64,000 nucleotides of DNA from an uncultured Thermococci archaeon (GTDB lineage Archaea > CAYQAE01 > CAYVLA01), in assembly GCA_964549615.1 (NCBI GenBank), contig CAZJVP010000020.1:218305-282304 (forward strand), read 5' to 3'. Positions 1 to 64,000 of this stretch are shown piece by piece. The notes below the pieces were generated by a model. The model worked only from the letters and a program-made list of their open reading frames with translations, had not been told where the DNA came from and ran no database searches. How positions within the stretch are numbered: position 1 is the stretch's first letter; every line of letters begins with the position of its first letter. Made by a program: the position numbers and the translations under genes.

Positions 1-84
1 CGCAGAGTACGGGATCTGGCCCTGATCCCCTGTGTCCTTGCCGTCATCTCGGCGCCGGGCTACGCCAGGGGGAGAGCGAAATGA
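1..84 (+). CDS. 3' end of an upstream gene (partial) with hydrophobic C-terminus and basic tail
   Basis: Frame 1 is open from base 1: RRVRDLALIPCVLAVISAPGYARGRAK*; its stop overlaps the ATG at 81 (ATGA). Confidence 0.45.
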   Translation, partial: RRVRDLALIPCVLAVISAPGYARGRAK

Positions 85-433
85 CGTCAAGATGTCCTGC
101 TCCCTTTTGGGCTCCATTCTGCCGACGATGTGCCTTTTCCCGGCTACTTCGCCGAGGACCGCAGCAGGCCGGACTCTACCAGGAGGGGAAGAAGAGGGTG
201 GATCGCCTCCACTTCCCCGCGAACGGGCAGGTTCTCATGGAGAAGTTCGACATCTTCTTCGTCTGCGATCCAAGTTGGACCACTTCACAGGCGGGCAGTT
301 CGGAGATCTTGATCGGGTCGGGGAGGGCGAAATGCCCGTCTCTCTGGTCCTTCGGCCCGTCGTACACCACCGTTGCATTCTCCCTACCGGGCGAAAGGCT
401 GTCCGCATCGGAATACACCGTTCCCTACGATAG
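81..433 (+). pseudogene. Probable decayed paralog of the 54551..55819 protein family
   Basis: RVDRLHFPANGQVLMEKFDIFF resembles RFIRLYFPRNYQRLLEYDYLML; signal-peptide-like text lies in another frame; right boundary approximate. Confidence 0.35.
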
Positions 434-572
434 GCGGCACGCATTCCGCAAAGACAAGGACCCGGCCTTGAGCCCGTTCGTCCCACGTTCATCCCACCAA
501 CGAAGCGGGACCACTCCACTCTCGGCACTCTCGGAAAACGATTATATGGCACAATGTGCGAGGAGGATGTGG

Positions 573-1772
573 GTGAGCGGGTTGGGAAAGGTGCGATCTA
601 CGACCCGGATGGCCTTGCTTTTGGCGGGGATTGGCTTGGCCTTCCTACTGGGTTTCGTCCTGGTGCCACGAGGCAAGGAGGCCCAGAGTCTTTCCGGGCA
701 ACAAGGGCTTGGCCTTGAACTGCGTGCCCGGATCGTGAGCAACATCTCGGATCCGTTCGGACCAGTGGTTGTGGAGCTGGTCTGCAAGAACGTTCGAGAA
801 TCAGAGAGCGTCGCGATCAGCCCTTTCCCGGAGTGGGGTTTCAACCCGATCTTCCTCGTGAGGGACCCCAAGGGCCAACTGTTCTGCTCGGTGAACGATC
901 GATATGGGCCGCCACCGACCCGCAGCGTGGTCTTGGGGCCGGGCCAGAACTTCTCCAAGCTCTTCAACCTGTCCGACCCGCCGTACCCCGGGCGATGGGA
1001 TGGGATCTCCAGCTTCGATATGTTCAGCCAAGCTGGCGAGTATCAGCTGACCGTGGTGTACCGGCCGTTTTACCACCTGTTCTTCATCAACAGAACGATG
1101 GCCGATCTCACGATCAATACGAGTCTGACCTTCAATAGGCCCCGAAGGCTTAGGATCCTGCACCTTGGAACGTGCAACCTTTCGTTCCTCAGGCGGGATC
1201 TCGGCTCGGCCTTTCTAACCGAGGGCGGGCCAGGACCCTACCCGGCGATCGATGAGGCGATCCAGGCGTACGATCTCTTGATCTTGGACAACGTTCCTCC
1301 GGAGTGGGTGGGCGACTCCCAGGCACTCGGAAAGGCTGTGATGGAGCGCGGCCTAGATCTCGTTATCTTCGGTGGCCCTCTCTCCCTCGGCGGGAACGGC
1401 AGTTACTCATCATGGAGCGAAAGCGGGCTTGGCGATCTTCTGCCGGTCGAATGCACGGGCTTCTATATGGAGATTCCTTCGGGGGCCCGACCCCTACCCG
1501 TCCTGGGCGGGCAGCGAGACACGATATTCAGGGACCTTGACACGTCGAATCTGAATACAATACGCCACCTGAGCCCGTATGTCCCACGGCCGGGCGCGAC
1601 GGTCTGGTCCGTCATCCAATGGGACGGACGAGCACCGGAGTACTTTCTGTGCTCTTGGCCAATTGGCAAGAGCCAAGTTATGGTGTGCGCCGCCCCTCTT
1701 GAGGAGATCCTCGCCTGGGCGAACGGCAGGCAACTGGTCGCTAGGATCGTTGAAGCAACGATACCGGATTGA
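573..1772 (+). CDS. Membrane-anchored protein with C-terminal class I glutamine amidotransferase-like (DUF1355-type) domain
   Basis: N-terminal TM LLLAGIGLAFLLGFVLV; YDLLILDNV...LVIFGGPLSLG...LGDLLPV motif; start moved to GTG 573 (AGGAGG at 561-566, TATA-like attata at 541). Confidence 0.7.
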   Translation: MSGLGKVRSTTRMALLLAGIGLAFLLGFVLVPRGKEAQSLSGQQGLGLELRARIVSNISDPFGPVVVELVCKNVRESESVAISPFPEWGFNPIFLVRDPKGQLFCSVNDRYGPPPTRSVVLGPGQNFSKLFNLSDPPYPGRWDGISSFDMFSQAGEYQLTVVYRPFYHLFFINRTMADLTINTSLTFNRPRRLRILHLGTCNLSFLRRDLGSAFLTEGGPGPYPAIDEAIQAYDLLILDNVPPEWVGDSQALGKAVMERGLDLVIFGGPLSLGGNGSYSSWSESGLGDLLPVECTGFYMEIPSGARPLPVLGGQRDTIFRDLDTSNLNTIRHLSPYVPRPGATVWSVIQWDGRAPEYFLCSWPIGKSQVMVCAAPLEEILAWANGRQLVARIVEATIPD

Positions 1773-2030
1773 GGATCGCGATCATGAGGGTACGCCGGCC
1801 GAACTCATGCCCACACATAGGTGATCAACGGTTCCTAAACACACCGCATGCGTCGGGAGCTTTGAGGACGTCAACCCATATACTTGTCCGGCGATCGAAA
1901 ACGAGGCTGCCAATGGGGCGAGGGAAAAACTCCTCAGCCAGGTCCGACGACGAATATCCCCGGTGCCATCCTCCCGACGTGCCCTGGAAGGACCCTTTCC
2001 TTTATTAGAGGGCCCTCTCGCCCCCAGCCT

Positions 2031-2939
2031 ATGCCTGTCAAATTTGCAAATCCCTTCACAGATGCAAAGGGCGGCTGGTTCAAGGGAAATCTGCACAGCC
2101 ACACGACGGAGTCCGACGGCAAGCTGACAAAGCACGATGTCGTCGAGTTCTATCGCTCAAACGGCTACCATTTCCTCTGCCTCACGGACCACGAGAAGAT
2201 CTCGGACCCCGCGGGCCTTTCGAGCGACGGATTCCTCGTATTCACCGGCGTCGAGACCTCCCCCCAGCAATCCAGGCACCACATCGTCGGGATCGGGCTC
2301 CACGATCTTGGCCCCTTCCCCAAACAGGAAACGGCCCAAGCCACGGTGGACAAGCTCAGGTCGATGGGGGGCCTGGTCTTCATCGCCCATCCCTACTGGT
2401 CGGCCCTCACCGACAGCGACGTCAGGGGACTGAGGGACATCATAGGGGTAGAGCTCTACAACACGGGATGCGAGGTGGAGATAGGCAGGGGATTCTCCAC
2501 CGTCCACTGGGACAACCTTCTCGCCTCCGGCATGCCCTTGACCGGTCTGGCCGTGGACGATGCGCACAGATACACCGACGATGCGCCGGGCGGATGGGTC
2601 TGCGTGAGAGCGCCACGGTTGTCCGAGAAGTCCATACTGAGCTCGTTAGCGAAAGGCTACTTCTACGCCTCGACCGGCCCCGAGATCAGGGACATCCGCA
2701 TCGAGGAGGATCTGATTAGGGTCGAGACCAGCCCTGTGGAGACGATCACCTTTCACACCTGCGGACCAAGGGGCAATAGCGTCCACCGCATCGGCGAGGG
2801 AATGCTTCACCACGCGGCGTTCCAAATCAAGCCAGAGCACTTCTACGTCAGGATCGAGTGCGTCGATGGCGGGGGACGGAGAGCATGGTCCAACCCGATC
2901 TACACCGATCAATTCAACTGCCTCGGTCCCCAAACCTAA
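2031..2939 (+). CDS. PHP-domain / CehA-McbA-like metallohydrolase
   Basis: KGNLHSHTTESDG, LTDHE, AHPYW, DDAH motifs; TATA-like tttatta at 2001. Confidence 0.85.
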   Translation: MPVKFANPFTDAKGGWFKGNLHSHTTESDGKLTKHDVVEFYRSNGYHFLCLTDHEKISDPAGLSSDGFLVFTGVETSPQQSRHHIVGIGLHDLGPFPKQETAQATVDKLRSMGGLVFIAHPYWSALTDSDVRGLRDIIGVELYNTGCEVEIGRGFSTVHWDNLLASGMPLTGLAVDDAHRYTDDAPGGWVCVRAPRLSEKSILSSLAKGYFYASTGPEIRDIRIEEDLIRVETSPVETITFHTCGPRGNSVHRIGEGMLHHAAFQIKPEHFYVRIECVDGGGRRAWSNPIYTDQFNCLGPQT

Positions 2940-2974
2940 CGATTCCCCCAGCGGACTCAAGCGGCGGGGCCCGG

Positions 2975-3271
2975 CTATCCGGATCGGACCTCATCCGATG
3001 TGCGGGCCTGGGAGCCAACCTGCGAAGGGCGTTGGAGCGGTTTGACGCCTCTGGCCCGCTTGTCGATGGCCAGGAGCCCGCCCATCCCAAAGATCATGAT
3101 CGCGATGGCCGCTGCGGTGGCGTTCTCGCCGAAGAGAACTCCCAGGCACAAGGCGATCATGGTCGTTATCATGCAGAAGTTCCTCTGGGCCTTCCCGACG
3201 TTGAGCACTCTCAGAAGGATGTAGACGAACCCAGCTCCTGCGACGATGACGACCGCTGCAACGCCGATCAT
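2975..3271 (-). CDS. Small membrane protein (about 3 TM)
   Basis: Three hydrophobic segments; ATG 3271 preceded by GGTGAG. Confidence 0.6.
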   Translation of the reverse strand: MIGVAAVVIVAGAGFVYILLRVLNVGKAQRNFCMITTMIALCLGVLFGENATAAAIAIMIFGMGGLLAIDKRARGVKPLQRPSQVGSQARTSDEVRSG

Positions 3272-3393
3272 TCGCTCACCACATCGCACAAGCCCCTGAT
3301 AAGTCTCACGGGCAAAGGGTGGCCGAGCCCAAGGCTTCGCCGGGATTCTCCGGCCCTTTAACCCCGAGGTCTGAATCCGAACGGGCCCCATGG

Positions 3394-6300
3394 TTACGCC
3401 AAATCCAGCATGATCGCGTCAACGTAGTAGAACCGGTTCTGCACCGGAAGCAGCTCACCGGCCTGTATGATATGGGTCCGAGCCTCCAGGATTAGTCCCT
3501 TCAGCCTGAAGGGATACGCCGGCGTCTCCGATCCGTCGTGTACCCACGGATGGAAACCCATCCTCTCGACCTGCGTCCCGCGCGGGGCGTGTGGGAGGGG
3601 AACTACAACGTACCGCCAGCCGTCGAAATCGATATAGCTGTCCGCGCGAACCGAGACCCACCGGGCGCCGGAGGCGTCCTCGAGACGGAACAGGATCCTT
3701 CCCCAGGAGCTGTTTCCGCGTATCAGGGTTCCTAGGCCGGTGGCCGACTCAGGCACTAGGATCTCGGATCCCGTCCAGAGCAGTTGGGTGTAGGCGATTT
3801 CCAGGGGATGGTGGGGCGAATCCTTGGGCACGCCAACCCGTAGGACCGCCCGTCCCCGCTTGGGCCAGCGGGTCGCAGAGAGACTTAGATCGACTCTGCG
3901 GTAGGGGACCGAGAGGGAAAGGCTCTCGAGCTCCTCCGCCGGCCGAGAGTCGACTTTCCAGCTGCGCAGGCTTTCGAAGCTCGCCAAGGTCCTTCGTCTT
4001 GATCTTCCCCCCTCGTGCCTCGGACAGCCCAAGGCAACGCTCACCACCCGTTCCACGCCCTCGAGATACACGGGGGAACTCGTCAGCTCGAGGCGGATCC
4101 GCGAGCCCCTGAGCCGCGGCTTCCGTCGGTTGCCGAACATGTCTGTGACGGACGGGCTAGTTATGCCCTCGCACCGGACCGCCATTGGCCGTCGGCCCCG
4201 AATCGTCCAGAAGGCGTGAACGGGGCCGCCCGTCTTTCTCCTAAACCGCAAGGCATAGACGCTGCCTGACCGGGTTTGGATCGACCCGTCAAAGCTTGCC
4301 TGGTCGAGGGCCCTGGTCATGGTGGAGTACGCGCAGAAGCTCTCCCGTGGATTCAGCTCAGGCGGCCTGTGAAGAAGGCCGATTGGGCCGTAGTGGCTGT
4401 AGAAGTAGTCGTCCCCCGGGTCATAGAGTGAGGTGCACATGCCAAAGAAGACCACGCCTGACGCAAGGCCCAGTAGATGGGCGCGTACGTAGTAGTCGGC
4501 TTGCTCCCGCTCGGTAAGCCAGCCTGGTGCAACTGGCGCGTAGATCGCCTCGGTTAGGTAGAGGGGGAACTCCGCGTAGCCGTAGATCCGCTGCAGTGCC
4601 TTGAGCACGTAGATGCCCGAGAAAGGCGCATACAGGGGGCCAACCTGGCGTTCGGGCATCGATGTGAAGAGGTCGAAGTCCAGGCCGAAGGCGTCCAGGT
4701 ACTCCTTCGGATAACCCCGTCTCATCATCGCCCCGATGAAGGGCGGGAACCCGTTACCGAAGATCAACTTGGCGCCGGGGAAATCCCTTCTGACGAGCTT
4801 GCTGTAGCCTATCCCGGAGCTCCAGCAGTTGTCCAGGCGTCTTTTCTCCTCCTCGTTGAGATCGAGGGGACTTCTTCCCAGCACCTCAGGGGGGAATGAC
4901 TGTCTGTGCCTGGCGCTCAAGTAGGTCTCCCAGAAGACCATCCAGGCATCCATCCGCGGCATCTCCCGCATCTTCGCGAGCATCTTTTCGGGATCCCCCG
5001 GCGTCTCGCAACAGGTGTTGGCGATGCAGCAGACGTTTCCGCAGTTGAGGCCGATCTTGTTGGCCTCAAGCACGGCGAGCCTCCTGGCGTTTTCCTCCGG
5101 GCCCTGGGATAGAAGGAAAACTGGTAACGTCCAGCGGACGCCCGCCATCCGCAGAAGCGGGGCGGCGGACTCGGGCGGCAGCCCGTTATGAACCTCGAAG
5201 AAACACCACATCCCGAAGGGCGAATCCCTGGTCGCTTTCCTCGTGTCCTTCGGCAGACAGGCGAACGACGTCCTGTGCTCCACCCACCTATCCTGGCCAG
5301 GACACCCAAGGCGAATGAGAAGTTCGAACTTGCCAAATACGGCCTGGGCTAGGTCCTTCACCAAAGCCACGTGCTGCAACGGCGCCAGCGCGAGATCCTC
5401 GACGGTTTTGCGGACCCTGCCATAGGGATCCACAATCTGCAGCCCAAGCACTAGTCGTTGCCGCTTCTTGCGCTGGCTCTGGATATCGATCGTGAGCCTC
5501 GGCGCCTGCGGCTCTTCGAACACCGGCGCGATGCCGTCCCATCTCAGGGCCATCCTTGCAGGCGCGAGCTCCAAGGTCGCAGCGAAGATGTGGACTGAGC
5601 TTGGAGGCCCCGCCGGCCTGGGGAAGCTCTCGTCGTCGACGGCCACCTTCTTGGTCAGATCGATCTCCAAGTACTCCGTCCCGTCGTTGAGGAACTCGAA
5701 AAACTCTCCAGGGTTGAGGGGAACGCTTACCAGCCACAGCCTTCCCCATCTGCCGGATCCACGACCATGCTCAACCATCTTGCCCACGCGAAGTCCCCTC
5801 GCAGGGCTCCTAGCTTCGTCCCATCTGGGTGCGCGGAACTCCCATGTGCTTGCGTGGCCCCGACCGGTCTTGATCATGCGAACGGATCCCAGCGGAAGGT
5901 CGCCCTCGGTTGTGTCAGAAGCGCATATGAGATGAAGGCGGTCGTAGTGGGCGTTGGGAACCCGAAGGATTACGCGGCAGGGGTCAACCGACATCGCATC
6001 ACAGTATACGTAGGGGAGCCTTCCACGGTAGGCGGTCCGCCCAAGGTCGATGTTGTCCGTGGAGCCATATCCCCACTCCGCATGGAACGGGATGCCCCGG
6101 CAGCGGATGATCCCACGAGCATGCAGACGGCCTGGCGGGAATGCGAATCCGTCCCCCAAGTCGCCAGGATGGATGGCCTTGGAATTTCCGTACGGGGTTA
6201 TGTCCAGGGGAAGGAACCTCGACGCCGGCAGCGCGACCACCCGGGGGGATCTAAAGACCACGCCCCTGCTGAGGCCCAGGCAAAGGCTGGCTTTGCCTGC

Positions 6301-6792
6301 CTGCCTCTTGGCCTGCGCCACGAAACGACCCTGAATCCAAGCACCGATCCGGTCGGGCAGCACGTCCAGGGCGATCCTGATCCAGGTTGATGGCCAGCCG
6401 GGCGAAGTTTCGAACTCCTTCCGGTACTTCTCTCGTTCGGCGTCGGTTTGGGACCATGCGCCCACGTCAGGGCGGAATCGGAAGCTCAACGGCGTTTGCT
6501 GCCCGTTCGCTTCAGCAACGACGTCCAGCACTGCCTCGTCCCCGGGATTGCCCGAGATCCGCAGCCCACATCCGCAACAGATTAGTTCTGCAACCTGTCC
6601 CGGGTTTGCCAACCTGACTTCGACGATCGCGCGAAAAACGGACGGCCCATCCACTGGCACATCAAGGCGCAGATCCTCATCAACGTGCAAGGCGGACTCG
6701 CTCGATGCCGCATCCCCCAGCCTGGTTACCTTCCCCGATCTGAGCCGCATCCCTTCCTGCAGATCCCGGAAAGGCTCCGTGGGGCTGATCAC
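3394..6792 (-). CDS. Large hypothetical protein, probable glycoside-hydrolase-like TIM barrel with accessory beta domains
   Basis: 1132-aa ORF; DSPFGMW, PLYLTE, QADYYVRAHLLGLA, YGPIGLL..NPRESF patterns typical of clan GH-A-like hypotheticals. Confidence 0.6.
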   Translation of the reverse strand: MISPTEPFRDLQEGMRLRSGKVTRLGDAASSESALHVDEDLRLDVPVDGPSVFRAIVEVRLANPGQVAELICCGCGLRISGNPGDEAVLDVVAEANGQQTPLSFRFRPDVGAWSQTDAEREKYRKEFETSPGWPSTWIRIALDVLPDRIGAWIQGRFVAQAKRQAGKASLCLGLSRGVVFRSPRVVALPASRFLPLDITPYGNSKAIHPGDLGDGFAFPPGRLHARGIIRCRGIPFHAEWGYGSTDNIDLGRTAYRGRLPYVYCDAMSVDPCRVILRVPNAHYDRLHLICASDTTEGDLPLGSVRMIKTGRGHASTWEFRAPRWDEARSPARGLRVGKMVEHGRGSGRWGRLWLVSVPLNPGEFFEFLNDGTEYLEIDLTKKVAVDDESFPRPAGPPSSVHIFAATLELAPARMALRWDGIAPVFEEPQAPRLTIDIQSQRKKRQRLVLGLQIVDPYGRVRKTVEDLALAPLQHVALVKDLAQAVFGKFELLIRLGCPGQDRWVEHRTSFACLPKDTRKATRDSPFGMWCFFEVHNGLPPESAAPLLRMAGVRWTLPVFLLSQGPEENARRLAVLEANKIGLNCGNVCCIANTCCETPGDPEKMLAKMREMPRMDAWMVFWETYLSARHRQSFPPEVLGRSPLDLNEEEKRRLDNCWSSGIGYSKLVRRDFPGAKLIFGNGFPPFIGAMMRRGYPKEYLDAFGLDFDLFTSMPERQVGPLYAPFSGIYVLKALQRIYGYAEFPLYLTEAIYAPVAPGWLTEREQADYYVRAHLLGLASGVVFFGMCTSLYDPGDDYFYSHYGPIGLLHRPPELNPRESFCAYSTMTRALDQASFDGSIQTRSGSVYALRFRRKTGGPVHAFWTIRGRRPMAVRCEGITSPSVTDMFGNRRKPRLRGSRIRLELTSSPVYLEGVERVVSVALGCPRHEGGRSRRRTLASFESLRSWKVDSRPAEELESLSLSVPYRRVDLSLSATRWPKRGRAVLRVGVPKDSPHHPLEIAYTQLLWTGSEILVPESATGLGTLIRGNSSWGRILFRLEDASGARWVSVRADSYIDFDGWRYVVVPLPHAPRGTQVERMGFHPWVHDGSETPAYPFRLKGLILEARTHIIQAGELLPVQNRFYYVDAIMLDLA

Positions 6793-6928
6793 CGGCCGAA
6801 TCGCATCAGCACGAGTATCGACTTCGGCGCCAACGGCCGGGCGAGTTTCTAGCTCTTTGTCAGGGCCAACGGAATCCGGCCGCGCCCAGCTGGAGATGGA
6901 TCTCTTCGACAGACCTGAGCCCCCTTCT

Positions 6929-7912
6929 TCAAATCACGGGGCCGGCACCGGTTGGTTTCGCCGACGACCCCTCACGGCGGCGGACCGCCTTCCCTGCCTC
7001 AAGACGTTCTATCGTTACCTTTGCCTCCTTCTCCGCCTGCCTCCGTGTGCTGGGATCGCAGAGCAGGGAGTACAGCTCGGGCCTTCTGCTCGCCCTCACG
7101 GCAAGAGACCTCTCGCACAGCCGACCGAAATGGAAGTTGGAGACCCTCTTCCGATCCAGATCGATGTCCCGGGTGAGGACCTCGACGTAGCGCGATGCCT
7201 CCGCCAATATCATGCCGTCCGGCCCTATGATCCCGCTCCTGCCGATCATCATGCCGGGCATCCATGCCTCCTCATCCCCGACGCCGTAGCAGGCTGAGAC
7301 GAGGTATGTCCCGGTGTCCACGGCCCTCGACCTGTACCGGATCTCCCAGTCCACCTCCCCCCAGCTTGACTGCACGTGGGGAAAGAAGATGATCTCGGCT
7401 CCCCGGAGCATCAGGCACAATGCCACCTCAGGGTACTCTATGTCCATGCATATCATGACGCCGACCTTGCCGAAATCCAGCTCGAAGACGGAGAGGTCTT
7501 CTCCTTGGACGATCCCTGCATCGGCCTCGGGAGCTGGAAGGTGGGTCTTGAAGTACGTGCCCACCCTCCTGCCCTCCCTGTCGATTATGAGGGCCAAGTT
7601 CCTCAGCTTGCCGTCTACCCGGCCGATCAGGGGGGCGATGATGTTCATGGAGTGCTTCCTTGCGATCCTACAGATCTCCTCTTCGAACGGCCCCGGAATG
7701 GGATCGGCGTACCTTGATAGGCCCTCCCTGTCAAAGGGCAGTCCAAGGACGTTGGCACTCTCGCCGTAGACTGCGACGTCGGAATGCCTCCTCCCGGCTA
7801 TTTCGAGGTGTCGCACTATCGATCGCAGGTTCTCCTGCTTCTTCTCTTCCGGGGTCTTGCCCGAGGGCCTCGCCGGCAGCTGGATCGTGCTGATTCTGAC
7901 AGGCCTGGGCAC
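6929..7912 (-). CDS. Carbon-nitrogen hydrolase (nitrilase superfamily)
   Basis: Glu-Lys-Cys triad motifs YGES, YFKTHL, ICMDIEYPE; terminal RRPELY. Confidence 0.9.
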   Translation of the reverse strand: MPRPVRISTIQLPARPSGKTPEEKKQENLRSIVRHLEIAGRRHSDVAVYGESANVLGLPFDREGLSRYADPIPGPFEEEICRIARKHSMNIIAPLIGRVDGKLRNLALIIDREGRRVGTYFKTHLPAPEADAGIVQGEDLSVFELDFGKVGVMICMDIEYPEVALCLMLRGAEIIFFPHVQSSWGEVDWEIRYRSRAVDTGTYLVSACYGVGDEEAWMPGMMIGRSGIIGPDGMILAEASRYVEVLTRDIDLDRKRVSNFHFGRLCERSLAVRASRRPELYSLLCDPSTRRQAEKEAKVTIERLEAGKAVRRREGSSAKPTGAGPVI

Positions 7913-7920
7913 GTAGCTCC

Positions 7921-8946
7921 CTACTCCTGCGGATGCACGACGGCCCTTATGACCTCGTTGGGCCTCTCTATGGCCAGCTTGATGGCCGTCTCAACGCCGG
8001 CCAGGGGATACCTCTGGGTTATGAGCGACTTCATGTCAACCAAGCCTCGGCTCATCAGCTTCAGGGAGGTCGGATAGTCGCGGCAGAACCCGAGTATGCC
8101 GAGCAGGTCCATCTCCGACAGCGTGATCTTGGAAAGGTTTATTTCGTCCAGATCCCTGCCCGTGAAGCCTATCGGCATGAGCGTTGCCCCGCTTGAGGCA
8201 ACCTCAACCATCTGCTTGATGGTCTCCGGTCTTCCCACGGCTTCCAGCACGAAGGGCGCCATCTCGCCCTTGGTTATCCTCCTCACGGCTTCAACCGTGT
8301 CTTCCTTCTTGGCATCGACGACATGGTCTGCGCCTAGCTTCTTGGCAAGGGCCAGCTTGCTGTCGACCAAGTCGGCTATCAGCACCTCGGCCCCCGATGC
8401 CTTTGCGACCTGGAGGCACATCAGGCCTATTGCGCCGGCACCGAGTATCACCACGAAGTCGCCGACTCCGATCCCGCATCTTCTGATCGCATGGACTCCG
8501 ACCGAGAGGGGCTCGGTCAAGGCGGCCTCGTCGAACGAGACCCCGGGCGGCTTTGGATAGATGAAGCTGGCGTTCGCGAGGGCATACTGTGCAAACGCCC
8601 CATCGACGTTGTGCCCGATCACCTTGACGTCGTTGCACACATTGTACCTTCCCGCCCTGCACCCCGGGCAGGACCCGCAGGCGTAGAAAAAGGTCTCGAC
8701 CACGATCTGGTCCCCCGGATGCCACTTCGAGACCCCGGGCCCCACCTTCTCCACGGTGCCCGCGCACTCATGGCCCATGATGCGCGGGGGCTGGATCATG
8801 GGGTGCTTGTTCAGATACCCCGAAACGTCCGACCGACAGACGGCCGTCGCCTCCACCTTCAGTAGGACCTGTCCGGCTTGCGGCTCCGGAACCGGTACCT
8901 CCTTCAGCTCGAGCTTCTTGGGAGCAGTGAGGACCACCGCCCTCAT
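7921..8946 (-). CDS. Zn-dependent alcohol/polyol dehydrogenase (MDR family)
   Basis: CRSD, GHE, CGSCPGCRAGRYNVC, GAGAIG. Confidence 0.95.
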   Translation of the reverse strand: MRAVVLTAPKKLELKEVPVPEPQAGQVLLKVEATAVCRSDVSGYLNKHPMIQPPRIMGHECAGTVEKVGPGVSKWHPGDQIVVETFFYACGSCPGCRAGRYNVCNDVKVIGHNVDGAFAQYALANASFIYPKPPGVSFDEAALTEPLSVGVHAIRRCGIGVGDFVVILGAGAIGLMCLQVAKASGAEVLIADLVDSKLALAKKLGADHVVDAKKEDTVEAVRRITKGEMAPFVLEAVGRPETIKQMVEVASSGATLMPIGFTGRDLDEINLSKITLSEMDLLGILGFCRDYPTSLKLMSRGLVDMKSLITQRYPLAGVETAIKLAIERPNEVIRAVVHPQE

Positions 8947-9100
8947 CTTGCCTTTCGTAGCCTACCCTCCGCAACCGCCTGCTACCGTTCGGCAGAAAAA
9001 TCCATCGTCCTTTGGGATGATCCCGCGGAGCGCAACCGCTGGAGCTCGGATGGTCAAAGATATCAACTTCCTGCGGCAGGGTAGGAATGAGCGTGGATGC

Positions 9101-9865
9101 GTGCTTCCCACCGTCAAGCTGGGCAAACATTCCGTGACAAGGCTGATAGTGGGGGGCAACCCGTTCAGCGGCAATTCGCACGTTAGCCGCGAACGGGACA
9201 TAGAGATGAGGAACTACTACACCGTTGAGAAGATCAAGGAAACGCTCCGACAGTGCGAGAACGCGGGGATCAACGCCTGGCAGTCCCGGGGCGACAACTT
9301 CATAACGCGCGTTCTGAACGAATATCGAATGGAGGGGGGAAGGCTGAAGTGGATAGCCCAGACGGCATCCGAGAGGCGAGACATCATCGCCAACATCCAC
9401 CAGATCGCTGAGTACGAGCCCATAGCGATCTACCACCACGGGACGCGGACGGATCAGCACTACAGGTCGGGCACCTTCGACGAGGTGGTCCGCTATCTGG
9501 ACGAGATCCGGAGCTTGGGGTTCGCGGTGGGGCTGGGCACCCACCTTCCAGAGGTCATCCTGCATTCGGAGGAAATGGGGCTGAACCCGGACTTCTACAT
9601 GTTCTCCTTCTACAACTTGACCGACCACGCAAGCCGCTATGACCCAGAGGACCGGACAAGGGCCTGCGAGGTCGTGAGGAAAGTCCGAAAGCCCTTCTTG
9701 GTCTTCAAGATAATGGCCGCCGGTCGAAACGACCCGGTCGAGGCCTTCGAATTCGCATTCCGCAACATCAAGCCGACGGACGCCGTCGTCGTGGGCATGT
9801 ACACCAAGCATCAGCCCGATCAGGTATACCAGAATGCGAGGATCGTTGCCTCGCTTGCCCAGTAG
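9101..9865 (+). CDS. Aldo/keto-reductase-like protein
   Basis: LPTVKLGKHSVTRLIVGGNPFSG N-terminus, FKIMAAGR; start moved to GTG 9101. Confidence 0.7.
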   Translation: MLPTVKLGKHSVTRLIVGGNPFSGNSHVSRERDIEMRNYYTVEKIKETLRQCENAGINAWQSRGDNFITRVLNEYRMEGGRLKWIAQTASERRDIIANIHQIAEYEPIAIYHHGTRTDQHYRSGTFDEVVRYLDEIRSLGFAVGLGTHLPEVILHSEEMGLNPDFYMFSFYNLTDHASRYDPEDRTRACEVVRKVRKPFLVFKIMAAGRNDPVEAFEFAFRNIKPTDAVVVGMYTKHQPDQVYQNARIVASLAQ

Positions 9866-10081
9866 GACGCACATCAAGTTGCGAAGTTCGGCCCGCAATC
9901 CGTGTAGGGCCATGTGAACGCAAGGCTTGGCCGCCCTTTCGATGCCCCTTGAAGGAAGAGCATCCCGGCGAAAAGCGCATGCTCCATCCCGTTCGATGCG
10001 GCAGCCCTTGGGCGATCGAAACCGGCCGACGATGAGATTGGAAATATTGATAATAAGCGCCGCTGCCGGGTCCCGATCCAT

Positions 10082-11497
10082 TTGAAATCCGGAAGACTGA
10101 ATGGTACGGGCCGGGCCCCGAATACCGAGGGCGTCAAGACGCTTCTAGGCGATCCAAGGGGCGCCGTCATCCGGCTTGCCCTTCCGATGATCGTCGCGAT
10201 GTCCGTCCAGACTTCGTACAACTTCGTCGATGCCATATGGGTCGCCGGGCTTGGTCCGGATGCGCTCGCGGCAGTGGGCTTCGTGTTCCCATTCTTCTTC
10301 ATGGCCACCGCGCTGTCCGCCGGGCTTGGCATCGGCGGCGGCTCAGCGGTGTCCAGAAGGATCGGCGCCCGGGACAAGGAGGGCGCGGACAACGTTGCGG
10401 TTCACAGCATCGTCATCATGCTTCTGGTCTCGACCACTCTGACCGTGCCATTCATCCTTTTTGCCCGCACCATGTTCGTGGGGATCGGCGCGGGAACGAC
10501 GGCTGACATGGCGGTTTCCTACGCAAGGATCATATTCGGGGGAATCGTCATCATCTTCTTCAACAACATCGTCGGGGCGCTTTTGAGGGCCGAGGGTGAC
10601 GCAAAGCGGTCGATGTACGCCATCGTATTGGGCGCTGGGACGAACGCCGTCCTTGACCCCATCTTCATCTACTCCATGGGGTTCGGCGTCGCGGGCGCTG
10701 CGTGGGCCACGGTCGTATCGATGGCGCTCACCTTCGCGCTCCTCTCCTTCTGGATCTTCGTAAGGAAGGACACGTACGTGTCCTTTCGGTTCCACCGCTT
10801 TCGCATCGACCGCTCCATACTAGCCGACATCTTGAGGGTGGGCATTCCGGCCTCGTTCATCCAGCTGGAGATGTCGTTCATGATGCTGATCATGAACATC
10901 ATAACGGTGAACGTCGGCGGCACCGACGGGGTAGCCATATTCGCAGGCGGGTGGAGGGTCGTAACGCTGGGCACGATGCCGCTGATGGGGATCTCGACGG
11001 CGGTCGTGTCCATCTCGGGAGCTTCCTTCGGCGCCCGCGACTACAAGAAGCTCGATGCCGCGTACATGTACGCAATAAAGATCGGTTTGGTCATCGAAAC
11101 CTCCATCGCGGTAGCCACCTTCGTCCTCGCACCGCAGATCACGGCGCTCTTCACGATGGCCGAGGAGGCGGGAAGGATTCGGGAAGGATTCGTGCTTTTC
11201 CTCAGGACGGCCTGCATCTTCTATCCCGGGGTCGCATTCGGCATGTTCTCTTCAGCAATGTTCCAAGGCATCGGACGCGGCGTCTACGCCCTGGTTGTGA
11301 CGAGCCTGAGGACCCTCGCGCTCTCGCCCGTTCTGGCGACGGTCTTTGCGATCGTTCTGGGTGCGGGACTGCCGGGTGTATGGCGCGGCGTAGCAGCGGG
11401 GAATCTGACGGGATCCGCCATCGGCTACGCCTGGGCGAAGACCCACATCAGAGGGCTCATCAGGAGTTCCCGTCCCCTTCCCGAAGCTCAGCGGTAG
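10082..11497 (+). CDS. MATE family efflux transporter
   Basis: LALPMI, YNFVDAIWVAGLG, RAEGD, NAVLDPIFI; about 12 TM. Confidence 0.93.
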   Translation: MKSGRLNGTGRAPNTEGVKTLLGDPRGAVIRLALPMIVAMSVQTSYNFVDAIWVAGLGPDALAAVGFVFPFFFMATALSAGLGIGGGSAVSRRIGARDKEGADNVAVHSIVIMLLVSTTLTVPFILFARTMFVGIGAGTTADMAVSYARIIFGGIVIIFFNNIVGALLRAEGDAKRSMYAIVLGAGTNAVLDPIFIYSMGFGVAGAAWATVVSMALTFALLSFWIFVRKDTYVSFRFHRFRIDRSILADILRVGIPASFIQLEMSFMMLIMNIITVNVGGTDGVAIFAGGWRVVTLGTMPLMGISTAVVSISGASFGARDYKKLDAAYMYAIKIGLVIETSIAVATFVLAPQITALFTMAEEAGRIREGFVLFLRTACIFYPGVAFGMFSSAMFQGIGRGVYALVVTSLRTLALSPVLATVFAIVLGAGLPGVWRGVAAGNLTGSAIGYAWAKTHIRGLIRSSRPLPEAQR

Positions 11498-12942
11498 CAG
11501 ACTGCCACCGTACACCCGTCGTCGAACTCCGGCGGGAGCATGTAGCCCCAAGCCGAAGGACTCTCCTTCCTGCCGTCCACCTTCACCTCCGGCCGGGATC
11601 CGCCCTTCCAAGAAACCTCGAGGTAGAAGCGCTTCCCCGCATAGGTCAGGGGAGAAACCGTCCTCAGAGCGCCCATGCCTTCCAGCCGCATCGGGGCGAT
11701 CAAGAGCCCTTCCGCACGGGGGCTCAGCCCGAGCACTCCCTCCACGAGGAGGGTGAAGATCGACCCGTAGTTGCCGATCTCAGGAGACCAGTCCTTGTTC
11801 GACGTTCCGTCGGGATAGATGTTGTTGTGGATCGTTCCCTCCTTCAGCTCATAGTCCACGATCGCTTTAAACATGCGCGTTGCCTTCCTGGTGTAGCCAG
11901 AACGCAGCCGCGCCACCGCTGCGTGTGCGCCCAGCGTCAGCCAGATGTCCCCGTCGGTGACGGTGTGGCCGTAGTTCATCCGCCGCGCCGCATTGCGGGG
12001 AAGGTAGTTGGTAAGCACAGGATAGGGCTCCTCTATTTCGGGATGCTCGTCCACGTAGGACCAGATCCTTGCTGACTGTTCAGGCGTGGCGACTTTCCAG
12101 AGAATGGAGAAGTAGTTCGCCGTGGACTCGAAGTAGGCTTCGCCGTAGATTCGACGGCCCGCGCCGTCGTTCCCGTGAAGGAAGTGGCCCTTTGGGTCCC
12201 ACCAGAAGCCTCCCTCCCGGGCGTCGCGGCGGAACTGCGACCTGATCTCCTCGACGATCTCCCGGTATCGGTCTCGCATCCTCTTCCTCTTGAGCAGGGC
12301 CTCGACCTCCGAAAGAAGGTCGAGACACTGGACCATGCAGACGTTGTTGTTCGAGTTATCGGCATGCCAATTTGTATTCTCGGTCCAGTCGCCCTCGATC
12401 CCCGACTCGATGAGCGAAGGATTGTAGGCCGGCCTCAGGCTCTCGAGTATGAAGTCCGTGCTACGCTCGACCGCCTTGAGCTTCTCGGTTCTGAACCACT
12501 TCCTGTCCCGGGTGTAGAGGAAGAACTCCAAGATCATCTTCGCCCAGCATATGATGTTGTCTAGGCAGTAGTCCTCCCCGTGCACGCCTCCGTATGTGCG
12601 GTACTCCACGCGCTTCTCCCCCTGCCTGTACCCGATCCTTCCATCGTCGTCGATGGGAACGCAGTGAGGAAGGAGGCCTGTCCCGGGTTCCGTATGGGAA
12701 AGTCCCTCGTCGAGGGTCTTCCTCATGATGTCGTGCACGGCAGCTCCCACCAGCGGTGTCATGTCATGTATGCCACACCAGGTGTTCCAGCCCCATATGC
12801 CGACCGGCTTCTTGCCCCTGGCCTCATCCACGTGAACCTCGCAGAAACGCCCTCGGTGGGTCAGGTGCTTGAGGAAGACGCTTTCGACCCTGCTCGGTAT
12901 GTGGTCGAGCCACTTGACATCGGAGTCGAGGAAGGCTGACAT
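11488..12942 (-). CDS. Six-hairpin (alpha/alpha)6 glycosidase-like protein
   Basis: GDWTE, NYGHTVTDGDIW, EGVLGL, LLIAP and a C-terminal beta domain resembling GH65/78/94-like enzymes. Confidence 0.65.
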   Translation of the reverse strand: MSAFLDSDVKWLDHIPSRVESVFLKHLTHRGRFCEVHVDEARGKKPVGIWGWNTWCGIHDMTPLVGAAVHDIMRKTLDEGLSHTEPGTGLLPHCVPIDDDGRIGYRQGEKRVEYRTYGGVHGEDYCLDNIICWAKMILEFFLYTRDRKWFRTEKLKAVERSTDFILESLRPAYNPSLIESGIEGDWTENTNWHADNSNNNVCMVQCLDLLSEVEALLKRKRMRDRYREIVEEIRSQFRRDAREGGFWWDPKGHFLHGNDGAGRRIYGEAYFESTANYFSILWKVATPEQSARIWSYVDEHPEIEEPYPVLTNYLPRNAARRMNYGHTVTDGDIWLTLGAHAAVARLRSGYTRKATRMFKAIVDYELKEGTIHNNIYPDGTSNKDWSPEIGNYGSIFTLLVEGVLGLSPRAEGLLIAPMRLEGMGALRTVSPLTYAGKRFYLEVSWKGGSRPEVKVDGRKESPSAWGYMLPPEFDDGCTVAVCYR

Positions 12943-13038
12943 GGTGACCGAGGCGGATCAGGACGGGTTCGGCAGATTAATGGTTCGAAGCCCGCCCCCA
13001 TCGCAAATAAGACCCAGACCGCCCAAGCACCATGCCGG

Positions 13039-15018
13039 TTAAGTCCTGTGTGCGCCTAGGCGCCGGCGGATCCTAGGCAGAATGCACCCGAGCCCCACGA
13101 AGGCCATCGACGCGACCGGGGCGGTCTCCGGGATCTGGGATTGGCACTCGGCAAGTTTCAGTCTAAGCTCCTCCGACAACCTCTCCAGCTCTTCCTTCTC
13201 AAGCTCCAGTCTCGCTGCACTCTGGTTGAGGTACGTGAGCTGGGAGCTCAAGAGCTCGATCTGCAACTGAAGGCTCAGCGTCAGGTTCACGTAGGTTGCG
13301 AGGCTATCCAGCAGGGCTGCGTTTTCCTGGGAAAGGGTCGATACCTGGTCGATGAGCTGCGACCTTTCCTGGCGCAGGTGGTCGATGGTTGCGGAGAGTT
13401 GCGCCCTTTCCGCCTCGAGCAGGCCGATCCTGGCCGACAGATTCAAGTTCTCGTCTAAGGCCTGGAATAGCAGCAAGGTCAGATCGACAACCCTGCCCTC
13501 AAGCTCCAAGATGCTTTGTTCAAGCCGCGCCACCTCCCTGCCCAGCCTCTCCAACTCCTCCTCGCACCAGGACGGAAGGATCGTGAAAAGTGCTTGGGCC
13601 GGCGTCGGGTCCTCAAGGCCTTTGTTATCGGTGGACTTGACCGAGAAGATGTGGCTTCCGGAGCTCAGGTTCTGATACGTCACGCTCGTGGCCGTCGTCG
13701 TCACCCATGGCGAGTCATCGAGGCGGTACTGGTAGGAGACGACGTAGCCGTCGACATCGCTTCCCTGCCAGATGAAGGTCGCGTCGCGCTGCCTCGTGGT
13801 CGCATTGGGTGCCACGACTATCAGGGTCTCGGGAGGACTGTTGATCAGGACCGTGAAATCGCAGTAGTCGGGGAGCGGATCCCAGATGCCGTCCTCGTCC
13901 TCGGCCGCGACCTGGAACCTGTGCGTTCCGTTGGACAGGCCCGTGAAGGTCTTGGTGGTCTCCACGGTGAAGACCCACGGCCCTGCGTCCATCCTGTAAT
14001 GGTAGCCCGTGACCGATCCGTCGAGGTCGGACCCCGTCCAGGAGAAGCGCACCGTTGCGTTTTCAACCGTTGCCGGGGGCCGTTCGGTGATCCAGGTATC
14101 CGGAGCAATGGCGGCGTAGGGAGGATAGACGTAGAACGGTGGACTTGAATGCCTGTACAGCCCCACCTCGGCATCCACATAGTAGGGGTGCGTGTAGTTG
14201 GCCGGGAAGGTGGAGGAGTTCACAGGTATGGTGCTGCGTGCCTCCCACTTCCCATCCCCCACGTAGTAAACAGGAACGATGTAGGTCGCGATCGTGGTCC
14301 CGTCGGTCCTGTTCCAGCGCACCCGCGCGACCGACGATCCAGTGTCGTTGCCCGAGGGCTCGATCAGAACGATTGCGGTGAAAAAGGTCGAAGGTATCGG
14401 GATGGGATCATCGACGAAGAAGGGGCTAGACCTGCCCAGTTGGTCCACGACCGAGATGGGGTCCCACCCGCCCGCAAACAGCTCGAAGAAGAGCCAAGGC
14501 ACGTTCGGGTTGCCGTCGGGCCTGGTCCAGTTAGATCCGCCCGACAGCGTCCCGGTCAGGTTGATCCTCACCTGGTAGATCGCCGGAATGCCTTCGGGGT
14601 CGAAGGTCGCCACGAAGAGGTGGTAGGTATACTGACCAACCGTCTGTTTGCTGGAAAGGAAGATCGTGTGCGTCCAACAAGGCACCGATCCGGGAAAGAG
14701 ATGGCCGGTGGAGTTGAAGCCGTTGGAGGCACTCACGTTCCTGTAGACGATGAAGGTCGCATTGACCCGGTCGCTCGGGTCGGCACTCCTGATCACGTAT
14801 GCGATGTTGACCTTGGAATGTCGGTAGGTCAGGTTCAGCTTGTTGCTAGCCGTGTCATTGTACTGGCCCCATGTGGATGCTGGGAAGCCGTCCTCTTTTA
14901 TCCAGACCTTCTCGGGCTGGAGGTAGTCCGGGGGAAGCGGAGGGAGGGCCTGGGGAAAGGATCCCTGTTGGGCCAGCAAGGCGGTCAAGATGATGACGAG
15001 GATCTTGCCGGTTCTCAC
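13039..15018 (-). CDS. Cell-surface glycoprotein: signal peptide, unknown N-domain, two Y_Y_Y/Ig-like repeats, coiled coil, IPET C-terminal anchor
   Basis: Signal peptide; twice PxTxI..F.W.GSD.DG.V..Y.YR.D; heptad repeats; many N-x-S/T sequons. Confidence 0.8.
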   Translation of the reverse strand: MRTGKILVIILTALLAQQGSFPQALPPLPPDYLQPEKVWIKEDGFPASTWGQYNDTASNKLNLTYRHSKVNIAYVIRSADPSDRVNATFIVYRNVSASNGFNSTGHLFPGSVPCWTHTIFLSSKQTVGQYTYHLFVATFDPEGIPAIYQVRINLTGTLSGGSNWTRPDGNPNVPWLFFELFAGGWDPISVVDQLGRSSPFFVDDPIPIPSTFFTAIVLIEPSGNDTGSSVARVRWNRTDGTTIATYIVPVYYVGDGKWEARSTIPVNSSTFPANYTHPYYVDAEVGLYRHSSPPFYVYPPYAAIAPDTWITERPPATVENATVRFSWTGSDLDGSVTGYHYRMDAGPWVFTVETTKTFTGLSNGTHRFQVAAEDEDGIWDPLPDYCDFTVLINSPPETLIVVAPNATTRQRDATFIWQGSDVDGYVVSYQYRLDDSPWVTTTATSVTYQNLSSGSHIFSVKSTDNKGLEDPTPAQALFTILPSWCEEELERLGREVARLEQSILELEGRVVDLTLLLFQALDENLNLSARIGLLEAERAQLSATIDHLRQERSQLIDQVSTLSQENAALLDSLATYVNLTLSLQLQIELLSSQLTYLNQSAARLELEKEELERLSEELRLKLAECQSQIPETAPVASMAFVGLGCILPRIRRRLGAHRT

Positions 15019-15185
15019 GTCCAGTCTACCCCTATATACGTACTTACCTCAGGCTTATAATCCTATGGCCGTCCACGGCCCTGGTCTGGCGAACGTCATA
15101 GCGACCACGCGGTTCCTCGAGGTCGAATCACCTCCCCGGGCGGGCGTGGGATCCATTTATCTCCGCTCCGCATGGCGGCGGGCCC

Positions 15186-18092
15186 ATGACCAGCTCAACG
15201 CCGCGAGCCAAGTGGAACCGCCAGCTTTCGCCCTATGCGATCATGGGAGACGTCAACTGTTGCGACCTGAAAGGAGATGGCCGGCTCCAGATCCTGGTCG
15301 CGACAAGCGATGACGGGTGCCTGCACTGCTTGAACGGAGATGGGAGCGATGCTTGGATCTTTCAGCCAAGGGGGGAAAGGCTTGCAAGCACGATCTCGGT
15401 CTGCGAGCCCGACGCCCGTGACCCGGCTAAGCTCGTGCTGGCCGCATCGAGAGCACGGTCTCTGTTTGCCCTCGAAGGCGATGGCAGGGTTAGGTGGTGC
15501 CGATCGCTGCCGGCCTTCTCCATCTTCGGCGGGCCGACCGCTGCGGGGCCCCCTGGCTCCCAGATGATACTCCTAGGCGGCGACGGGGGAAGGCTTTTCT
15601 GCCTGGACACCGAGGGTCGCCTGCTTTGGCTATACAGGGCGAAAGGCCCCATCCATCAGGGAGCCTCCGCCGGCGATGTCGATGGAAACGGCCGGACCGA
15701 GATCTTCTTCGGAAGCCAAGACACCTACCTCTACAGCCTCCGCGACGACGGAAGCCTGAGGTGGAGGTACAAGACGCGCAGCATCGGGGATGGCATCGCG
15801 TCGAGGCCCATGATGGGTGACATCGACCTCGACGGCAGGATAGAGGTCGTCTTCGGCTCCTGGGATCACCACGTCTACTGTCTAGAAGCCTTGACGGGCC
15901 AGCTCAGGTGGGAGAAGGAGCTCAAGGGACGGATCCGGAGCGGCCTGGCGATGGCCGACCTGGACCGCGATGGCAAGCAGGAGATCCTGGCGGGAGACGT
16001 TTTCGGGCTGGCTTGTCTCGACAGCGAGGGGACGCCGATGTGGGAGTTCCGATCCCAGGGAGAGGAAATGGTCGTTGCCGTTCCTCCGGTGATTGGCGAT
16101 GTGGATGGCGACGGGGAGCCTGATATCGTATTCGGCACGCAAAGCGGCTCCATCTACGCCCTCACCGGCGAAGGCAGGCTGATCTGGAGCATCCCGCTGG
16201 GCGAGGACCAGATCCAAGCAGCCCCACTTATTGCAGATGTGGATGGCGACGGATACCTAGAGGTCGTGTACGCAACGGCGATGGGGCGTGTTGTCTGCCT
16301 GGAAACTAGGGGGAGCCGTTACCCCTCCCCTCCCTGGCCCCAGGGGGGCAGGACCCCCAGCCTCAACCCCGTCCTGATCCCCGAAGGGGCCGGCCGGGCC
16401 AAGACGAGCACGCTTTGCCTTGGCGATCCGGTGACTGTTGAGCCTGCCTTCGACGGCGGGATCGCCCTTTCCCCCGAAAAGGAATCCGTAGGGAGGTCGG
16501 GAGTGAGGATATGGTGGGATGTGCGGCCCGAGCAGGCTAGCCTTAAGGAGGCGTCACCGGTCCATCTCTACATGGAATCCCCCGACCCGGATCGTCCGGT
16601 CAGGGGAGAGCTTGCCGTGACCATTGGCGGGAAGCGCCGCGCCGCCGTGCTGAGGGCGGCGGTTTCACCTCCCTCGGGCAGCCTTGTCGCGAGGGTTGGC
16701 CTGGGCGGACTTCCGCCCCGACTAGAGCGCTCTACGATTTCGGTGGAATACAAACCCATGACCGGCGATGGCGAGCGAGGGCCCGACCTAATCGTCAGAC
16801 GCATCGCTAGGAGGGGGCTTCTTGCCAGAGCAAGGAAGCTCAGGAAGCAACTTGAGGAGCTTGACAGGAGGCCGAGGCAACCGTGGGAAGATCTGACGAG
16901 AGCTCTCGTCTACAAATGTCTGGCGTACGCAGAGACGGATGCTAGGGGGCAGGACCTCGGGCGGGCGGATACCATGCTCTCGGAGCTCGAGGAACAGATA
17001 AGGCAGAGAGGGTACAGCTGGGATCCTCCCGCCAAGCCCCCGTCCCGCAGGGTGACCGTGGATGAGGAGGGCAGGGTTCTCGTCGATCGCAGACCCTTCT
17101 TCCCCCTGGGTCTGTACAACGTCAGCGAGGCTGAAGATGTCCGCAGATTGTCCGAGCTTGGCTTCAACACGATCTTCAACGCCGGAAGCGCGGATTTCCT
17201 GTCCGCATGCGATGACGCAAATATGATGGTCATCGGACACGGGCCGGGCGAGAACATACAGGACTTCTCAAGCCTGAGCAGGATACGAAAGTACATGGAG
17301 GACCTGTACTGGCGGCCTTGCCTCCTCGCCTGGTACCTCGTCGACGAACCGTCCTTGAGGAACGTTCCGGTCGATGTGATCCGGAGGGCCAGCGAGCTTG
17401 TGAAAATGATCGACCCGCACCATCTGACCCTCATATGCGATGGCGCCCCGCACCGGAGCAAGCCCTACCAGGCCCTAGCCGACGTGGCTTCGCCGGCCTA
17501 CTACCCGATATGGAAGCAGCACTCCGTCACGCTGGTAGCGCGGTGCGTGGACGAGACGGTTGCCTCGGTCAGGGCCGACCAACCAGTTTGGTTCGTGGTT
17601 CAGGCATGGACGTGGAGGAACATAAGGTTTCCAACGGTCCAAGAGGAGAGGTGCATGACCTATCTCGCCGTGATCCACGGTGCCAGGGGGATCTCGTGGT
17701 ACGCATACAAGTACCCCGACAAGCAGGTGTTGATGTCTGTGTACGAGAACGCCCCTGAGCTTTGGCAAGAGATCCTCCGTGAGGTGAGAGAGCTTCGGGA
17801 GCTTGCGCCCGTGCTCATGGGGAGACGCCCTGAGGTGCACGTCGACGAGGACGGCCCAGCACGCGTCGACTGGTGCGTTGTGGAGAGGGACGACCAGGTT
17901 GTGTTGATGGTCTGCAACCCCACCAAGGTTCAGGTCACGCACGCCTTCGATGTCGGGGACATGGACGGCGTCGAGGTCCTCTGGGAGGGACGCTTCATCG
18001 GCGATGTCCGCGGGGCCTTGCGGGACACCATTGGGCCCATGTCAGTTCGGATCTATCGCGGGAGAAGGCCGGGTGCCAGCGGCGTCACCTGA
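15186..18092 (+). CDS. PQQ-like/FG-GAP beta-propeller fused to a glycoside-hydrolase-like TIM barrel
   Basis: Repeated DxDGDGxxEI motifs; C-half RPFFPLGLY, GFNT, LLAWYLVDEP, AVIHGARGISWY. Confidence 0.75.
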   Translation: MTSSTPRAKWNRQLSPYAIMGDVNCCDLKGDGRLQILVATSDDGCLHCLNGDGSDAWIFQPRGERLASTISVCEPDARDPAKLVLAASRARSLFALEGDGRVRWCRSLPAFSIFGGPTAAGPPGSQMILLGGDGGRLFCLDTEGRLLWLYRAKGPIHQGASAGDVDGNGRTEIFFGSQDTYLYSLRDDGSLRWRYKTRSIGDGIASRPMMGDIDLDGRIEVVFGSWDHHVYCLEALTGQLRWEKELKGRIRSGLAMADLDRDGKQEILAGDVFGLACLDSEGTPMWEFRSQGEEMVVAVPPVIGDVDGDGEPDIVFGTQSGSIYALTGEGRLIWSIPLGEDQIQAAPLIADVDGDGYLEVVYATAMGRVVCLETRGSRYPSPPWPQGGRTPSLNPVLIPEGAGRAKTSTLCLGDPVTVEPAFDGGIALSPEKESVGRSGVRIWWDVRPEQASLKEASPVHLYMESPDPDRPVRGELAVTIGGKRRAAVLRAAVSPPSGSLVARVGLGGLPPRLERSTISVEYKPMTGDGERGPDLIVRRIARRGLLARARKLRKQLEELDRRPRQPWEDLTRALVYKCLAYAETDARGQDLGRADTMLSELEEQIRQRGYSWDPPAKPPSRRVTVDEEGRVLVDRRPFFPLGLYNVSEAEDVRRLSELGFNTIFNAGSADFLSACDDANMMVIGHGPGENIQDFSSLSRIRKYMEDLYWRPCLLAWYLVDEPSLRNVPVDVIRRASELVKMIDPHHLTLICDGAPHRSKPYQALADVASPAYYPIWKQHSVTLVARCVDETVASVRADQPVWFVVQAWTWRNIRFPTVQEERCMTYLAVIHGARGISWYAYKYPDKQVLMSVYENAPELWQEILREVRELRELAPVLMGRRPEVHVDEDGPARVDWCVVERDDQVVLMVCNPTKVQVTHAFDVGDMDGVEVLWEGRFIGDVRGALRDTIGPMSVRIYRGRRPGASGVT

Positions 18093-21000
18093 CCCTCTTG
18101 TACTCCGTCCTGCCCATATAGAAGAGCTTCGCGTACGCCCAGAAGCTGACGCTTCTCTCTGCCCGGTTGCGGAGTCTGAACTCCAAGACCTGGAACGACT
18201 TGGGTGGGATGTGGAACGCCTGAACAGGAGGGGTCATCTCGGCGATGGAGTAGTCCCCGACCTCATTTCGGGCCCAGAGCTCAGGGGGCACGATCAGAGC
18301 GACTCCTCCGTCGACCCGCTCGTTGTAGGGGTTCTCGATTCTTACGGCAACGCGGTCGTCCTGGTGGAAGACCGACCACGTGACTGCCCTTTCGATCTGG
18401 ACTTTGAGGACATCCTGGTAGACCGACCCACCCCCGGTGTAGGTCAGCTTGCTCTGCTCACCGACCTCGATGACGTCCTCGTAGGTCTGCCCATCGTGAG
18501 TAATCCTGGCCCTGAACAATCCAGTTCTCCTCAATCCCGAGAAGGATAGAACGACATCGTACGATCTGTGGCTAAGCGGGGGGAGATCATACCAGATCGT
18601 CTCGGGCTCAACACGCCAGCCGGCAGGAGCCTCCATGACGATGCGACCCGATATGGGGCGGTCGACGTAGTTGTTGACGAGGCTCACCGCAAGCCGGTTG
18701 ATCGTCGTGCCTCTCCCCCCCGCCTCCGTGATGGGAGACCCCTGGATGGAAAGAGCGACCGCCTGGTAACCGATGGGAGCGGGTCCTAGGTTCTCCTTCC
18801 AATATCGCGTGTATATCGGCTGAACGGCCTCGACCACTTCCGGCCCGACAGCCGCGGGCGCAGCCGGGGCAACGAGCTTGACCTCGAAGGTCTCAACCGA
18901 GAACGGCTCAAAGGATGCCGCGAACGAGTTGCCTCGTGCGTCCAGAGAGGCCTGTCGGTTCTCCAAGAGGTCGGTCCTCCACGCACCCTCCACCGGAAGC
19001 CACACCTTGAACACCGAATCCACCCGCTTTCCTTCCGCCTCATAAGCCCTGATGACCACTCCCTTGGATGGATCGGAGGCTCGGGCTTGGAAGGCTGCAA
19101 CCGGATTCCCCACCGGCTTGCACGCCGTGACCACAACGTTTTCGGATGAGACCTCCAAGAACGAATGCACGGGCGGCAGGGACCCCTTGTGTGGGCTCGC
19201 CTGACAGCAAAACAGTGGGACGTTGTACTCCCATCCCAGCCGGTAGGAACCCGCCTCCCGCCAGCTACCAGCATGAGGATAGAGCGCATACTGGAAAACG
19301 TGGTCCTTCCTTTCCGGGATGAATTCCTCCTCGAGATGCACCCTTGACCAGTTTGAGGTGTGGGTCAAAAAGAGGGACATCGTTCCCTCAGGCTCGACCG
19401 TGTTCGCCATGTTCCCCCTGTTCAGAACCGTGAGGCCATAGTCCTCAACCTTGACGGGACCCAGATGATTGGCGTGCTGGGGTATGATCAAGTCGCCTGA
19501 CCGCAGCCCGTCGACGAGGAAATCGATGGCCTTCTCCAACTGCTGGGAATCGCTGGCCTCCACGATGAGCACCGGCACGGCGTTCCACCCCGGCGGGACG
19601 TTGCGGTCGGCGACGACGAGGAAGTCGAAGCCCAGCCTCTGCACCCTATCGGTGAAGCCCTCAAGCGTGGGCTTGTCAAGGCCACGCAACAGCGAGATGG
19701 AATAGGAATTGTTCGCCCCGACGCCGACGGAGATCCTAAAGTTAGTGTTTGGGAGGTCTTCGTTCATGGATCGGGCTTCCGTGGAGTCCGCATGGACCAG
19801 CTTCGTCCTCCTCGGGGCGTCATCGTCATCAAACCACGGGGTCGTGAGCACCCCCCTATTGGCGAGCGCGCGCTGGAGGCGGGCGGATAGAATCTGCACC
19901 TCCTTGGAGTGCGGCGTCACGAGTAGAACAGACCCCAGGGGACAGGACGAGACGGTGCGGGCCTCGTAGTCGACGAACCTGATCTTCGTCGTGGAGCCCA
20001 GATCGAAGAAGTTCTGGGACGAATGTATGACGCAGTCCGAGTACGCGTCGCCCCGCCATGTCTTGTAGTCGAATTGCTTCCTTCCCCTGTGTTTGACGAT
20101 CGCGCCGAACCTTTCCTCGTAGGTCGGCACGGAACCCGCGATGTCCGTCGGAAATAGGGCGACGAAGAGGTCGTCCTTTCCGCGGTAGTCCCTTATCTCG
20201 GTCCTGAAATCTATCATCTTCAGGCCCTTCCTCAGGACTATCTCGCGGACGACCTCGCAATGCTCTCCGACCCTTCCCGTCACACGGATCCTGGACGTTG
20301 GGCCGCATTCCTGCACGCTGACGTCGACCGGGAAGCGGTCAGAGAACATCATCTCGCCGGTCGTGTAGAGCTCCCACGAGGGCTCGTTCCGATCGCCCTT
20401 CTCCTTCAGGATGGCAATCTCATTTGCCAGATGGGGGCTCGCAGGGGGAACGACCTCCTTGCCAGTTTCCTTGTCGAGAATGCTTCGAATCCCACCTCCC
20501 CTGTTCGGGTCAACGGTGAGCTTGTAGAACTCGTTCTCGATGCTCAGCTCCCCTCCTTTCGCCGCCCATCTGGGCAACGATCGCCTGTCCAACGGCCGTA
20601 CCTGGTACGTCGCATACCCCATCGACGGGATGTCCTGCGCAACGAACTCGATCTCGGCCGACCGTATACCCTTTTCATCCTCCTCGGTACTCAGAACGCA
20701 AAACGGCTGCTCCCTGCCCTTCGGGTCTAGGAGGGCGAAGGATGCCACGGGCTTCTGGAAGGTGATCCTGGCCTTTGCCACGCTTGTCCTAGTCCAGTTC
20801 AGTGCGTTGAAGACCATAAGTGGCGTTCCCTCGCAAGCAGACAGATCAGCCTTGGAGGCAATGTGATCGAGTGCACGCGCGATGCACTGGTGGATCAGCC
20901 CGAGGGCTTCCCTGTATCCCTGAAGCATATCCAGGTAGGACTTGTCGCAGGAGGTGCCGGTTATGGCATCGTGGTGAGAATTGAAGAGCAACTGCCTCCA

Positions 21001-22800
21001 TGCCTTGTCCAAGGCGAGATCGGGATAGGGCGCCCCAAGGAGCGAGGCCCATGTGCAAAATGACTCGGCACCGTACAGGCCAACCTCGCCCAGCCTGTTG
21101 GCTATCTTGAGCTCGATCCTCGATTGAGAGGTCCCGATGTGGTACTGGCTGGCGTCCCGGGAAGTAACTGGAACGAGCGCGCCGCGGGACTCGTCCTTGA
21201 GGACATCATCGAAGAACTCGGCGGGGTCCCCAACCTCGATGCGAGGCAAGAGCGACTTGAGCTCCTCGGTCCGTCCCAGGATCCACGGCGTGGGGGATTT
21301 GAAGTCGTTGCAGTCCATCCTCAGGTCCGTGTGGTGTCCGAGGGATTCCATCTCCGAGAGGCCTGCGTATGCCCTCCCCCTCATCTCATCAAGGTTGGAT
21401 GTGGTGAATCCGTAGTCGACCCGGCGATGGATCAGCGTGGTGCCGTCCAGAGACATGTGTCTGAATACGGCGGGGAAGCCCTTCACGGTCTTCGACCAGA
21501 TCACGCCGATGTTGCCCGACTTCTTGAGGATCTGGGAAAGCTGGACGATGTGGCCGAACACATCCCAAGGGTGGTAGACCCTCGGGCTAGCACCGAAAAG
21601 AGAGCTCGCGAACAACCTGCCGTAGAGGATGTTGCGTATGAGCTGCTCGCCCGATATGTTCTTCTCGTTGGGCTCGTTGTAGGAACCGCCTAGGATGACC
21701 CTTCCCTGCCTGACGAGGCTCATCAGATAGTCGCGATCGCCGGGGTGGAAATCCAGGTACGGCTTCAGGTAGTCCAGCTCGTGGAAGATGACCTTGAATC
21801 CGGGGTCGGCCCTGCAGAAGTTGAGGTACTGGGCCACATTATGCAGCGACACGTCGTTGTACATCGATTGCGTGTTGGTCCATATGGGGTCGCAGTGAAA
21901 CCCGACGCCGACATGGACGGTCGCGTCCGCAACCGGCACTGCGGGAACCTCGAGCTCACTGGACAACGTGCAGCGATCTTCGCCCGCCACCACCTCGAGG
22001 CCGACACGGGCCTTACCCACCTTCCACGCCATGGGAAGACCGAGCAGCACGCTCTTCGTCTCACCTGCCCTCACGATCTCGATCGATCTTGAGATCTCAG
22101 AACCAAGCTCCTCAGAACTCAGCAGGGTCGCGACGTCGGATACGTCTAGGCCCGAAAAGTTCGCGAGCGCGAACTCCAACTCCAGTTCCGGCCTCGCCGT
22201 AGTTCCGCGAAAGTACCCGGTCGCCCTCGGTGCCGTGACGCCGATCCCGCTCGACCCCACGAGCTTGGCCCTCCTGAAAGAACAGGATGCGCCCCAAGCG
22301 GCTCCGCGCCTAGCACTACCCAGAACCTTGAGAAGGAGGAGGTTTCGGCCGGGCTTCAGCGGGATCTGAACCAAACCTCTATCGGGCGACGCGACCCTGT
22401 GATTGACTATCAGGCGTCCCACCATCTGGGGCTTGAAGTCGCAGACGAACCACTCATCCGTCGAACTGACCAGATAGGTCGCCGCGTACGCGATGCCGTG
22501 ACTTGCCTCCGGAAACAGCGAAGCGAAATCGATCTTTGAGGAGATTGCATCCAGGATGTCCCAGACCGTCTCCTTCCCGGGCAGAGCCTCTGACCGATAC
22601 GTCATGCCAGGGAAGGGTCGGATGAAAAGCTCGCCCCCGATGGGATCCGAGTCGGGCACCTCGAACCTGCCCATACGAAAGAGCCTGTAGGCCTCCGCCT
22701 CATCGCCGGCTGGGAAAGGCCCACAGACTAGCCAATGGGGGATGAAGCCTAGCTTCTCCACGGCCTTAGACGGGACGTCGCGAAACTGGTTTGCGCTCAT
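18085..22800 (-). CDS. GH38 alpha-mannosidase-like protein with N- and C-terminal extensions
   Basis: FHCDPIW, EQLIRNILYG, WDVFGH, HHDAITGT, FNALNW, IENEFY motifs. Confidence 0.9.
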   Translation of the reverse strand: MSANQFRDVPSKAVEKLGFIPHWLVCGPFPAGDEAEAYRLFRMGRFEVPDSDPIGGELFIRPFPGMTYRSEALPGKETVWDILDAISSKIDFASLFPEASHGIAYAATYLVSSTDEWFVCDFKPQMVGRLIVNHRVASPDRGLVQIPLKPGRNLLLLKVLGSARRGAAWGASCSFRRAKLVGSSGIGVTAPRATGYFRGTTARPELELEFALANFSGLDVSDVATLLSSEELGSEISRSIEIVRAGETKSVLLGLPMAWKVGKARVGLEVVAGEDRCTLSSELEVPAVPVADATVHVGVGFHCDPIWTNTQSMYNDVSLHNVAQYLNFCRADPGFKVIFHELDYLKPYLDFHPGDRDYLMSLVRQGRVILGGSYNEPNEKNISGEQLIRNILYGRLFASSLFGASPRVYHPWDVFGHIVQLSQILKKSGNIGVIWSKTVKGFPAVFRHMSLDGTTLIHRRVDYGFTTSNLDEMRGRAYAGLSEMESLGHHTDLRMDCNDFKSPTPWILGRTEELKSLLPRIEVGDPAEFFDDVLKDESRGALVPVTSRDASQYHIGTSQSRIELKIANRLGEVGLYGAESFCTWASLLGAPYPDLALDKAWRQLLFNSHHDAITGTSCDKSYLDMLQGYREALGLIHQCIARALDHIASKADLSACEGTPLMVFNALNWTRTSVAKARITFQKPVASFALLDPKGREQPFCVLSTEEDEKGIRSAEIEFVAQDIPSMGYATYQVRPLDRRSLPRWAAKGGELSIENEFYKLTVDPNRGGGIRSILDKETGKEVVPPASPHLANEIAILKEKGDRNEPSWELYTTGEMMFSDRFPVDVSVQECGPTSRIRVTGRVGEHCEVVREIVLRKGLKMIDFRTEIRDYRGKDDLFVALFPTDIAGSVPTYEERFGAIVKHRGRKQFDYKTWRGDAYSDCVIHSSQNFFDLGSTTKIRFVDYEARTVSSCPLGSVLLVTPHSKEVQILSARLQRALANRGVLTTPWFDDDDAPRRTKLVHADSTEARSMNEDLPNTNFRISVGVGANNSYSISLLRGLDKPTLEGFTDRVQRLGFDFLVVADRNVPPGWNAVPVLIVEASDSQQLEKAIDFLVDGLRSGDLIIPQHANHLGPVKVEDYGLTVLNRGNMANTVEPEGTMSLFLTHTSNWSRVHLEEEFIPERKDHVFQYALYPHAGSWREAGSYRLGWEYNVPLFCCQASPHKGSLPPVHSFLEVSSENVVVTACKPVGNPVAAFQARASDPSKGVVIRAYEAEGKRVDSVFKVWLPVEGAWRTDLLENRQASLDARGNSFAASFEPFSVETFEVKLVAPAAPAAVGPEVVEAVQPIYTRYWKENLGPAPIGYQAVALSIQGSPITEAGGRGTTINRLAVSLVNNYVDRPISGRIVMEAPAGWRVEPETIWYDLPPLSHRSYDVVLSFSGLRRTGLFRARITHDGQTYEDVIEVGEQSKLTYTGGGSVYQDVLKVQIERAVTWSVFHQDDRVAVRIENPYNERVDGGVALIVPPELWARNEVGDYSIAEMTPPVQAFHIPPKSFQVLEFRLRNRAERSVSFWAYAKLFYMGRTEYKRVR

Positions 22801-22902
22801 GGTTACCGCCGAACTCGACCGAGCACCGCGAATGCCGCATATAAAATGTAACCGCCTGCCGGGCCAACATTTTTACTCTGGCCACCGAGGCCCCCTAGCG
22901 GA

Positions 22903-23763
22903 ATGCACATGATCAGGCTGGGCCTCTGTGGGACAAACAACTCGCACTCGGTCGTCTTCTCAAGGCTAGTCAACGATCCTAACCTTCCCGCACATGAAAA
23001 GGTTGAAGGTGCTAGGATGGTCGCATTCTTCGCCTACGATGACGAGAACGTCGCCAAGCTCAAGGAGCTCAACGTGAGCGCCCAAGTCAAGAGCAAGGAG
23101 GAACTCATCCACCTGGTCGACGGCGTCCTCTGCGTCACCAGGGATGGCTCCAAGCATCTTGAGGAGGCCACGCCGTTCCTTGAAGCCGGGGTCCCCACCT
23201 TCATCGACAAGCCTCTTGCGACCTCTCTTGAGGACGCTAGGAAGATCGTTGCGATCGCCCGCAGGACCGGCACCCCGCTGATGTCCTGCTCGTCCCTCCG
23301 CTTTGCGCCCGAGATCACGAGCCATGAAGCCCGGCTCAAGGAGATAGCGCCACTCAGAGCGGGAACCGTCACCGGGATGGGAGAGACTATCTTCTATGGC
23401 GTACACGCCGCTGAGATGATGAGCGCCGTATTCGGATCCGGGATGGATTACGTTGTGAACGTTGGAACGGAGGGCCACGACATCGGCACTGTCCAGTACG
23501 CCGACGGCAAGACAGTGTCTCTCCAGATAATCAGGGACGCGAAGGTGGATTTCCGGGTCATTGCGCACGGCGAGAAGGGCAGAGAGGAGATCGTCGTTTC
23601 AAGCACCCTTTACTATCCCGAGACGCTGAGGAGGGTCGTCGAGTTCGTCAAGACGGGGGAGAGCCCTGTGGATCCGAAAGACACGCTTGAGATCATCGCA
23701 TGCCTGAACGGCCTGGTGAAGAGCCGCGAGACCGGGACCCGGATCCGGCTGGCGGACCTTTAG
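22903..23763 (+). CDS. Gfo/Idh/MocA oxidoreductase
   Basis: FIDKPLA, SCSSLRF, FYGVHAAE. Confidence 0.88.
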   Translation: MHMIRLGLCGTNNSHSVVFSRLVNDPNLPAHEKVEGARMVAFFAYDDENVAKLKELNVSAQVKSKEELIHLVDGVLCVTRDGSKHLEEATPFLEAGVPTFIDKPLATSLEDARKIVAIARRTGTPLMSCSSLRFAPEITSHEARLKEIAPLRAGTVTGMGETIFYGVHAAEMMSAVFGSGMDYVVNVGTEGHDIGTVQYADGKTVSLQIIRDAKVDFRVIAHGEKGREEIVVSSTLYYPETLRRVVEFVKTGESPVDPKDTLEIIACLNGLVKSRETGTRIRLADL

Positions 23764-23780
23764 CACTGGGGTGGGCGACG

Positions 23781-24737
23781 TTGGACAGGATTCGGCTTGC
23801 GCTGATAGGCGCGGGGGGCATGGCAAACGCGGTGCACTATCCCTCGCTTGCCGAGTTCCCGGACGTGGAAATGGCGGGCCTGTGCGATCTTGTCGAGGAG
23901 AGACTGAACGCGACGGCCGATCGGTTCAACATACAGGCAAGATACCGGGACTACAGGAAGATGATAGAGGATATCAAACCTGACGCGGCCTACATCCTGA
24001 TGCCTCCCCATCAACTGTATGACCTGGCGGTGTACTGCCTCTCCAAAGGCATTCACCTCTTCATAGAGAAGCCGCCGGGCATCACGAGCTACCAGACAAA
24101 GAGGCTCTCAAAGCATGCAAGGTCGCACGGATGCCTAACCATGGTCGGGTTCAATCGGAGGTACATTCCCCTCATGACTAGGGTCAAGGAGATGGCCGAG
24201 CAGAAGGGTCCCATACTCCAAGCGGTTGCAAGTTTCTACAAGAACATGGTGGGAGCTCCCCCATACTATGATGGCGCAGTGGACCTGCTCACATGCGACG
24301 TGATCCATGCGGTCGATGCCCTGAGGTGGATGTGCGGTGAGGCAAGCAGAATCGCGAGCCACATACGGGCACTGAACGCCGACTACGAGAACAGCTTCAA
24401 CGCCCTGATCAAATTCGAGTCCGGCGCCTCCGGCGTCCTGCTCAGCAACTGGACGGGCGGAGCCCGGGTGCACACCTTCGAGATGCATTCCATCCGCTTC
24501 TCGGCATTCATAGATCCAAACACCAAGGCCAGGATTTTCGACGACTCCGACCAGGCGATCGAGATAAGGGCCCAGGACGCCGCAGGATCGGATTCGTTCC
24601 ACAAGGTCTATGGCTTCTCCGCAGAGAACAGACACTTCATAGATTGCGTGAGGAACGGCAAAGAGCCGATGACAAGCTTCGAGGACGCGGCCAAGACCAT
24701 GGAACTCATCGACCGAATTAACGCTTCAAGGATCTAA
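23781..24737 (+). CDS. Gfo/Idh/MocA oxidoreductase
   Basis: IGAGGMA, IEKPPG, VGFNRRY, DVIHAVD; start moved to TTG 23781. Confidence 0.92.
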   Translation: MDRIRLALIGAGGMANAVHYPSLAEFPDVEMAGLCDLVEERLNATADRFNIQARYRDYRKMIEDIKPDAAYILMPPHQLYDLAVYCLSKGIHLFIEKPPGITSYQTKRLSKHARSHGCLTMVGFNRRYIPLMTRVKEMAEQKGPILQAVASFYKNMVGAPPYYDGAVDLLTCDVIHAVDALRWMCGEASRIASHIRALNADYENSFNALIKFESGASGVLLSNWTGGARVHTFEMHSIRFSAFIDPNTKARIFDDSDQAIEIRAQDAAGSDSFHKVYGFSAENRHFIDCVRNGKEPMTSFEDAAKTMELIDRINASRI

Positions 24738-24871
24738 GAACCCTTGCAGGGGCGACTTGGCGGACAGACGGGGCGGCGCCTAGGGTCTTCGCATCTCGAC
24801 ACCTGCGCGTGCCTCGTTGTTCGTGATTCCTGCGCAACCGAGATAAATGGCGTTGAGAAAGAGGCCCGTAC

Positions 24872-25930
24872 ATGAGAATCTGCATAGTGAACCCGTTCTT
24901 CCACCCTTACATCGGAGGGATCGAGGAACACATACGCGCCATCGGAACGAGGCTCTCCAAACGCGACGAGGTCCACGTAATCACGAGCCTCTTGCCCGGA
25001 ACCCAGGCCTTCGAAGTAGTGGACGGAATGCAGGTCCACAGGCTGCCTTCGCTCTTCCTAAAGATATATACGCCGCCTGCCACTGCCACATGGGGGGTTG
25101 GGAAACGCATAGCCGACATTTCCCCCGACATCTTGCATGCCCACCACAGGTGGTCCCCGGAATATGCAAGGGCGGTGAGGGGCTTCGTAGGGAAGATCCC
25201 CATTGTGCTGACATGGCACAACGATTTCGGCGAGGGCGTTGGATGGCAGCGACCGTTCAGCCTCTTGAACGACGTGCTCTTCAGGCAGTACCTTGCGCGG
25301 AGATGCGCAAGGATAATCTGCATCAGCGAGTACGTACGCGGTAGGCTCATCGAGAGGGGAATCCGGGCGGAACTGCTGCGCGTCATCCACAACGGCGTGG
25401 AAATCCAACCATACTCAGATCTCGAGGAAGACTTCGTCCTCTATGTGGGTCGGTTGGTTCAGACAAAGGGATTGGATGTGCTGGCGAAGGCCATGAAGGG
25501 GGTTCGCTCGACACTAGTCGTATGCGGCAAAGGGCCGTCGTCCCACATCCTAAAGGGACTGCCAAACGTGAAGCTGGCGGGCCACGTCGCCGAAGAGGAA
25601 AAACACAAACTCCTGGCAAGATGCAAGTTCCTTGTCCTCCCGTCCAGAATCGAGTCCTTCGGGTTGGTCCTCCTGGAGGCCATGGCTCACGGAAAGCCCG
25701 TGGTGGCAACGAGGGTTGGCGGCGTTCCGGAGGTTGTGGGTGACGCAGGGATCCTAGTGGAGCCAGGGGATTCGCGTCAGCTAAGGGATGCGATGAACTC
25801 CCTTCTTTCCGACGATGGGCTGCGCCGCGAGCTGGGCAAAAAAGCTTGGGCTCGCGCCAGCATCTTTTCCTGGGACAGGACGGCCTCGGAAGTGTTGGAA
25901 GTATACCGGGAGGTCCTCATGTCCCGCTAG
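24872..25930 (+). CDS. GT4 glycosyltransferase
   Basis: GGIEEH, VGRLVQTKG, ESFGLVLLEAMA. Confidence 0.93.
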   Translation: MRICIVNPFFHPYIGGIEEHIRAIGTRLSKRDEVHVITSLLPGTQAFEVVDGMQVHRLPSLFLKIYTPPATATWGVGKRIADISPDILHAHHRWSPEYARAVRGFVGKIPIVLTWHNDFGEGVGWQRPFSLLNDVLFRQYLARRCARIICISEYVRGRLIERGIRAELLRVIHNGVEIQPYSDLEEDFVLYVGRLVQTKGLDVLAKAMKGVRSTLVVCGKGPSSHILKGLPNVKLAGHVAEEEKHKLLARCKFLVLPSRIESFGLVLLEAMAHGKPVVATRVGGVPEVVGDAGILVEPGDSRQLRDAMNSLLSDDGLRRELGKKAWARASIFSWDRTASEVLEVYREVLMSR

Positions 25931-27038
25931 GGCCACTCCCCCCTCGCTCAAGGAGGGACAGATAGAGGGCCTTCCATTCCTCCGCAATCCTTCCCTGCGA
26001 GAACTGCTCCGCCTTCCGGCGCGCACTCGCGCCCATCCTCTCCCGAAGGTTCTTGTCGCCGAGGAGATTCAAGACACACCGGGCCAGGTCCTCCGCATTT
26101 CCCGGCCGGAACTTCAGACCGTCAACACCGTTCGTGATCACATCCCTGAGGCCGCCTGCGTCGGCACCGACAACCGGCTTTGCGCAGGCCATCGCCTCGA
26201 GGGCCACAAGTCCCTGCGTCTCGGTGTCCGAAGGGATCACGAAGATATCGCAACCCCTGTACGCATCGACCAGGTCTGGGAGCTCGAGATAGTGATCGAA
26301 ACGGAAGTTGCCGTTCAGCCCTTTCCTTCGGACCATGCTTCGGTAGAGTTCTTCCTGGACGCCACTCCCGACCACCCTGAATGTCGACCCGGGATACTCC
26401 TTCAGAATCAGAGGCGCGGCATCGATCAGGATCTCAACCTTCTTCTCCCTGCCGAGACGGCCCACGTAGAGGATCACCGGATCGTGGTTCGGGGGCCTGT
26501 CTTGGGGGCTGAAGAACTCCGTGTTGAGGGAGTTCGATATTACGCGGACATCCCTCAACCTTCTGGCGAGGAGGATGTCGCGCATTGAGGCTGAAGGCGT
26601 AGTCACCACCGTGCAACGCCTGTAGAAGCAACTCACGTACCTCCACGCCAGCCCCCTGAGCAGCCCGCCCAGGTCGCCATAGACGTAATGTGTGTACTCC
26701 GGCACCAGCGTGTGAAAGGTCCCGACGATTGGGAGCATCAGCCTCTTGGCCGCAGACACCGCGGCCAACCCGAGCGTGAACGGGGTGTGGACGTGAACTA
26801 GGTCTATGCCCTCCTCGATGAATATCTGGCCCATCGTTCTCGGGCCCACCAAGGCGACCCTGTAGTCCGGATAGGGCTGAAACGTCAATGATCGAAAGCC
26901 CCGTGCACTCTTGGCATCGGTGGGTGCAAAGATCCTGACCTCGTGGTCCTTGCCCACCTCCTCCGCGATGGCGTCCACGGAGCTGACGACGCCGTTGACC
27001 TGCGGATGGTAAGTGTCGGTGATCAAGGCCACTTTCAA
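25917..27038 (-). CDS. GT4 glycosyltransferase, monoglycosyl-lipid-synthase-like
   Basis: TDTYHPQVNGVVSS, HVHTPF, TFHT, ETQGLVALEAMA. Confidence 0.9.
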   Translation of the reverse strand: MKVALITDTYHPQVNGVVSSVDAIAEEVGKDHEVRIFAPTDAKSARGFRSLTFQPYPDYRVALVGPRTMGQIFIEEGIDLVHVHTPFTLGLAAVSAAKRLMLPIVGTFHTLVPEYTHYVYGDLGGLLRGLAWRYVSCFYRRCTVVTTPSASMRDILLARRLRDVRVISNSLNTEFFSPQDRPPNHDPVILYVGRLGREKKVEILIDAAPLILKEYPGSTFRVVGSGVQEELYRSMVRRKGLNGNFRFDHYLELPDLVDAYRGCDIFVIPSDTETQGLVALEAMACAKPVVGADAGGLRDVITNGVDGLKFRPGNAEDLARCVLNLLGDKNLRERMGASARRKAEQFSQGRIAEEWKALYLSLLERGGSGPSGT

Positions 27039-27324
27039 CCTGTCAGGCCCCTAGACGTCTGCGCGCGAGCGCCCGGACAAGGAGGCTCCGAACGCCCGAA
27101 GTTCTATGCGAATCCAGATCGTTCGGTCGTCCTAGGAAAAGACCAGGAGGTGTTGATAATGTTATCGCATGGCGCCTGGGGCCGTCTTGGCGTGCTCCAC
27201 GCCGGATCGGCCAAGCGACGCCATGCCTTTCGCCCCAAGCCCGGACAAGATCAGGGATGCCGCAAGATGAATGTTGGAGCAATACTTATAACCCGCTTGC
27301 CGGGGGTACGACAAAGGTGTTTCG

Positions 27325-28422
27325 GTGCCTCCTTCGGCCCGCATAGATCCTGTCCGCACCGGGATACTCGTCCTAGCTGGCGCGTCCCTAGTCGTGCTGC
27401 TAGTGCTCTGCATCGGCGGCCGGGCTGCGCTCCAGAACATCCTGAGGATGAAGCCGGGCCTCTTCCTGGTCGCCCTCGGCCTGCAGATCGCCCACACGGC
27501 CCTTTGGGCCCTGCGATGGTCGCTGATCATCCGCGCCCAGGGACAGAAGGTGCCAAGGGAGATCCTGGGCATAACATTCTCGGGTGCCTTCTTCAACAAC
27601 ATAACGCCCGTGGCCAAGAGCGGAGGGGAGCCGGTGCGAGCCTACCTGTTGGGGAAGATGAACCACACGACCCCGGAGGAGGGGATGGCTAGCGTGGTGG
27701 TCGACCGCATCTTCGACATGGCGCCCTTCGTGATAATATGCCTCATCACCTTTGCCCTCATATTCGTGTCCCATCTTGCTGCGAACCTGTTCCTCCTCAC
27801 GTTGATCCTCCTTGGGCTCATCGCCTCGGGCGTGCTCTCGGTCGTCTTGACCCTTGCTTGCCTCCGTAAAGAGGCAGGGCTCAGGATTGTCCTTTTCTTC
27901 TTTGACAAGCTCAAGCCCATACTCAGACGGTTCGGCCCCGTGGAAGAGCTGAGGAGCCGGCTGGAAAAAGCACTGGGAAGGTTCTACCTCGGCGTCAAGA
28001 CCATCTCCGAGAACAGGCGGCTCCTCCTAGCAAGCATGCTGATCTCCCTCCTGCTCTGGCTCATCATCATCCTCAGGCTGAAGACGGTGTTCGCCTCGCT
28101 GGGATCGGAGCAGAGCCTCCTTGTCATCAACGTCGTTTCAGTCGGTGCCGTGTTCGTCGAGTTCCTTCCCCTCCTTCCCGGAGGGCTGGTCTCGACGGAG
28201 GCGACCATGATCGCGCTCTTCATAGGCCTTGGGGTGCACAAGGACCTTTCCACCTCAGCAGTTCTGCTCGACCGCGTGATATCATACTGGGCCGTGACGA
28301 TCATCGGGGCTGCTACGACCTTTTACTTCGGCCTCAGGCAGGGCCTTCGATGGGAGGCAAACGCCACAAACGATGATGGCCAGAAGACGGATCGCGAGCC
28401 CGATGGTGAGCGTTCCATCTGA
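27325..28422 (+). CDS. Flippase-like / LPG-synthase TM domain protein (UPF0104)
   Basis: RW, NNITPVAKSGGEPVRAY, DRIFD, LPGGL..E, DRVISYW. Confidence 0.9.
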   Translation: MPPSARIDPVRTGILVLAGASLVVLLVLCIGGRAALQNILRMKPGLFLVALGLQIAHTALWALRWSLIIRAQGQKVPREILGITFSGAFFNNITPVAKSGGEPVRAYLLGKMNHTTPEEGMASVVVDRIFDMAPFVIICLITFALIFVSHLAANLFLLTLILLGLIASGVLSVVLTLACLRKEAGLRIVLFFFDKLKPILRRFGPVEELRSRLEKALGRFYLGVKTISENRRLLLASMLISLLLWLIIILRLKTVFASLGSEQSLLVINVVSVGAVFVEFLPLLPGGLVSTEATMIALFIGLGVHKDLSTSAVLLDRVISYWAVTIIGAATTFYFGLRQGLRWEANATNDDGQKTDREPDGERSI

Positions 28423-28572
28423 GTTCGACTTCGTCCCGCCTCGCTATGCTGAAACCTCGGCTCTTCCTGCGGCAACCACCCTCGATGGAGTCTTTCCCCA
28501 AAAAGGCCTTTAAAATCCGCATCGCCCGGTCGGGCATATCGTGATGTAGTTTTCCACCAACGATGGCATTGG

Positions 28573-29007
28573 ATGACCTGGAGGGCCCCCGAACACTGGA
28601 GACGTACGCTGGTTGCCTACCTTGTGGCCTTCAGCTTATGCGTCCCGTGGTACCTCGCCCAGAGAAAGGAGAAGGTCCAGCCCTCCGTATCGGGGTTGGT
28701 GATCGAGGTCGTCGACGGTGATACCATCGAGGTCTCAGGCCTGGGAACGGTGAGACTCGTGGGCATCAACACGCCCGAAAAGGGGCAGCCAGGATACCAA
28801 GAGGCCCTGGAGTTCGTCAGGAGCAACTATCTGGGGAAGACGGTCCTAGTCGACGTCGACGACGAGTCGCCCAGGGATCCCTATGGCAGGATCCTGGGAG
28901 TCGTGTACTTCAACGGCACAAACGTCAATGCCCAACTGTTGCGCTGCGGGCTCGCCAAGATCCTCTATCTTCCCCCCTCCGAGTTTGACCCCAGTTCTTG
29001 GCAGTGA
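28573..29007 (+). CDS. Membrane-anchored thermonuclease (SNase) family protein
   Basis: VVDGDTI, VRLVGINTPE, DPYGRILG; N-terminal hydrophobic segment. Confidence 0.9.
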   Translation: MTWRAPEHWRRTLVAYLVAFSLCVPWYLAQRKEKVQPSVSGLVIEVVDGDTIEVSGLGTVRLVGINTPEKGQPGYQEALEFVRSNYLGKTVLVDVDDESPRDPYGRILGVVYFNGTNVNAQLLRCGLAKILYLPPSEFDPSSWQ

Positions 29008-29282
29008 GGCCCTGCGCTTCCGGGTCAGGGCACAGTTGGTTCTTGATTAGCAGGACGGAATCAAGGCCCGGCCAGAGTGGACTCGAGACTGGCATGCCGC
29101 TCAACGCCCTACCCAATTCCAGCATCGAGGGGGCGCCCGACCCGCGGGGCCAAGCGCGCAGAGTACCGCAACCAGGCACCACAGCTAATAGCATCTCCGT
29201 CCCCCACCCAGAGGGAATCTGGTGCGTACCTTGTCCGGAGAGAGCCTGACGTGAGAAACTGGGTCGGCATAGGCAGCCGGCC

Positions 29283-29702
29283 TCAGGCATGGACAGACGA
29301 GGTGACCGGATCCACGACCTTGATGGACGGAATCCTTCTGAAGGTTCTGTCATGAGTCATTATCGTGTCGACGTCTGACAGTTTCATCGCCGCCAGGATG
29401 GTGCTATCTCGGCCGCCGATGCCCATATCAGCGTACTCGACCAGAAACCCCAAGGCGAGCTCTAGCATCTCCATGTCGAACTCCACGATTTTCATCGTCT
29501 CGAGGTTCTTCAAGTACCCGATGAACGCCCAGAACTCCGCCTTGGCAAGCCCCCGGAAGAAGTGAGCAACCTCCATCAGGACCGTAGTGGTTGTGACAGC
29601 ACCAGAACCGATCTCTGCCTCGAGGGCGCCGGCCACCTGGCCGTGTTCTGGGAGGCGGGTATCGAAGTAGTATATCCAGATGTTGGTATCGACGAGCATC
29701 AT
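29283..29702 (-). CDS. vapC: VapC PIN-domain toxin
   Basis: LVDTNIW, ME, GGRDSTI, THDRTF acidic PIN motifs. Confidence 0.9.
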   Translation of the reverse strand: MMLVDTNIWIYYFDTRLPEHGQVAGALEAEIGSGAVTTTTVLMEVAHFFRGLAKAEFWAFIGYLKNLETMKIVEFDMEMLELALGFLVEYADMGIGGRDSTILAAMKLSDVDTIMTHDRTFRRIPSIKVVDPVTSSVHA

Positions 29703-29721
29703 CTGGGCTCCCAGATCCTCT

Positions 29722-29937
29722 TCAGTTCAAGGGGTCCACCTTCGGGATGGCGGAGCCTTCCTTGATGCACCCCTTCATCTTCTCCATGAACTCTTCTGGC
29801 TTGACCGGCGGTGTCACAATGATGCTGTTTCCTTGGAGGTAGAGCCTGACCCTCTTTCCGGCCTCAAGACCCAACGTCTCTCGGAATGCCTTTGGCAGCA
29901 TGATCCTGCCTTTTGAGTCCAGGGTCGCTTCCCACAT
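29722..29937 (-). CDS. AbrB/MazE/SpoVT antitoxin with apparently frameshifted C-terminus
   Basis: LDSKGRIMLPKAFRETLGL; the alternative frame continues LELKRIWEPR* to an ATGA overlap with vapC. Confidence 0.85.
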   Translation of the reverse strand: MWEATLDSKGRIMLPKAFRETLGLEAGKRVRLYLQGNSIIVTPPVKPEEFMEKMKGCIKEGSAIPKVDPLN

Positions 29938-29999
29938 TCTCCCACCGATTCCCACTAGGTGGGAAGGACTCGTGAACATTACCCTTGCGTTGGTGGAAT

Positions 30000-30405
30000 C
30001 TTTGAAGAGTGCTGAGAGGCCTCGTGCTCCTCGTCTGTGTCCTAGTTGAACATCGTGTAGGTTAGGCCCTAGTGAGGGCAAGAAGACAGCAAGCGGAATG
30101 CTGCCCAAACCTTTCCTAGAGTCCCTCCGCCGCTCAAATGCACGCCTTCTGGTATCCTCGTCAGAGCCCCTTTTTTGCACCCGCGAAACATCGTTGGGTA
30201 TGAGAGGACTCCGTGGGCAGCTCTACACGATGACCAAGGGAGGGTAGCCAGAGGCCCTGGGTCAGGATGCTGACAAGCCCTTGAGTCAGAGAAGACGTTC
30301 ATTCGTTATCGGACCGAGACTCAATCTCCTCTATGCTTGGAAGCTTCGATCCCAGCCCTTGAGGGGCCTTGATCGGATCTTCAGGGATTCCCACGAGCTC
30401 GCCAA
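30000..30405 (-). pseudogene. Possible decayed second antitoxin/PIN toxin pair
   Basis: IPEDPIKAPQGLGSKLPSIEEIE* overlaps (ATGA) an ORF beginning MNVFSDS; boundaries approximate. Confidence 0.3.
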
Positions 30406-30501
30406 CCGCACTCCTCCGAACGTGCTTTTGGCAAATGGTGGAGTCTAGATGACCGCTGGACCTTCATGGAGAGCGTCTAGCAGCGTGGTCCAGTGCCCTT
30501 G

Positions 30502-31080
30502 CTACAGGATCTTCAGAAGTCTCAGCCCGAATATTATTGAGAACTCGGAGAAACCCCAGGCCCCGATGGTCTCGGGTATGGCCGCCCCCAAATGCGGGAT
30601 CTTCCCGACGAGCGTCGCGGAGACCAGCCCCAGCGAAATAACGGCGAGAAGAAGGACCCCCCATGGACGCGTTGGCTGCTTCAGAAGCTGGTCGAAAGCG
30701 ACTATCAGGATGCCGAAGGTGGAAAGCGTGAAGAATGCCATGGACACCGCGTTGTGGGGAGATGTTCCCCCCGGGAAGACCCCGACGAGAATCAGGCTAA
30801 AGAACCCCGCAACGAAGACGAGAATGCCAATGATCCCTATCTTTCCGTTGACCAGCCGTGGCACCCCGAAGGAGAACAGTATCCCCATCGACCCTGTCAG
30901 CACCATGCCGACGTTGTAAACGATGTGATGCGGGGTCTTCAGGGCCCCAAGGTAGCTCAATGCATAGTCGGGGAAGTTGAACTCCGGGTGCATCATGATC
31001 GCGGCGCCGATGAAGATGAGCGCCACTACAGGCGCCAGGATTCCGCAAAGGCCGAAGAGCTTGATCCAGATCTCCTGCAA
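30502..31080 (-). CDS. DUF998 family membrane protein
   Basis: ALSYLGA, LVGVFP, PHNAVSMAFF, AIPE; about 6 TM. Confidence 0.8.
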   Translation of the reverse strand: MQEIWIKLFGLCGILAPVVALIFIGAAIMMHPEFNFPDYALSYLGALKTPHHIVYNVGMVLTGSMGILFSFGVPRLVNGKIGIIGILVFVAGFFSLILVGVFPGGTSPHNAVSMAFFTLSTFGILIVAFDQLLKQPTRPWGVLLLAVISLGLVSATLVGKIPHLGAAIPETIGAWGFSEFSIIFGLRLLKIL

Positions 31081-31270
31081 CCGCTATCTCCTCCCCTTCA
31101 CGGCAGCGTTCCCTGTGGATAAAGGCTTCGTCGCCCGAGTTAGCCTTGATGGTCCGTCGTTCTCCAGCACACATAAGACCATTTCGAGCTGGGGGGCTGG
31201 GGTTAAGGGCTGCCTTTGTTCTGAAGGTGGAGAGGAAAGACATTTTCCCCACCCGGGCCAACGAGCAACG

Positions 31271-32392
31271 ATGCCCATGAAGATAACCGATCTGGAACTA
31301 ACGCACGTCATGCCACGATGGCTCTTTCTGAAGATACACACCGACGGGGGCGTAACCGGTTACGGCGAGCCGATCCTGGAGGGAAAGGCCCGCAGCGTCG
31401 AGGCCGCCGTCAAGGAGTTCTTCCCGTATCTGAAGGGAAAGGATCCGACAAGGATCGAGCACCATTGGCAGGCGATGTATCGCTGGAGCTTTTACAGGGG
31501 CGGCCCCATCATCATGAGCGCCATAAGCGGGATTGAGCAGGCGCTTTGGGACATCCTTGGAAAACACCTGGACCAACCAGTGTACAATTTGCTGGGCGGG
31601 CCCGTCAGGGACAGGATCAAGGTCTATGCCGGGATCGGGGGCGACAGCCCCGAAGCCTGCGCCGAGAACGCCCTGAGCCGGATACGAGATGGCTATCAAG
31701 GACTCAAGATGGCCCCGTTCGAGGCAACGAGGATCGTCGATACACCGCACGCCGTTAAGGCTGCGGCCGAGAAGGTGAGAGCCGTACGGGAAGCAGTTGG
31801 AGACGCTGTGGACATCGGCATCGACTGCCACGGCAGGCTCAGCCCGGCAATGGCCAGGATGGCCGCAAAGGCCCTTGAGCCCTACTCACCCATGTTCCTT
31901 GAGGAGCCCTGCCTGCCCGAGAACGTTAAGGCGATGGCCGGCATAGCGCGCTCAACCTCCATACCCATCGCGACGGGCGAGAGACTGTACACTAGATGGG
32001 GGTTCAGGGAGGTCCTCGAGAGGCAGGCCGCCTCGATACTTCAGCCCGACCTATCCCACGCCGGCGGGATACTGGAGTGCCGCGAGATCGCGTCGATGGC
32101 AGAGGTCTACTACGCGGGCATTGCTCCCCACTGCCCCCTCGGGCCGATCGCTTTGGCCGCATCGCTGCAGCTTGACGCCTGCACGCCCAACTTCCTGATA
32201 CAGGAAATCGGATCGTTGGGCGACGGGTACTTGGTAGAGCCCTTCAAGGTGACGGAGGGCTACATCGACGTGCCGAAAGGACCGGGGCTGGGGATCGAGC
32301 TTGATGAGAGTGCCGTCAAGGGCAAGGTCTATCCGGGGGACTGGCAGAACCCGCGGCTGATCCACGAAGACGGGTCGGTTGCCGACTGGTGA
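31271..32392 (+). CDS. dgoD: Galactonate dehydratase (enolase superfamily)
   Basis: PRWLFLKI, FYRGGP, DCHGR, EEP, ATGERL, QPDLSHAGGI, APHCPLGPI, DGSVADW. Confidence 0.9.
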   Translation: MPMKITDLELTHVMPRWLFLKIHTDGGVTGYGEPILEGKARSVEAAVKEFFPYLKGKDPTRIEHHWQAMYRWSFYRGGPIIMSAISGIEQALWDILGKHLDQPVYNLLGGPVRDRIKVYAGIGGDSPEACAENALSRIRDGYQGLKMAPFEATRIVDTPHAVKAAAEKVRAVREAVGDAVDIGIDCHGRLSPAMARMAAKALEPYSPMFLEEPCLPENVKAMAGIARSTSIPIATGERLYTRWGFREVLERQAASILQPDLSHAGGILECREIASMAEVYYAGIAPHCPLGPIALAASLQLDACTPNFLIQEIGSLGDGYLVEPFKVTEGYIDVPKGPGLGIELDESAVKGKVYPGDWQNPRLIHEDGSVADW

Positions 32393-32503
32393 TCGGGCGA
32401 TGCTGGTTCCGCGTCAACGACCTTCTTGCCAGCGTCCGGCGTCGGGGCCTCGGCGGGCAAGAGTGACTGGCGAGCCATGCAAACAAGGAAAAAGGATGAG
32501 AAG

Positions 32504-33619
32504 ATGTTGTATCGCGAATACGGAAAGACGCGCATAAGGCTGTCGGCACTGGGCTTCGGGTGCATGCGTTTCCCGATGCGCGGGGGCAACGTCAACAGGG
32601 AACAGACAAGGAGGGTGCTCCACCGCGCCATCGACCTTGGGGTCAACTTCTTCGACACGGCCGTCATGTACTGCAACGGCCAGAGCGAGGAGGCCCTTGG
32701 GGAAGCGATCAAGGACAGGCGAGATGAACTGTACCTATCGACCAAGAACCCCTATAAGGGGGACGACCCGACGCAGTGGCGCAAGTGCCTGGACCAATCG
32801 CTGAAACGGCTCGCCGTCGACCACATCGACTTCTACCATTTCCACGATCTCAAGCTCCAAGAGTACGAACGACACCTTCTGCCGCACGGGTCGATTGACG
32901 AGGCGATCAAGGCCAAGGAAGAGGGGCTGATCGACCACATCTGTTTCTCCTCGCACGACGAGCCGATGAACATAATGCGCCTGATCGACACCGGCCTCTT
33001 CGAGGGAATCCTCGTCCAGTACAACTTCCTTGATCGACACAACGAGGAAGCGATTGCGCACGCCCACGAAAAAGGCCTTGGAGTTACGATAATGGGGACC
33101 GTCGGCGGGGGCAGGCTGGTACCCCTGGGAGAAAGGGCGAGGCCGGAGAAGAGCCGACAGACGATCCCGGATCTGGCGATACGTTTCGTCCTCTCAAATC
33201 CAGCCGTCACCGTCGCGCTGTCCGGGATGGGAACGACGAGGATGGTTGAGGAGAACGTTGCCTCAGCAAGCAGGCCCGAGCCCCTCAGCCCGGAGGAGAA
33301 CGGCCGAATACTTGAGCTAGCCAGCCAGACCAAACCGCTTCGAGGCCTGTATTGCACTGGCTGCAACTACTGTATGCCCTGTCCCTCCGGCGTCGACATT
33401 CCGGCCAACTTCTCCGCTTACAACCTGGCAAGGGTCTGGGGTCTCAAGGAGATGGCCAAAGCTAGGTACAGGGCGCTCGGCAGGAGAAGGAGGGATGGCA
33501 AACCCGCGCCGGCTTGGGCCGAGGCCTGCATAGAGTGCGGCACCTGCGAGGGGAAGTGTCCCCAGGATCTGCCCATCGCCGAGAAGCTGAAGCAGGTGAC
33601 AGCCGATCTGTCCAGCTGA
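32504..33619 (+). CDS. Aldo/keto reductase with C-terminal 4Fe-4S dicluster
   Basis: LGFGCMRFP, FDTAVMY, CTGCNYCMPCP, CIECGTCEGKCP. Confidence 0.92.
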   Translation: MLYREYGKTRIRLSALGFGCMRFPMRGGNVNREQTRRVLHRAIDLGVNFFDTAVMYCNGQSEEALGEAIKDRRDELYLSTKNPYKGDDPTQWRKCLDQSLKRLAVDHIDFYHFHDLKLQEYERHLLPHGSIDEAIKAKEEGLIDHICFSSHDEPMNIMRLIDTGLFEGILVQYNFLDRHNEEAIAHAHEKGLGVTIMGTVGGGRLVPLGERARPEKSRQTIPDLAIRFVLSNPAVTVALSGMGTTRMVEENVASASRPEPLSPEENGRILELASQTKPLRGLYCTGCNYCMPCPSGVDIPANFSAYNLARVWGLKEMAKARYRALGRRRRDGKPAPAWAEACIECGTCEGKCPQDLPIAEKLKQVTADLSS

Positions 33620-33794
33620 CGGACCAGCCTCCCCGGAGCCGTCTCAAAATCCAGTGGCGAACAGAAGATCGGGATGCTCAAGACCGGCGCCGCGAGGCTC
33701 TGACGGGCGGCAATATATTTGAGGCCGTTGGATCGATGGTGGCAGGCATCTCGTTGCCCAGCAGCCCAGTGCGGTGTAGATCGGTGAGGCCTCT

Positions 33795-34580
33795 TTGGAG
33801 ATCATCGTCTGCGTGAAACAGGTTCCTGAGACGACCGAGGTCCAGATAGACCCGGTCAAGGGCACCCTGATCCGCGAGGGGGTGGCTGCGACCATCAACC
33901 CCTTCGACCTGTACGCCGTAGAGGAAGCCCTCAGGCTCAAGGAGAGATACGGCGGGTCAGTCACTGCCATAAGCATGGGACCCCCGCAGGCCCAGTCGGC
34001 ACTCAGGGATGTGATCGCCCTTGGGTGCGACAGGGCTGTGCTCCTTTCCGATCCGCTCTTTGCGGGCTCGGACACCCTTGCAACATCATATGCACTGGCC
34101 TGCGGCATAAGGAAGATGGGATCCTACGACCTCATCATCTGCGGGCTGAAGACCACCGACGGAGACACAGGGCAGGTCGGTCCTGGTTTGGCAGAGGAGC
34201 TCGGGATCCCTAGCGTGTGCTACGTTCGTCGGATCGTGGAGCTCGGTGACGGTTACATGGTTGTCGAAAGGACCTTGGACGATTTGTACGAGACGGTTCA
34301 CACACCGATTCCCTGCCTCATCACCGTGACGAAGGAGATAAACAACCCGCGCCTTGCATCCCTCAAGGGCAAGCTGGCAGCCAGGAAGGCCGAGATACCA
34401 ACCTGGAAGCCCCAGGACATCGGGGCCGACCCGAAGAGGCTGGGATCCGCCGGATCGCCAACATGGGTCGTCAAGGTCTTCCACCCCTCCACCCGGAGGG
34501 CGACCGAGATGCTGGAGGGCGGACCGCAATCGCAGGCCGAGCAGTTGATTGCGAAGCTTAGGCAGCGCCATGTGCTGTAG
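33795..34580 (+). CDS. etfB: Electron transfer flavoprotein beta subunit
   Basis: CVKQVP, INPFD, GSDTLAT, DGDTGQVGP, GSPT. Confidence 0.95.
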   Translation: MEIIVCVKQVPETTEVQIDPVKGTLIREGVAATINPFDLYAVEEALRLKERYGGSVTAISMGPPQAQSALRDVIALGCDRAVLLSDPLFAGSDTLATSYALACGIRKMGSYDLIICGLKTTDGDTGQVGPGLAEELGIPSVCYVRRIVELGDGYMVVERTLDDLYETVHTPIPCLITVTKEINNPRLASLKGKLAARKAEIPTWKPQDIGADPKRLGSAGSPTWVVKVFHPSTRRATEMLEGGPQSQAEQLIAKLRQRHVL

Positions 34581-34587
34581 AAGGACG

Positions 34588-35781
<1,194 letters not shown>

Positions 35782-35785
35782 TCAG

Positions 35786-37186
35786 TTGGTGGAGTACTCA
35801 AAAGTCACCGAGGAGATCTTGGAGGAGCTCCGTCACATCGTGGGTGCACCGAACGTTGCCACGGACGCCGACAGCCTCCGCAAGTACTCGCACGACGAAA
35901 CCCCGCTGACATCCGGATCGCCGCCGGAGGTTGTCGTGAAGCCCGGCAGCACGCAAGAGGTCGCCGGCATCCTGGCTCTGGCTAACGGCCGCAACATCCC
36001 CGTCACATTCAGGGGCCAGGGCACGGGGCTTTCCTGCGGGGCGGTCCCGCTCTTCGGCGGAATCGTGGTGAGCTTCGAGCGGATGAACAAGATCCTGGAA
36101 ATCGACGAAGAGAACTTGATGGCGGTCCTGGAGGCGGGCGTGGTGCTGCTTGACTTCCGCCAGGAGGTGGAGAAGAGAGGACTCTTCTACCCCGCAGATC
36201 CCGGCGAGAGGACCTCATCCATAGGGGGCAATGTCGCGACGAACGCGGGGGGAATGAACGGAGTGAGGTACGGCAAGACCAGGGACTACGTCCTGGGCCT
36301 TGAGGTCGTGCTGCCCTCCGGCCGCATCATGATGCTCGGGGGCAAGACGGTGAAAAGGTCCATGGGCTACGAACTGATGCACCTCATCATCGGCTCGGAG
36401 GGCACGCTCGCGGCGGTCACGAAGGTAATCGTGAAGCTGATCAAGCTGCCCAAGATCTTCATGACCCTCTACGTCCCGTTCAACGACCTTCAAAGCGCGG
36501 TCACGTCCGTCTGCGAGATCCTGCGAAGCCGGATCACCCCGACCGCAGTGGAGTTCGTAGAGCGGGATGCCATACTCCTGGCAGAACAGTACCTTGAGAA
36601 GACTATGCCCCATCACGACTCCGATGCCTACCTCATCATGAGGATAGAGGGGGACAAGGAGGACGACCTTTACGCAGAGGCCGAGGCAATCTCCAACATC
36701 TGTACCAAGAACAACGCCGTCGATGTTCTTGTGGCTGATACTCCCGACAGCCAGGCCAAGATCTGGGACATCAGGAGCCAGTTCTACGAGGCCGTCGTGA
36801 AGGCCCGTGTGGCTGAGCTGGTGGACGCGGCCGTCCCGCCCGCCAGGATCGCCCAGTTCATGAGGGCCGTGAAGGAGATCTCGAAGAAGCGCGGAATGAG
36901 GATCATCGGCTACGGCCACGCGGGCGACGGGAACATACACCTCCATCCTCTGAAGGACGATCTCAGCCAAGAGCGATGGCAGCAGCTGCTTCCAGAGGTG
37001 ATGAGGGACATCTACCGCACCGCGGTCAGCTTCGGAGGAACCGTCTCTGGCGAGCACGGCATAGGATCGGCCAAGAAACCCTACATGTCGATCGCCGTAG
37101 GTGAGACCCAGATGACGCTGATGAGGGAGATCAAGAGGCTCTTCGACCCCAACAACATACTCAACCCTGGCAAGATCTTCGATTAG
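35786..37186 (+). CDS. FAD-linked 2-hydroxyacid dehydrogenase (GlcD/LctD family)
   Basis: GGNVATNAGG, GSEGTL, GHAGDGNIH, SGEHGIG, FDPNNILNPGKI. Confidence 0.93.
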   Translation: MVEYSKVTEEILEELRHIVGAPNVATDADSLRKYSHDETPLTSGSPPEVVVKPGSTQEVAGILALANGRNIPVTFRGQGTGLSCGAVPLFGGIVVSFERMNKILEIDEENLMAVLEAGVVLLDFRQEVEKRGLFYPADPGERTSSIGGNVATNAGGMNGVRYGKTRDYVLGLEVVLPSGRIMMLGGKTVKRSMGYELMHLIIGSEGTLAAVTKVIVKLIKLPKIFMTLYVPFNDLQSAVTSVCEILRSRITPTAVEFVERDAILLAEQYLEKTMPHHDSDAYLIMRIEGDKEDDLYAEAEAISNICTKNNAVDVLVADTPDSQAKIWDIRSQFYEAVVKARVAELVDAAVPPARIAQFMRAVKEISKKRGMRIIGYGHAGDGNIHLHPLKDDLSQERWQQLLPEVMRDIYRTAVSFGGTVSGEHGIGSAKKPYMSIAVGETQMTLMREIKRLFDPNNILNPGKIFD

Positions 37187-37272
37187 CCCGACCGGCTGCT
37201 CGTCCTACGCCTGGAACAAAGTAATGTCGTGAACCCGAGCTACCCTGCCACGAGAAGCAGCTGGGATAGGCT

Positions 37273-38361
37273 ATGGTTGACGAGCTAGATGTTCGGAGTT
37301 TCGGGGCAACTGGCGACGCCACCACGGACGATACGGCAGCAGGCGCTGGATCAGGCCGGAAGCAGGGGCGGCGCCGTGGAGAAGGCGGCAGGTCGCTACT
37401 TGGTGGGAGGAAGCTTGAGTATACCGTCCGGCGTCGCTTTAGTGGGCGTCGCGCGCGCGGCTCTGCATCGAGCCGCTCATTGGCACCCTCGTGTGCGCGA
37501 CGGGCGGCCACGACGACGAGCAGGCACCAGCCCTCTTCGAGATCAACGACTCATCCACCGTGCAGGGCTTGACGGTATTCTATCCTGATCAGAGGCCCGA
37601 TGACATCCACGCCTACCCGGCATCCGGAGCGTGTACGGGTGCGTGCTGCGTCGCGGCATCATGGTGGACGCGACGACGGACATAGGCAGAATCAAGAACG
37701 TTCAATGGCACTGCCACTGGTGCTCATCGCCCAAGGTGGGCGGGGACTGGGAGAACGCAAGGCCTTACATGACGGAGAACTGCGAGGCTTTCATCTTCGG
37801 CCGGACCGACTGGGAATACGTCACGAACACCTTCGTGTATCCGTGCAAGCTCGGCTACCGGTTGATCCAGACCAAGAACGGCGCCATGAACGGGCAGCTG
37901 TGCGGGATCGGCGCGGACGAAGAGCAAAGATGCATGGTGGTGGAAGGCATACAGCCCATGGGGCTCCTGATCGCAAACGGCCAGTTCGTGGCGTTCAAGA
38001 AAAGTGACCCCATCGCGGTCGTGTTGAACCCGATATGCACGGGCTCCGCCAGGCTGGTGAAGTGCTCCATCTGGAGACCGTCTGTGCAGAACGTCGTTTC
38101 CCAGATACCTCTCGCTTAATGTGACTGCTACTTTAGCAGCGGCAGGCGGAACCACCCGGCCAAGGCACTCGTGGAGTCAGACGACGGCAGGATCCAGATC
38201 CGGGGCTGTAGCTTCGTAACGGGCGAGCCCTCGATTCACTTGAAGGAGGGAGTGAAGCACGCCATCGTCACCGAAAACAACGGCGCCTACGGGGTTAGGA
38301 TAATCAACGATATCGGCCGCGGGCCGTCATTGCAAACAACGAACAGCCCCAGATCGCATGA
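37273..38361 (+). pseudogene. Fragmented pectin-lyase-fold (GH28/GH55-like beta-helix) gene
   Basis: DVRSFGATGDATTDDT, QQALD, GRYLV.GSL, FYPDQ, FGRTDWEY pieces spread over about six frame switches. Confidence 0.8.
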
Positions 38362-38482
38362 GGAATCAGGCGGTGTTGGAGGGTTTCCCGGGAACCTTGG
38401 TTCAACTCCAGCATCCGTTCGCCGCGGGGATATCTGCAATCTCCTGCCCGAAAAAGTCTAAAGTCAAGAAGTCCGGCAATGG

Positions 38483-40096
38483 GTGGTGGCCCAGTTGCCG
38501 AAGTTGGTCTGTTGGCCAGTCGATGCTCTGGAGAAGATCTTCCGGGAGGACGAACCCGGAAGCGAAGGGAAGGTCATCATCGAGTCGGCCCGGAACGAAT
38601 TCGAGAGCGGGCAGATCGCCGTCCGGTGCCAAGAAGCAGTTGAGCTGCGGCTCGCCTGCGGCCCTCTCGAGCACGCGGAGACGGGCGAGAGGCTCCAATG
38701 CATGCCAAGGTTCGTCGGATACGTGAAGGTCAGAGAGAACGTGAGGAAGACTCCCCCCGAAGAGATCATCCACTCCGCTCCGGCCGAGTTCCCGGACTAC
38801 TTGATGCATGACAGTCGGCTCAAGATCCGGGCGGGCCAGACTCAGCCGATATGGCTGACCGTCTTCGTCCCGGCATCTGCCTCGCCCGGGACCTATGAGG
38901 GCACGATCGTGGTCAGAGCCGATGGTGCCCAGGAGAGCGTCGGGATCCAGCTCACCGTCCACGAGGCTACAGTCCCGGCAGAAAGGTCGTTGTACCTCAC
39001 CAACTGGATGAACCCGGCTAACTTGGCGAAATTCGGTGGGGTTGAGCCTTGGAGCGAGGAGCACTGGAGGATCTTGGCCTCGCACGCAGCATCGATGGCA
39101 GCCCACCGACAGAACGTCATCCTGACCCCGCTCAGCCTCATCAGCATTCACCGCGCGGGCGGATCCCTCAGCTTCGATTTCACAAGATTCGATCGTTGGG
39201 TGAGGCTCTTTAGGGAGTCCGGCGTGGACGGGCTGATCGAGGGCGACCACCTAGCCGGAAGGTCCGGCGATTGGAGGTCGGGCTTCAGCCTGGTGGGCAG
39301 GGAAGCGACCGAGAATGGAACAAGAACCATCCTTCCGCCGGTCCCGGTGGAGTCCAAGGAGTGCGACGCCTTCCTGTCGCAGTTCCTTCCAGCGCTCCAA
39401 GAACACCTGGAGGAGCAGGGGTGGATCGACAACTACGTCCAACACTTGGCCGACGAGCCAATAGACGCAAATGCGGAAAGCTATAGGCACCTCGCCGATC
39501 TGGTGAAGAAGTACGCTCCCCGTCTGCGCAGGATAGATGCCACCATGACGGTGAACGTGAAGGGATGCCTGGAGATCTGGGTGCCCGTGTTGGACCAGTT
39601 TGACCGGAACATGGCATTCTACCGGGATAGAATTGCAGCGGGAGACCAGGTCTGGTTCTACACCTGCCTCGGGCCCGCCGGCAAGTATCCGAACCGCTTC
39701 ATAGACTTCTCGCTGCTCAAGGTCAGATTGCTGCACTGGCTGAACTTCAAGTACGGACTCTCAGGCTACCTTCACTGGGGATACAATCACTGGACGGAGG
39801 ACCCCTTCAACGATACCCAGCCCATGTGGAGCCACGGGGCCCCCCTTCCCGCGGGAGACATGTGCATAGTTTACCCGGGCCCCAAGGGCCCCCTGGAGTC
39901 GCTGCGGTATGAGGCGATGAGGGATGGCGTCGAGGACTACGAACTACTGAGGACGCTTTCAAGGCGCAAGCCCAAGGCGGCATCCAAGCTCTGCGACGAA
40001 CTCGTGCGCTCGCCGACCGACTACGAAAGGAGAATAGGGGAATTCAGGGATCTGCGGAGAAGGCTGCTAAGGATGCTCGATCATGGGGCCGGGTGA
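38483..40096 (+). CDS. DUF4091 / GH123-like glycoside hydrolase
   Basis: ARNEFES, LADEP, WFYTC, GYLHWGYN, SLRYEAMRDGVEDYE. Confidence 0.85.
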   Translation: MVAQLPKLVCWPVDALEKIFREDEPGSEGKVIIESARNEFESGQIAVRCQEAVELRLACGPLEHAETGERLQCMPRFVGYVKVRENVRKTPPEEIIHSAPAEFPDYLMHDSRLKIRAGQTQPIWLTVFVPASASPGTYEGTIVVRADGAQESVGIQLTVHEATVPAERSLYLTNWMNPANLAKFGGVEPWSEEHWRILASHAASMAAHRQNVILTPLSLISIHRAGGSLSFDFTRFDRWVRLFRESGVDGLIEGDHLAGRSGDWRSGFSLVGREATENGTRTILPPVPVESKECDAFLSQFLPALQEHLEEQGWIDNYVQHLADEPIDANAESYRHLADLVKKYAPRLRRIDATMTVNVKGCLEIWVPVLDQFDRNMAFYRDRIAAGDQVWFYTCLGPAGKYPNRFIDFSLLKVRLLHWLNFKYGLSGYLHWGYNHWTEDPFNDTQPMWSHGAPLPAGDMCIVYPGPKGPLESLRYEAMRDGVEDYELLRTLSRRKPKAASKLCDELVRSPTDYERRIGEFRDLRRRLLRMLDHGAG

Positions 40097-40174
40097 AGCT
40101 CGCGCAAGGTCCCACCAACTGCACCCTAATGGTCGGGACGCGATCCACTTCTCCTTCCCTCCCAGGACTCAATT

Positions 40175-40573
40175 CTATGGCGAGCGGAACCCGCAATCGA
40201 TGCCGCAACGCCCGTCCGCGAGCGGCCCTCTTACGATGCCCAAGGCCTTTTGGCCTCTCTCCGTCAGCGTGTAGATCAGCCATCTGCCTTTCTGCTCCGC
40301 ATCGATCAGGCCGGCTCCCTGCAGTACTGACAAATGGTACGAGAGCTTCGAGTCGGCCACGCCTACGATATTCGTCAAGACACACGGGCACAGCGGCTGC
40401 GCGCTGAGGAGCAGGAGCACCTTCAGCCTAATCGGCTCGGAAAGTACCTGAAACGTCCCAGCCCACTGCGAAAGTGTGTCGGCGTCCGGTAAGACAGCGG
40501 CGAGAGCCTTCATCCCGCCTCTTTTCTCGATCTGCCTCCGTATCGGCTCAGGTATATCCAACGCGCTACCCAT
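40175..40573 (-). CDS. ArsR/SmtB transcriptional regulator
   Basis: LSEPIRLK, LCPC, KLSYHL, GRWLIY; start moved to ATG 40573. Confidence 0.88.
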   Translation of the reverse strand: MGSALDIPEPIRRQIEKRGGMKALAAVLPDADTLSQWAGTFQVLSEPIRLKVLLLLSAQPLCPCVLTNIVGVADSKLSYHLSVLQGAGLIDAEQKGRWLIYTLTERGQKALGIVRGPLADGRCGIDCGFRSP

Positions 40574-40599
40574 CCACGGTCCCTGCAGCTCAAAACATA

Positions 40600-40617
40600 T
40601 TTCAAGATCGTTTGAAA
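40600..40617. promoter_or_regulatory. Palindromic operator candidate TTTCAA-N6-TTGAAA
   Basis: Perfect 6-bp inverted repeat between divergent arsR and 40652 ORF. Confidence 0.6.
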
Positions 40618-40651
40618 CGTTTCGCCCTTGGTTCGCGGTGATCGCTGAAAA

Positions 40652-41644
40652 ATGTCCTGCCGATTTCTGAAGAAGGTCGGAGAGCACGCGTACCGGACTG
40701 GACTGGTCACGGGGACAATGCTTCTTGCATGTGCCGTCGCGGGCTGCCTGTTCCAAGAGGGCAAGAGTGCGGACGATTCGGAACAGGGAAAGTGGGTCGT
40801 AGCAAGATTCGAGATCGTACTGGAACCCTTCGCCAATGAACCTGCCCAGACCGTGTCCTTCCTACCCCTGACCTTGAACGTGCTGAAGTGGGAGTCGGTC
40901 CTTTTTGCGGTGCAGGGCCAGGCAGCGAAACCATTGGAGTACTACGGAGCTGTGGGCATCGGGCCCGTGGGCAAGGATGCGGAGATGGTGAAGCTGACGG
41001 AGCTGCTGCCTGCAGGGACAAACGCGACCTTCAAGGGCAACAAGCCAAAGATCAGTGTGGACGAGACCCATACGGTGTTGGAGTGGAGCTTTGCGAAGGT
41101 AGCGCAAGCCACGCCCGGGAGCTGTTCGTGCTCCGCGGTGCTCTTCCCCGAAGTCGTGCAGTATTCTCTTAGCAATCCGAACATCCAGGGGAGGAGGATG
41201 GAAGTCAGGTCGCGGACCAAACCGGACATCTGGTTCGGGGCAACAATCTCCGATATTCAAAAAGCCAGCATGGTCAGCGTGATCTTCTCTTTCAAGAAGA
41301 AGGACGCCCAAGGAAATAGGATTCTTGCCCTGCTCTCAGCTTCAAATGACTGGGAGACGAGAGAGGAGGGGGAGGAACTCCTCATCGGTGCATCCTTCGA
41401 TAGCCTTTCGGAGAGGAAGGTCTTGGAGTTCTCGTTAAACGTCTCGGCGAGGCCCGGACTCGATCTGATACCCTTGAACCAAGAAACATCAACCGGCAAG
41501 AAGGTCAGCTCGTGCGGAGTCATAGTGGAATCGTCCCGCAGCTTCTTCGGGAACCTAACCTACCAAGCTGAAGGATTTCGGACCGAGAGGCTCAGCTACA
41601 CAAGGGAGGCATATGCCTTCCCCGAGCTGGTGTTGGGAACTTGA
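40652..41644 (+). CDS. Hypothetical secreted protein/lipoprotein
   Basis: 330-aa ORF with hydrophobic stretch ending VAGC (lipobox-like); overlaps next gene; start uncertain. Confidence 0.6.
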   Translation: MSCRFLKKVGEHAYRTGLVTGTMLLACAVAGCLFQEGKSADDSEQGKWVVARFEIVLEPFANEPAQTVSFLPLTLNVLKWESVLFAVQGQAAKPLEYYGAVGIGPVGKDAEMVKLTELLPAGTNATFKGNKPKISVDETHTVLEWSFAKVAQATPGSCSCSAVLFPEVVQYSLSNPNIQGRRMEVRSRTKPDIWFGATISDIQKASMVSVIFSFKKKDAQGNRILALLSASNDWETREEGEELLIGASFDSLSERKVLEFSLNVSARPGLDLIPLNQETSTGKKVSSCGVIVESSRSFFGNLTYQAEGFRTERLSYTREAYAFPELVLGT

Positions 41645-42687
41645 GGAAAAGGGCACTGATTCTCCTTCTCATCTTCGGATTGCTCGTCCTGTTCGTGCAC
41701 GGACTCAAAGGAATGCAGCGCCAGTCCGAGAGCGGCGCCGAGGCCACGGAGCGGCGGATACTCTTCTTCCAGGGATCGGCACACTGCGACGAGTGCCAAC
41801 TCCAAGCTGACGAACTCGCAAAGCTCAAGGAGAGGATGCCCGAGCTGGAGATCCTGGAGTACGACCTGGACAAGGACAAGCTTGTGGCCAACAGGTACAA
41901 CGTTTGGATCGTTCCCACGCTTGTCGTGAACGGCAGGAAGTACGAAGGCCTAGTAAGTGCCGAACGCCTGGAATCGATCATGGAGGCCGACCCGGGCCAA
42001 GGGACGCAGGGGCAGGGGCAGTTTCTTGACGGCTTGCCGCTTGGCTTCTCCCTTGCTGCCGGGCTCCTGACCGGGCTTGAGCCCTGCGCGTTGGCTTTCT
42101 CGGGCATGGTGGTCCTTTTCATAATGGGATCAACAGCCGCCGATGCCGGGAGGCGGTTGGGAAGCGTCGTCGCGGCCTCCCTCTACACCGTCACTAGGGC
42201 TTCCGTCTTCGCCCTCTTCGGATTCGCCGTTGCGGCCCTAGGCGCTTCCGCGGGCGACCTCCGATTCGTCCTGCTCATCGCCGCATCTGCAACTGCCTTC
42301 CTCGTCGGCTGCTCCTACCTCGGTTTCATCCAACTTCCCCTGACCACCGTGGCGCCAAGCTCGAAAACGCTCGTCAGGCTTCAAAGAGGCCACCTCACGC
42401 CCATCCTTCTCGGCGTGGTTTTCGGCTTTGCGGTGCTCCCGTGCGCGACGCCCGTGATGGCGTCCCTGCTGGCGTTCGTGGCAGGGACTCGCCGGGTCGC
42501 CGTGGGGATGGGCTCGCTCTTCCTCTTCGGAGTCGGGCTCTCGACGCCCGTCATTGCCTTCGCCTTTCTTGGCAAGAGGTACTGGGAAAGATCGAGGTGG
42601 ATCCTCGAACAGGGAGGAAAGCTAAGCGTTGCCCTAGGGGCATCGCTGGTTGCCCTGTCCATTTACCTGCTGTACGCCGCCTTCTAG
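41641..42687 (+). CDS. Thioredoxin-like domain fused to CcdA/DsbD TM domain
   Basis: CDEC and IVPT in the N-domain; EPCA and LPCATP paired TM cysteines. Confidence 0.88.
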   Translation: MRKRALILLLIFGLLVLFVHGLKGMQRQSESGAEATERRILFFQGSAHCDECQLQADELAKLKERMPELEILEYDLDKDKLVANRYNVWIVPTLVVNGRKYEGLVSAERLESIMEADPGQGTQGQGQFLDGLPLGFSLAAGLLTGLEPCALAFSGMVVLFIMGSTAADAGRRLGSVVAASLYTVTRASVFALFGFAVAALGASAGDLRFVLLIAASATAFLVGCSYLGFIQLPLTTVAPSSKTLVRLQRGHLTPILLGVVFGFAVLPCATPVMASLLAFVAGTRRVAVGMGSLFLFGVGLSTPVIAFAFLGKRYWERSRWILEQGGKLSVALGASLVALSIYLLYAAF

Positions 42688-42750
42688 GGCGACGATCCAA
42701 GGCCGCTGGCCTCAGCCGGATTCGCTTCGCCGGGGTCCGGAAGGCCACAA

Positions 42751-43032
42751 CTAGCCTTTCCTCTCAACGGCCGATTCTTCCTCAACCAGTTTCTCAAGCT
42801 CCTTTTCGCTCGGCACCTTGCCCTCGAACACGACGCGTCTTCCGATGGCAATGGCGGGGGTCATCCAGAATCCGTAGCTCTGCCCTTCCTCGGACATCGC
42901 GTCCACGTGGATCACCCGCGCGCCAGGATGCTTCGAAGCGACCTTCTCAGCAACCGCCAATGCCGACCTGCATCGCGCGCACGGCGGGTTCGGCCCGAAA
43001 ACCCTGATCTCAATCTCGCCCAACCTTCTCAC
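42751..43032 (-). CDS. Small thioredoxin-like protein (MTH895-type)
   Basis: GPNPPCARC, MTPAIAI, FEGKVPS. Confidence 0.85.
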   Translation of the reverse strand: MRRLGEIEIRVFGPNPPCARCRSALAVAEKVASKHPGARVIHVDAMSEEGQSYGFWMTPAIAIGRRVVFEGKVPSEKELEKLVEEESAVERKG

Positions 43033-43051
43033 CTCCGCACGCCAATAGGTC

Positions 43052-44104
43052 TCATACGTACGAACCGATCAAGTATCCAGCAAGCGTAGAGAAGACCACC
43101 ACCAGCAATATGTAGACCCCAGTCTTTCGAACCCCAAGGATGCGGCAGAGAACCAACATGCTGGGAAGGCTTACCGCCGGCCCGGCCAACAGCAGCGAGA
43201 GCGCCGGACCGAAGCCCATGAAGCCGGAATTGTACCCGAACGTGGTCCCGATTATCGGAACCTCGAGCAACGTCGGCATGTACAGTATTGCTCCTATGAC
43301 GGATCCCAGGAAGCATGCCGAAAGCGAGTTCCCGCCGAGGTAGGGTCGAAACGTCTCTGGCGGCAAATAATATGACACGAATCCTACCACGAACGTTCCC
43401 AAGACTAGGACGGGAAAGATCTTGCGTGCAAGCTCCCACGATTCCCTCAACCAATCCGCCACGAGATCCATCGTGTACGAGCGGGCAAGGTGCGACACCG
43501 CAATCGCCCCGATCACGAAGATGCCTGTCATCTTGAACGCTGCCTGCATTTTCCAAGTCCCAACCACCAGAACCGCGACCAGCAAGGCGATCAGGGGGAG
43601 AGGTGACGGCCCGCTATCCACCGACGTTTCGACGACGCGCTGCCGCGGCCTCGGTCCCCCCGCCGGCCCGCTTTGCTTTCTGAAGATCATGGACATCGAC
43701 ACGCCGATCAAGATCGAGAGCACGATGGCCGCGAATGCACGAGCCACCCCAAGATCCAAACCTAGAACCCTTGCAGTGTAGACGACCGCAAGTAAGTTAA
43801 TCGCCGGCCCGGAGTAGAGAAAGGCTGAGGCAGGTCCGATGCCGGAGCCACGCCTGTAGATCCCGGCGAAGAGCGGCAGAATCGTGCAGCTACAGACGGC
43901 CAGGATCGTCCCAGAAACGCTCGCCACCGAATAGGACTTGTACTTGGGCACGTCGCTCCCGAAAAGCCTAAGAACCGAGTCCTTTCTCACGAAGACCGTT
44001 ATGGCACCCGCGATCAGGAAGGCCGGAACCAGGCAGGTCAGCACGTGGGCTGAGAGGTACTCCGCCACATTCAGTAGCCCGGATGCAACCGCCTGGAGTA
44101 TCAT
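43052..44104 (-). CDS. ArsP/DUF318 permease
   Basis: HVLTCLVPAF, AVCSCTILP, YSGPAIN, LLAGPAVSLP; start moved to ATG 44104. Confidence 0.9.
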   Translation of the reverse strand: MILQAVASGLLNVAEYLSAHVLTCLVPAFLIAGAITVFVRKDSVLRLFGSDVPKYKSYSVASVSGTILAVCSCTILPLFAGIYRRGSGIGPASAFLYSGPAINLLAVVYTARVLGLDLGVARAFAAIVLSILIGVSMSMIFRKQSGPAGGPRPRQRVVETSVDSGPSPLPLIALLVAVLVVGTWKMQAAFKMTGIFVIGAIAVSHLARSYTMDLVADWLRESWELARKIFPVLVLGTFVVGFVSYYLPPETFRPYLGGNSLSACFLGSVIGAILYMPTLLEVPIIGTTFGYNSGFMGFGPALSLLLAGPAVSLPSMLVLCRILGVRKTGVYILLVVVFSTLAGYLIGSYV

Positions 44105-44127
44105 CAATTCAACAAAAATTGAATTGA
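44104..44127. promoter_or_regulatory. Palindromic operator candidate TCAATTCAA-N6-TTGAATTGA
   Basis: Perfect 9-bp inverted repeat abutting the permease start codon. Confidence 0.7.
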
Positions 44128-44246
44128 ATAAAAATCTGTCCTTACGACAACCAAGGCTACACCTAGCCCGCATGGCCGCGGCGTAGGATGACAAACGACC
44201 GTGCCGCCCGAAATCTATATAAGTACATTAGTATAGGCTTAAGTCC

Positions 44247-44630
44247 ATGCCGCCGCCCAAGAAAGAGCCCGACCAAGAGGCCGACGAAGCTGCAGCAGTC
44301 TTCCGGGCGCTTGGCGATCCAACCCGCCTCAAGCTAGTGAGGTTGCTCTCCCGCCAACGCGACCCTGACGCCCTCTGCGTCGAGGCGCTGGCTCAGTTGC
44401 TCGGGGTGACGCAGTCGGCTGTCTCCCAACATCTTCGTGTGCTCAAGGCGATCGGGCTGGTGAAGGGCGAAAGGCGTGGCTATCACGTCCACTATTTCAT
44501 CGAAGGCCAAGGGCTGGAAAAGGTCAGGGCGCTTGCCTTGAGGACCCTGACGCCGGAGGGTTCAAGCGAAGCTGCGCCCTGCAACGGGTGCCGTTCAGAC
44601 CGGAGGCAAAAAGATGCTTCGAAGAAGTGA
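44247..44630 (+). CDS. ArsR/SmtB transcriptional regulator
   Basis: FRALGDPTRL, LCV, QSAVSQHLRVL; TATA-like tatataa at 44216. Confidence 0.92.
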   Translation: MPPPKKEPDQEADEAAAVFRALGDPTRLKLVRLLSRQRDPDALCVEALAQLLGVTQSAVSQHLRVLKAIGLVKGERRGYHVHYFIEGQGLEKVRALALRTLTPEGSSEAAPCNGCRSDRRQKDASKK

Positions 44631-44807
44631 GGGAGGGCCGGATGGCATCCATCTTCGACCCGTGGGCACGGGTAGCTTCCCGGCGACTTTGGAAGACTCA
44701 CTGATCCAACCGCTCGACCAAGAGTTCCCCGCCTGGATGCCTGATGGGAAGATAGCACGCCCACGCGCCGGAATCGCGGAGAGACACCAATCGAGGAGCG
44801 GGTTTTA

Positions 44808-45758
44808 GTGAGTGCCATGGGTCCTGAAGATGCCTACGCAATCCAGGTTCGCCACCTGACGAAACGCTACGGGCAGCTGGTCGCAGTGGATGACGTGAGC
44901 TTCGAAGTCAAGTTCGGAGAATTCTTCGGCTTTCTCGGCCCAAACGGTGCAGGAAAGACCACCACTCTCAGAATCCTAACCGGAGTTGTCCGGCCCGATG
45001 GCGGCGCGGCCCTCGTCGCCGGATATGCGGCAGGAAGCACGCAAGCCAAGCAATTGTCCGGGGTCGTGCCTGAGATGTCAAACCCCTACGTTGACCTTTC
45101 CGGCTGGGGCAACCTCATGCTCATGGCCAGCCTCTACGGCCTGCCGCCGAAAACCGCCCGTCTCAGAAGCGAAAGCTTGCTTGCGGAGCTGGGGCTCTTA
45201 GAACGCCGACACGATCCCGTCAAGACCTACTCCAAGGGCATGAGGCAGCGCCTCGTCCTCTGCATGGGCCTCGTCAGCGACCCGAAAGTGCTCTTCCTGG
45301 ACGAACCGACCTCCGGGCTCGACGTTCAGAGCGCCCGGCTGATCAAGGGGATGCTTCGCCGACTCAACGAAGAGGGGAAGACGATCTTCCTCACCACCCA
45401 CGACATGGATGAGGCGAATCAACTATGCGAGCGGGTCGGCGTCATCAACAAGGGAAGGATGGTCGCCGTGGATGCCCCGGAAAGCCTCAGGATGGCCGTG
45501 AGCCCGATGCACTCAGTAGAGATCAGCTTCGACCGCGCCCCGGAGGTGGACGCCTTGGCCCACCTGCCGGGCGTCAGCAGCGTCCAGAAAACGGGTGACA
45601 AGTATAGGCTGTATACTGAGAATCCCGGCGAGCTTGTCGTCAGCCTGGTCAACCATGCCTGCTCTGCCGGGCTCAGGATCGTCTCGCTCAACACGCTCAG
45701 CCCATCACTGGAGGATGCCTTCGTGGCCCTGACCGAAAAGGAGGTCTTCCATGATTGA
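44808..45758 (+). CDS. ABC exporter ATP-binding subunit
   Basis: GPNGAGKTT, YSKGM, LDEPTSGLD, TTH. Confidence 0.95.
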   Translation: MSAMGPEDAYAIQVRHLTKRYGQLVAVDDVSFEVKFGEFFGFLGPNGAGKTTTLRILTGVVRPDGGAALVAGYAAGSTQAKQLSGVVPEMSNPYVDLSGWGNLMLMASLYGLPPKTARLRSESLLAELGLLERRHDPVKTYSKGMRQRLVLCMGLVSDPKVLFLDEPTSGLDVQSARLIKGMLRRLNEEGKTIFLTTHDMDEANQLCERVGVINKGRMVAVDAPESLRMAVSPMHSVEISFDRAPEVDALAHLPGVSSVQKTGDKYRLYTENPGELVVSLVNHACSAGLRIVSLNTLSPSLEDAFVALTEKEVFHD

Positions 45759-46503
45759 CCGGGCCTCGGTCACGCAGCTCAGGCGATGCCTGACCATAGC
45801 GGGCAAGGACATCCGCATCTACTACTCCAAGGGACCCGTGGTGATCTTCGGCATCCTATTCCCGCTCTTCTTGTATCTTGCCTTCACGATCGGCAGGCAG
45901 GTGTCAATCAACTCCATGCTCCCCGGATTGGTCGGAACGATCCTGTTCTTCACGGCGACCTCGATTTCGCCCGTGGTCATCCCCTGGGAGGGCCAAGCAA
46001 GGACGCTGGAAAGACTCATGTCCTGTCCCGTCAGGCTCGAAACGATAGTCGGCGGCGACGTGCTCGCTTCGGCCGTCTTCGGCACGGCCATCACAACGAT
46101 TGCACTTGCGTTCGGGCTTGCCCTCGGATCAACGCCATCCAGGCCCGCAGTCCTGGCCGCGGCACTCGTCCTCGCGGCCCTGTGCTTCGCCTCCCTCGGC
46201 ACCATCTTCTCGGTTCCGCCCACCAACGTCCCGGCCACGGTGAACATGATTGCCGCAGTGGTGAGGTTCCCCGTCGTGTTCATCAGCGGCGTCTTCATAC
46301 CACTTCCTGATCTGCCTTCCTGGGGGCGCGTCGTTGCCTACGGATCTCCGCTCACCTACTTCACCGACGCAGCCCGGCACTGCATCCAAGGCCGAGGATA
46401 CCTACCCCTTCCAGTTGACCTGTTGGTGCTAGTTGCATTCACCGCCGCGTTTCTTCTAGCGGCGATGGAACTTCATCGTAGCACGATGCCCAGGAGGGTG
46501 TGA
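45751..46503 (+). CDS. ABC-2 type permease
   Basis: TLERLMSCPV, FISGVFIPL, SPLTY; about 6 TM. Confidence 0.92.
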   Translation: MIDRASVTQLRRCLTIAGKDIRIYYSKGPVVIFGILFPLFLYLAFTIGRQVSINSMLPGLVGTILFFTATSISPVVIPWEGQARTLERLMSCPVRLETIVGGDVLASAVFGTAITTIALAFGLALGSTPSRPAVLAAALVLAALCFASLGTIFSVPPTNVPATVNMIAAVVRFPVVFISGVFIPLPDLPSWGRVVAYGSPLTYFTDAARHCIQGRGYLPLPVDLLVLVAFTAAFLLAAMELHRSTMPRRV

Positions 46504-46601
46504 CATGCTTAGGGCCGGTGGAGATCATGCAGACTTTGCTGGATTGGTCCGGACGCTACAACGCTTGTATCCAGAAGAACGAAAGAGGAGGTGACAGGTG
46601 A

Positions 46602-46784
46602 ATGTGCTGCGGATGTGGATGCGGGCACCGAGGACATGGGGCCGGCTGGTGCCATGAGCCCTTCCGAGGTCAACCACCCTTGATGACGGTTGAGGAGGAG
46701 GTCAAGACGCTGGAGGAGCTCAGAAAGGACCTCGAAGACCGCCTCAATAGGGTGAACAAGCGTCTTGAGGCACTGAAGCAGTAG
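46602..46784 (+). CDS. Small Cys/His/Gly-rich coiled-coil protein (DUF5320-like)
   Basis: MCCGCGCGHRGH then heptads; strong GAGGAGGTGA RBS. Confidence 0.8.
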   Translation: MCCGCGCGHRGHGAGWCHEPFRGQPPLMTVEEEVKTLEELRKDLEDRLNRVNKRLEALKQ

Positions 46785-47101
46785 GTGCCAGGCCCCGGCA
46801 ACGGTCGGTGACAGACCTCGTGGGGAGAGACCTCGTGTTGCTTCCGGGCGCACTGCCCACGGGGCCGCTGTATGTGGCATTTCGCATAGCTTCCGGGCCA
46901 ATAAGCAAGGGCGCCCGCATTGTGGACGTTGCGTCTCGCTATCCACCTGGTCCTGTATTAAGATACTTTAGGAGATAGGAGATGGTGGAGCTTCGGTTCC
47001 TAGGATTGGAGTTCATGTTGTCGAGGCTGGCCCTGACCGTGATCCTGGTGATGCCAATGGGGTTGGAAATCGAGGCAATAGTCCGAAAGGAGGTGATCTA
47101 G

Positions 47102-47443
47102 TTGGTGGTAAATACCATTGACGTCCGAAAGCTGATTCGCTTTTCCACGGACGAGGGTCGGCTTGACACCATGGAGAAGCGTCGAGCGGTGAAGAGGGAC
47201 CTGCTTCGCACAGACTACTTCAACATCGTGCTCGTATGCCTGGAAGAGGGGCAGGAGATTCCGGCCCGGCCGGAGCCATATGAGGTCTGCTTCTACGTCA
47301 TCGAAGGCAGAGGAGTCTTCACCGTTGGAGAGAAGAGAGTGAGTCTAGACGAAGGAAACATGATTCTGGTTCCCGCAGACATCGCTCGTGGAATCAGAGC
47401 CGAGGAGCGGATGAGCATCCTGGGGATACAGCAGCCTCACTGA
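47102..47443 (+). CDS. Cupin domain protein
   Basis: CLEEGQEIP, FYVIEGRG, VPADIARGI; GGAGGTGA RBS. Confidence 0.85.
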   Translation: MVVNTIDVRKLIRFSTDEGRLDTMEKRRAVKRDLLRTDYFNIVLVCLEEGQEIPARPEPYEVCFYVIEGRGVFTVGEKRVSLDEGNMILVPADIARGIRAEERMSILGIQQPH

Positions 47444-47590
47444 AGAGCGACCCCGTGAGAATCGGGCTCCTGCAGAGTGCAGCGGAACCAAGGAAGAGAT
47501 GGCCACCATAGTCGCTCACCAACGTTCTATCGCGGGTCGGAACGATACTTCCCCTTGCCATGAGAATCCCCTCACAGGAGAAGACAAGCC

Positions 47591-48196
47591 CTAACCGGAC
47601 CCTCTCAAGTCGTCCGTGCCCAAGACCGAGGCTTCAACGCTTTGGCGATTCAACAGTCCGCATAGAGCGGAGAGCCTCTTAGCGAAGCGTTTCGCGTCCC
47701 CAGTTGCCTTGTCGTCCCTCGCTATGTCTCCTTTTTCGTAGGCCGTTCCAGAAACTCCGCGATGTCCAAGAATCATTTCATGCTTAAGCATAAAGGCGTG
47801 GATGGCCGTCAGGGCAGATTCGAGCCCGTATCCTCGGCCAACGACGATCCCCCCTCCTATCTTGTCTCTGAGTTTTCCCCTGATGCACCACGTCCTGTCC
47901 ATCAAGATCTTAACCTGAGCGCTCACGTTGTTGAAATAAACCGGGCTGGCTATGACGATCACATCGGAACCGATAAGCTTCGGAAGGATCACGCTGCTCA
48001 CATCATCCTCTATGCAGCACTTCCCATTCCCAAGGCAGGACCCGCAGGATGAGCAGGGCTTCATCTCACATCTGTACAGCTGCAATTTCTCGGTCTTGAA
48101 CAACGTGCCATCGAACTCACCGAGGGCTGCGTCAAGCAAGATCTCGGTATTACCGTTGGGTCGAGGGCTACCACAAATGCCTAAGACTTTGAGCAA
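47591..48196 (-). CDS. Flavodoxin-fold iron-sulfur flavoprotein (Isf-like / NADPH-FMN reductase family)
   Basis: GSPRPNGNT, CSSCGSC-x5-C, SPVYF, MDR. Confidence 0.9.
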   Translation of the reverse strand: MLKVLGICGSPRPNGNTEILLDAALGEFDGTLFKTEKLQLYRCEMKPCSSCGSCLGNGKCCIEDDVSSVILPKLIGSDVIVIASPVYFNNVSAQVKILMDRTWCIRGKLRDKIGGGIVVGRGYGLESALTAIHAFMLKHEMILGHRGVSGTAYEKGDIARDDKATGDAKRFAKRLSALCGLLNRQSVEASVLGTDDLRGSG

Positions 48197-48217
48197 CTCT
48201 GTCAGCCGCCTTTGACA

Positions 48218-48575
48218 CTAGCCTTGAGAAGATTTGAGGCATCCAAGGATCTTCAGGGTCCTGCGCCCCCGTTTCGTCAGACTGTACACCTGCCACCTGC
48301 CCTTCTCCTGCGCCTTCGCCAAGCCAGTTCGCTTTAGGATAGAAAGGTGGTAGGAGAGTTTTGGCCGGGGCAGTCCGAGCACGTTGCTCAGGACGCATGG
48401 GCAAAGAGGCAGCTCCTGCAGAAGCATAAGGGCCTTGAGCCTGATGGGCTCCGAGAGGCCTTGCACCATCTTGGTTTGTTGCAGGATTGCCTCCTCGTTA
48501 GCCAGCAACGCGATGAGCGCCTCGATGCCCCCCCTTTTTGCTCAACTGGCTTTTCACTGGTTCAGGGACCTCCAT
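48218..48575 (-). pseudogene. ArsR regulator with a frameshift in a G7 run
   Basis: MEVPEPVKSQLSKKG / GIEALIALLANEE..LSEPIRLK..LCPC aligns with the 40175 paralog only if one G at 48528-48534 is removed. Confidence 0.8.
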
Positions 48576-48693
48576 ACCCTCTCCATCTGGAGTCCCCCCG
48601 CCCCAACGGAGCTCGTCCATAAGCTGATCCGCCTTCAGTACCTTGACGGGCGTGCTTCGACCAAGTACCAGAGCCAGGGCTACGTCTACCCTC

Positions 48694-49071
48694 CTACGTC
48701 ATCGACTCCCGGGCCAGCTGCCAGGCCGCAAGGAACACGGCGAAAGTTGGCATGCCAGCAACCGGTATCAGCGTGAAAGCCGTCTCCAATAGCTCCCCTT
48801 CATCTGCTCCTGCCTTCAATGCCCCGGTTATGTGCATCACCGTCGCTTCACGATCGCGTTGTGCGGCTGTGATCGCGGCGTGAATGAGGAACTTGTGCTT
48901 CTTTGATAAGACTCCGTCGTTAAGCGTCAGTTCATGCAACTTCAGAAAAGCCGCGCAAACGGCTGGGTCCTTCTCTTTCAGGAAAGCCACGGGCTCCAAG
49001 ACCCTTCCGAACTCCTGTCCGAAAGCTGCTAGACTCTCACCTATCTTATTCCTCGCCTCATCGTTCTGCAA
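48694..49071 (-). CDS. Carboxymuconolactone decarboxylase/AhpD-family protein
   Basis: DGVLSKKHKFLI, HITGALKAGA..EL.E, AGMP. Confidence 0.8.
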   Translation of the reverse strand: MQNDEARNKIGESLAAFGQEFGRVLEPVAFLKEKDPAVCAAFLKLHELTLNDGVLSKKHKFLIHAAITAAQRDREATVMHITGALKAGADEGELLETAFTLIPVAGMPTFAVFLAAWQLARESMT

Positions 49072-49116
49072 ACCCCTGCCTCCTCATCATTTTGTCGCAA
49101 ACCTGGTCTTCGGCAC

Positions 49117-49131
49117 TTCAAGTCGTTTGAA
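49117..49131. promoter_or_regulatory. Operator-like TTCAA-N5-TTGAA upstream of the CMD gene
   Basis: ttcaagtcgtttgaaa differs by one deleted base from ttcaagatcgtttgaaa at 40601. Confidence 0.45.
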
Positions 49132-49151
49132 ACGGCACGCTTCCCGGACCC

Positions 49152-49394
49152 TCATTTCCGGGTGCTCAGCCACTTCTTCACCTCGTGGACCTCCGGCACC
49201 CTTCCGCCCAGCATAAGCTTACCGTCTATCACCACGGAAGGGTTGTCGGTGATGCCCCTCCTCAGCATCTCCATCTGGTCGTACACATGCACAACCTCTG
49301 CCTCGATGCCTAGCTCCCTGACCGCTTGTCTGCAATTTTCCTCCGTCTTTCTGCACTTGGGGCAGCCCACTCCGAACACCTCTATCTTTACCAT
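49152..49394 (-). CDS. Small thioredoxin-like protein (MTH895-type)
   Basis: IEVFGVGCPKC, PSVVIDG, GRVP. Confidence 0.9.
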   Translation of the reverse strand: MVKIEVFGVGCPKCRKTEENCRQAVRELGIEAEVVHVYDQMEMLRRGITDNPSVVIDGKLMLGGRVPEVHEVKKWLSTRK

Positions 49395-49416
49395 TGCTTT
49401 CACCTCCTTGTAGAGC

Positions 49417-50445
49417 TCATAGACCTCCAACGAAATTCAAGTATAACAAACCGGCAGCCATGGCCCAGAGTACAGCAAGCAACGCATAGCTTCCGACGGT
49501 TTTCCATCCTATTATCCGCGAAACCCCCAACATCGATGGGATTGAAGACATCGGAGCTCCCAACATGAACGCCAAGGCAGCGCTGGGTGACATCCCGGCA
49601 CTCAAGAGCGCCTTGACGAAGAAGACCTCCACGAGAGTTGGCGTGTACAGGGGGACGCCGATCGCGGCTGCTATGAAGATGCCCCGCACCCCGGTCAGGT
49701 ATGTCCCCACAAGATCCCTCGGCATATATGCGTCGATGAAGCTCACGGCCGCGACGCCAAGCAAGAGATACGGCAAAACCATCCTGACAAGCGCGTATGC
49801 CTCTTTCAGCGAATTCACAGACCTCCCCCAGAAGTCCATCTTGACCACTTCCTCTGCTTTTGCTGCGGAGATGCCGGCAAATCTCTCCTCAACGGCTCTA
49901 CCCCAGGCTGTCTTGGCGACAAGGAAACCAATCAGGATCGCGCCGAAGAAACTGAAACCAAAGCGGGACACAGCCATCAGTGGCGAGATAAGCTCCGAGG
50001 TGAACAGGATTGCGAGGAAGTTGGCAGCCGGAGCCATCAACAGGAAGGTTAATGCTGGCCCGATGCCGGCCCCCGTCGCCATTATGCCCCCGAATACAGG
50101 TATCATCGCACACGAGCAGACAGTCAGAACCGGGGCGAACAAGGCGGCCAGGATGTATGACCTTGCGCTCTTGCTCGAAAGGGAATTCCGCATCCTCTCT
50201 CGCGGTACGAATGCCTCTACCACACCGCCAAGCATGAAGGCGAAAAGAAATGCTCCCCATGCTCTAGAGAGATAACCCGCGAGGTAAACAAATGGGACCA
50301 GGACGGGATGATATGAGCTGAGGTCTCCGTACTCGTAAACCGGAACCACCGGGTGGCCCGTGACCCTAGCATACGCCATCGTAAACAGGCCAAAGAAAAG
50401 GATAGCCCAAGCCGCGGCGGCCACAATTTTACTTCTGCGCTGCAT
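49417..50445 (-). CDS. ArsP/DUF318 permease
   Basis: VCSCAMIP, GPALTFLLMAP, GVPLY, ALAFMLGAP. Confidence 0.9.
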   Translation of the reverse strand: MQRRSKIVAAAAWAILFFGLFTMAYARVTGHPVVPVYEYGDLSSYHPVLVPFVYLAGYLSRAWGAFLFAFMLGGVVEAFVPRERMRNSLSSKSARSYILAALFAPVLTVCSCAMIPVFGGIMATGAGIGPALTFLLMAPAANFLAILFTSELISPLMAVSRFGFSFFGAILIGFLVAKTAWGRAVEERFAGISAAKAEEVVKMDFWGRSVNSLKEAYALVRMVLPYLLLGVAAVSFIDAYMPRDLVGTYLTGVRGIFIAAAIGVPLYTPTLVEVFFVKALLSAGMSPSAALAFMLGAPMSSIPSMLGVSRIIGWKTVGSYALLAVLWAMAAGLLYLNFVGGL

Positions 50446-50725
50446 CTCTGGCTTTCATCTCCGAGAATTTTATCAGCGCTTCCCTGCCCGTCATCCCCTC
50501 TGAGACGCCCAGGGCCCTGGCCTTTTGAGTGCAGGATTCTATCCTAGCCTCCAACGCATCTTCAATCCTCGTCAGACCCTTTACCCTGGCCGCTGTGACG
50601 TTGCGTTCACTCAAAGCGTCTATATCGAAGTTCCTACACACAAGCAAGCCTTTCTTGGCTACTAGAACGATGATGGCCGGGCTTCCAGGAGAATCCGGAT
50701 TTGCAATTCTTACGCCAACAACGGT
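50429..50725 (-). pseudogene. YunC/DUF1805-family gene lacking its start
   Basis: TVVGVRI..AKKGLLVC..AARVKG..ARALGVSEGMTGREAL; no start codon upstream of the homologous N-terminal part before an in-frame TGA. Confidence 0.7.
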
Positions 50726-50931
50726 CCATACGAGCCCAGAAAGGGATCAGGCGCTCGGAAGCAATCATAGGGGAAGTACCTGCAGTCCCGAAGTATCTTC
50801 CCATTAGAGTCATCCCCAACAAAGAAAGCGAGATAGCTCCGTGTGGAATTCACTGCGGAAGATGCTTGCGCTACGAGAACGAGAAGTGTCTCGGGTGCCC
50901 GGCGACCAAGTACTACCGCGGTCCCCTCTGA
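50725..50931 (+). pseudogene. Orphan C-terminal Cys-rich fragment, possibly of an Lrp/AsnC-type regulator
   Basis: IRAQKGIRRSE..APCGIHCGRC..CLGCPATKYYRGPL*; parent family is recalled, not verified. Confidence 0.5.
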
Positions 50932-50997
50932 GTTTCCTCTTACACAAAGCTTGTTGCCTTCTTTCAGAGGTGTACGCCACGAGTGCGCCTGGGCCTC

Positions 50998-51830
50998 GTA
51001 GTTCCGCTACGTGGCCACACTTACCATCCGTTCCTCTCTGCCACCGACATTCCCAGAAATGCTCATCAAAGGAAGCCCCTTCCCATCCCGCGGCTTCAGA
51101 AAGTAACGGTGACGTTCCAGAACAGGCACACGCTGATGTCACAATGGGCGGCGCACAGCGTTGCGAAAGAGGCATGATAGCGTCGAGACCACGGGCCTGT
51201 GCGCCTGACAAGTTGTGCACAGCCGGCTGGGAAGAGCAGAAAAGTTGGGAAGGCCCGGAAGGCTGGGAAGGATCAGAGGGATCAGAGGGATCAGAGGGAT
51301 GATGGATGGGAGCGGAAGGACAGATACGGGGAAAGGTACAAACGGTACAGGGAGGCTGAAGCTCTAAGCAAGGGTCTGCACAGGATCTATGACAGGCTCA
51401 AAGAAGCTCTGGAGACCGATCCTCCTCCACAAGCACAAAAGAGGGATAGGCTTGCAAGGTATGGTAGGTATGGTAGGAGGGCTCTGCAGCACTGGCTCAG
51501 GAGGGAGTACAGGTCTGCCAAGGTTAGGCAGTTTGTCGACAAGCTCAGCGCTGCTTGTCCCTACCTGTTTACCGCTGTCAGGCATCCTGGTGTGGAGTTG
51601 ACCAATAATCGTTGGGAGCGGGCTTTGAGGGCGCTTGTGGTGCAGAGAAAGATCATAGGGACTCTTAGGAATGGGAAGGGTGTGAGGATGTATGAGAGGA
51701 TTCCAAGCCTTCTTGCCGCATGGGAGCAGAGAGGCCTAGACTCATCCCACACATTATCCGAAGCTCTAACCCAGAGCTGGAAGGAGACCTCACACGACCA
51801 GACCAACCAACGCGCGAGCTAAATACGTAC
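50998..51830 (+). mobile_element. IS66-family (ISBst12-like) remnant with C-terminal transposase fragment (~51350..51822)
   Basis: LFTAVRHPGVELTNNRWERALRALVVQRKI is the IS66 TNNxxER motif; candidate ends GTAG.. (50998, weak) and ..GCTAAATACGTAC (51830); no TSD seen. Confidence 0.75.
51270..51300 (+). repeat. Tandem repeat (GGATCAGAG)x3.4 within a degenerate 9-bp periodic tract starting near 51225
   Basis: Read directly from the sequence. Confidence 0.9.
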
Positions 51831-51870
51831 GCTGGACCAAATTATAAGTTCTCGGCCTCCAAACTGCATC

Positions 51871-52028
51871 TGCTTAGTCACCTCTCTGTTTGGTGTGACC
51901 AAACGAATCCGAACACTCAGAGGTGATTAAGCATCCATCAAGCTTCAAGGCCTGTCAAACGAAAGTCAGGCCCTGAGAACAGAATTTTAGCCAACCATGG
52001 AACAGGACTAAAATATCCCATAGGTTGG
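51871..52028 (+). ncRNA. Candidate structured non-coding RNA of unknown class
   Basis: 15-bp + 7-bp stem with G.U pairs, GAAA-capped hairpin, possible 3' pseudoknot, TTATAA at 51842. Confidence 0.45.
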
Positions 52029-54320
52029 TCAGATGCCACCGGGGCGAAGCAGCCGACGCAATAGGATCGCTGCCGCAAGCGCCGCCACGGAGGTCTCCGG
52101 AATCGCTACTCTGATCTGGGCCTGCTTCTTTGCCTCGCAGTTGCCCGCGGCGTCGACCGACCAGTAAGCGTAGAGGTGGTCGCCCTCCAGGGCCCGGAAA
52201 CCCGTCGGGGAGTACTCGACCGGGTCCTGCAAGTCGATCGAGTAGTATGTCTTGTAGAGCCCGGATCCGGGCTCAGGGTCCTCCGCGAGGAGGTAAATGG
52301 TCACCGGCGGCAGGTACGGATCCGGCCTGGGCGGGGGCGATATCGCCGTCGTGGGCGGCCGGGTGTCCACCTTAATGACGGCGGTCTGCGGTATCTCGAC
52401 GTTCCCCGCGTAGTCCTCCGACCAGAAGGTGTAGACGTGGCTGCCTTCGGGCGCGACGAAGCGGAAGACTCGCCTTGTATCGTTCTGCACGGGCCCGTTG
52501 TCGATCTGGTAGTAGGTGATCTTCACGCCGCTCGCGTTTCCCCAAGGCACGTACGGATCCGCGGCGTGGAACTCTATGATCGTCACGTTCGTATGCCACT
52601 CGTGGCTGGATTTGGGCTTGATGACCGTATAGGGCGCAACGTTCGGGTCCTCGGTGGGAGGGGCGTAGGATTCGATGATCTCGAAGTACCTTAGCTCCCA
52701 CACGGTGTAGCCGCTGTTGCACTTGGCGCCTATCCTGCAGATGTAGAGCCCGTCGGGGAAGGACAGATTCGTGCCGATCGTGCTGAATGCCCAGTACTGG
52801 TCCGAGGGCCAGGCGGTGCTGCGGGTGGCTTGGACGGATTCCTGTTTGATGAAGGCGGGCGGCGGCGTGGGCCACTCCCATGTGACGGTACAGAGCGTGT
52901 CGGAGAATGGCTCATTGGCATTCATGCGGCTCCTCAAGTAGGTCGGATCGAGCTCGATGTTGACCCATATCGTGTCGCCGGCCTTGAAGACGCTTCGGCC
53001 GCTCGACAGCTTCTCTCGAGAGGGGTAAGCCTCGATCGGGTCGTCCACGTAGAAAGATTTCTGGGCTGCCGTCGCGGGGAACATGCCCGGGGTTGGCCTT
53101 GCCTTGATGGAGTAGGCCCCGAAGAACTCCATCGACCCGTTGCCCGTGGGGTCGATCAGCTCGACGGGTATGATCGTCGAGTACGTGTAGGTGTAGCTGC
53201 TCCCCGGGACGACCGGGTACCCAGTGATGTTCCAGCTCACGTTCCCTATGAAACCCAGGAAGCCGGTGGTACACCACAGCTGGAGGGTGAGGTTGTAGAC
53301 GTCCTGGTACGGATTCCCCGGCAGGCCGGTGTTGATGACGGCGGTTAGCGTGGCTCGCAAGCTGCTCGGATCGAACCACTGGCCGTAGGTGGGTCGGACG
53401 TCGAGTTCGACGTTGATCCACCGTGCCGAAAGCACCCTGAACCGGGCGTATCCCACGAAGTAGCCTAAGGTGGCCCTGACGACGTAGTCGTGCGTGGAGT
53501 TGAATGGGAAGGCCGTAGCATTCGCCGCGACGATGTCGGTCGCCGTCCAACCGCGTCCCTGGACGAAGCGGATCGGCGTCGCGTGCGCCATGATGACGTT
53601 GCCGGCCGGACCAATCCACTCGACCGTTGCGTGGGAAGCTCCGGTCTCGTTTCCCGGGGGGTTTACGGTCAGTGTGGCGTTGAGAAGGGTCGAGGCCTCC
53701 ACGCCGTCAAGGTAGAAAGGCGATGTCCTGTTCATCTGGTCCAGTACCTGGACGAAGAGTTCGGATGTCGGAACATGGAAGAACATCCATTGGACGTTAG
53801 GATTTCCTGCGGGGCTCGTCCAGCTCGAGCCTAGGCCCGGCCCCGTCTCGTTTATCCTCACCTGGTACACGCCTGGAACCCCCTGCGGGTCGAATGTGGT
53901 GACGAAGAGGTGGTAGGAGTAGGCGCCCGAGGTCTGCCGGTACTCGGCCGGAACGGTGACGGACCAGTTGGGCTGCGATCCTGGGAAGAGATTTCCAGAC
54001 GCGTTGAATCCGCTCGAGGCGCTGGAGTTGTGGTAGACGATGAAAGTGACGGTGAAATTGCCGGCCGAAGCGTCGGTCCGGGCAACGTAGGCTAGGTTGC
54101 ATTTCGAGAACCTGTAGGTCAAGTTAAGCATGTTCCAGCCGGTGTTGTTGTACTGGTTCCAACCCTCGACCGGCATTCCGTCCTCCTTTAGCCAGGCATA
54201 CTCCACCAACTGGTAGCTGGTGGGCGGGGGCACCTGCGGGGATATCTGGGGAAGCTGGGCGAGGATGGCTACCGCGACGGATGCCGTGGCGAACGCTCCG
54301 CAGAGCCTTCGGGACATCAT
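52029..54320 (-). CDS. Cell-surface glycoprotein, paralog of 13039: shared N-domain, OmpL47-like Ig repeats, IPET C-terminal anchor
   Basis: Signal peptide; WLKEDG..LNLTYRFSK; twice SG...TYY.ID..EG.H...WS.D.AGN.E; GGAGGTGA RBS. Confidence 0.85.
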   Translation of the reverse strand: MMSRRLCGAFATASVAVAILAQLPQISPQVPPPTSYQLVEYAWLKEDGMPVEGWNQYNNTGWNMLNLTYRFSKCNLAYVARTDASAGNFTVTFIVYHNSSASSGFNASGNLFPGSQPNWSVTVPAEYRQTSGAYSYHLFVTTFDPQGVPGVYQVRINETGPGLGSSWTSPAGNPNVQWMFFHVPTSELFVQVLDQMNRTSPFYLDGVEASTLLNATLTVNPPGNETGASHATVEWIGPAGNVIMAHATPIRFVQGRGWTATDIVAANATAFPFNSTHDYVVRATLGYFVGYARFRVLSARWINVELDVRPTYGQWFDPSSLRATLTAVINTGLPGNPYQDVYNLTLQLWCTTGFLGFIGNVSWNITGYPVVPGSSYTYTYSTIIPVELIDPTGNGSMEFFGAYSIKARPTPGMFPATAAQKSFYVDDPIEAYPSREKLSSGRSVFKAGDTIWVNIELDPTYLRSRMNANEPFSDTLCTVTWEWPTPPPAFIKQESVQATRSTAWPSDQYWAFSTIGTNLSFPDGLYICRIGAKCNSGYTVWELRYFEIIESYAPPTEDPNVAPYTVIKPKSSHEWHTNVTIIEFHAADPYVPWGNASGVKITYYQIDNGPVQNDTRRVFRFVAPEGSHVYTFWSEDYAGNVEIPQTAVIKVDTRPPTTAISPPPRPDPYLPPVTIYLLAEDPEPGSGLYKTYYSIDLQDPVEYSPTGFRALEGDHLYAYWSVDAAGNCEAKKQAQIRVAIPETSVAALAAAILLRRLLRPGGI

Positions 54321-54550
54321 CGGTCAATCACCTCCTCTTTTGGAGGAGTTCCCCTTCGGTTGCGCCGGGCGGCTTTGCGACGGTTGGAAAACGACAGGCG
54401 GGTCTGAGGCATGGGGCTTCTCCGATACAATTGGCCTTGTGGGATATAACCATTCCGGATCCAAGCGGATTCTCGCTGGAAGGATCGTAAAGCCGTTGCC
54501 GAACGCGGGATGGAAATCAAAGGCCGCTCGCCGAGAGGAGCGCGATGCCC

Positions 54551-55819
54551 TCAGCCGAACTGAGCTAAGCGGGTTACGGCCACCTCCCTATACAGCCTCC
54601 TCCGCACCATCAGGCTCCAGACCGCGAACCCGGCCAGAAGTGAGACCCCGGAGACCGCCAGCCATTCCGTCACGTAGACCCAGATAAGGGCCCTGTCCTT
54701 GAGCCTCATGGCCTCGGACCTCAACGCCTCCATTTGCGATATCGCTTTCTCCATGCTTGCGAAGGCGGCCTCGTATTCCTGGGCCAGATACTCGTTCTCC
54801 CCTTGGCCCGCAACGCCCGAGATGGCCTGGGCCTTTGAGATGATCGGGGTTCCGCTTGCGCCGAACTTGTCTATGAAGTCAAGGAGCGAGTAGATGAAGC
54901 CCCTCGCCGCGTCGTAGTTCGCAAATCGCTGCCTGAGCTGGTGCACGAGCACAACGTCCTTGGGAAGGTCCCTCCCCGTGGCGAACATCATCTCTGCTAG
55001 GATCATATCTATGGAGTAGGGGTTGCGGCTGGGCTGCCAGTACGCGTCCCCGCCCAACATGTCGTGGTGGGTCCACGTGGTGGCGTTGCCGTATTTCCAG
55101 TACATGGTGTGCGGCATCCAGCCCCTCCCCTTGACGCGGGGGTCGGGCAGGGATCCGCCCCAACTCTGGGGGAAGTCGCCGATGACGTACGAGGTCACAA
55201 CGGCGCCTTCCTTGGGTATCGCGATGCAGGTGGTCCCTGGCGATAGGACGGCCTCCACGCCCTCGAGATCCTTGTAGGGGGAGAGCACGGGCGGGACCTG
55301 CGGGTTCGTGTTGATGACGAAGCGGAGCGTCATCACTTCGTATGACCACTTCATCTGGGAGACGACCTTGTCGGCATCGTTGGGGAAGGCATCGGAGATT
55401 ATCGACCGGGCCCAGGGATGGGCTATGTACTCTGCCATGCTCATCACGCTTCGGTCTTGCAGACCGCCCTTGCCGTCCTTGTACATGGCGTTGTAGAGCA
55501 TGTACTGTTGTTCTTGGGTGAGGTAATCCACCTCGACCATGATGAGCATGAGGTAGTCGTACTCCAGAAGCCTCTGGTAGTTGCGCGGGAAGTAGAGCCT
55601 TATGAACCTCTGGATGTCCGCCCCTTGGAGGTTGGTCAGGTGCGTGCGGCACGGCACCTGCGTTGGGTCGGTCATCGGGTCACGGGCCAACCAAGACGCA
55701 ACGACCCTGATGTTCGGGGGGTTACCGAGGACAAGGACTTTCGCCGGTCCCGGGGTTGCTGCTAGGGCTGGGGCCGGAAGCATGAGGAGAATGAAAGCGA
55801 GAGCCGCTGTGGTGCGCAT
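54551..55819 (-). CDS. Secreted, C-terminally membrane-anchored hypothetical protein
   Basis: Signal peptide MRTTAALAFILLMLPAPALA; C-terminal TM followed by RRRLYREV; start moved to ATG 55819. Confidence 0.8.
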   Translation of the reverse strand: MRTTAALAFILLMLPAPALAATPGPAKVLVLGNPPNIRVVASWLARDPMTDPTQVPCRTHLTNLQGADIQRFIRLYFPRNYQRLLEYDYLMLIMVEVDYLTQEQQYMLYNAMYKDGKGGLQDRSVMSMAEYIAHPWARSIISDAFPNDADKVVSQMKWSYEVMTLRFVINTNPQVPPVLSPYKDLEGVEAVLSPGTTCIAIPKEGAVVTSYVIGDFPQSWGGSLPDPRVKGRGWMPHTMYWKYGNATTWTHHDMLGGDAYWQPSRNPYSIDMILAEMMFATGRDLPKDVVLVHQLRQRFANYDAARGFIYSLLDFIDKFGASGTPIISKAQAISGVAGQGENEYLAQEYEAAFASMEKAISQMEALRSEAMRLKDRALIWVYVTEWLAVSGVSLLAGFAVWSLMVRRRLYREVAVTRLAQFG

Positions 55820-56091
55820 TTCTCCAGCACCTTGCAAGCGGTGCTCGTCGGGCAACGAAGATAAAGATATCGCACCGGCAGGGCGGTACGCCGATGCCCG
55901 GCCTCCAAATTCTGGCGCTTCTCTTACCGGCCTCACGGGATCCAGCGCGGTTCGATTTCTCTGGACGCTGGCGGGGGTCGTTGCCGTCGTTGCCTTCTGG
56001 GCCATTCGGTTCGGTTCTCATGGCAACTTTTTTCTAGGTGCCCAGCAAGCCGGGAGGGGCAACGATTTGCCCGGCTCAGGGGGAGTGATCA

Positions 56092-56928
56092 GTGGCCATA
56101 GGCAGGGAGACCATTGGCATCGTTCTGGTCGCACTGACTGCGTCTTCCGTCGTCACGGCCTTCATCGCGGGCGAGAGGCCGTCAAGGGTTGTGGAGGTCG
56201 TGGAGAACTCCTTCCCGTCCGAAATCCGCGATAGCCAGTGGAACACCTTTTCCTTGGTCGTGGTTGCCAGAAGGCCGCTGGAGCGTCTCGACCTCCAGTA
56301 CAGCTGCCTTCACCAGGCTCAGGTGTTCGCTTCCAACATCACGCAGGGAAGGCCCGAGAGGGAAGCCATGGCAGCGCTGAGCCCGGTGTCCGACCTTCTG
56401 ATCATGGCCAGGGGGCTCGGCATGCAGCCTGTGCAGTCTGTGGTCCAGGTCGTGGCGAACAAAAGCAGGCGTGACGCCTACGTGATCGATTTCTCGGCCA
56501 TGTTAAGGCCATCCATGGACGACCCGGTGTTAGGGGACTACTTCGGCTCCGGCGCCAACACGATATACGCGGGCATCTTGGACGACTCTGGGCAGCTTGT
56601 GCTGTACGCGGGGGTGAGGGACTTCTTCCATGCTAGGAACGTGACGATCATGGAGATGAGCCTGAGCCTCAACGATGAGAAGAGCGTCTTCAAGAGGGCT
56701 AGGGACCTTTCCCCGTCGGAGAGGGCGGCCAAGGCACCTGACATGGTCGATGCGCCGGCAGTTGGCACGGTCAGTTTCTCGGGTCTCAAGAAGGACGACA
56801 CGGTCAGGCTGGTCTTCTCGCTGGACAGCTCGGCGGCCGGATACGGGAGCTATGTCCAGATCATCAGGATCTTCGCGGACGGCAAGCTGGAGGAGGAGAT
56901 CACCAACTTCCTGCCCAAGGCCCGCTAG
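56092..56928 (+). CDS. Hypothetical membrane-anchored protein
   Basis: 278-aa ORF with N-terminal TM and coding-like codon bias. Confidence 0.65.
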   Translation: MAIGRETIGIVLVALTASSVVTAFIAGERPSRVVEVVENSFPSEIRDSQWNTFSLVVVARRPLERLDLQYSCLHQAQVFASNITQGRPEREAMAALSPVSDLLIMARGLGMQPVQSVVQVVANKSRRDAYVIDFSAMLRPSMDDPVLGDYFGSGANTIYAGILDDSGQLVLYAGVRDFFHARNVTIMEMSLSLNDEKSVFKRARDLSPSERAAKAPDMVDAPAVGTVSFSGLKKDDTVRLVFSLDSSAAGYGSYVQIIRIFADGKLEEEITNFLPKAR

Positions 56929-57044
56929 GCGTCATGCTGGTCATCGGTACCGTTCCTTGGCATATCGATCGCGCAGCAAGCGGGGTTTTGGGTTTTCCGG
57001 CCGGCCTTCCAAGCCGCGGTCCACCGGCGTTGGGCCAAAACAGC

Positions 57045-57095
57045 GCAAAGCCGGCGGGAGATCGTCCTCGTCCAGCATCTCGCCGGTCGCTTTGC
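57045..57095. terminator. Imperfect hairpin between convergent genes
   Basis: GCAAAG-CCGGCGGGAGAT ... ATCTCGCCGG-TCG-CTTTGC. Confidence 0.35.
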
Positions 57096-57106
57096 CTACG
57101 GTTGGG

Positions 57107-58549
57107 CTAGGGCAGGTCTGACAGGGCTACGTGATCGCCGGTCCTGTCCTGCCAGGCTCTGATGCGTTCGGCCAGATCCCGGATCGTTGGCCTCAACTCA
57201 GGCCTGCGAAATAGGTTTTTGGTCTCGTATGGGTCGGCCTTGAGGTCGTACAGCTCGTTTTCACCCAGCCCGGACCAGTTGAACTTCCAGCCCTCGGGAG
57301 TCACGATCGTCCTGACTGGGTCGCCCACGGCTCTCAAGGCCTTCTCGAGCATGGCTGGGTCCAGCATGGAGTCGAACCTGGAGAAGCCCGTGTCGCGGCC
57401 GTTCCACTCCACCATCACGTCGTCCTCGGGGAATTCCTTTCCCTCCAGCAGCGGCCGAAGGTTTTTCCCCTGAAGGTATGACGGCACGTCCTCGCCCAGT
57501 AGGTCAAGCAAGGTCGGCACGAGGTCGATCTGGCTGATCGGCTGCGATACCCTAAGGTGGGCCTCCTGCCCGGGCAGGCGGACGATGAGGGGAACGCGCA
57601 CCGCCTCCTCGAACATGACGCCCTTGGCGAGGAGCCTGTGGCTTCCCATCATGTCGCCGTGGTCGGACGTGAAAACGATGATCGTGTCGTCATATGCTCC
57701 ACAGTCCTTGAGCGCCTTGAGGATGGTGCCTACGTGGGTGTCGACTAGGCTGCAGAGCCCCCAGTAGTTGGCGATCAGCCTGCGCCAGTCGGCCTCGGTC
57801 CGGAGGGGGAAGTTGCCGTGCCCTCTCTCGTAGTAATAGCGCTGGAACAGACGTGCCTTCAGGTGCTGGTCGTCCGTAGGCACTGCATCGAAGTTGGGGG
57901 GCAGCGTAACATCATCTGGCCTATACTGGTCGTCCCTGGGGCCGAAAAAAGGCATATGCGGCTCCAGGAAGTTCACGTAGAGGATGAAGGGCTCCTGCGA
58001 ATGCTCTTGGATGAAGGAAGAGGCCTCTCGAGCGAGGTATGCCGGTTTTCCGAAGGCTTCCGGGAGCCGCGCGCACTCGCCACGGGAGAAGTACTTGCCA
58101 TCCGAGGGGACGAAACCGTTCTCGACCAGGAATTGGTGGTACGTCGAGCGCGCGTCGGGGTTCCTGTCCGGGCCGTAGTACTTTCGATATCCGTCCTCAA
58201 TGCTTCTCCATTCACGGAAGCCGTGCTGTGCGAATATCTCATCGCCCAGATGCCATTTGCCGAAGTACGCCGTCGCATAGTCCTGGCGGCTCAGCATCTC
58301 GGGGAGGCAAAGGGTATCCCGGCGCAACGGGATGTTGTTGGCCGTGCATCCGTTCGTGTGAGGGTAGAGTCCCGTGAGTAAGGACGATCGGGAGGGCGAG
58401 CACACCGGCTGGGTGACATAGGCCTTCTCGAAAACCACCCCCTCCGAGGCGAGGCGGTTGAGGTTCGGCATCTGAATCCTGGTGTTGCCGTACGCCGCGA
58501 GGGTGTCAGCCCTCTGCTCGTCCGTGAAAATGAAAAGCAGATTGGGCAT
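57107..58549 (-). CDS. Cys-type (formylglycine) sulfatase
   Basis: PNLLFIFTDEQ, CSPSRSSLLTG, GKWHLG, TSDHG, ELYDL..DPYE. Confidence 0.95.
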   Translation of the reverse strand: MPNLLFIFTDEQRADTLAAYGNTRIQMPNLNRLASEGVVFEKAYVTQPVCSPSRSSLLTGLYPHTNGCTANNIPLRRDTLCLPEMLSRQDYATAYFGKWHLGDEIFAQHGFREWRSIEDGYRKYYGPDRNPDARSTYHQFLVENGFVPSDGKYFSRGECARLPEAFGKPAYLAREASSFIQEHSQEPFILYVNFLEPHMPFFGPRDDQYRPDDVTLPPNFDAVPTDDQHLKARLFQRYYYERGHGNFPLRTEADWRRLIANYWGLCSLVDTHVGTILKALKDCGAYDDTIIVFTSDHGDMMGSHRLLAKGVMFEEAVRVPLIVRLPGQEAHLRVSQPISQIDLVPTLLDLLGEDVPSYLQGKNLRPLLEGKEFPEDDVMVEWNGRDTGFSRFDSMLDPAMLEKALRAVGDPVRTIVTPEGWKFNWSGLGENELYDLKADPYETKNLFRRPELRPTIRDLAERIRAWQDRTGDHVALSDLP

Positions 58550-58665
58550 GTCTTCGTCCCGCGTCAGGCTGCCTTTATATTTTTCAGCTTGGATCCGCCG
58601 TACGGCTGGCGCTGGCATATCCAGGCCCTGCGCTGAATGCCGCCCATTTGAATAGGGGTTCCTAC

Positions 58666-59607
58666 ATGGACTGGGAAACGGTCAGGAGCAAGTTCGGTCA
58701 GTACACGACGGTACTCCGGCCGGATCGGGACGAACCCGAGTGGTGGGCCGGTGCGCCCTCGCTCGCCATCGGCCCCGACGGGCGGATCTACATGGCGGTG
58801 AGGATGCGGGAGGCGATCTCGCCTAGGGGAAGGCGCGGCTATGAGGTGAGGATACTGGAGAGCCCGGATGGGGTCGCATTCCGGCCGGTAGCACATCTCA
58901 GACGGGAAAGCGTGCCAATAGCCGGCTTCGAGAGGCCCGCGCTGCTCTGGGATCCGGCGCACGCCCTGTTCAGGCTTTACCTTTGTGGGCCTTGGCCATA
59001 CGGCAAGGAGGCCGGATGGTGCATACTGAGGCTGGAAGATGTCGATGATCCGAAGGACTTCGACCCCTCCACCGCCAGGCCGGTATTGTGCGCGCGGGCC
59101 CCCTCGGGACAGGGCTTGCAGGGCTACAAGGACCCGTTCGTATGGATGGAGGGCGGCGTCTACAGGATGCTCGTCATCGGTTATGGGCCGGAGCGCACCT
59201 ACCACTTCGCCTCCAAGGACGGTGACCGATGGCAGCAGGTGGGGCCCGGCGCTTGGTTCGACCTTGGCGGATGGCATTCTTTCTACACCCGGCCGGCGTG
59301 CATCCTGCCCATGGGCGTGGGTTGGCTGTTCATCTACGAGGGATCGCACCCCAGCTGGTTCGATCCCGCGTACAACATCGCCACGGGGCTGGCGTGGACG
59401 CCCGACCTTGAGACCTGCATCGACCTCACCGCGGAGGAACCGCTGCTGAAGAGCACGACTCCCGGGCGGTACCACACGTGGCGTTACTCGCACTGGATGT
59501 GGAGAGATGGCGAGCTCTGGGCCTACGCGGAGGTGGCCTGCCCGAACGACACGAACGAGGTACGGCTCTTTCGCACGCGGCTGTCGCAGGGCGACCTCTT
59601 GCACTAA
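58666..59607 (+). CDS. Five-bladed beta-propeller glycosidase-like protein
   Basis: WAGAPS, FERPAL, YKDPFV, FIYEG patterns of the GH32/43/130-like clan. Confidence 0.65.
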   Translation: MDWETVRSKFGQYTTVLRPDRDEPEWWAGAPSLAIGPDGRIYMAVRMREAISPRGRRGYEVRILESPDGVAFRPVAHLRRESVPIAGFERPALLWDPAHALFRLYLCGPWPYGKEAGWCILRLEDVDDPKDFDPSTARPVLCARAPSGQGLQGYKDPFVWMEGGVYRMLVIGYGPERTYHFASKDGDRWQQVGPGAWFDLGGWHSFYTRPACILPMGVGWLFIYEGSHPSWFDPAYNIATGLAWTPDLETCIDLTAEEPLLKSTTPGRYHTWRYSHWMWRDGELWAYAEVACPNDTNEVRLFRTRLSQGDLLH

Positions 59608-59721
59608 GCGAGTTGCACTCCTTGTGATTTCGCCAAAGCCCGCTTCCGCCGGAGAAGCGCGGGTGATCGCGCCTGATAATATATTTCACAGGCCGCTTTC
59701 CAAAGCCGCCAAGGACGGAGC

Positions 59722-61770
59722 ATGGTCTCGGGAAACGCTCGGCAGACAATAGTTACCGCAGCCCTGCCCTATGCGAACGGCGACATCCACATCGGGCATG
59801 TCGCGAGCACATACCTTCCCGCCGACATCTACACTCGGTACCTGAGACTTGCGGGCCAGGATGTGGTGTTCGTTTGCGGGGCGGACGAGCACGGTACCCC
59901 CATAGAGATAGCCGCCAAGCAGAGGGGTGTGAGTCCGTCCGAGCACGCTGACTACTTCCGGGTCCGCCAGCTCAGGGACTTGGAAAGCATGGGGGTGCAG
60001 TTCGACAGCTACTACCGGACCCACAGCGAGGAGAACAGGCGGCTCACCGAGCACTTCCTTCTGAAGATGCGGGAGAATGGACACATCGATTCCAAGTGGG
60101 TCGAGTCTTACTACTGCGAGAACGACCGAAAGTACCTGCCCGACAGGTTCGTCGTCGGCATCTGTCCGCACTGCGGGGCCGAGGACCAGTATAGCGACGG
60201 TTGCGAGGCCTGTGGGCGGGCGCTTGAGCCAGGCGAGATACTGAAGCCACGGTGCGCGATCTGCGGAGCCGCGCCCGTCACCAGAAGGACCAAGCACTTC
60301 TTCTTCAAGCTTTCGAGGTTCTCCGATGCGCTGCGGGAGTGGCTGAAGGGGAAGCCGGCTGAGGATTTCCCCCTCGAGGTGGTGAATCACGTCTTAAGCT
60401 GGATCGAGGGCGGCCTTCGGGACTGGGACATCACCCGTGAGGACTACTGGGGATTCAAGCTTCCTTACCCCGACGCCGAGGAAAACCAGTTCGCCTACGT
60501 CTGGGTCGATGCGCCCATAGGTTACTTCGCCTCGTTCATTCGCTGGGCCAGCCTCCACGACCCGGAAAAGGAGTCCTGGCTCAGGGATCCGAACACGCGC
60601 CTGGTACACTTCATCGGGAAGGACATAGTGCAGCATCATCTCATCTTCTGGCCGGCCATGCTGATGGCAGTTTCAGAGTACGTCATGCCCACCAAGTACG
60701 TGGTGAACGGCTACATATCGCTTGAGGGCAAAAAGATGAGCAAGAGCAGGGGCTGGTACATTCCGGTGGAGAGGGCGACCTCGCGGTACCCGAGCGACTA
60801 CCTCCGCTTCTACCTTGCCTACAAGGCCGCGAACGCCACGGGGGACTCCAACTACAGTTGGACCGAGTTCCAGGACCGCGTGAACAAGGAGCTTGCCGAC
60901 AACATCGGGAACTTCGTCCACAGGGTGCTGACATTCACCCACAACAACTTCGGTGGCAGGGTCCCGAAGGCGGGCGAGTTCTCGAAGATCGATCAGGAGT
61001 TCGCTCGCTACACAGACGGCTTGGCGGACGAGCTTAGGGGACCCTACGAGCTATGCAACTTCTCAAAGGTCGTCCAGGGGTTGGTCGCGGCTTTCATGGT
61101 GGCCAACCGGTACTTCAACGACAAGAAGCCCTGGGCCACGCTGAAGTCGGCCGGGTCGGATGCTGCGACCACCACCTACCTTTGCCTCAGGTTCGTCAAG
61201 GTGGCTTCCGCCCTCCTGTACCCGATAGTCCCGGTGATGGCCGAGAGGATCTGGGAACACTTGGGAGAGGCGTCGCTTGTTGAGTCAAGGCCGCTTGCCG
61301 CAGGGGCCGCCCTTGAACTGGAGGCTGGAAGGCCGCTGCCAAGGCCTGTCCCGCTCGTTGAGAAGATCGACGACGGTAAGATTGAAGAGGAGGCCAGATG
61401 GCTAGAGTCCCGACTTGGCAAGGAGGAGGAGAAGGTGACGGAGCAAGAGCAACTCGTTACCATGGAGGAGTTCAAGAAGATCGACATAAGGATCGCGAAG
61501 GTCTTGGAGGCAGAAGAGGTAAAGGGTTCGCGCAACCTGATCAAGCTCAAGGTCGACGCGGGCGGCGAGCGGACCCTCGTGGCCGGACTCGCCCGCCACT
61601 ACTCGGCGAAGGACATCGTCGGCAAGGAGATCGCGATAGTCGCTAACCTGAAGCCGGCCAAGATCTTCGGCATAGAGTCCAAGGGCATGCTTCTCGCTGC
61701 GGTGGACGGCGCGAAGGCGTCGCTTCTGGTTGTCGACAGAGAAGTCACACCGGGGACCAGGGTTGAGTGA
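59722..61770 (+). CDS. metG: Methionyl-tRNA synthetase with C-terminal tRNA-binding domain
   Basis: ALPYANG..HIGH, KMSKS, zinc knuckles, ANLKPAKIFGIESKGM. Confidence 0.98.
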   Translation: MVSGNARQTIVTAALPYANGDIHIGHVASTYLPADIYTRYLRLAGQDVVFVCGADEHGTPIEIAAKQRGVSPSEHADYFRVRQLRDLESMGVQFDSYYRTHSEENRRLTEHFLLKMRENGHIDSKWVESYYCENDRKYLPDRFVVGICPHCGAEDQYSDGCEACGRALEPGEILKPRCAICGAAPVTRRTKHFFFKLSRFSDALREWLKGKPAEDFPLEVVNHVLSWIEGGLRDWDITREDYWGFKLPYPDAEENQFAYVWVDAPIGYFASFIRWASLHDPEKESWLRDPNTRLVHFIGKDIVQHHLIFWPAMLMAVSEYVMPTKYVVNGYISLEGKKMSKSRGWYIPVERATSRYPSDYLRFYLAYKAANATGDSNYSWTEFQDRVNKELADNIGNFVHRVLTFTHNNFGGRVPKAGEFSKIDQEFARYTDGLADELRGPYELCNFSKVVQGLVAAFMVANRYFNDKKPWATLKSAGSDAATTTYLCLRFVKVASALLYPIVPVMAERIWEHLGEASLVESRPLAAGAALELEAGRPLPRPVPLVEKIDDGKIEEEARWLESRLGKEEEKVTEQEQLVTMEEFKKIDIRIAKVLEAEEVKGSRNLIKLKVDAGGERTLVAGLARHYSAKDIVGKEIAIVANLKPAKIFGIESKGMLLAAVDGAKASLLVVDREVTPGTRVE

Positions 61771-62428
61771 TGTCCTCCGGCTGGACATGCACGTGCACAC
61801 CTCGTTTTCCCACGACGGCCTTGAGGGCCCGGCGTGCCTAGTGAAGAGAGCGGCGGAGATCGGGTTGGACGGCCTAGCCATCACCGATCACAACACCCAG
61901 GAGGGAGTGGGCGAGGCGATCGATGCGGGCAGGGAGCTCGGCGTCATCGTCATCCCCGGCGTGGAGGTCTCCTGCCGCGAGGGCCACGTTCTCGCATATG
62001 GTGCGCAGGATTTCGGCTTCTCGGCTGGGGAGACGGTTGGCGAGGTCGTCCGGGCGGTCAAGGCCCGCCATGCGTCGTGCATCGTCGCTCCGGCCCATCC
62101 GTTCGATCTGTACAGATCCGGCATGGGCTGGGCTGCGGCAAGGTACCCCTTCGACGCGGTGGAGACGGTGAACTCGCACTCCGTTGTCCCGAGGTCCCTA
62201 GTGGTGCCCATGGCGAGGAAGATGGGGGTCGGTGAGCTGGGCGGATCGGATGCACATGCCCTCTGTGGGCTGGGCAGTGGGCTGACCGTCGTATCGGCGG
62301 ATTCAAGCAGCCTGCTTCAGGCCGTGGCGACTTCAGGCCGGGCCCGAGGCGGTTTTCATCCGCTGAGCATGCTCAAGGAAAGCCTTGAGAGGAGAAGGAG
62401 GGGCGGCCACCGTGACGTTCGATCTTGA
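61763..62428 (+). CDS. PHP-domain phosphoesterase
   Basis: DMHVHT, AITDHN, PGVEVS, AHPF, GGSDAH. Confidence 0.9.
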   Translation: MSDVLRLDMHVHTSFSHDGLEGPACLVKRAAEIGLDGLAITDHNTQEGVGEAIDAGRELGVIVIPGVEVSCREGHVLAYGAQDFGFSAGETVGEVVRAVKARHASCIVAPAHPFDLYRSGMGWAAARYPFDAVETVNSHSVVPRSLVVPMARKMGVGELGGSDAHALCGLGSGLTVVSADSSSLLQAVATSGRARGGFHPLSMLKESLERRRRGGHRDVRS

Positions 62429-62930
62429 TGCGGACCTGGTCCGGTTCAGAACGGCGCTGGCTAGCGTGACGGTGATCGGGGTCGAGGGGGCGAAGGTGGA
62501 GGACGTCAACCGGCTGGTCGCAGAGCTGTCAAAGCTTGGAAAGTTCCAGGTGATGGATGCAGGGCGCGTCTTGGGCGAGGATCACGTGAGGTTTGCGTGC
62601 TTCGAAGCGCTCAGAAGCTTCGCGACAGGGCAGAACCTGACGGCAAGCCTTCCAATGGAGATCCTGGTGAGGGCGGCCTGCACGACCCAGATCTCGGAGG
62701 CGATAGCGCGGGTCGGCGTGAGGAAGGGCTGCGCGGAAGTCGTGCTTGTGGCGGTTGGGTCCGACGGGTATGCGATCTCAAGGGCGGTCGGCCTGCTGGG
62801 AGGCAGGGTTTCGCCGCGGCCATTAGAGCCAAGCACAAAGAAGCGGGCCACCGTCAAGGAGCTGTTCTGCCTCGATGAGCCGGTGGAGAAAACGCTGCTC
62901 GAAAGGATTGCGCTCTGCGCGGTCGTCTAG
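62412..62930 (+). CDS. cgi121: KEOPS complex subunit Cgi121
   Basis: Q.MDA, H, MEILVRAACTTQISEAI..VGV, LLERIAL. Confidence 0.85.
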   Translation: MTFDLDADLVRFRTALASVTVIGVEGAKVEDVNRLVAELSKLGKFQVMDAGRVLGEDHVRFACFEALRSFATGQNLTASLPMEILVRAACTTQISEAIARVGVRKGCAEVVLVAVGSDGYAISRAVGLLGGRVSPRPLEPSTKKRATVKELFCLDEPVEKTLLERIALCAVV

Positions 62931-63929
62931 AAGAACGCGAAGGGCCTCTGGCGGACCGGCTTGCCAAGGATCTTCACGGGCTGCCCGCAGTTCTTGCAAC
63001 GGTTGGCCGAATCCAGCGCGATCCTTCCCAGGACGTAGCCGTGGCGTTCGATGACGACGTTGCCGCAGTTGGGGCAGTATGTGTTCTCCCACCTGGATCC
63101 AAACACGTTTCCCGCGTAGACGTACTTGAGCCCTCTGGCCCTGGCCGCCTGGACCGCGCGGTCGATCGTCTCGGTCGGGGTGGGCTCGACGTCGGTAAGC
63201 ATGTACATCGGGTGGAACCTTGAGAAGTGGAGCGGGATGTCGGGCGCCAATTCACGCACGAATTCGATGACGCCCCCTATCGCCTTTGGCGAGTCGTTGT
63301 GTCCGGGGATGACGAGGGTGGTGATCTCCACGGCCACGCCCATTTCGTTCCAGATCCTGATCGCATCCTTCACGGCCTCGATTTTGGGGGCCTTGCAAAG
63401 CTTGCGATAGAACTCAGTCTCCGAGGATTTGAGGTCCACGTTGGCGCAGCTGAGGTACCTGCCGATCTCCCTCGCAGGATCGGGGTTGATGTAGCCGTTA
63501 GTCACGTAGCACGTGTATAGGCCCTCCTTCCTGGCCAACTCGAACGTGTCAAGTGAGTACTCGATGCTCACGGTGGGCTCGTTGTAGGTGAACGCGATTC
63601 CGAGGCATCCGGACTCCCTGGCCTTCTTCACAAGGTCCGCCGGGGCGGCGTCGTACGAGTCAAGGTCCTCGGGGCTGGCCTGCGAGATCTCGTAGTTCTG
63701 GCAGAATGAGCACTTCAGGTTGCAGCCCACCAGCCCCACGGAGTAGATCGTGCTCCCGGGGTAGACGTGGAAGAGCGGCTTCTTCTCGACTGGGTCTATC
63801 GCCAGGGAAACGGGCTTTCCATAGGTCAGGGCGTAGAGCTTGCCGTCCCGGTTCTCGCGGACGCGGCAGATACCTCTCTTGCCCGGCCCGATCTTGCATT
63901 CATGCGGGCAGAGTTCACACTGGACCGCT
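62927..63929 (-). CDS. amrS: AmmeMemoRadiSam system radical SAM enzyme, 5' end replaced by the fold-back
   Basis: Frame extends upstream of the ORF call: VQCELCPHECKI..DPVEKKPLFH..GCNLKCSFCQN; FTYNEP, HFSRFHP, YVYAGNV, TYCPNC. Confidence 0.93.
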
Positions 63930-64000
63930 GCGTCCGCGAGAACCGGGACGGCAAGCTCTACGCCCTGACCTATGGAAAGCCCGTTTCCCTGGCGATAGAC
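63794..64000. repeat. Perfect 71-bp inverted repeat (63794-63864 versus 63930-64000) with a 65-bp spacer
   Basis: Base-by-base reverse-complement match running to the window edge. Confidence 0.97.

Follow-up and report, generated by a model that had tools for sequence, protein, structure and literature searches.

Fold-back inhibition and RNA-IN/RNA-OUT control are known from the insertion sequences (IS) IS10 and IS50, where outside transcripts pair end-proximal sequence with the start region. The 5' untranslated region (UTR) of IS200 tnpA has a stem-loop that, according to the cited account, sequesters the Shine-Dalgarno (SD) sequence and blocks 30S binding (Ellis et al. 2015, PMC4513863). 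In ISPpu9 of Pseudomonas putida, 5'-UTR secondary structure and two sRNAs are described as controlling transposase expression (PMC8450116). The ISH6 family is p-MULT 2 of the prokaryotic Mutator-like transposases, and its type element is ISH6 of Halobacterium salinarum. The target motif given for ISH6, an 8-bp AT-rich duplication, is AANATNTT (Guerillot et al. 2014, PMC3942029).

The locus described here lies in a 64-kb window, which is the whole stretch of DNA that was analysed. Positions 51831-52009 are identified by homology as a dead left-end fragment of an ISH6-family IS (Mutator/IS256 superfamily) with its sense on the minus strand. The relic is 179 bp long, unlike full ISH6 elements, and contains a terminal inverted repeat, a leader, an SD, a start codon, and 13 homologous codons. 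A sequence-only reading had proposed a plus-strand sRNA of ~160 nucleotides or a riboswitch at 51836-52030, which is not supported, as the IS gene is on the minus strand. Its third option, a mobile-element-associated RNA, was right. The favored reading, with a probability of roughly 0.6, is that this is a dead ISH6-family left end whose strong hairpin would occlude the SD of the transposase gene in intact copies.

A pattern scan of metagenome contigs returned eight loci, five of which (L011, L012, L013, L016, and L018) were used for comparison. L015 matches the window exactly and is not independent; L014 and L017 represent a single locus that carries only the terminal ~46 nucleotides of the element. 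Identity to 51831-52009 is 90.0% in L011, 92.8% in L012, 91.7% in L018, 75.6% in L013, and 78.3% in L016, and homology ends directly after GGACT (52009) in all five copies. Every one of these loci has an opposite-strand ORF beginning with MQFGG or MLFGG. This transposase ORF is complete in three of the five and is 433 amino acids in length, counted from ATG.

The 433-amino-acid protein of L018 scores 316.5 bits on NCBIfam NF041731 (transpos_ISH6), above the equivalog cut-off of 240. Pfam matches on the transposase are UPF0236 and Transposase_mut. A search of plasmid records gave 27 matches, all haloarchaeal and 29-33% identical, in features that carry the annotation ISH6 family transposase. 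In the intact copies that were checked, the stretch falls within the inverted repeats and the transposase gene is present opposite. Complete copies are 1459-1461 bp long, extending from 147 to 1607 in L011 and from 242 to 1700 in L018, with ends GGTGCTGTTCTGTCATTGGCTAA and AGTCCTGTTCCGTGGTTGGCTAA. They share with the ISH6 family a length of ~1.46 kb, a single ORF, and imperfect terminal inverted repeats. They differ from haloarchaeal members in a protein that is about 30% identical and in a host of the Hadarchaeota lineage. The window keeps the left end only, and its ISH6 membership rests on DNA homology because only nine in-frame residues (MQFGGRELI) remain.

Searches of the organism's own genome with a 208-nucleotide or 182-nucleotide stretch found the stretch itself and a 41-44-nucleotide piece on contig C51; a match on C30 (E 0.19) was taken as chance. 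No intact copy was found in this assembly, and the sole other copy, on C86, is without the leader. A DNA search of 61 genomes, including this one, matched only this genome and one other (G001), which has a degraded copy. The phylum is represented by five genomes in the collection searched.

The core of the left terminal inverted repeat is located at 51987-52009 on the minus strand (sense AGTCCTGTTCCATGGTTGGCTAA), and the conserved terminal block reaches inward to ~51964. In inverted orientation, the right ends of L011, L018, and L017 read GGTGCTGTTCTGTCATTGGCTAA. The terminal ~41-49 nucleotides alone also occur on C51 and in L014/L017. A small plus-strand protein was considered here from a motif, NRILAN-GTGL, that is common to the window, G001, and C51 and varies mostly at third positions. 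That idea was rejected: a start codon is missing, a tblastn search of the genome turned up no family (E 0.083 for the best non-self match), and the shared block proved to be the terminal inverted repeat.

Next to the inverted repeat, the flanking target sequence AAAATATC (52010-52017) corresponds to one of the two copies expected from an 8-bp duplication, and the window has this one flank. The duplication is a perfect 8 bp in L017 (AAAGCTTT) and matches at six of eight positions in L011 and L018. The flanks of the copies are compatible with the AT-rich target motif. L017 is a deletion derivative, composed of 533 bp of the right end and 46 bp of the left end. Its deletion may postdate insertion, so this copy cannot show that the strong hairpin (hairpin 1, below) is dispensable in cis. 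The five listed sequencing runs are all DNA. DNA contigs of four runs over the region show differences in copy depth and element ends at 52011/52012, and nothing else. No empty target site was found; the closest homologue of the neighboring gene in G001 has a different neighbor.

The start codon of the truncated transposase frame (51831-51869, minus strand) is at 51869-51867, and the frame translates to MQFGGRELIIWSSVRI followed by a stop. Homologues read MQFGGRE[LF]IDLVQLDQEAR. The frame in the window reads MQFGGRELI and then shifts, with a 1-nucleotide deletion at AAAT-TATAAG, and only 13 homologous codons are left before an IS66-family fragment begins. The TATA-like sequence CCAAATTATAAG, taken in the sequence-only reading for a TATA box at 51838-51849, is what remains of transposase codons 7-10 (E-L-I-D-L), with the 1-nucleotide deletion.

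The IS66-family fragment (51199-51830, plus strand) is the C-terminal part of a transposase and abuts and truncates the relic. It matches Pfam PF03050 (E 1.6e-9) at profile positions 172-282 of 284, and since its NF033517 score of 72 bits is below the cut-off of 180, it is a fragment. Contig depth over it is 131-595 in run X1, versus 37-40 in the flanks. The relic was also considered as the right end of an IS66 element; this was rejected, as other IS66 copies end their homology at 51830-51848. On the other side, a convergent gene (52029-54320, minus strand) encodes a predicted surface protein of 763 amino acids and has its stop codon 19 nucleotides from the IS end. The sole Pfam match to this protein is a weak Big_13, below the cut-off. 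The arrangement would have arisen by insertion of an ISH6-family IS at AAAATATC, just downstream of the 763-amino-acid gene, with later loss of all but 13 transposase codons at the junction with the IS66-family fragment.

The four features described in the sequence-only reading (TATA-like box, stems, hairpin, and interleaved pairings) are all in the sequence where they were placed. The structure is real: the plus-strand fold of 51860-52030 is −61.1 kcal/mol (z −5.73) and the minus-strand fold is −64.3 kcal/mol (z −5.25), with 0 of 200 shuffles as good on either strand. GC content is 0.475 at 51800-51999, versus 0.52-0.67 nearby. The claim that it belongs to no known RNA family also held, with no Rfam matches at gathering score across the 64-kb window. 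At 51750-52100, Rfam gave only two matches, both at the level of chance (E 2.6 and 4.4), and the best sub-threshold scores were 13.7 bits (cut-off 38) and 13.6 bits (cut-off 60).

Three hairpins can be distinguished. Hairpin 1 (51871-51933, minus strand) is composed of a 15-bp outer stem (51871-51885/51919-51933) and an enclosed inner stem. The outer arms are 93% complementary with 33 nucleotides between them, and the hairpin is found in all six hadarchaeal copies. Hairpin 2 (51945-51976, minus strand; arms 51945-51954/51967-51976) sits between the inverted repeat and hairpin 1. This is the GGCCTG/CAGGCC hairpin of the sequence-only reading and is weaker than it was described there, with a z of −2.7 in the window. 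Among the five homologues, z is only −0.95 to −1.6, and the pairing register shifts.

Hairpin 3 (51990-52029; pairing 51990-52000/52018-52029) is placed outside the element. The inverted repeat supplies its 5' arm, and the 3' arm consists of host flank as far as the stop codon of the 763-amino-acid gene. That flank is unrelated in all five homologous copies. The TTTTAG/CTAAAA pairing likewise has its 3' partner in host flank beyond the conserved element end. By this comparison, the third hairpin and the "pseudoknot" of the sequence-only reading are built with flanking, non-homologous host DNA and are not conserved.

It is very unlikely that the host has co-opted the relic, either with hairpin 3 and its T-rich run forming the 3' end of the 763-amino-acid mRNA or its terminator, or as an independent host sRNA or riboswitch. 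Such a use would fit the start of hairpin 3 at the stop codon of that gene, the pairing of the IS end with the flank at 10 of 11 bases around a T4 run, and the single-copy depth of the relic in run X1. It does not fit the comparison with G001, where no relic is found at the orthologous place. That genome has just another degraded copy, beside a methyltransferase gene, and its homologue of the 763-amino-acid gene (58% identity) is followed by another neighbor 8 nucleotides past its stop. The stretch in the window is also without a riboswitch-like conserved core and without a downstream plus-strand gene.

Read on the sense strand, the stem of hairpin 1 stops one nucleotide short of the ATG. The SD of the transposase gene, GAGGUGA (51878-51884, minus strand), lies in the 3' arm, 8 nucleotides upstream of the ATG, and is complementary to the 3' end of the organism's own 16S rRNA (..GGAUCACCUCCU). 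The 5' arm contains an anti-SD mimic, AUCACCUC (51920-51927, minus strand), that pairs with the SD. These 8 nucleotides are identical to the 16S rRNA 3' tail of the organism, as read in L035, and the exact copy is present in the window relic and in its metagenome relatives. Hairpin 1 has a sense-strand z of −3.7 to −5.4 in the four copies folded.

In intact copies, the order on the sense strand is terminal inverted repeat, weak hairpin, strong hairpin, and AUG. The 5' arm AUCACCUC of the strong hairpin is predicted to pair with the SD GAGGUGA and to end the stem 1 nucleotide before the AUG, concealing the ribosome-binding site of the transposase mRNA. With this site hidden, the transposase would be translated rarely, or never from transcripts reading in from outside. 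By analogy with IS200 and IS10, translational occlusion is most likely the way in which the stem acts, and it would lower translation. The structure in the window would be a fossil, because its transposase gene is gone.

Across the six hadarchaeal copies, 84 of 90 cells of the outer stem are paired, and the count is the same on either strand. The argument that G.U pairs point to the plus strand is not borne out across these copies. Homologues and covariation had been suggested as a check; five homologous loci were found, and the six copies contain no double compensatory change in the outer stem. Stem conservation among these copies is largely inherited, because they are 76-93% identical.

Pairing with other letters is seen in two further lineages. 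An element that is 37% identical, from another archaeal lineage (G034), has GGCAUACCUC/GAGGUGAUGCC and ACCAA/UUGGU stems that surround the SD and start codon (z −5.3); a search of the two genomes of its class added nothing. Nine aligned haloarchaeal ISH6 leaders have a GGGNCGCCUCU/AGAGGUGNCCC stem that ends at the AUG. An SD hairpin close to the start, built on another outer stem, is thus found in G034 and in nine of the ten haloarchaeal ISH6 leaders examined. The exception, L033, is without such a hairpin (z −0.33 and +0.91), and an eleventh haloarchaeal locus, L032, was left out as it has no recognizable left end or start. The haloarchaeal stem is paired in 93.7% of 95 cells, versus 39.8-55.4% with the partner slid; the shuffle control for this alignment ignores relatedness. 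Double changes occur in 2 of 11 pairs, and this covariation comes from few events. Because the letters of the outer stem vary among the three lineages, the sequence differs while the pairing is kept.

The copies in the Hadarchaeota lineage and the haloarchaeal elements share a GAGGUG-bearing hairpin stopping at the start codon. They differ in the leader, which is 140 nucleotides here and 82-89 nucleotides in haloarchaeal ISH6, and in the SD stem, which is longer here (15 bp and an inner stem). A further likeness is to IS10/IS50. In all nine aligned haloarchaeal leaders, GGUCGUGU at the extreme end is predicted to pair with GCACGCC (codons 1-3), a long-range pairing that is without covariation support because its columns are invariant.

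The palindromes may instead act as DNA, for example as subterminal sites for the transposase or a host factor, or may have no function and be conserved because the IS family is young. The identity of 76-93% among the hadarchaeal copies and the similar folds on both strands would be expected in that case. A stem that always contains the SD and ends at the start codon, in three lineages with differing outer-stem letters, would not be, and neither would a 5' arm that copies the 16S tail. A purely DNA-level or functionless palindrome is accordingly given as highly improbable.

More weight, though still as an unlikely alternative, is given to hairpin 1 being chiefly a plus-strand antisense RNA that would pair with the transposase mRNA at its SD and start region, similar to RNA-OUT or art200. 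Its promoter would be the TATA-like sequence inside the first transposase codons, and it would read outward to TTTT at 51985-51988, the T4 run after hairpin 2. In all six copies, the motif AAATCTAT[AT]AAT (AAATTATAAG in the window) is present ~25 nucleotides upstream of the hairpin 1 base. The conservation of these letters is uninformative on a promoter because they are fixed by codons E-[LF]-I-D-L, and by eye the antisense strand of the first ~30 haloarchaeal coding bases is without a TATA-like run. Hairpin 1 in window-type copies folds better on the antisense strand (−31.4 and −32.3 versus −27.3 and −24.8 kcal/mol; in the window, z −5.84 on the plus strand and −4.80 on the minus strand), and the G.U pairs of the inner stem favor that strand. 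By contrast, two C.A mismatches interrupt the plus-strand outer stems of L013 and L016, and in haloarchaeal ISH6 the G.U of the stem falls on the sense strand. Precedents exist in the cited accounts: ten antisense RNAs lie over the 5' ends of transposase genes in Halobacterium salinarum (PMC6523106), and IS200 has both an SD stem and an antisense RNA (PMC4513863).

The SD-occluding hairpin remains the preferred reading, and IS200 is a close parallel for it. Both elements have a left-end inverted repeat in the leader, which sequesters the SD in IS200 and is predicted from sequence to do so in ISH6-type elements. The same stretch of DNA can also yield a structured antisense RNA in IS200 (art200), and may do so in ISH6-type elements. 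The transposase families are unrelated (HUH in IS200, DDE here), and the IS200 host is bacterial and uses Hfq. ISPpu9 is also bacterial and belongs to another IS family.

A combined arrangement is quite doubtful. ISH6-type archaeal elements would carry a two-strand module, in which the SD-occluding stem that mimics the 16S tail is joined by an RNA-OUT-like antisense RNA, promoted inside the first codons, reading outward, and ending at the T-run of the inverted repeat. The relic keeps the promoter-like motif, the stem-loops, and the T-run without a target gene, and so could yield an orphan plus-strand sRNA of ~120 nucleotides. Such an RNA would act in trans, with the leaders of any intact copies of the element as its targets.

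With these results, the candidate novel RNA is removed, as a mobile element of a known kind, read on the other strand, accounts for the structure. For annotators, this is a caution that look-alikes of structured sRNAs can be relics of IS ends. No prior description of an SD-hiding hairpin in ISH6 was found in the literature searched. To our knowledge, translational control of transposition in archaea is little documented. As judged from the sequences compared, the ISH6 family seems to keep a transposase hairpin that hides the SD and start in three groups, namely haloarchaea, the Hadarchaeota lineage, and one further archaeal lineage. As a case of such control, this hairpin would be easy to test.

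All features described by the sequence-only reading, which proposed a structured plus-strand RNA, are present at 51836-52030. A repeat search recovered 15-nucleotide arms at 51871-51885 and 51919-51933 (hairpin 1; 93% complementary, 33 nucleotides between) and a second pair at 51945-51954 and 51967-51976 (hairpin 2). RNAfold added an inner stem within hairpin 1 and a third hairpin at 51990-52000 and 52018-52029. The plus strand of 51860-52030 folds at -61.1 kcal/mol (z -5.73) and the minus strand at -64.3 kcal/mol (z -5.25), with 0 of 200 shuffles equal for either. GC content is lower here, as had been said, at 0.475. Consistent with the earlier remark that no known RNA family matched, an Rfam scan across the window gave no family at gathering score, and a permissive scan of 51750-52100 gave two chance-level matches only (E 2.6 and 4.4).

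The folded gap is flanked by two convergent reading frames. Upstream, on the plus strand, lies a C-terminal remnant of an IS66-family transposase (51199-51822, fragment to 51830), matching Pfam PF03050 at profile positions 172-282 of 284 (E 1.6e-9). Its NF033517 score of 72 bits falls short of the cut-off, 180, which fits its being a fragment. The IS66-family fragment at 51199-51830 is repeated: six further matches occur in the organism's own genome, and their DNA homology ends between 51830 (contig C54) and 51848 (C21), short of the hairpins. In sequencing run X1, contig depth is 131-595 over 51228-51854 versus 37-40 in both flanks, and the assembly is broken at 51294 and 51801. Short tandem repeats lie beside IS relics at three places, namely contigs C86 and C51 and the window at 51240-51300 (9-nucleotide unit GGGATCAGA). 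The organism's own 16S rRNA gene is split across two contig ends (C46:41-678 and C78:1-672), and the C78 matches are separated by gaps that may reflect insertions or assembly breaks.

Downstream, the minus strand carries a gene of 763 aa (52029-54320, stop codon at 52029-52031). Its product contains numerous N-x-S/T sites, is hydrophobic both at the N-terminus and in the C-terminal tail, and belongs to a family that is multi-copy in related genomes (6, 6, and 1 matches in G001, G002, and G003). An ArsP_1-type permease is encoded at 49417-50445 on the minus strand (Pfam E 5.1e-42).

A second full copy of the 208-nucleotide stretch was not found in the organism's own genome. Among 61 related genomes, this one included, DNA matches occur only in the genome itself and in G001, which has a partial copy of 73% identity. 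A pattern made from a block of about 45 nucleotides shared with G001 and C51 identified eight metagenome loci. One of them, L015, does not differ from the window; L014 and L017 represent a single locus; and the remaining five were compared. Over 51831-52009 these are 90.0 (L011), 92.8 (L012), 75.6 (L013), 78.3 (L016), and 91.7% (L018) identical to the window, and they diverge from it and from one another right after GGAACAGGACT (52009). DNA contigs of other samples stop matching at 52011/52012 and continue into unrelated sequence.

All five copies contain a long ORF opposite the strand of the proposed RNA, beginning MQFGGRE (MLFGG in L013) and, where complete, 433 aa long from ATG. The encoded transposase matches Pfam UPF0236 and Transposase_mut, and scores 316.5 bits with NCBIfam transpos_ISH6 (cut-off 240). 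A tblastn search against plasmids returned 27 records, all haloarchaeal, with features mostly annotated "ISH6 family transposase". Where complete, the element measures 1459-1461 bp and its ends read GGTGCTGTTCTGTCATTGGCTAA and AGTCCTGTTCCGTGGTTGGCTAA. In L017, a derivative with an internal deletion, the 8 bp AAAGCTTT are perfectly duplicated, whereas the duplication agrees at 6 of 8 positions in L011 and in L018 and the relic shows one flank only. The L017 derivative (12132-12706; also L014) is 575 bp long and retains 533 bp from the right end and 46 bp from the left. The account of ISH6 by Guerillot et al. (2014, PMC3942029) reports an AT-rich target, AANATNTT, which the window flank AAAATATC and the flanks of other copies fit. 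The relic is assigned to the ISH6 family because its DNA is homologous to copies with a transposase scoring above the family cut-off, and 51831-52009 is almost certainly an ISH6 left-end relic.

A solo piece of the left inverted repeat, about 41-44 nucleotides long, lies in an intergenic gap of C51 (about 108374-108472; L002 1501-1543) beside short tandem repeats. The shared block was also read as a peptide, NRILAN-GTGL, with differences mostly at every third base. This reading was dropped, as the block has no start codon, matches no protein family, and is the inverted repeat.

Read on the minus strand, the window copy contains the inverted repeat core (52009-51987), hairpin 2 (51976-51945), hairpin 1 (51933-51871), a Shine-Dalgarno (SD) sequence, GAGGUGA (51884-51878), and an AUG (51869-51867). 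The frame from this AUG gives MQFGGRELI before a 1-nucleotide deletion disrupts it (translation MQFGGRELIIWSSVRI*). The supposed TATA box, CCAAATTATAAG, is therefore the complement of transposase codons E-L-I-(D)-L. ISH6 homology ends at 51831, where the IS66 fragment starts; the window copy is a fossil. The only other copy of the transposase gene in the genome, on C86, is 88% identical and lacks the first 29 residues. Both genes are cut at the letters AAATACGTAC and G or A, then CTGGA. It looks like the right end of an IS66-family element landed twice in ISH6 copies beside CTGGA. The break letters (GCTAAATACGTAC, G or A, and CTGGA) are at 51818-51835 in the window (codon 13, opposite orientation) and about 27840-27870 in C86 (codon 29, same orientation).

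Hairpin 2 is found in six of six copies with shifted pairing registers, at z -0.95 to -1.6 outside the window copy. Hairpin 3 and the suggested pseudoknot's CTAAAA partner lie in the host flank and are conserved in none of the five homologous copies. At 51990-52029, 10 of 11 bases of the inverted repeat can pair with host flank that begins with the 763-aa gene's stop codon, and a T4 run is enclosed; the pairing may be fortuitous or may form a secondary terminator.

Read on the sense strand, hairpin 1 carries the 7-nucleotide SD in its 3' arm, 8 nucleotides upstream of AUG, and its stem closes 1 nucleotide before AUG. The 5' arm carries AUCACCUC, of which 8 nucleotides are identical to the 3' end of the organism's 16S rRNA (GGAUCACCUCCU), so the stem imitates the SD:anti-SD duplex within the leader itself. 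A leader stem-loop in IS200 is reported to sequester the SD and lower 30S binding and transposition (PMC4513863). By analogy, the hairpin 1 stem would limit transposase translation, and such occlusion probably operates in intact copies.

The SD-stem design recurs in distant relatives with different letters. Transposase matches occur in 3 of 401 genomes, the organism's own included. In G034, from another archaeal lineage (transposase 37% identical), GGCAUACCUC pairs with GAGGU(G)AUGCC and ACCAA with start-codon UUGGU (z -5.3). The nine haloarchaeal ISH6 leaders that were aligned share a stem formed by GGGNCGCCUCU and AGAGGUGNCCC immediately upstream of AUG. This stem is paired in 93.7% of 95 cells, versus 39.8-55.4% in slid controls, with changes on both sides in 2 of 11 pairs and a G.U pair on the sense strand. 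The start-proximal hairpin was not found in one of ten haloarchaeal leaders (L033); L032, in which neither a left end nor a start was located, was left out. At its base the haloarchaeal SD stem is overlapped by a small CCYG...CRGG hairpin, so the two may be alternative folds. In nine of nine leaders (L024-L031 and L034; alignment A5, columns 1-8 and 92-98), a pairing is predicted between the extreme left end, GGUCGUGU, and GCACGCC at codons 1-3; as the columns are invariant, it stays a prediction. This pairing would affect read-through transcripts only.

Besides L033, two observations tell against SD occlusion. Among six hadarchaeal copies, 84 of 90 cells of the outer stem are paired whichever strand is read, with no double compensatory change, and in window-type copies the antisense strand folds better. 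A live rival is therefore an antisense RNA like RNA-OUT or art200, in effect the RNA first proposed; antisense RNAs covering transposase 5' ends have been reported in Halobacterium (PMC6523106). ISH6 relic identity combined with SD occlusion is given a probability of about 0.62.

As an ISH6 left-end relic, the stretch is no longer a candidate for a new RNA class. No description of an SD-occluding stem in ISH6-type elements was found in the literature searched, in a non-exhaustive search. By analogy, the stem would act by the same translational occlusion as in IS200 and IS10, although the elements are unrelated. What remains is a modest observation, open to experimental test, on how archaeal IS elements are regulated.
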